NCBI GenBank assembly: GCA_040357565.1
Contig: JBDODJ010000122.1
From: Cercozoa sp. M6MM
Lineage: Eukaryota > Protista > Endomyxa: Ascetosporea
Length of the DNA stretch: 33,754 nucleotides
Direction: 5' to 3' (one strand)
Position 1 is the first letter of the stretch. Each line of letters starts with the position of its first letter. Made by a program: the position numbers and the translations under genes. This document shows positions 1 to 33,754 of the stretch, in pieces. Under the pieces are notes generated by a model. It saw nothing but the letters and a program-made list of their open reading frames with translations. It had not been told where the DNA came from and ran no database searches.

Positions 1-44
1 ATTTTAATTAATTTTATATAAATAACAGAGATAGACTAGCACAC

Positions 45-1806
45 CTGCGACCAGCCATCGGAAGCGAGCCAGACCTGTGGGGGGGGGGGGGGGTAAACAT
101 GGCAAACATGTACTTGTATATTTACATAACAGGCACAAACAGATACCCATCCAGAGCCGGGGCCTGCCATGCCAACGCTGCAGTGTTGCAACACACATCT
201 CATCTGGGATCCAGAGACACAGGAGGGCGAGGGCGAGGCCAACTGTACCTGTAGGCAGCCAATAGGATCTCCTTGGCATCAGTCTCTGTGGCAGCCTGAC
301 TCACAAGGGATAAAGAGGAGGTAGGGTGGGGGAGGGGGTCAGGTACCAGAAAGACCACTCGCGACTGGGCACTGCGCAGACGTTGTAGAGCGTCGCGAAT
401 CACCTGCGCGTTGTCCTCGCCTGCATAAACAATACAGTGCATATACATATATATATATATATATATTAACATAATATATACACATATCGATATAAAGAAT
501 GACTGAAACCTCGTGGACATACCAGACAAGATGGCCAACGAGGAGATCAGATCGACCGTCAAGTCGCGCCACTCCTGTGCGACGACAAACATTCACACAA
601 TGACAAGTCTCGTAATATACCAATAAACTTAATCATCACAAACTTTTTAAATCCGAGAATAATAACAACACATTTTGTCCACAATGGGACTTAAACAAAT
701 ACGAACTATATGACTAAAGCGCAATAATCACAACAACATAGATTATCTGATAACATAAAGGAGGGAGAAAAAACCGGGCGTGCCGTTTCCGTCTGAGAAA
801 AAAAGCAAAAGTAAAACAGCTCGCATATGCAGGTCTGCATGTGTGTTACCTGAAAGTCAGAGTTGAGCGAACTGGCGTAGGCGTCGCTCGTGGACAGCAC
901 GCTGACTCGCGACCAGCCAAAGTACCTGCACACACACATCTACAGACAGACCACACACACCCTCCATACAGGCACTACCTCAGAGTGCTCAACACAGCGT
1001 TGATCTGCTGCACGTTCGGCGGCAACACACGGCAGAACAGCGGGTACACCTCCTTGTCCTACAATGCCCATTCGATACAAAATAAACCAAAAAGTATCTC
1101 GAAAATAAAAAGGGCTCACCGACAGCTCGGTGGCAGACGAGGCGTACGAGATCTGCACGACATCCATAGCCGACGCCAGCGTCGACACTGCGGCCGACAC
1201 GTCGCTCGAGGACGCGCCAATAATACCGATCACGTCGCGCTGCAAAACGCCCAGTTTAAACACACAAGAGTTGAGTTTAATAATCCAATCCGCACATTCT
1301 GCAGGCGATCGAACACGCGTCGGAGAGTCTTTTCCTTGGAATCCTCGGTGTCTGTATGTGTCAACAAAGACTACTGAGACGACGCAAGTTGGATTCGTTG
1401 ACTTACCGACAATATCGAGTGTGTAGTTGTTCGGCACGCCATCGCTGATGCGCTGCGTGTCGTTGCGCAGCCACTCGAGTGCAAGCATGGCACCCGAGGC
1501 ACGATTCTGTTTCACACAGCAAGTATGCCAGCAGTCCCATGGTCTGGACACAGCAGAGCTACCTCTCCAATGCTGCCATCACGACCGGTGATCGGGAAAA
1601 GTCCGAGAATGGTGCCACCCTAAGCAACAAAACAAACGGTCGGTCAGAGCGCACGTGTCAACCCACAGAGAATCCAACACGGCATCTTAGTGCACGTGTC
1701 AACCTTGTAAATCACATGACCAACATACGCTGCGTGCGGCAAGTGCAGTCCTCAGCCAAATAGCACAGGACAACAACAGCAGACTGAGACCACTGACGAT
1801 GCGCAT
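45..1806 (-). CDS. Signal-peptide protein with an ANF-receptor (Venus flytrap, periplasmic-binding type 1) ectodomain, class C GPCR/mGluR-GABA-B-like or receptor cyclase; 3' part runs off the window
   Basis: ATG at 1806. GT-AG spliced exons give MRIVSGLSLLLLSCAIWLRTALAARS / GGTILGLFPITGRDGSIGE / NRASGAMLALEWLRND..YTLDIV / DTEDSKEKTLRRVFDRLQN / RDVIGIIGASSSDVSAAVSTLASAMDVVQISYASSATELS / DKEVYPLFCRVLPPNVQQ / YFGWSRVSVLSTSDAY / ..SRVVFL / AATETDAKEILLAAY / SVGMAGPGSGW / VWLASDGWSQ. These match the typical ANF_receptor motifs (IIGxxSS, QISYxS, FxRxxP, FGWxxV, VWIASDGW). Confidence 0.88.
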
Positions 1807-2215
1807 GTTGTTCTCCTGACTGCACGCGTGTCTGTGGCGCTCTGCTGCTACTGCTCCTACCCACTCCACGACAGTACGGTGATGGTCAGTGCTCAATGTT
1901 GTTTTTGGCTTGGCCCTTTTACGATTATTTTGGTACCTAAAACGGCTGGCCACGTCGTCGATCAGTACGATGAGGTTTGAAGCACTTACAGAGCTTTCGA
2001 CGTCACTTCTTCTCTGTCGCAGTCGCTTATTTTCTTAAACGCGACACGGGTTCCATGAACATTATGGTTTTTTCTGCGCTACTTTGGTATAACTTTTTGA
2101 AAAGAATCTGGAGTTTCGGAATGTGGCTACACTTGAAAACTGGGGAATCCAGCCTCGGCACCTTCCTGTATTCCGAGCACCTCCAGTGTCCTAACAGTTA
2201 CCATAGAAACCGAAA

Positions 2216-4140
2216 ATGGGCCGTAAGAAGGTACGCCACATTTCTTGAGTTGTGGGTTTGGGGAGTTTTTTGTCGACGCGCGGGTGGATCTTCGCGCTTA
2301 CAGAGCTTGAGCGAGCCAAAATTGTGCGTGTTTGCTCATTTTTGTGTCTGCTGGCGATGTGTTTTGGGTTTTCTGGACCCACTTTTTCGTGTTTTGGTTT
2401 TTGTGTTCGGTTCGTGCGTTTTTCTTGAGTTATTCTTGAGTTTTCATCGGTGGGTTTGCGTGCAGACGCGTCCGAAGCAGCCCAAGGCGATTTTCTGCTA
2501 CTACTGCGATCGCGAATTCTCCGACGAGGAGCAGCTGGTCGCGCATCAGCGTGCAAAGCACTTCCGATGCACACATTGCCGGCGTCAGGTAACGCGTGCT
2601 GTACTTATATGGGAGAGTGAGAGAGATGTATACTTGCTTGCCACTGCCTGGGTTGGATGCACCACAATGCCATCTGTGTACTCGCGCACTCTTTGTTGTT
2701 TTTTGTTTTGTGTCTGTCCGTGTATGTCTGGTGGGAGGATTGGGTGCAACAGCATTGTAGTGATGAGCTACACGATGCTGTAGTTACGACACAGTAGAAT
2801 AGCACAGAGTATATGAATCCCCACTCAAACACACCCATACACAACATTGTTGGCCCGTTTTCTCATTGTGCATTGGATCCCTTTTTGGCGTGCAAGAGTG
2901 TTTCGTTTCTGTGATTGCCGAGAGTGAGAACGAGTGTGTTGATGTAATGTAGTTGCGAAGTGTCAACGGACTAATCGGACACGTGTACGCCATGCACAAG
3001 GTGGCCGTCACCAAGATCCCCGAGGTACTGCTTGCTGCTGTGCTGTGTCTGTCTGTGTCTGTGTCTGTGTTGACACATGACTGTGGCTGTGGCTATGTGC
3101 AGGCCAAGGCGGGCCGCGAGGACATCTCGCGCCAGATCGTCGGCATGCAGGGCGTGCCGCAGGAGATGATTCACGAGTGGCTGCTCGTCCACCGCGGCGT
3201 CTCGGTTGCTGGTAGCGCCGTCCCTGTCTGTCACATCACGACGTTTGGTGTGTGTATGTGTATGTGTGTATGTGTGATATGTGTGTATGTGTGAGAGTAG
3301 AGGAGCCGGCGCTCAAGAAGCAGCGCCTGGCCGGCAGCTACAACCCGTACCTGCAGGCGGCGGCCACAGTGCCGGGCCTGCAGCGGCCGTACCCGCACGC
3401 GGCCGTCCCGGTGCCGGCAGCGCAGTACGGCGTCGTGCCGATGGGCTACCCGCCAGTTGGCTACCCTCCTGTGTACCCCCCACAGCATGCTCACGTTGGC
3501 CATGCGGCCATGCCTCCGCACCCGATGCACATGCCGCAGATGCAGCAGGCGCAGCCGGGCATGATGCCGCCGCCGGCGCACGCACAGCAGCCGCCACACG
3601 CACAGGTACAGACACAGGCGCAGGCACAGGGACCTGGTGTGCCGTCGCAGCACAGCACGCCGGGCAGCAGCGCCGTGACGCCCACGATGAGCGCGTCGTC
3701 GTCGCGGCCGGCCAGCGCGTCGTCGCACCAGTCGCCCGTGGCCGTTGCTGCGGTAGCCTGTCATCTCTATATATATATATATATATGTGTATATATATAT
3801 ATATATGTGTATATATATATAGGTGCTATATATAATGAACATACGCATATATATATATATATATAGAAGATATCTGGCTATAGATATGTTGTAACAGGAG
3901 GCACCGCGAGTGTCGCCGAAGCAGGAGCTGCTGAAGCCGCTGGGTGCCGCTGCCACTGGCGTTGCGGCCAAGAAGAAGAGCGTGGTCGTTGTGTTTGGCG
4001 CCGCCGAGTCGCCGGTAGGATTTTGACCTGTCGTGTCACATGCGCCTGTATCGTGTGTATGTGTGTGCTTGTGTGCTTGTGTGCCACAGGAGGAAGTGCG
4101 AGCGAAACTGGCGCGCTACCAGGTCGCTGCAGCCGCATGA
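2216..4140 (+). CDS. ZNF207: BuGZ/ZNF207 (SUF4-like) zinc-finger protein, 7 exons
   Basis: MGRKK / TRPKQPKAIFCYYCDREFSDEEQLVAHQRAKHFRCTHCRRQ / LRSVNGLIGHVYAMHKVAVTKIPE / AKAGREDISRQIVGMQGVP.., a Pro/Gln-rich middle, and C-terminal SP/EEVRAKLARYQ (GLEBS-like). TGA at 4138-4140. All introns are GT-AG and in phase. Confidence 0.93.
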
Positions 4141-4394
4141 GCGGACGAGTGTGAACAGTACACGTGGCATGTCTGTATCGCGGCCTTGTTTAGTCTGTCT
4201 GTGTTGGATACACACACCACACCACACTCGCAGATGAGCGTGTTTAAAAAACCACGTCGATCGTCGATTCGAGTTTTCAAAAATCATTGAGCAGTGTACA
4301 TATCGATCACCCTCTCTCTCTCTCCATCTCGTTTTGTTCGAACTGCATGGTCACTCTGACTGACTCAACTGTCACTACTAAGGCAGGCTACTCG

Positions 4395-5867
4395 ATGTCT
4401 GGAGGTGCGACCCCGGGATGGATGCGATGTACTGCCTAACTTGTACTGTGTCAGTTTAGCCGTGCGGGGTTCGGTTTGCGCAGCTGGTGGCAAATGCTGC
4501 CACCCCTGGGGGAGTTCAGACCGTCGGCTGATCGCAATTCAGGCAGCCTAGCATAAAGCTGTGAGCGTCTGTTTGATGCAACGCGGGAACTTTACTGTTC
4601 CACACAGCAATGCCCTGGGTGCCTCGTACGGACTTATGGGTACTGTCACCATACCCGTTCAGTCTACTCAGAAACCAACTTCCTGTACCAGTCCGGGTCC
4701 AAACCAGCGAAGGCCCAAACGTCACTAATGGTTTCACCACCAAACGAATCCCTAGAGAATACACCGCCAGTGTCTCTACCAACCATGCTCGCTTAAAGGC
4801 CAGCAACGGCGCAGCAGCCAACACCGGCTTCACCGGCCGATCATCACTTGATTCCCAACAACGACCTTCGTAGCCCCCGATCTGATGACTGTTCTCAGTC
4901 TGATTAACGCCGCTGAGCGCTTCCGTGGCCAAGCGACGCGGAGTTTCCGCCAACAAACCACCGGGGGTTCAAAGAAACAGTGACACAGGTGAGTACATGA
5001 CACTGACAGTCATTAGTCTAGGCACCAAAGGCTTCTTCGACAAGCTTCTGGCTCGCAATCATTGCCCTGTCCAAACATGTCACAGCACAGCGTGCTGCGG
5101 TACCTCTCGTGCGCACACTGGCGGAGCAGGAACCCCGAACAATCATCTCTCCCAGCGCACAACAAGCATTCAAATGTGTGTTCTGGAATGTTGCCTGTTA
5201 AGAATTTAACTCATTCTAGTACTTTAAAGACGGGCCCAGAATGTGTCTGAGCTTTTTCCTGATTTTTGCCTGGGAAAGTACCCTTTTTTGTCATGTCTGC
5301 GCGTTGTTTACAGCTGTTAGACGACTTTCTGACCGTTTCACGTTCGACAGAGCTTTTCCGAACGATGGGCCGTTGTTCCCTTTCGTGTTGGAGCGTTTTT
5401 CGGACCAAACGCAGGACGGTAGCCCACCGGCGGCCGTGGTCACTCGAAATGCAACACGCGAGTGCGAGTAAAGCTGTTGAATGGTAATTGATATACACGT
5501 GTCTAGGTGTCGAAGGTAAAGCATGTCAGATGTATGGGTGAACTTACTTCACTTGACAGATAGTCGTCTAATAACCGAAAGACAGAGCCGACGCATGGAT
5601 AAACGCGTGAGCGCGCTCAAAACACGGATGAACCAGGTGGGTGGTCAGAGCGGCCCGAGGTTTGTCACAGGCGTTAAAAGAAACTCTTGTGTCGTAGGGT
5701 TACCGCTTCATCGGGCGTAGCCTGCAGTCGCATTCGAGAAGAACGCGACCACCGTGATCGAGCTGGGCTGTCTGCACATGGCGCACACAATTCTGAATTC
5801 TAACAGAGCACATGGCACACCAACTGAAGTCGTCCGAATGGACACGACAGATATCTATGTTCAATGA
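4395..5867 (+). CDS. Possible multi-exon hypothetical gene or pseudogene; structure unresolved
   Basis: Several AG..GT-bounded open blocks (e.g. 4652-4869 SLLRNQLPVP..QQRPS; 5560-5636 SRLITERQSRRMDKRVSALKTRMNQ; terminal AHGTPTEVVRMDTTDIYVQ*). No recognisable domain, and I could not build one consistent stop-free model. Confidence 0.25.
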
Positions 5868-5916
5868 GTTGAACACCACGTTTTTTTTAATATACTCAAC
5901 TCTCGAGCAAGTCAAT
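5831..5916. repeat. Copy 1 of an ~85-bp imperfect direct repeat
   Basis: cgtccgaatggacacgacaga..tatctatgttcaatgagttgaacaccacgtttttttt..tatactcaactctcga; matches 7088-7178. Confidence 0.9.
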
Positions 5917-5985
5917 TTTAATTATCGACTGTGGGCTTTTTCTCAGTATTAGCTGCTCTAAGTGTGATCCCGTGTGTGCTTATAG

Positions 5986-7129
5986 TGCACGGTCTCTGCC
6001 TGGGTGCACTAAACACATTTTTCTTGCGCGGAGACTCGTTGGGCGCTAGCCAGTTCAGGTGAGCAGGTGCGATGCTGTGTCATCTTTCGGACCAATATCG
6101 TTATTCGTCGACAGACCGCCAGGCGACCCGCGAGGCGCCCTTGTATCGCTCCCAATCAGAAGGTAACACGTGTACGCTTGTCTGTATTTTGTCAGCTGTT
6201 TTTCTGATTTTACGTTTTTTAGCGTCTATCCTAAACGCCAAAAAGAACAGCTTGTGACTTTTTTGAATAAACGGGCCGTCAGTTAGCTCCGGGTAAAAAC
6301 GCAGCTGCAATACATCGCACTGCACGCATCACGACATGCATTACAGAGATACATGCATTGCAGAGATGCATGTCACTGCTACACTTGTTTGGGCTAAAGC
6401 GCTTCGACTATCCCCAGAAGGAAAAATATGCAAGCTCATCTTCGACCAGATGTTCGACCCGTTGACCGGACAGCTCCGTGAGAATGCCGTTCGTCATGCA
6501 TGTGGTACCTGTCGAGAATTTGTGTTTCTTACAGAGTTTAACGCGGTGTTCCTGCTGTTAATGTGTGATATAGAAGAGGACACACCAGGCGTGAATGCAC
6601 TGGTCGCTGAGACGGTCATGCGTGACCTGTTTTCGATGGACGAAAACGACTGCTTTGGAGGTTGCAAACGCACAGAAGTGGTCAAGTTGGCGACACAGGT
6701 ATTGAACCGCGTGTTCAAGGAAGCGGGTGCCCGCAAGGAGAAAGTCACCCTATCGTATTTTTAGATTTTGCTTTTCTGCTTTCGACTTACGTAGTATGTT
6801 CTAGTGGGCGCATTCGTCCGCGCGTGCCTGCATGAGTGTATGTTTAGCTCCGTACGAGTACATTCGAATAAATACGTATTTGATTTCGTAGCGACACCTA
6901 GCTGGATGTACTGAACTCGGAAGATGCCACTGACATTGCGAGGAACTGCGATTCTTCGAACAGACACGGTAGTTATTTTTGTTTCTGCGTATGACTTGTA
7001 CTATGTGCAGAAGTAGTATTTTGATCGAGCGGTGTGATTGCAGAAGCGCGTGCTAAGCAAATTGCCAGCGTGCATAGTACGTCCAAGCGTCCGAACGGAC
7101 ACGACAAATACTGTATCTATGTTCAATGA
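5986..7129 (+). CDS. Hypothetical multi-exon protein
   Basis: Phase-compatible exons HGLCLGALNTFFLRGDSLGASQFR / PPGDPRGALVSLPIRS / VYPKRQKEQLVTFLNKRAV / MHVTATLVWAKALRLSPEGKICKLIFDQMFDPLTGQLRENAVRHAC / EDTPGVNALVAETVMRDLFSMDENDCFGGCKRTEVVKLATQVLNRVFKEAG.., with a possible last exon ..GHDKYCIYVQ*. No family recognised. Confidence 0.45.
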
Positions 7130-7178
7130 GTCGAACACCACGTTTTTTTGTATACTAAACTCTCGAACTGTCTCAATT
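7088..7178. repeat. Copy 2 of an ~85-bp imperfect direct repeat
   Basis: cgtccgaacggacacgacaaa..tatctatgttcaatgagtcgaacaccacgttttttt..tatactaaactctcga; matches 5831-5916. Confidence 0.9.
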
Positions 7179-7846
7179 GCTTCACTGCGTTACCATGAAG
7201 TGGAAGCACATGTGTCTCAGTCATGCTAAGTTCATAGTCAAGGGACAAGAAGTTTTTGTCTTCAAGGTTATAGTTCTCCTTGAACCTGCCTCCGCCCCTC
7301 CCCCGCCCCCCCCCCTGACCTGACGATGATGATACATCCAAATCAACCGATTGGGCTAGGTACCTAGAGGACTGCTACCGACGTTAGCGTCGATTCGTTA
7401 CAGCAATACACAAAGTAGCACCAGTAAAATAGGCAAGAGTATCCATATCTAGCCCTGTGGTAAATTATACATATGGTTGGGATAAGAAAATTACTCACGT
7501 AATACTCCCTCCTTAGAACCCGCCGTGCAACTTAACACTGCAACGGGCTCAAGCCCGATTAACCAAGTTAATGATCGACGACCAAGTTTGTTGCTAAAAA
7601 CCTGGATGCGTAAAGGGGAGCTGGGCGGTCCCACCTTGAGCGAGCGAGTTATGGTACTTTCACTGGTGCAGGGAGACTGACGCGACGTAGCTGTTGGTTT
7701 CGTACAGACTTAACTAACTATCTCAGTAAGGAACGATAGTGTTACGCGTCGGGAGGACCAGCCTTTGGCGCTTGCGAGGAGAGGAGGGAAGGGGAAGCAA
7801 CGCGACTTGACTCGACTGGACTGAGTGAGCGAGGAGACGACAGGAG

Positions 7847-9640
7847 TTAGGACTCGGCAATGTCGACCCAGTCGCCCGGTGCCTCCTTGTCCTTGAGCTG
7901 TACTCAGTTCAGTCAGGTCAACACACACACAGATACACAAACACACACACAAAGACATCCGCGCGGACACAGACAGTACCGACAGAGAGTGCGCCGAGAA
8001 GTCGAAATCGTGCGAGACCTCACGTACCACCAGTTCGGCTGCAACAGGGAGGAGGGGTAGGGGGCTCAAGAGGGTCTAGGTGCTGGTGGTGTGTACCCAG
8101 GAAGGCAGGCAGCATCTCGCCCACCTTTGGAGAAGGTGGCGCCTCACCTACAGACACACCCGACCATATGTACTCTGGGGGGGGGGGTAAAGTAGGGTAC
8201 CCTCGTGGAAACGCTCGCGAGTCTCGTCGTCGTTCTCGTAGACATTGACGATGCAGAGACCTGCACATACCATACGTCGTATCATATGTACATATAGATA
8301 TCTATACCAATAAAAGTATATAAATATATATATACAAATAGTACCTATAATAAATCTATAGAGCATGCATACAGCAAGATGTACAACACAAGAGTACCAG
8401 GGTAGGGCGACAGGTACTGCACCAGTTCGATGAGATCGCCGTGGTACTCGAAACTCACCTTGTTCTGCTTTATCACGTGTCTCTGCGGGTCGGCGAACTG
8501 CTCCTCATAGCGCCCACTGCAACGGAGAGATAGAGAGGGCGAGGGGGCGAGGGGGGTAAAGAGGGGGGTAAGAACGCAACGCACAACTCGCGTCGCGACA
8601 GCGCACGTCGACGCTCGATGCGTTGGCCACTACAGGGGGGTAAAACGGGGTGTGGAGGGGGGTAAGGTGGGGGGGGGGTAAAGCGGGGTGTACCTCTCTT
8701 CCATCACGGACTTGAAGACGCACTGCGTCGATTTCGGCTCGTCATCCTCGTCGAGACGTGTCGCCATCTCCTGCAGAGGGGTGTAGGGGGTCAGGGGTAG
8801 GGGTCAGGGTAGGGGGGAAGGGTCAGGGGGGGGGGGAAGGGTTAATATGTAGGGTACCGGCGACATCGGGTGCAGCAGCGGCGACAGCGGTGCCATGTGG
8901 CTCGCGCCCGACATTCTCTGCGGCGACGCCAGCGGCGACTCCCTGCACTTACCCTCTCTGTTTGGGCCCCGGGTTGCCCCCCCCCTATTACCCCCCCTAT
9001 TCACCCCCCCCCATGTGTGTAGGACGTACAGTGACTCGTCAAGCAGCATGTCGCCTGCACCCGACCTGCACAGACAAAAGACTCCAGGAACAATACGGGA
9101 CGACTCTGGGAAGACTTCAGGAAGAGGAAAAGAAGAGAAAAAGAAACAGGTCCAGCGGCGGCGGCATCGCACTGAACGGCGGCGATCGCGCACGCCGCAT
9201 CGGCGACTCGTCCTGCCCGGGGGAAGGGGGTAAGGAAGGGTAGGGTCAAGGGGAGGGGGGTAAAGCTACCACCCATCGCGTGCGACGCCGAATGAACGTG
9301 AACTCGTTCTGCGCATCGACACACATCGGCATACATCGATATACATCGACATACATGGGAGGGGGGGGGGTACATTCGAGTCGCCCTGGTCAAAGTGCTG
9401 CAGGTAGACCTTGCGCACGGCAAAGCGCGTGATGGCCGTGTTCTAACCACATGCACTTATCTACTTTATCTATTATATATACATACATATATACACATAT
9501 ATACATCGATATATATATATACATACATATATACATATATGTATAGATGAATAGATAACAGAGACTACCTCCAGCACAAAGTTGAGCGGCAGCTGCGGCA
9601 GCGTTTTCGTGCGCAACAGGAACTTGCCTATGTCCCACAC

Positions 9641-9672
<32 letters not shown>

Positions 9673-10047
9673 GTATAGATATGTAGATAGATATATATAT
9701 ATATATCGATATGTATATATACATATCGATACAATAGTTAGACAGAAGTGATACGAGGAGCGCGCTTCGTGTGCGGTGCGCCAACCACGCGTGCCACACG
9801 GTGCACCTGTATCCACACGAAACCTTAGTTTTACCTATACATGTATATCTATATGTATCTATATCTATATATCTATAGATGTATAGATGTATCTGTATAT
9901 AGGTATATAGGTATGCGTAGAGGTAGATGGGCAGATACCAAAGCACGCAGTTTCTGCTCAAAGGCGCCTTCGTTGCGGAAGACGAAAAAACGCGGGTGCG
10001 CACTGTACACCTTCTGCAGCGCACTGCACATACCCACACAGTACATA

Positions 10048-10080
<33 letters not shown>

Positions 10081-11237
10081 GCCTACAAAATAGTATGCCT
10101 AATACCGATATATATATATATATATATATACATTGGTCCTATACATATTTATTTAAAAATATAATATAGATGTCTAGATAGATATCCCATACCGATCGAT
10201 CTGAATGGCCTGCTCGGGCGATTCGTGTCGCACTTCGTTGTCAAACTGCACACCAGGGAGTCATAGGGGGAGAGGGGTAAAGGAGGGGGCAGGGTAAGCG
10301 GGGCAGTACCGAGTAGAATTCGCGCGCACCGTCGGCAGCAGTGACCAGATGACACACGGCGTCGTACCGCTTCAGCACGGCACTGAAGTCTGTCGACTCC
10401 TCTGTCGCCAGAGGGAGAGGTAAAGGGGAGGGTAAAGGGGAGGGTAAAGGGGAGGGGAAGGAGGGTCAAGGAAAGAGGTAAAGTACCAGTGACACCAGGC
10501 ACATTGATCGTCGACAGCAGCGACACAAACTCCGACTGAGGCACGTACACTGCGCCGTCTAGCAAGGCCTGTGGGCACAGGGGTTGAAGGGTCGGAATAA
10601 AGAGGTAAAGAGGGTAAAGCAGAGAGTACTCGATCCAGCAGAATGACGGCCGACTTGCCAGTGACCTGAGCAACGTCACGAGCGTACTTCAGCCTATGCA
10701 CACAGTCAGCGGTCAGCAGTCAATCATCAGTCCACATCAGTCAATCATCTCAAACTCACTCTCACACAGCACAAGGGTACCAAGTCTCCTCGTGCAAGTA
10801 CTGCGTCGTCGAAATAGCGCGTTGCACGTGCGCCGGGTGGGCAAAGTTCATGCCGCAACTGTATCACCAACAGAGGCAACATGGACGGCCCCCTTCACGC
10901 TCAGTGGCAACACAAACACAGCCCAGCAACTCTCCCACTCCCCGAGTGTGCCCACACACACACACACCTGCAACAGAACGTGCCGGCCTCGGGAATCACG
11001 TAGACGTTGAAGCCGCTGAAACACAGGTCACAGTGAGCTGCAGAAACTGAGGAAAATACCAACTCGAGAAACTGAGCAATATACCGGTTCTCGAGGAAGG
11101 TGCGAAGTCGACTCAGCGACGTCGTCTTACCGGCACATGGCCCGCCTGCACAAAGAGCATGCCCAAAAACGACGATCGTTCCCAAAAACGGACGGACCGC
11201 ACAGCACGATGCGATAAACTTTGGGATCAGTGGTCAT
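7847..11237 (-). CDS. TTD14: TRPL translocation defect 14 (TTD14)-like protein: AAA_28-type P-loop NTPase plus C-terminal CYTH-like domain, many exons
   Basis: MTTDPKVYRIVLC / GGPCAGKTTSLSRLRTFLENR / FNVYVIPEAGT.. (Walker A GGPCxGKT); KSAVILLDR..LLDGAVY; RKFLLR; FIRRR; ADPQRHVIKQNKVSFEY; LPAFL..VREVSHDFDFSAHSLS / LKDKEAPGDWVDIAES*. TAA at 7847-7849. Confidence 0.88.
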
Positions 11238-11520
11238 CTCGCGTCTCACAGACCGCACACGCCTTTCCCGCACCCTAAGCACCCAAACTGGTTCTCGCAG
11301 CCGCTGCCTGCTGTCCTAGTCCTCGGGACTTTGTCCGGCTCATCGCAGGCGCCTGCGGTCCACGCTTTTTCTTTGGTCCAGTTGTACCACAATAGCACCA
11401 AAATAAAAGCACATACGCGCTCCGGAGAAACACGATTTTGACTCGAACTGATCGGTGTTTTGCGCAGTCTGGTGACATAAAACCAGCGCGCGAGACGCTG
11501 TAAACCGGTGGAGAGGAAGA

Positions 11521-13020
11521 ATGCTGTTCGGGACAGTTCGTTACTTTTTGAAGAAAGGCGTCCTGGATGAATACGTTCGCGAGATTTGGTACTTGCGTGC
11601 GGACAAAGGGTCTGTGTGCACGTGCACTGGTACAGGCACATGAACTTGCCGCGCTTGCTGGTGAAACAGCGTACGTCGCCAAGTACGTCGCCAACGTTGT
11701 TTCGCTGTGTCCGCGTTTTGCACGAAGAGACAGAGTACAGACTGAGACAGTGTCTGGTGTGTGGTGTGCCAGCAGAGTACTGTGCTGAAACGTGTGTAGT
11801 ACAAGGCTAAAGACAGTGTACGAAAGACACCTGAGTGAACTCAATCACAAGGAGTCCTCGGCATGGCAAAAACTACTCGTAATTTACTTTTGAAACTGTC
11901 GCTATTGTCACAAGTTTAAGTTCCGTAGCGACGTCTCAGCAGTTCGGCCGACCGACTTCAGAAAAGCAGCGAACAGTCCAGCGACTTTGAAACCTCGGAT
12001 GTGCCGATCCTCGTGGTCGACAGTGCTGACGTAAATTGAGCCCAGCTGTATCAGTGTATACTGTCACGTGTATGAGGTCCCCTGTGTGTGTCAAACAGAC
12101 CGGAACTGAGTTCGTAGAGGCGCTGAATTCCGACTGTCCATTCAAGAAATACGTATGCTCACTCTCGTGTCTGGGATGATAATTTCTTTGTATTTTCCGG
12201 GCTGAATACGAGTGTAGCGCACCGTGATCGGTATGGACACCGAGTCGTTCCCGAGGCCGGTGCCGCTCTTTATGCGACAGTGCTCTCGCCATCACCGTAC
12301 TGCTGTTGCTTTTCTTCCCTCTTGTTTTCTTCCACTCTTGTATTCTTCCACTCTTTCCACTCTTTCCATCTTGTATTCTTCCACTCTTTCCATCTTGTAT
12401 TCTTCCACTCTTTCCATCTTGTATTCTTCCACTCTTGTATTCTTCCACTCTGGTGTGATTGTGTGGCTGACGCAGGACTGGGCAGGTCCGAGCAGCGAGC
12501 GCTGATCCCAGTGCCTGACGACTTGCAGGTCACTCCCCTGGCTCCATGATTCCAAGAGTCCAATGAGTCCGAGTGTATGTGTTGATGCTGTCTGAACGTG
12601 CGTGCAGTGGCTGCAAGTTGCAACGCCAAAGGCCGTGTTCCTCATCGATCTGCCTGGTACCTGACTGCTATATACAGACTGCAGGCAGATCGGATTGGGT
12701 CTGTGTGTACAACAGCACTGAAGAGACAACCGGCCGTGCGAAAGGTCGTGTCGGATTCACTGGCCAGTGTGCTGACTGATCCCTTGGTCCTCAAGGTACT
12801 ATGTGTAGTCAAGAGTCCGTCCCACTGTGCACTGTGTATGGATAAGAGTGCTCCTTGACTAGGTGGGCTTTGCCTTTGACGGCGACATGCACGAGCTCGC
12901 CTCGGTGCTGCCGTGCTTTGCAGTGGGCACGCCGATTCCGTCGCTCGCCGAACTCATGCCTCTGTCGGTAGTCTCGAGTGTTGCTACCCTGCAGACTAGT
13001 CAGACCGACACATACTGACT

Positions 13021-13056
<36 letters not shown>

Positions 13057-13218
13057 GTACAGGAGGTCCTTCCTGGCACGCTGGACGATGGCACCAAGGT
13101 GCGCGGTCTCTCCAAGGTCGCCATGCACGTGCTCGGTCGGTACCTTGTCTCTCTCTGTATGTGTGTATACATGTCTATGTTTATTTATCTATTTTTATTT
13201 CTATATTTATCTATTGTT

Positions 13219-13265
<47 letters not shown>

Positions 13266-13848
13266 TTTCTTTATTTTTTATTTATTTATTTAGATATATA
13301 TATATATATACTTGTAGACGGCTGGACAAGCATTGCCAGGTGAGCAACTGGTCGCGTCGACCGCTGCGCGACGACCAGAAGATGTACGCCGCCTTGGATG
13401 CGCTGGCTCCGGTACCAGAGTGTTTTCCGTACTGCCTGTGCTGTGTGTATCGATACTCTGGACTGTGCTGTGGTGTCCCGGGCAGGTCAAGGTGGCCATG
13501 CAACTCGAGCAGCGACGAGAGCACCTTGCTGCTCTGCTCGCCGCCTCTGACAAAACGCTGCCGACACTGGGCAGCATGACGAGCGACGTCGTCGTTGTCA
13601 TGGTACTCGATCCATCGGATCAACCTGTCTGGTTTCAGTCAGAGTCTTTAATTCAGCTTGTGTTGTGCCTTTGGTGACTGGAGTTTTTGCAGAAGGAAAA
13701 GAAGTCCAAGAAGAAGAACGCGAGCGACAATGAGAGCAGCCACAGTGCGCAGAACAAGCGCACCAAGCAGTCCAACCATGACGCCGAGCCAGAGGACTGG
13801 ACTTCGCAGAAACGCCGGCGCACTCGGGCGCCTGTCCCAGGCTGCTGA
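11521..13848 (+). CDS. DEDDy 3'-5' exonuclease, mut-7/EXD3/WRN-exo-like; start uncertain
   Basis: ExoI VIGMDTE; WLQVATPKAVFLIDL; ExoII LVLK/VGFAFDGDMHEL; GLSKVAMHVLG/RRLDKHCQVSNWSRRPLRDDQKMYAALDA (ExoIII YxxxD); basic C-terminal tail. TGA at 13846-13848. Confidence 0.9.
12312..12451. repeat. Intronic tandem repeat, 24-nt unit TCTTGTATTCTTCCACTCTTTCCA with partial units
   Basis: Read directly; lies inside an exonuclease intron. Confidence 0.9.
13220..13310. repeat. (TTTA)n then (TA)n intronic microsatellite
   Basis: Read directly. Confidence 0.9.
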
Positions 13849-14053
13849 TTCGTTACAGTAATATTTTTGCGTCGATTACTCAGCAGAAGCTCGAGTGGGC
13901 CACGTTGGCTTCCAGCCATCCAATAAATGCGGAACATGTCATGAGTTTCCGCGCGCGTTCCGGGCCTTCTGCACTCTTTGCTCGAACGTTCGCCAAACAA
14001 AACTAATCACCTGTCTTGTTAGTCCGTGTGTGTGTGTTTGCTACCCTAGAGCC

Positions 14054-15324
14054 ATGCAACTGTATCTGCAGATCGTAGACAACGAGGATCTTGTCTGTAG
14101 CATAGTTTTCTGGATTTTTTGTCCATGTCCCGGCAACATGCTGTGTCTTAGACGGCGATTCGCCGGCCGGCAAGGGACTCATTCCAATCGATAACTTTTC
14201 GTTCGGCTTGGGCCGCGCCTCGTCGATGGTACACTGTCACTATGTACTCGCGAGCCTGAATGTGGTCAGTATTGATCTCGACTCAGTCAGGAGATGCCGA
14301 GTACAGCGTGTCGTTCCCGTCATTGTCGGAAGTGGTAGTTGAGTCTCCCTTGACCCTCTCATACTGCCTGACCTCCCTTTTCTCGGGCAGTCGCTGTCAC
14401 GTGCGATGGACTCAAATTCGCGTCTGTTCATGTCGGGCTCTTTGCGACCCTCGGCGCAGGTAGCGTTTCTTGTGCTGTGTGACTGACCGGACTGACCTGT
14501 GACCTGACTGACTGATTGACTGACTGATGGTGCGAGTGCAGAGGAACCCCAACGCTGCCTACGGTCGCTTCGGACGGCGCAACAACGACGACGACGAGGA
14601 CGACTGGCAGCCGGACCCGGACTACGACACGCCGGCCGGCGTCGGCTTCCTCACCTTCCGCATCGTTGCTGTCGACGCACACGGCTCGCGTGTCTCGGAG
14701 ATCACGCTCAGTGTAGGCTCTACATGTCTGTGGATGTGTCTTTTTCTGTGTTTAGATATATGTATATATATATATATATATATATAATATGTATATATAC
14801 TGGTATACATGAGTATATATATATATATATATAGATATGATATGCATCTGCAGAAGGCCATGATCACGAGCTACAGTTTCCGAATGGACGAGGAAGAGGC
14901 CACCGAAAGCATCAGCATTGGTTTCAAGAACATTGCGCACGTAGCCTTGTCCTGTCTTCCTACCTTGCCTCTGCCTTGTCTGCCCCCGGCCCCCCCCCCC
15001 CCCGCCTCGGAGGAGGACTTCCCGTCGGAGAAGGCCGCCGTGGAGTACAACATCGACAAGAAGAACATGCTGCAGGCGGCCACACTCGCCAGTGTCGTGG
15101 TAGGACACACACACACACTTGGCATGTGTATGCATCGACACGCACACTCATTCCTGCACAGACCAAGTACGAAACCAACGACGAGTCCGAGGAGACCGCC
15201 GAAGAGGAGGCCCAGCTGCAAGAGACCGCTGGTACACTCGCTTCTCTTTCTTGCAGGGTGCTGTGTTGTGCCTGTGTCTGTGTCTGTGCCTGTGTCTACA
15301 CAACTGCCTTCAGAGGAACAGTGA
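14054..15324 (+). CDS. hcp: Hcp (type VI secretion / contractile-tail tube protein)-like protein, 9 exons, about 220 aa
   Basis: Exons 14054-14096, 14152-14228, 14287-14334, 14391-14459, 14542-14712, 14854-14940, 15013-15099, 15162-15231, 15314-15324 splice in phase to MQLYLQIVDNEDLVYGDSPAGKGLIPIDNFSFGLGRASSMSGDAEYSVSFPSLSEVSLSRAMDSNSRLFMSGSLRPSAQRNPNAAYGRFGRRNNDDDEDDWQPDPDYDTPAGVGFLTFRIVAVDAHGSRVSEITLSKAMITSYSFRMDEEEATESISIGFKNIAHEDFPSEKAAVEYNIDKKNMLQAATLASVVTKYETNDESEETAEEEAQLQETAEEQ*. It has the Hcp motif series in the correct order. Confidence 0.82.
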
Positions 15325-15708
15325 TCCGTACTAGGCCTTCCAATCGAATGTTAACTAAGTTGCACTGTCACCTGGACTCGCACAACTCCATTCGATCGAT
15401 GCGACGGCCGAATCAGTCGAATACTAGGGCAGGAATGGAAACGGAAACGACAGTCAATCGTCGTCTCAGTTGCGTAATTTTCATGTATTCTTGACGTAAT
15501 TGCCTGCTTAAAGGAGTCATATTTTGCGTATTTACGGCGTTATTCTGTCTCCGCGTAATTACGCCGCCAGAACGATCGCAGAGTGTTAGAAATCCACCTT
15601 CTTTAAACTACCAATAATTCACTCACTCCGAACACTCACCCTTTGAGTCCACCAAGTGCACAAAGCAAGGTACGCAGTAACCAACTAGGATGGTGCGAAT
15701 TAACGTAA

Positions 15709-16276
15709 CTACTGGCGCACCACAATGACCGGGACCTGCACGTGGTGCAGGATGTGGTCCGACACGGAGCCGAGCAGCGTGCGAGCCACGACGCCGCGGC
15801 CGCGCGTGCCGAGGATGAGCGTGTCGACCTTGTGCTTGTCGACCTCGAACATGATGGCGTCACGCGGGTCGCCCGACACCACCGTGGCCAGGTAGTGGAG
15901 GTGGTTCTCCTTGAGCAGCGCCGTGTACTTGTGGATCAGCACCTTGGCCTCCTCGACGGCGCGCGTGCGCACCTCCTGCAGCGCGTCATACACGGCGGCG
16001 GCACCGAGGCCGGCCCACGACGACGCCACGTCAATGTCGACGGCCGTCACCAGCACCACGAGGTCGCCCTCGCGCAGGTGGTTCTCGATGGCCCAGTGCA
16101 CGGCGCGCTCGGCGTGCTCGCTCGCGTCCACGGCGATCATGATCTTGCGCTGTGCATTGTCAGTGTTTGACTCGCACTACACACCATCATTGAAAGCGCA
16201 CTACCTTCGGCTCGAAGTGCACCGGGCGCTCGCTCTTGGTTTCGTGGTGACGCTCGGGCTGGGTGTCCTCGGGCAT
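15709..16276 (-). CDS. Universal stress protein (UspA domain), 2 exons
   Basis: Exon 1 16276-16205, exon 2 16149-15709. RKIMIAVDASEHAERAVHWA..GDPRDAI..LILGTRGRGVVARTLLGSVSDHILHHVQVPVIVVR; ATP-binding USP motif G-2x-G-9x-GS. TAG stop. Confidence 0.96.
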
Positions 16277-16762
16277 TTTGCTGCCACAACAACACAACCA
16301 AAAGCAAACATGGGACCCAACACTGGGCATGAAAACAAGACAACAACCACAAAAAGCAAAATAAGCGCAGTTGCAAGAGCCAAGCACTAAGAGCTAGCGG
16401 TGGTACCTACTGAGTTTTGGGATACTATAGTCGTACTGTGAGAGCGTTCTAACTGCCGAGGGCTGGACACGTGATGCTTTATTTTTTGGCGTTTCGCGTT
16501 TTCGGCACCCGACCCGTCCGTGTCGGATAGTTTTTCTGCCAACCGTTGGCACTCAGGGGTGACGGTTGCGTTTTGCTGCGCAGTACACTAGTGTGTTACC
16601 GCAGCCCTCTCTTGTTGGGTTGCTTCCGCGCGGATACAGTGGTTTATGCTGTAACAAGTGCACTGGAGCGAGTACCCGTTCTCTGATCACCCGTTAAGTC
16701 GTTAAACCGTAGTTGGGTTGTTACTAACTCGTATTTTTTTGCCGAACATTAGTGAGCGAAAT

Positions 16763-19700
16763 CTAAAAGACCACACGCACGGTAGTCGCCGGCGTTTTCT
16801 GCAGGAGTTGCTCCGTGTCCTGTTTGCCGTGGCCAAGTGCGTCGACGAACTGCGGCGGCGTGATGAAGTCGTTGCTGCCGAGAACGAGATCCACCTGTCT
16901 CTGCCTGTTGAGGGAGGTACTAAACAAACACAAACACTCGGATACAGAGGAGGGACGAACTCACTTTGCAAGAGCGAGCAACTCTCGCTTTTCCGAAAAG
17001 GTCAAGCCGCCCTGTGATAAAGCACACATCCTAGCAACATGACCTGACACAAAGAAAAGCTATACCTGCACAAAGACGATGAGTTTCGGCCGTCCTCCGA
17101 ACACATCGGCCACGTCGTTGGACGCCCTGTAAACCCATGTGATAACTCTACCCCTTTGTCACTCCACAAGACCAGACCTCAGTACCGGTCCTGCTGTCGG
17201 TTGCGACCGCGCTGAGCGACATGGCGAACCGACCTGCCTTTCGCTGAGCACAAAAAAAGGAAGTCAATGCCATACGGGACGAAGACAGCAGGAAAGCCAG
17301 CGTACACTCCTGTCGACGCTGGGCACGTCCGCGCATGTAATCGGCCGGCGGTGTCGGCGTGAGGAACGGAAACGCCGTGCGGTCCAGCTCGGCTGCAGTC
17401 CGCGCGGAAGGCACAATAAAGCAAAAACGAAAGGAAAGAATTAACGCAAGGAAGGCAATGAAAGGAGGAATTAAGGAAGGAATGAAGGAAGGAAATGGAA
17501 GATGAAAGGAAGGAATGAAGGAAAGAATGAAAGGAAGGATGAAAGGAAGGAATGAAAGGAAGGAATGAAAGGAAATGGAAGGAATGAAAGAAAAAGGAAA
17601 GGAAGGAAATGAAAGGGGAAAAAACAAGACACGAAAAGAACAAGAAGAAACGAGAACGCACAAGGAACGTGCTGCGACGGGTTGGGCGCATCGCCTTCGT
17701 TAATCTGTTCTCACACCGAAAGGCACACCCTTGATCCAAACAAAGAAGCTCAACAAGCGCCAAAACGAGCACACTCACCAGCGATTCAACGTACTCGCGC
17801 ACCTTGGGCACAAAGCGCATGAAGGTCAGCTCGCTCTGCTCGATGTGCTGCTGCACCGCTTCCTGCCCAAACAGAACAACACTCCGGGTTCATTGAAATG
17901 TCACAAGCACAAACACAATCACACGCAATTTAAAGAAGAACAAAGCAATTGCATAGACGCCAACAGTGACAGCACCAATGAAACCCACATCTCAAAACAA
18001 AAAAAAAAAAGCGAAATTGAAAAGCAAAAGGAAGCACGTGTACCACGCGCATGTCGGAAAAGTAGAGCGGATTGCGGTCAGCCAAGTCACGTCGCGTGTG
18101 CCTAAACTCGCAAACAAGCAGTCAAGAGTCGGCGAAATGAGCGGAAACGACGAAAGCAGAGAAACGCACAAACGACGCAGCTTGCTGAGGAAGCCACTTT
18201 TCTTCTCACCGCCATTGCTCGACTGAACATCACTCAGCGCACACCATGCTTGCTGGGTCCGAGAAGAAAGGTAAAGCTACACGAAGAGCGGCAGCGTCGC
18301 CGATGTTGCACCCGAGGTAGCGCAGATTCACGACAGCTTGTCGCTGCTGCGCCGACAAGGCAATGTTGCTGAACAGCGTCTGCTCGGAACAAACACAAAG
18401 AACTTGTGGCAAAAAAGGCACGAGTTAGTGCGAAACAGCGAACCTCAAGAATGGTAGTGTCGATGCCACCAGCAGCGCACACGTAAACCAGCAACAGACG
18501 CAACTTCAATGCGCTGTGCATGTCCTCCCGCATCACTGCAACAAAAACACCCATCCGCACGGATGCAGAAAAATACAGGAAATAAAAGTTACATTGACTG
18601 GAGAGCTGTTCTTGCGCCTTTGACAGTGGGATGCTACATAAAAATCAATCATACGGTGTTTTTAGCCCTCCTGGACAGTCTAAACGGGAAAGAAAACAGC
18701 AAAAAAGTACAATTGTGAGTATTCGTCGAAACCAGTGGCCAAATCTTGCTCCATGCGAGCTGCGCTGGCTAGTGGACCCTTCAAACCGTTTTAAAATGTC
18801 GAATAGGCAGCACACATAGCACACAAAGCTAGAAACATACCTCCTGGTCACGCACGAGATCGCGGATCCGCGCGGACAGGGTAGAGTGTAGTCCGAACAC
18901 TCGCATCTGCAGAAGTAAAATGATGCAAAGAGGAAAGCTGAGTGCGTGCAAAGAGGAAAGTTGAGTGCGTGCAAAGGCAAAAGCAGCTATCTTACCTGTT
19001 CGTAGTACTGTGGCAGTGCTTGGATAGCGTCCTACGAGTTGTGTACAAAATAAGGCGTTTTTTCGTGTTTTCAGTTTTTTCAATTGATTGTGAAACTTGA
19101 AGTTTTACCCGGAGATCGCGTGTTTCTCGTTTCTCCTTTCGTTGCAGTGCCACCTGTTGGAACACAGAGGTAAACGGGAAGGGAGAAAGGAGGTGAGGGG
19201 ATAAGGAGGGAAAGAAGAATACAGCAGCATTGGTTTCGATGAAGGTTTGCAGTCGCGCGTTGATCTCGCGAGCGGCCGGGAAGAAGTGCAGATCGCGCGT
19301 CGCCGCCCAGACCTCATCCTCCTCCTTGAGCATGATCTCGCGCAGCTCCTTGTTCTTTGCCTGCTGCTGACTACGCAGACATCAGGGTGTTTCAGGGAAG
19401 GGGTGAGGGCGGGGGCTAAAGCTTACCGTCGCGCGGGATCATCCGCACGCGGCACGAGTTCGCAGTTCTTGTTGACCAGGAAGTTCTGCGAGTTTGTCCC
19501 ACTTGTACCACTCTACTGTCCATTTGTCCATGTCCCACAGGACAGTCGATTTTGTACCTGGACACGTTCGCCGTCAAAGCCGAAGAAATCGGCAATGGCG
19601 GCCTCGTAGGCAAAGTCGTGCATTAGCGCTGCCAGTGGCATGGCCTGTCAGAGAGAGAACACACTCTAATAAACACTACCCACACAGGTACGGGTACAGG

Positions 19701-20098
19701 TACAGGTACAGGTACAGGTACAGGTACAGGTACAGGTACAGGTACAGGTAGGAAGGAGAGAGAGAGAGAGAGAGAGCTACCGTGCGATCCAGGATGAGCA
19801 GTGTCGCTCGCTTCTCCTTGACTGGCAGGTTGAGACTCTTTTGCTGGGCAGAGTAAGAGGGTAGGAAACACGCAGTGTGAGATGGGAGGGGAGGGGAGGG
19901 GGAGGGGGTAAAGGTACAGCGTGCGACAGACGGGCGTGCACGCGCTGCGCCAGAGCCTCGTTAAGCGAGCTGCTGCTGCAGTGGCGAATGTGCGGCGCCG
20001 CCTCCTGCAGAGCGACGCACAGTGCGGCGATGCGACTGGCGCTGTCGTCCAGCAGTGCCTCGACACTCATGCGACTGTCTGCAGGCACACGTGCTCAC

Positions 20099-20146
<48 letters not shown>

Positions 20147-20156
20147 NNNNNNNNNN

Positions 20157-20206
<50 letters not shown>

Positions 20207-21385
20207 TCACTGAGTGATCACCGAGTGATCACTGCACAAAGGTCACTGCAAAGGTACCATCAGCCTCACGTGCCGCCTGCGACACGTGCGGCAGGTACAG
20301 CGCCGCCGGTGTCCACGGCATCGGGTGGCCGCACACGAACACGCGCGGTTCCGCCTGTTAAAAAAAACTAGATTGTTGGACCGTTTGAAGGTTGTTGGAC
20401 AAGGTTGTTGGACAAGGTTGTTGGACAAGGTTGTTGGACAAGGTAGTAGTGGTAGTAGACAGGTGGTAAGGCAGGCTACGGCAATGAAGTCGCAGTAGGC
20501 GTCCTTGAGAGATGCGATGAAACGCGGCAGATACGCGTGCGATCGGATCATCTCGAACAGCTGGACATGACAACACCTTATCACTTTCAACCTTATCACT
20601 TTTACCCCCCCCCCCCCCGCCCCTCGCCTTGGTACCTCATCAGGCAGGTGGCACGAGAAAAACACGTGCGCACGACGGTACTTTGGCCTGCCCGAACAAC
20701 TCGGATTTGTGCAGTCAGTCAAACACAACTGGGAACTCTACTTGTCCTTCTTGTCGAAATCGGCGCACAGACGACGCACTGATGCCTGAGATAGCAAGGA
20801 GGGTAAGAGAGGGGGGAGGGTCAAAGAGGGAAGGGTCAAAATGTACCCTGGACGGAGTCAGCAGGTAGACGGCACCGCAGTCCATTCGCTCACGTTCGAA
20901 CTGAATGTCAACGGCCACGCCTGTCTCGAAAAGATATCACAGGCACGGGGGGGGTAAAAGGGGGGTAAAAAGGGGAAGGTAAAAGGGGAGATGAAGCAGT
21001 ATCTATACCAACACCGACAGCGTTGAGTTCGTGCATGCGCAGACACCTGTGCCCACACATCGCTCGCTTAAACAAACAAGCAAAGACAAACAAGCAAAAA
21101 CAAACAAGCAAAGACAAAAAACGAAAGGAAAAAGGGAGAAAGAGGGATTACGATGACACAGTTTTCACCGTGCGTTCGTCGACAACCTGTGCACATTGAA
21201 ACAGTCACACACGCTGTGTTAGATCAGGGAGGACCAGCTACCATCACAAGCATCTCATTGCGCCTCTTGCGGCACGGCGCAATCACATCCTCCAGCATGC
21301 CTGAACATTGACCCACTTGTTTCCTTTCCATCTCTATCTCTGAAAGGAAACTACGCTGTCGGAGAAGACGCTTGAGGTCGGTCAT
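16763..21385 (-). CDS. SEC1: Sec1/Munc18 (syntaxin-binding, SM family) protein, many exons
   Basis: [10 protein letters not shown] / RMLEDVI..MLVM / [12 protein letters not shown] / [12 protein letters not shown] / ..AVYLLTPS / [17 protein letters not shown] / ..[16 protein letters not shown] / KLRLLLVY / [11 protein letters not shown] / RPKLIVFVQ / [10 protein letters not shown] / [20 protein letters not shown] at 16763-16765. Motifs are collinear with Munc18/Sec1. Confidence 0.93.
17450..17620. repeat. Purine-rich (GGAA/TGAA)n degenerate intronic repeat
   Basis: Read directly; pyrimidine-rich on the Sec1 sense strand. Confidence 0.85.
19686..19750. repeat. (TACAGG)n hexamer repeat in a Sec1 intron; a degenerate version occurs at about 33400-33490
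   Basis: Read directly. Confidence 0.9.
20147..20156. other. Assembly gap (10 N) within (CA)n
   Basis: Run of N. Confidence 0.99.
20388..20444. repeat. Four copies of the 13-mer AAGGTTGTTGGAC in a Sec1 intron
   Basis: Read directly. Confidence 0.9.
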
Positions 21386-21765
21386 CTCCAAACGACACGT
21401 TTCCCAAATTGGCTCTTCGCGTTTGCCTAAAATAGCACTATAGTTCCAAGGTCGCTAAGCACACAAAATATGCACGAGCACACACTTAACAGGAAGACAG
21501 ATCCTCACCTGTGCTGGCTACTCAGGGTACAAAACCGATCACGGTCGGTACCAATCATCCATCAGTGGTTTTTCCGGTCATTTCTCCGAGCACTTTCGAC
21601 GACTTTTGCTGTCACGCGACGCTTGGGGGCACACGGCACTCTGGCGCCACCGCGGCTGCACCTAGAGCTGCACAGAGCACGTCGTGCAGCACGGGGCGCT
21701 CTCGGCCTTCTGAGGCGCATTTTTCTGGGTGTGTTTTCCGTCGGTTGGCGCGTTTTCGCCACGTG

Positions 21766-23401
21766 ATGTCTGTTCGCGCCGAGTTCCTGGCCACGACGCG
21801 ACGCAGCGTTGCTGACGCACTACGCGCTCTGGGCTCTCGGGTGCGTCGTGCCATGTCGTGCAAATCAGGTTGTCATTTGTTTTTCTTGCAGATCACCGAA
21901 GGTGAAGCCAAGCTTCTCGGCGGTTTGGACGCCCGGTTGTCGCGTTTCCTAGTCGACTTTGAGCGGCTGGAGCGGCACGCTGACGTCGCCAGTGCCCGGC
22001 CAGACAGCGTAACTTCGCTGATCTGAGTTGATCTGTTTTTTTTTAATAGTCTGCTTGACAGAACAGTGAAGAGCGTGAATTATGGCACATCTTGCTCAAG
22101 ATGGAACTGCTCCGGTTGGTATGTATTGCTACTAGAAGTGTCTGACACAGAGATGTGTTGTGGATACTGCAGGACGAGCTCTTTGACACAGCTGTCGAAC
22201 GACAGGCACAGATGCTCGTGGTGCACTTTCGCGAGGTGCGGCGCTGCAATGCGATGCTCATTCGGCGCGCGATCGAGCGCTTCCGGCCACTCGAAGACAA
22301 GGGCGACAATGTCGGCGTTGCAGGAAGTGCCACAGACCAGACAAAGGCACAGTTCGATTGGACCGCCTTCTTTGTACAGATTTTGCGCGTAAGTCTCGGT
22401 GTATCTCCTCTATGACACGCAAGTTTATTCTTTGCTTTTGTTTACAGCGACCGGCGTTTTCTTCGGACAGAATAGCCAGGCACGTCATGCAGCAGAAAAT
22501 GCAAAAAGACAGCTTCCAATGCTCCTGCGTTTACTGTAAGGTCGAGCCAGCTCGTTCGCCCGTGTTGCTGCCGTGTGCACATCTTTCGTGCAAAGCGTGT
22601 CTCGGTATTTTCGCGCTCTGTCAACACGCTCGTTTGACTCGATCTTATGCCTGCTGCCGTTTCCAGGAGACACACCAAGTGTACTAGAATGCCCGTCATG
22701 CAAGTGCGTGTTTGCGTGGTCTGCTGTTCCTGCTGTTGATCCGATAGTCGATTCGCACATCAGATCTTTGGTGTGCTTTCGTTTTCCTCGAACTGGCAGC
22801 CTGTGTGCTGTACTGGTTGGAACGTGTAGTTCCCGTACGCCGAGGGACAGGAAGTCACTGCTGCCGAGACTCCCGAAGTGGACACCTCAGAGAGTGAAAG
22901 CAGCACTGTTCAGTCGTTCAGTGCGACAGCTCCAGTCACGCCAAAGAAACCTGATGTCTCACCGAAACAAACCGGTGCGGTCTTCTTCTCTGAAGTGCTC
23001 TTGTTGGTCTGAACGCTTCTGGCAGAGACAACGGCGCGCAGACCAGCGGTCGCTGCGAATGCCAAGGCAAGTGTCAGTGCTTTAGTGAGAGACTCTATGA
23101 GTGTGATGATGACGTGTTTCTGTTCGGATAGGTCTCGTGTCACCAGTGCAAGATCAAGAGTGTTCGGCCGTCGTCGCACCTGCTGTTTTGTTCCTCCGAT
23201 GTGCCTCGTCCAAAGGTGCTTTTTCTCATCGTTTTTGTTTCGTTTTGTTTTGTTTTGTCCGTTGTTGTGCTCTTTGGTTGTTCGACTCGGTTGTGTTGCC
23301 GACAGGGCACACGTGCTTGCCGAAAAAAGTACTGCCGTCGGTGTCTGCTCAAGTACTACACGAGCGACGAAGTCGACAAACTGATGGAGTCTGGGGTACT
23401 T

Positions 23402-23445
<44 letters not shown>

Positions 23446-23545
23446 NNNNNNNNNNNNNNNNNNNNNNNNNNNNNNNNNNNNNNNNNNNNNNNNNNNNNNN
23501 NNNNNNNNNNNNNNNNNNNNNNNNNNNNNNNNNNNNNNNNNNNNN

Positions 23546-23591
<46 letters not shown>

Positions 23592-23930
23592 CCCATTGTT
23601 CAAACTAAAACAACAACAACAACAAACAACAAACAACAACAACAACAATGCAGGGAGCATGGACTTGCCCGGCGTGTACCAAGAAGTGCATTTGCGCCAA
23701 GTGCCAGGTGCTGCTGACCTCTCCTTCAAAGGCTTTTGTTGTTGCGTGTCTCATCTGGTGGCGACTTGCAGCGTGACCGCGGCATCAAGGTGCAGAAACG
23801 CGCCAAGCCGGGTACCTCGCAACGAGCGCAGCGCAAGCGAGCCAAACAAAGCGACCACGACGCTGCTGACGACGCCGACAGACCGGCCAAGCGGCTGCGC
23901 ACCGGCCCAGCAATTCCGACCGACGTATGA
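21766..23930 (+). CDS. C3HC4 RING finger + zf-4CXXC_R1 zinc finger protein with basic (NLS-like) tail
   Basis: RING: CVYC..PVLLPCAHLSCKACL / ..CPSC. Second finger: SCHQCKIK..LLFC.. / ACRKKYCRRCLLKYY.. / WTCPACTKKCICAKC. The 100-N gap lies within an intron. Confidence 0.85.
23446..23545. other. Assembly gap (100 N) between (CT)n and (TA)n
   Basis: Run of N. The zinc finger exons on both sides stay collinear, which supports the scaffold join. Confidence 0.99.
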
Positions 23931-24482
23931 CACAACATAGAGTTACTGCACTTTTTCAGTAGTCATTGCCGTGACCCGTCCCGTGTGGAGGTCACAACGT
24001 AATCCATCGCATGTCTCAAACAAGTTTGAGACTGGAGAGAAGTTTCGTTTTGGCTTGGTGCCTTGCTCTGAGACATAACCACTGACTCAGCGGATTGCTG
24101 TTGCTGTGGATCTTGCAGAGAAGCAGAAAGCGCCGTCACTGCTTCAGCCTGGTCAGCTCAGATAGCTCGTTGGCTGGTTTCCATTCCACTCACTTCGTCG
24201 TGTGTTCAGAGGACGTCGTCCTTCAGTCAAGATCCAGTGTGTGGGATCACTTCGAGACCCAGTACGGGGTATTTCACCTTCAGTTCTAAGTGCTTAAGAT
24301 ACCCTGCTTTGATCAATACACATCTATAACCGCCAGGCTGGTTCAAAATTCCTGAAACCCCAAAAAGCCGTCCCAGATCCCGAGCATTCCTGCATGAGCT
24401 CATTAGCGTCACCGTGCGACAACGATTTTGCTCGAGTGCCAGCGTGTTCCGAGTGCAGTGTGCGCTCAAAATTGTGTCTAAA

Positions 24483-25641
24483 ATGTCTGATAGTGATAGC
24501 AGTGACAGGTATGATCTCGAGCCGACACTTTTTGTTGTTTTCGATCATCATGCACGCGGGCTGTCCAATTGCAGCTCCTTCCGCGCGCCGGATACGTCGG
24601 ACGCAAGTTTCGCCGCTCCACCGAGCGACATTGATCTGTAGGTTTGTCGTAGTTTGTGTCATAAGAAACGCCGTAGGATTGATGCTGACAGGACGGACTT
24701 GGAGGCACCGCGCGAGATGGTGGAGGAGGCCATCTTGCGCTACCTGCGGCGGCATGGCTACAAAAAAACGTAGACTGACCTCTGCAACTTGACCTGTGTC
24801 TGGACAGGGTACTTGTGTCTTTGTTGCAGTGCCTCGATGTTCGAGCTGGAGTCGCCGTTCGTGGACCACGTGTCGGATGCCGAGAACGAGGAGGCCGACT
24901 TGCCGCCGCCGCCGTCTGGTGCGACTTGTTTAAGGCTGCGTTGCAACTCTCTCTCAACACCGACGGTCTTTTGCTTGTGTCCGCAGAGGACGAGGCGCCG
25001 ACTGCTGCCGACATTGCGGCAGAGAAGGTGTGTGTGTGTGTGTGTCTTTGTCAGGGGCTATAGTAGACAGACAGGTTTGTTGGTATCCAGGGTACCACAC
25101 TGACCACGGTACTGGAGGCAGGCATGGCACTCCGCGTGGCTGCCGACAAGCACCACATGACTGTCAAGTGCGTTGTCTACATTAGTACATCTGTACAGGT
25201 CATATGCCTGTGTGTACAGTCCCCTGGCTACCAAGGGCAAGAGACGCAAGGGTATTTGTTATTGACAAGCCTATCTACTAACTGACTGACATCCCGTCCG
25301 CGTGGACAGGTCGCACGGACTCCATGATCATCCGCGAGGAACGAGAGGCCATCCTGCAGCGGCACCGCTCGCACCAGCGACTGCAGACCGCCAAGAAAAA
25401 GCACCACGTGCGTGTCGACTCCTACGGACTGGCCGATAACTTTGGTGCTGACCCTTGGTTTTTATTTGTGACCCACTGATACTCTCTGGTCTGATACGCA
25501 CTGAGTGATGCAGACTTTGACATGAATTTCGACGTGCAACCGCCGGCGCTGCAGGAGCCGCAGCAGCTGTCCACGGAAGGAGGCGCCGGCATGAGCAACG
25601 AGTTCGTCGTGCCGCCCACAATGGACCGACGCAGCGCGTAG
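24483..25641 (+). CDS. Small LisH-motif protein; last exon uncertain
   Basis: MSDSDSSD..; REMVEEAILRYLRRHGYKKT/ASMFELES is a LisH motif. Phase-consistent exons continue to TAG at 25639-25641. Confidence 0.72.
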
Positions 25642-25853
25642 GCTCCGCTCTCGTCGCTTTTGCCAGAAACTGTCAGTCATTTCAGCTGTAACTTTTATTG
25701 TCCTGTATCTACTGCAACCGAACTACCGCGCCGTATATGCGATGTGTACTACCACATGGGACGAGCTGCACGGCGGAGAAATCCCAGAACAAAGTCAAAA
25801 TTCGTTTTTCCCTTGTTTAAACCCGTAGTTACAGTCACGACTTAAAGTTGTGC

Positions 25854-26437
25854 ATGCTGCATTTTGCCGATGCTCGTGAGGTGTCTAACGTTTCAATTTA
25901 TAAATTTGTTCGCGCTGGTATTGTTTGGTTGTTGTGCAGCACGTGTTGTCACAGACCACCAGTATGTGACAATCTACTCTGCCCATCTGTGCTGCTGATC
26001 ATCCCTTCCGCGGACAAGCAGCATTCTTTTTTCTTGTCATTCCGTCCTGCGCAGTGGTCAGAATGGTCCTGCGGTACCTGACAACCGCGGATTTAATATC
26101 TTGCGCAAGCGTTAACCGTCACTGGCTCACTGAGACTCGGCACAGTCTGATCGAAAGTGGTCACAGTGACCACTTGTACGAACTGCAGGTGGCACGTGCA
26201 CTCAGCGGCAACACTGACGGTTCCGACGCATTTGGCACCGAGGTCGGTGTGCTGCCGCTGTGCGAGAGTGTCGATGCATTCGCTTCGGCCTCGTGTACCC
26301 CTGCCTTACCCTTACCCGTCCTTTACCCCTTACCCGTTAACCCACCCCATACCGTAGTTCAGAAGAAGCGCGACGCACTGGGACCAGTGTTCGCGATCGA
26401 CAATGTCAAGTGCGCCTCCCTGCGTATCTATGTATAT

Positions 26438-26482
<45 letters not shown>

Positions 26483-27893
26483 TATATGTATATATATATA
26501 TGTATATTATATATATATATATATGTATATTTTTTTTTTGTAGAACTTAACTATCCTCAAAATAAAAATATTATCTGGCTACACTGTACAAAGATATATA
26601 TATATATATATATATATATGCCTATACTGTATATATATATATATACCTCTACTATTTCTTATAAAGTACATAGGTGTGTGTGCTTCTTTGCACGTTGAAT
26701 GGGGTTCGCAGGCGACAGTGCGAGCATGCAGCTGCGCGTGCTGGTGCTGGCGTCGCGCGGCGTGGCGCTGCTGAACTGGCAGCGACACCCGCTCACTGTG
26801 TCCGGGCATTCGCAGTGTCATGGTGACACGAAGACACGTGTTGGTGATCGCAGTAACGGTGACACTGACAGAGACACTGACGGTGACACTGACACTGACG
26901 GTGACTACTACTACGAGATCAACGCAGTCGAAAGCAACACGCGGCCGACGCTGCTGCGTCGCTGGTCGCTCGAAGCGCTTTTTTCGGCCGGCGTGCGCCG
27001 AACCATCGAACTCGCTGTGCACATGCACGTGGACTGTAGTTTTACCCTCCTGCCTTTACCCCTATCCCTACCCTTACCCACCTCCTGCCCCTGCCCTGCC
27101 CTACCCCTGCCCCTGCCCCTACCCCTAACTCCTACCCCTACTTCCTACCCCCTACTCGTACCCCTACCCCCTACCCCCCTGCACAGGGAAGAGGAACATT
27201 GCAATGCTCGTGCGACATGTCAAGACTGTAAACTAACTGAGTTGTGTGTCGATGGACTGCACTAACCTGGAGTCTCCTCTGTGCGTGTGGTCACTTAGGG
27301 CGTCGACGGTTTACTGCTCGATCTGAGCGACGTGCGTCGCGTGCGATGGTTTCACCTGCGTGATGTTGGTACTTTGTGACACACGAGGTGGCTACAGTGG
27401 CTGTACCAGATGCGACATGTCAATGATCAGACGTGTTCCTCACTTCGCGTCTGCGAATACGGCCCAACTACCAGGGTGCTCTATCAATAAATATACTGCC
27501 TACTTCTTTATATATGTATTATTATTTACATGTGTGTATATATATGTATCCCTGTACATATAGCATGTTAGATATATACAGTAGTAAAGATACAAAGATA
27601 AACAGATATGCTTATGTTTGTAGGCTTATATGTATGAAGATAGACAGATGTACATACAGGCTGGAGCGACAAGGGCACCTTTGCTAACGTGGAGTTGGAG
27701 GACGCCGACCCAGACAGCAACAGCAACAGCAGCAGCAGCAGCACGAGATTCCTCCTGTTCGATCAACGTGGCGACAATGACGACAAGTACAACGACCACA
27801 CTGCCAACAAGGTTGTTCGTGCCTGTACTGCCACTGCAGTACCTGGCATTACTGTCACCCTCGATAAGACTGACTTGATTGTACTCTCTGCTT

Positions 27894-27954
<61 letters not shown>

Positions 27955-29481
27955 TACACTGCCGACTGCGGGAGTCGCGTGGTGCTGCCGCTGCCGCAGT
28001 TTCAGCGGCGCACTCGCTACACCATCAGTCAGGTGCGCAGGTGGCATGGTACATCACTCAGTCAAGTCACTCAGTCATATCACTCAGTCACCGCACCGTC
28101 AGTAATGATCATTGACACTCAGGTGACACTGTGACGGTGCATGTTGAGTCTTCGCGAAACTACTACTTTGACGTTGCCATCTTGCATCCAATGTACCCAC
28201 TTCTTGTTTAACTTGGTACATTAGTATGTATACCTGATGTATCTACAGTCGAGGAGCAACCTTATTGTCGTCTCTAACACGTAAGATTTCCCTGTATGCA
28301 CATACACATTCAAGTGTGTTTCGGACTGCGCTTGATTTGCTTAGGAACAGCTTCGAAAAAGTGCGACTTTATTGGCGTGCACTATGGTAAACATTGACAA
28401 CTGAGAGAGTGAGAGTGAAATGGAGGGAGAGAGAGGAAGCGTACGTGTGTGTCTGTAGATGTCGTGTTGGCCAAGGCGCGGAACCGCGACCACAGTGATT
28501 CGTCGATGCGCATCATTGACTTGACAAGTTTCGCTGACGTTCATGCTTCGTCCAGTCGCGTGCTTTCTAGTCGGGGTACCACTTTACTCTGTTTGACTAG
28601 GGTTACACTTTAAGGTCACTCTGACGTTCTGCTCTTTGATACAGACCCGCACAGCATTGTTCTTGACTGGTAGATTGACCTGTGACCTGAGTCTGTGGTG
28701 TATACAGTAGTACTATGATGTTTGATTTGTGTTGAACAGTAACGGTAAACAAACGGTAGTGCCGACGACGCCGATGGTAGCACCTGGCACACCAATCGGT
28801 CGCTCAGTTTCCGCTGCAGGCTTCACTTGCGTCGGTGCCTCCCACGGCACCCTGTGCTTGGTGCACAACAACAGCGACGACGATGTTGTATCCTCTGCAT
28901 TTTCTTGGCATCAAAAAGAAGGCATGGCATGACTCACTTGTATCGACAGCTACGTGCTCCGTTGGCAACCCGCATTCTGCTGCGTCGCTTGGCTGGTACA
29001 CCTATGTGTCTGTATGTACAGACTGTGGACTCTGGACATGGCACAGGACATGAGTTGCACGGCCTCAAACTGGTGGACTGTGTGCGTCTGCCGCCTCGTG
29101 ACACTGTGGAGGACGGTATCAGATCAATGTTGCAGGCTGCTTCTTCGCATAGCATGCGAGAGGAGGCTGCGACTCTGCGTTGTGGCGTCATTGCTGCGGT
29201 TTACTTTTTTGTTTTTCATGCCTGTTTGGAATATCAGACACGGTTTTGGCACCCACAGTTGCTGCAACTGTGCAAAGCAAGTGCTGCGTGTACGCACGTC
29301 AGCGCAGGCGGCCTGGTTCCCTATGGTACCAGTACGAACTATGAAAGGTCTCAAAAAGAATGTCGTCGTTGTGCACACAGAAGGAAAGCACGCAGTGTCG
29401 GCGAGTGCTCTCGTGGACACTGTCGTGGTCTGCATGCACGATATCGTAGCTTTAGCTTTATAGTCTTTCGTTTGGTCTACT

Positions 29482-29515
<34 letters not shown>

Positions 29516-30230
29516 AACTCAGATGAGACTCCCGGATGAGCACGAGAACGCGCTGCACTCGATTCAACAGAGACGCGTCCGCAAGGCGATCCGCAGTTGC
29601 GTCAAAGTAAGTGTTGGCATTGACACACACACACGCATCGCATCTGCCTGCGTATGTACTGCCCGAGTATACTCGCAGTGCGGCTACCTGCGACTGCGTC
29701 TGTGTCTGAGTGTCAAAGACATGCGCATCTCGGTCGGTGAACTCTCTGAGGCTGCCAGAGTGCTGCGCCGGCAGACGCACTTCGAACCGAGCGAGCGCGT
29801 GAAACTTTCGATCCTCGCGGAACCGACCGCTGTGCTGACCGACTTGTGGACGCAGTTGTACCGCAGTTTACCACTACCATATTTGTTTACTATATGTACT
29901 GCATGCATTCCTGGCTGATCTGTGCAAATTAGTCAACAAGAGAACACGATAGGCACACGAGACTTGCTGCACTTTGTGCACTCGCTCTCATGGCGCGAGT
30001 ACGAGTACTCGCGTGTGGCCGACTTGCCGAAGAACGTGTCAGTCGCCTGGAGCAACGGCGTCTTAGACCGCGTGCAGTCACTCGCTATGGCTGAGAACAT
30101 CTTCCGCGTGTACCTGTCCTCTCTGCCTGGTCACGATCAGCTTTCACTGGTCAAGACTTACTGCATTGCCTACTGACAGGGAGTTCTTACTGCTTCCGTC
30201 GGCCACCCGTGTATATTGGACGTGGACTCC
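25854..30230 (+). CDS. Large F-box-domain protein; 3' structure uncertain, may be two genes
   Basis: MLHFADARE / HVLSQTT / MVRMVLRYLTTADLISCASVNRHW is an F-box motif. A long run of + strand GT-AG-bounded coding-like exons follows to about 30.2 kb with no further recognisable domain. Confidence 0.55.
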
Positions 30231-30650
30231 TGAGGCTGCGTACCAAGACTCTTTCTGTGTTTTGCTGAGTTATGTGTGATGTCGTACCATGACTCTCTCC
30301 ATTTTCTGGTGACAGCAAAGACGTGACGATGCGGCAGCACTCGAGTCTCCATGTGGCGGCGAGTCGTGTTTACGCCGTGTGCGCCGACCCAAATGGCTGC
30401 ATCGCCAGTCGCTTTCTTCTGCCGACTAATGACCCGTGAACTTAGTCCCGGCCAAAGTGGGTGATCGAGCCGTATACTTTTCTACATGTGCCATCGCATC
30501 AAACACTACCGTACTGCGTCGGTCTTCGTCCTATATTTTTCCGCGAGGAAAATACCAAAAAGTTGAACAAAGCCCAGGCTTAGCATGAAAAGGGAGCTCT
30601 GCCTTTCAGTTTAGGCCAGACGCCAACGTTAACGTCAAAAGCAAGACCCG

Positions 30651-32437
30651 ATGTTTGAGAGCGATAGTGATGAGGTCGTCAAAGCCCCAACAGGTGACTT
30701 CCATTGAATTGCTTTGCTGCATGTTGCATCGCTCTACTCACAAAAGGCGCAGAGAGGTTATTGTATCTTTGGGTTTTCAGATGTGAAAGAGGACAAGAAA
30801 TCCGCCGAAGAAGCAGCGCGAGAGACTTCGACCAAAGGGTTGTTACCGAAGCTCAGTTTCGGGTCAGTTGCCCGCGATGAGCATTTGCCGCAAGGCGCGT
30901 TGCCGATACCTCGACTCGACGAGTTAGCACTGCGTGCGCTCGCAAGCACGTTTCACGAAGCTCCAGGTCTCATTGCCACTATCTATTTGGCTCGCTCGGT
31001 CTCTCTGTGGGAAGTGCGGTTTTTGGGACAGTGATCGACTTTGTGGGCGAGAAGTACGCGGCCTCGCTGGCCGAGATGCTGTCCGATGAAGTGCTTGAAC
31101 AGTGCATGATCGCAGACAACCTGCTACGAATCTGTACACACGTGCATCACGACAGGTTCTACAAGAGACTGCTCGAGTATTGGCAACCGACTCGTGTGTA
31201 CGAACTAAGCGACTTTGGCGACTCGCATAAACGCGCCTTTTGCGAGCTGTACGCGAATCACTTGATCTCCGATTTCTCGGCCCGAACGGCAGACGACTTT
31301 CTCGAAAAACCGCTCATCATCGACCGACGTCGACCGGTCCGAGTGGAGGAAGAACAACTGGCGGCAGAAAAGGCCGACAATGCGAACCAAGAGGCCTTTC
31401 GTTTCATGGAGCGGTTCATGAAAGGCGCGGCTCATCGGATCTTTGAGCTGCGAATCGCTGCAGTGCCGGCGAAACTGCCGCTGCGACGACTGTTGAAGCA
31501 CTTGCGGTGGGTGCACCATTTGTCGCTCACCTTCCTGCCACGCAACGTGAGTTTCGAGACGCACAGCAAAGAATACGGAGTCACGATGCGAGAGGTCAAG
31601 GAGCTCGCAAAGGCGCTTCGACAAATGCCGTCGCTAGCGAGTCTGGCCGTCAATGAGTCCGGGGTACTTTTCTCTGCACAATGCGTGTCTATTTAGTCTT
31701 CATGTTGAGAGGAGAGGTGCTTTAAACTCAGTTGACTGACACGATGCTGTCGGTGTTGATCGAGGAGGGTTTGTCGAAATCAAACACGCTGACCAAACTC
31801 GAGGTACAGTAAGTTCAGTTAGTTTTCACTAAATTTATTTAGCACAGGACAAATGATCATTATGCATGAAAACAGTTGAGCTGGAATCGTTTGACATCGG
31901 CCAGTTGGAAGAAGCTCGGTGAGTGGCTCAAGCACCGGCCTGTTCTGACGAAACTCGTTCTCAAATACAACCGGCTTGAGTAAGTTTCACTCAGCTATAC
32001 TGCAAGTTGCGAGTTATTGTATACGCAGAGACGAAGGAATAGACGACTTCTTGGTCTCGCTGTCGTCCAACGGAGTTCTAGAGTGCCTGGACGTCACCTT
32101 CAACCCGGGCATCAGCAAGCACGGCGAGCAGCAACTCGAGAACGAGATCGAGAAACTCGTGGAATTCGGCATCTTTCGCAACGGCTTTCGTCTGTGTCTC
32201 GGCTCCTACGGCGACGACTACGTGGTCGACTTTAAGCCCTCCGAGTCTGCCGACAGTGCACTGTTGTATCAACGCATGCGACGCGAACAAGAGTGGTTCA
32301 AGCGCAACGTCGAAGTCGCCCTGCGAATGCACAAGCCGGGTCCTGTTGATCAACTGTCTGTGCTCGACAGCAACACTAGCGCCTTGCAGAAAGTCAGCGA
32401 GCTCGAGTCTGAAGAACTTGAAGAGCGACCGAACTGA
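30651..32437 (+). CDS. TCTE1: TCTE1/DRC5-like leucine-rich-repeat protein (nexin-dynein regulatory complex)
   Basis: IPRLDELALRALASTF..; ICTHVHHDRFYKRLLEYW..ELSDFGDSHKRAFCELY resembles the TCTE1 'DxxYW+R..HGxSWKRxFFE' block. RI-type LRRs follow (LASLAVNES, LTKLE/LSWNRL, LTKLVLKYNRL, LECLDVTFNP). TGA at 32435-32437. Confidence 0.72.
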
Positions 32438-33018
32438 AAAAGTGTGCTCAAACTGGAATGAAACTCAGCTCATGTGGCGTGAGTTCGGCATCTCCAGGCA
32501 CCCTCAGTCGCATAAATTTAAATCGAATTTGGATTACAACTGACAGAAACTGCGGCCCAAATCCAGTGAGTCTAAATTTACTAAGAAACCGCCTCTACAA
32601 ATCAAACCTGCTAACTTAGTTGTGCTGACCAAACACACTATCTTTTTTGGATCAAGGTTTTCGGCTCAAAAATTGGGCCGCCCGAAAGGGGTGGGTTCCC
32701 GAAACCGGCTATGCTGGACCTCTGTACCAGTCGTACTGCGCCAGCACCCTTAGCTACACGATATCAAACGATGTCGTTCCCTTGTACCGTCGCAGTCAGG
32801 ATGTGGCCATCCACGCCAACTCCTTCAAGCAGTTTTACCTAACTTACTGCCAGCCAGTGTGCGGTGGGTGCTTGCATTCCGTCCGGAGCAGTTCGATTGA
32901 TGAAATTGATTGATTCTTACGTTAATCAGATACGAACATGAATAAAACGCGGAATGAAATCAAACTGAAATAAAAACAACTGGACGCCGAGCGACGGAAA
33001 CAACGCAAGACTGCAGAG

Positions 33019-33754
33019 TCAGCGTTGTCGTTGGCGCTGCTGCGAGGGTCGCACCAGTCGCAGCGACGCACTGCGTCCGCGACTCGGCACTTCCGACAGG
33101 AGCGACCTTCCTGTAAGACACCATACTCGCATCAGTGGCATCCCGCTGATCCAAGAGGCACACGCAAGTACCAACACTGTCCGATGAGTTGCTGCTGTCC
33201 TTTCTGTCCACACACACACGAATACAAACTACATATATATATATATATGTGTGTGTGTGTATACTTTTATCTACATATATATTGGATATCTACATAGATA
33301 TACAAGCACATGGACAAGAGAATCCCCTACTGCGAGGAGAAGACAGTGGAGATACTGGTGCGCACAGAGCTGCTGTCGCCGGCGACACTCTGCACGTGTA
33401 GGTACAGGTACAGGTAGTACACATAGTACAGGTAGACATAGTACAGGTACAAGTATTACAGGTACAAGTAGTACAGGTACAAGTACATGTACAGATAGGA
33501 CAGGCAGGGGGACAGCAGGTACCTTGAGTCGCAGTGTCGGCACGCGTCGGATGCGCGAGGAGGCAGAGGAAGAGGCAGAGGAAGAGGCAGAGGAGGCAGA
33601 GGAAGAGGAGGAGGCCTCGAGGTTGGCACGCCGACTGAGACGCAGCGTGACACTGCCGCTGCGCGTGGTCTGCAGCGACGCCTCCTCCTGCCCGAGGATG
33701 GACTCGAGGTAACTCGTGGGTGCCCAACCTGTCCAAACATACAGACGTACGGTA
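33019..33754 (-). CDS. 3' end of an SH3-domain-containing gene with a Ser-rich tail (partial)
   Basis: The exon after the acceptor near 33729 reads (G)WAPTSYLESIL.., the GWxPxSYL terminal motif of SH3 domains. Ser-rich exons follow, ending ..RPSQQRQRQR* at 33019. Confidence 0.6.

Follow-up and report, generated by a model that had tools for sequence, protein, structure and literature searches.

To our knowledge, Hcp is regarded as strictly bacterial and tied to its machine, and the known eukaryotic acquisitions from type VI secretion (T6SS) loci are enzymes, the Dae amidases. Dae are reportedly T6SS Tae amidase toxins that passed by transfer into eukaryotes such as ticks and mites (Chou et al. 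2015, Nature; cited in PMC4832377 and PMC8713801). The gene described here resembles Dae in being a T6SS-linked bacterial gene in a eukaryote that has acquired introns and the expression signals of its host, and that stands as a single gene apart from the secretion machine. In contrast, Dae are cargo enzymes with an obvious antibacterial use, whereas the amoeba Hcp is a non-enzymatic structural tube/chaperone subunit with no obvious use on its own. The Hcps solved so far are all hexameric rings that bind effectors in the lumen, and the stacking of these rings into tubes in vivo requires further components of the T6SS tail (PMC4632598). Among bacterial Hcps, orphan and specialised forms, which include effector chaperones and Hcps with extension domains, act as binding rings for other proteins and tolerate C-terminal additions (PMC4632598). 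They need the T6SS for export. The tail of the amoeba protein is a short acidic stretch rather than a toxin domain, with no Pfam match.

The closest sampled relatives form a 158-aa subfamily of bacterial Hcp/TssD, which is collinear with the amoeba protein over its full length, has the same predicted barrel-plus-helix fold, and has in common with it the Gly of G-[DE]-S. When compared to these, the amoeba gene is nuclear with eight introns, and its product is only about 25–31% identical and carries an additional acidic insertion (about 25–34 residues) and acidic tail (about 20 residues). A weak search detected no T6SS genes near it or elsewhere in the genome.

The host of the gene is the marine rhizarian amoeba Lemnamoeba sinaloensis strain M6MM (Cercozoa sp. 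M6MM). The window, i.e., the whole stretch of DNA analysed, comprises 33,754 nucleotides of contig JBDODJ010000122.1 (assembly GCA_040357565.1). At 14054–15324 on the plus strand, nine exons and eight GT-AG introns give a stop-free frame of 660 or 663 nt (219–220 codons), which confirms the protein of about 220 aa of the original prediction, made from the DNA letters alone. The ATG at 14054 is the earliest of its frame. The NCBI protein MES1911154.1 ("hypothetical protein MHM6MM_003637 [Cercozoa sp. M6MM]") has exons 1–8 with identical borders, starts exon 7 at 15016, and shares seven of the introns. The features of the gene are as follows.

14054–15324, plus strand: whole Hcp-like gene, nine-exon model from start codon to stop (TGA 15322–15324)
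14054–14096, plus strand: exon 1, residues 1–14 and one base; first beta-strand M-x-L-Y-L-Q-I, aligned with the bacterial N-terminus M-P-I-Y-L-Q-I; same in MES1911154.1
14097–14151, plus strand: intron 1, 55 nt, phase 1, GTAGCA...TTAG; removed in MES1911154.1
14152–14228, plus strand: exon 2, residues 15–40; G-D-S motif (invariant Gly16) and FSFGLGR strand
14229–14286, plus strand: intron 2, 58 nt, phase 0, GTACAC...TCAG; Hcp alignment unbroken over the junction
14287–14334, plus strand: exon 3, residues 41–56; S-F-P-S-L-S-E-V block at the end, equivalent to S-E-P-S-V-S-E-V of alphaproteobacterial-type Hcp
14335–14390, plus strand: intron 3, 56 nt, phase 0, GTAGTT...GCAG; Hcp alignment unbroken over the junction
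14391–14459, plus strand: exon 4, residues 57–79; strand and Hcp helix (M-D-S-N-S-R-L-F; AF2 helix 66–70), aligned to F-D-S-S-S-P-K-L-F
14460–14541, plus strand: intron 4, 82 nt, phase 0, GTAGCG...GCAG; (ACTG)n-like repeat fill
14542–14712, plus strand: exon 5, residues 80–136; acidic lineage-specific insertion, then two core strands
14713–14853, plus strand: intron 5, 141 nt, phase 0, GTAGGC...GCAG; (TA)n-rich, GC 0.24, in-frame stops; alignment unbroken over the junction
14854–14940, plus strand: exon 6, residues 137–165; I-T-S-Y-S and T-E-S-I-S-I-G-F strands; best-conserved portion
14941–15015, plus strand: intron 6, 72 or 75 nt, phase 0, in frame without a stop, C-tract, tandem NAGNAG acceptor (exon 7 from 15013 or 15016)
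15016–15099, plus strand: exon 7, residues 166–193; alternative start 15013; MES1911154.1 uses 15016
15100–15161, plus strand: intron 7, 62 nt, phase 0, GTAGGA...ACAG; removed in MES1911154.1
15162–15231, plus strand: exon 8, residues 194–216 and one base; last predicted strand (AF2 193–197), then the acidic tail
15232–15313, plus strand: intron 8 of the original prediction, 82 nt, phase 1, GTACAC...TCAG; predicted, and coding in the NCBI model
15314–15324, plus strand: exon 9, last two full codons and TGA; model only
15232–15494, plus strand: alternative 3' end of MES1911154.1, read-through to a stop at 15492–15494, 303 aa

The introns are 55–141 nt long, with phases 1,0,0,0,0,0,0,1. All eight have a GTA[C/G] donor and an AG acceptor, while GTA[C/G] makes up 297 of the 2392 GT dinucleotides of the window. 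The alignment with bacterial Hcps is unbroken over junctions 2, 3, 5, and 6, and also spans junctions 1 and 4, which is not expected from chance splicing. The removal of intron 6 is expected, since bacterial Hcps have no insertion at that place. The evidence for intron 7 consists of a structure match that extends to residue ~200, beside its removal in the NCBI model.

The DNA around the gene is eukaryotic, and its spliceosomal introns are of host style. Its exons have a GC3 of 0.79, the two neighbouring genes have 0.80 and 0.96, and the intron GC is 0.47. The upstream neighbour, ~200 bp away, is an intron-split eukaryotic 3'-5' exonuclease gene with GTAC donors, so that the claimed likeness to neighbouring genes in intron style and GC3 is borne out. 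On the other flank lies a Usp gene. In the published M6MM genome, genes have 13 introns with a mean length of 82 bp (PMC13746701). Bacterial contamination or a chimeric assembly could be considered since bacteria are present in the culture and the NCBI contamination screen flagged 0.6% of M6MM genes (PMC11069148). However, spliceosomal introns do not occur in bacterial genes, the intron-bearing exonuclease lies on the same 33.7-kb contig, and the overlapping DNA-run contigs form a tiling path across the gene and its flanks on either side at a similar depth (408–620). No close relative was found in the bacterial genomes or metagenomes searched. Contamination, already dismissed by the original prediction, is thus rejected on introns, eukaryotic linkage, and even depth, and its probability is next to nil.

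The amoeba protein is a genuine Hcp, though highly divergent. The whole-protein searches and models used the sequence of MES1911154.1, without the last three residues of the nine-exon model. Pfam T6SS_HCP (PF05638) matches it in two stretches with 26.9 bits (E 6.3e-6; cut-off 23.5), the best of which places residues 128–165 on profile positions 92–127, and PF05638 is also the precomputed database Pfam label of MES1911154.1. Profile–profile comparison with hhalign gives a probability of 89.7 (E 1.8e-6, 135 columns) against 22 bacterial Hcps, and 97.0 (E 1.2e-10, 31% identity) against the closest subfamily. BLASTP against single bona fide bacterial Hcps gives E 8e-9 with 29% identity, and E 4e-6. 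These partners score 124–134 bits on PF05638, and those at E 8e-9 are named T6SS tube protein Hcp by NCBI. A subfamily HMM scores 40.0 bits on the amoeba protein (domain 1, residues 24–73), and 500 shuffles reach at most 5.2 bits. NCBIfam TIGR03344 does not match the amoeba protein, nor does a bona fide bacterial relative reach the cut-off of that model. No family of NCBIfam or PADLOC was matched, Pfam found nothing on six single exons or on the open stretch of exon 6, intron 6, and exon 7, and phmmer against PDB sequences returned chance matches only.

Gly16 is the sole invariant column of the alignment of the amoeba protein with the 22 bacterial Hcps (23 sequences). The residues of the Hcp strands are retained and the loops have diverged. 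The motif blocks from which the family had been recognised are visible in this alignment. The first residues of the amoeba protein and of the bacterial Hcps align with each other, and the proteins are collinear over the full length; an N-terminal extension is therefore absent, and so is a signal peptide, as had been claimed. Family identity thus holds up in profile, pairwise, profile–profile, and structure comparison, and the presence of an Hcp homologue within eukaryotic DNA is almost certain.

The Hcp fold, a two-sheet beta-barrel plus one helix, is seen in predicted structures only. A feature search of the ESM Atlas returns Hcp clusters for 29 of 30 matches, and its single-sequence model superposes on an Hcp cluster with TM 0.67/0.82 over 144 residues. 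The AF2 model, with the Hcp alignment, has a core pLDDT of 80–95. The fold evidence from AF2 is partly circular, as the model was built from an alignment of Hcps; without the alignment the model is uninformative (pLDDT 34.7). Foldseek on the AF2 model places Hcp1 structures on top (E 1e-7). With VIA-align, the solved T6SS Hcps reach Z 12–15.2 (rmsd 1.9–3.4 A), with matches extending to residue 199–202, eCIS tubes reach Z 9–10.5, and phage tubes Z 7–9. The fold is thus common to eCIS (Pvc1/Afp1), R-pyocin, and phage tail tubes (Z 7–10.5), and the gene might have come from a phage tail tube, an eCIS tube, or a virus rather than from a T6SS Hcp. These tubes are structurally more distant than the T6SS Hcps, whose scores are clearly higher, and give no sequence signal. 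The Pfam match is to T6SS_HCP, the pairwise match at E 8e-9 is to NCBI-named T6SS tube proteins, and the tree position is inside a T6SS Hcp subfamily. A phage or eCIS origin is rejected on fold scores, Pfam, pairwise match, and tree, and is hardly credible.

The tree places the amoeba protein within a clade of bacterial Hcps with 97/95 support, the sample consisting of Pseudomonadota only and the closest subfamily having been collected with a profile that contained the amoeba protein. The named members of the clade are mainly alphaproteobacterial, and include Azorhizobium, Pseudoxanthobacter, Aquabacter, Azospirillum, and Mesorhizobium. The amoeba branch is very long, at 3.13 changes per column. 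Such a branch is also compatible with relaxed constraint. Nesting within bacterial Hcp diversity is what a bacterium-to-protist transfer predicts, and the transfer originally proposed is supported by this position together with linkage to host genes, eight host-type introns, and the absence of a eukaryotic homologue in weak database searches. A bacterial Hcp/TssD gene, most like the Hcp subfamily with mostly alphaproteobacterial named members, would have entered the amoeba nucleus horizontally. The transfer would be old enough for eight intron gains, host codon usage, and divergence to about 25–30% identity.

A word-indexed search of 5.8 billion proteins, and searches of genome-contig and metagenome-contig collections, returned only the amoeba protein itself. 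With the single protein as query, 401 Pseudomonadota genomes gave noise and one weak Hcp match, and the three further matches of a representative-protein search were proline-rich regions against translated intron 6. Weak searches of the M6MM genome with MES1911154.1, two Hcp profiles, and PF05638 found no second copy; exon 6 was the only match of an Hcp profile. Full-text literature searches found no description of an Hcp encoded by any eukaryote, and the Hcp gene is not mentioned in the M6MM genome paper (PMC13746701).

Partner genes were sought in six frames over 23.6 Mb, and VipB (PF05943), VipA (PF05591), Phage_GPD (PF05954), and PAAR (PF05488) gave nothing over the cut-offs. This search is insensitive, because the identical search with PF05638 overlooked the Hcp-like gene itself. 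The window also has no VgrG, PAAR, or sheath gene, as had been noted, and a weak exon-by-exon search showed no co-occurrence of Hcp with sheath TssB/TssC, VgrG, and PAAR. The gene could be part of a complete contractile or projectile device that the eukaryote itself encodes, with further components that escape detection through divergence or division by introns, given that the six-frame profile searches are blind and M6MM has 13 introns per gene (PMC13746701). However, none of the partners appears in the genome or window, and more than 10 genes would need transfer and intron gain. The insertion and tail also put charge and disorder at what we presume to be the sheath-binding surface, which counts against such a device. 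A complete device is very improbable.

The exon 5 insertion comprises about 25–34 residues (about 89–113) after the helix, where all 22 bacterial Hcps have a gap. It contains nine D+E and four K+R, falls in a stretch of low pLDDT (78–115), and is probably disordered, as judged from the model. The C-terminal tail of about 20 residues has eight D+E and no K+R. A three-copy complex prediction of residues 1–205, in which the alignment was not used, gave a score of 0.06 and a mark of 0.32, which speaks neither for nor against a ring. The chances that the protein forms a ring are taken as even.

The gene could also be a relic that an old transfer left behind and that evolves neutrally, open by chance or lately freed from constraint, and giving no useful protein. 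The very long branch, the lack of any orthologue or paralogue found, the NCBI label of merely "hypothetical protein", and a Pfam score just 3.4 bits over the cut-off are in line with a relic. In contrast, ~220 codons in nine exons have neither stop nor frameshift, and the splice sites of all eight introns are canonical and of the host-preferred type. Exon GC3 is fully host-like and falls in the introns and 3' region, Hcp-strand residues are kept while loops have diverged, and a language model still recognises the fold from the single sequence. Together these features indicate that the gene has not drifted freely at ~3 changes per site, and a relic is unlikely. A functional, expressed gene is likely, and from the intact frame and preserved fold pattern despite the very long branch, the gene may be retained by selection. 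That it is domesticated and still maintained can reasonably be inferred. The overall reading as an old transferred bacterial Hcp, divergent and stand-alone in the amoeba nuclear genome, is held with high confidence.

The retained Hcp is probably cytosolic, judging by an N-terminus that matches the bacterial Hcps residue for residue and has no signal peptide. As sheath, spike, and PAAR genes were not found, it may work alone, outside a contractile machine. By analogy with all solved Hcps, the protein would most likely be a stand-alone hexameric ring with other proteins bound inside its pore or close to it, much as bacterial Hcp binds the effectors that it chaperones. Tube formation is unlikely, since Hcp tubes in cells require the remaining T6SS tail. 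Each particular cellular role is doubtful at best. As a decoy, a cytosolic Hcp ring would bind and neutralise Hcp-dependent toxins injected by T6SS bacteria into the cell or phagosome, with the acidic insertion and tail keeping the ring soluble and non-stacking. This role is improbable; if true, it would represent eukaryotic immunity by a mimic of the delivery tube. Less likely still is use as a component of a projectile organelle of the eukaryote. A lone structural tube/chaperone subunit, if kept, would mean that the Hcp ring is useful outside the secretion machine. The locus would further offer a clean, datable bacterium-to-rhizarian transfer followed by heavy intron gain (eight in 660 nt). 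The activity of the ring would also be simple to approach experimentally, with a single small soluble protein and a host amoeba that can be cultured and has a chromosome-level genome.

The 3' end of the gene differs between the two models. Intron 8 is drawn from splice signals and a drop in GC3, from 0.70–0.93 in the exons to about 0.48–0.50 past 15231. The read-through tail of MES1911154.1 resembles translations of TG/CA repeats genome-wide. The 303-aa C-terminus of NCBI is rejected on this resemblance and on the GC3 drop, and its 3' end is probably a mis-annotation.

A gene for a protein resembling Hcp (TssD), the tube protein of the bacterial T6SS, occupies window 14054-15324. Its exon borders were obtained from a three-frame reading of 14040-15340 and then fixed with short anchors.

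Exons of the Hcp-like gene
14054-14096, plus strand, exon 1
14152-14228, plus strand, exon 2
14287-14334, plus strand, exon 3
14391-14459, plus strand, exon 4
14542-14712, plus strand, exon 5
14854-14940, plus strand, exon 6
15013/15016-15099, plus strand, exon 7 (two possible starts)
15162-15231, plus strand, exon 8
15314-15324, plus strand, exon 9

The nine exons comprise 219-220 codons without a stop, and the eight introns, of 55-141 nt, all start with GTA[C/G] and end with AG. The window holds 2392 GT dinucleotides, of which just 297 take the GTA[C/G] form, so its presence in 8/8 donors is not due to chance. Exon GC3 is 0.79 and intron GC is 0.47. (ACTG)n-like repeats occur in intron 4, and intron 5 is rich in (TA)n. 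Both types of repeat fill, the eight GT-AG introns, and the stop-free product of about 220 aa were part of the original prediction and are retained here. Intron 6 (14941-15015) is in frame and without a stop, and contains a long C-tract and a tandem NAGNAG acceptor, from which exon 7 starts at 15013 or 15016. Its retention would put about 25 proline-rich residues into a conserved strand region. Alignments of the amoeba protein with bacterial Hcps begin at residue 1 in both and are unbroken over exon junctions 2, 3, 5, and 6, which at the level of sequence is independent proof that these introns are real.

P0002 (NCBI MES1911154.1), which is named 'hypothetical protein MHM6MM_003637 [Cercozoa sp. 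M6MM]' and is encoded by the window itself, was retrieved when the open stretch of exon 6, intron 6, and exon 7 (14854-15099) was searched against 1.84 billion representative proteins. P0002 joins exons 1-8 at exactly the same borders, with exon 7 from 15016. It departs from the nine-exon model at the 3' end only, where intron 8 is kept, the stop is at 15492-15494, and the product has 303 aa. The extra tail (15232-15494, 87 codons) has a GC3 of 0.49 versus 0.70-0.93 in the exons, and matches TG/CA-repeat translations across the whole genome. The low GC3 and the repeat-like matches make intron 8 and a short last exon a better, if unproven, reading than the NCBI read-through, and the 3' end of MES1911154.1 is probably mis-annotated. 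All whole-protein comparisons were made with the P0002 database entry. Just downstream of the Hcp-like gene, the words cgtaat/gtaatt are repeated at 15470-15564.

Single exons and six-frame translations yield no Hcp match (Pfam six-frame search of the genome, Pfam search of the exons, PDB sequences). P0002 matches Pfam T6SS_HCP with 26.9 bits (E 6.3e-6; curated cut-off 23.5). An alignment of 22 bona fide bacterial Hcps, gathered from genomes and leaving out the amoeba protein, matches P0002 in hhalign with a probability of 89.7 and an E of 1.8e-6 over 135 columns (residues 2-172). Profile searching found a closer bacterial Hcp subfamily, with PF05638 scores of 99-134 bits for its members; the hhalign match of this subfamily to P0002 has a probability of 97.0, an E of 1.2e-10, and 31% identity. 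In BLASTP with single members, P0002 reaches E 8e-9 (29% identity) in one case and E 4e-6 in another, and phmmer gives it 35.7 bits. The subfamily HMM scores 40.0 bits on P0002 versus at most 5.2 bits on 500 shuffles of it. The PF05638 identity proposed for the spliced protein is thus confirmed by Pfam, hhalign, BLASTP, and HMM.

Language-model features in the ESM Atlas put 29 Hcp clusters among the 30 nearest to the amoeba protein, whose single-sequence model there fits the model of an Hcp cluster with TM 0.67/0.82 over 144 residues. AF2 with an alignment of P0002 and the 22 Hcps gives a pLDDT of 80-95 at residues 1-70 and 116-170; the insertion at 78-115 has low confidence and the annotated tail is disordered. 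The Foldseek comparison, which the original prediction had proposed, places the Hcp1 structures 4w64, 3eaa, and 1y12 at the top of the PDB matches (E about 1e-7). T6SS Hcps reach Z scores of 12-15.2 in an all-against-all structural search with the same model, ahead of eCIS tubes at 9-10.5 and phage tail tubes at 7-9. This AF2 support is partly circular, because the model leans on the Hcp alignment. AF2 without an alignment is uninformative (pLDDT 34.7), so the Atlas model is the sole alignment-free structural support.

The amoeba protein has two parts absent in the 22 bacterial Hcps compared, an Asp/Glu/Pro-rich insertion at about residues 89-113, following the helix, and a C-terminal tail of ~20 residues, 8 acidic and none basic. 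Its pI is 4.3, versus 5.4-5.9 in bacterial relatives. In tube-protein structures, the helix side is probably directed outward and would be the sheath-binding face.

M6MM is an amphizoic marine amoeba, now Lemnamoeba sinaloensis (Rhizaria, Apofilosa). Its genome has 23.7 Mb and 53% GC (PMC11069148); introns number 13 per gene (mean 82 bp), and the median gap between genes is 162 bp (PMC13746701). The Hcp-like gene fits the published description of M6MM genes.

Neighbors of the Hcp-like gene
13318-13411, plus strand, 3'-5' exonuclease exon (PF01612, 26.2 bits, 31 aa) with an intron on each side
15709-16140, minus strand, Usp-domain gene (PF00582, 90.8 bits), downstream and convergent, complete domain in one exon

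The exonuclease exon lies ~640 bp upstream of the Hcp-like start codon, with AG acceptors and GTAC donors on its borders; donors of its gene are GTACCT, GTACCA, and GTACTC, and the gene ends ~200 bp upstream of the Hcp-like start. A long (TTTA)n tract makes up one intron of the exonuclease gene. The Usp-domain gene has a very high GC3 of 0.96. In the best DNA run, the Hcp-like gene and its two flanks are covered by tiling contigs of similar depth (408-620), which break solely at (TA)n and poly-C tracts. No close relative of P0002 was found in bacterial genomes or metagenome contigs. Bacterial contamination, already rejected in the original prediction, is set aside given the host-style introns, the fit to the amoeba genome, the intron-bearing eukaryotic neighbor, the evenly deep tiling contigs, and this lack of a close bacterial relative. 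A small 2022 run labeled as another organism (X2) has no contig over the Hcp-like gene but one of 196 nt, with two differences, over 13692-13878, where the upstream gene has its 3' end; this run may derive from RNA or from a related strain. Elsewhere, an open frame at 1977-2780 (plus strand) has the eukaryotic dsRNA-binding zinc finger zf-C2H2_jaz (25.8 bits).

The maximum-likelihood tree comprises 27 bacterial Hcps and residues 1-205 of P0002; rows L113 and L125, without a matching ORF, were left out. In this tree, the phylogenetic check first envisaged, the amoeba protein is nested among proteobacterial Hcps, inside a clade with 97/95 support that is the closest subfamily; its own branch is very long, at 3.13 changes per column. 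The named members are Azorhizobium, Pseudoxanthobacter, Aquabacter, Azospirillum, Mesorhizobium, Nitratireductor, and others, mostly alphaproteobacterial. The nearest bacterial Hcps (L143 and its relatives P0005-P0124) form a tight 158-aa subfamily, itself under the NCBIfam TIGR03344 cut-off. An alphaproteobacterial-type donor is a lead and not a result, because sampling covers Pseudomonadota only, the profile that fetched the subfamily contained the amoeba protein, and so long a branch is hard to place. The intact frame and the fold pattern kept on this branch suggest that the gene is probably under selection.

The original prediction saw no VgrG, PAAR, or sheath gene in the window. Genome-wide, six-frame profiles of VipB/TssC, VipA/TssB, Phage_GPD (VgrG), and PAAR likewise give nothing over cut-off, in a search that is weak among tiny exons and, with PF05638, overlooked the Hcp-like gene itself. 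Six-frame searches of the M6MM genome with P0002 and Hcp profiles, which share this weakness, found no second Hcp-like locus. All Hcps of solved structure are hexameric rings whose pore measures about 4 nm; small effectors are bound in this pore, with Hcp as their chaperone, and the rings stack to tubes in cells only with other tail components present (PMC4632598). Combined with the anatomy of the amoeba protein, these properties suggest that it may be a cytosolic stand-alone ring binding other proteins, and neither a tube nor a weapon.

The M6MM genome paper (PMC13746701) is silent on both Hcp and secretion. No description of a eukaryote-encoded Hcp was found in full-text searches of the literature. 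As the nearest known precedent, ticks and other eukaryotes have reportedly acquired T6SS amidase effectors (Tae), which in them are termed Dae; the work is cited in PMC4832377 and PMC8713801. Whereas Dae are amidase effectors, the amoeba case, one gene in one species, concerns a structural subunit of the T6SS, a fresh variation on the Tae/Dae theme.
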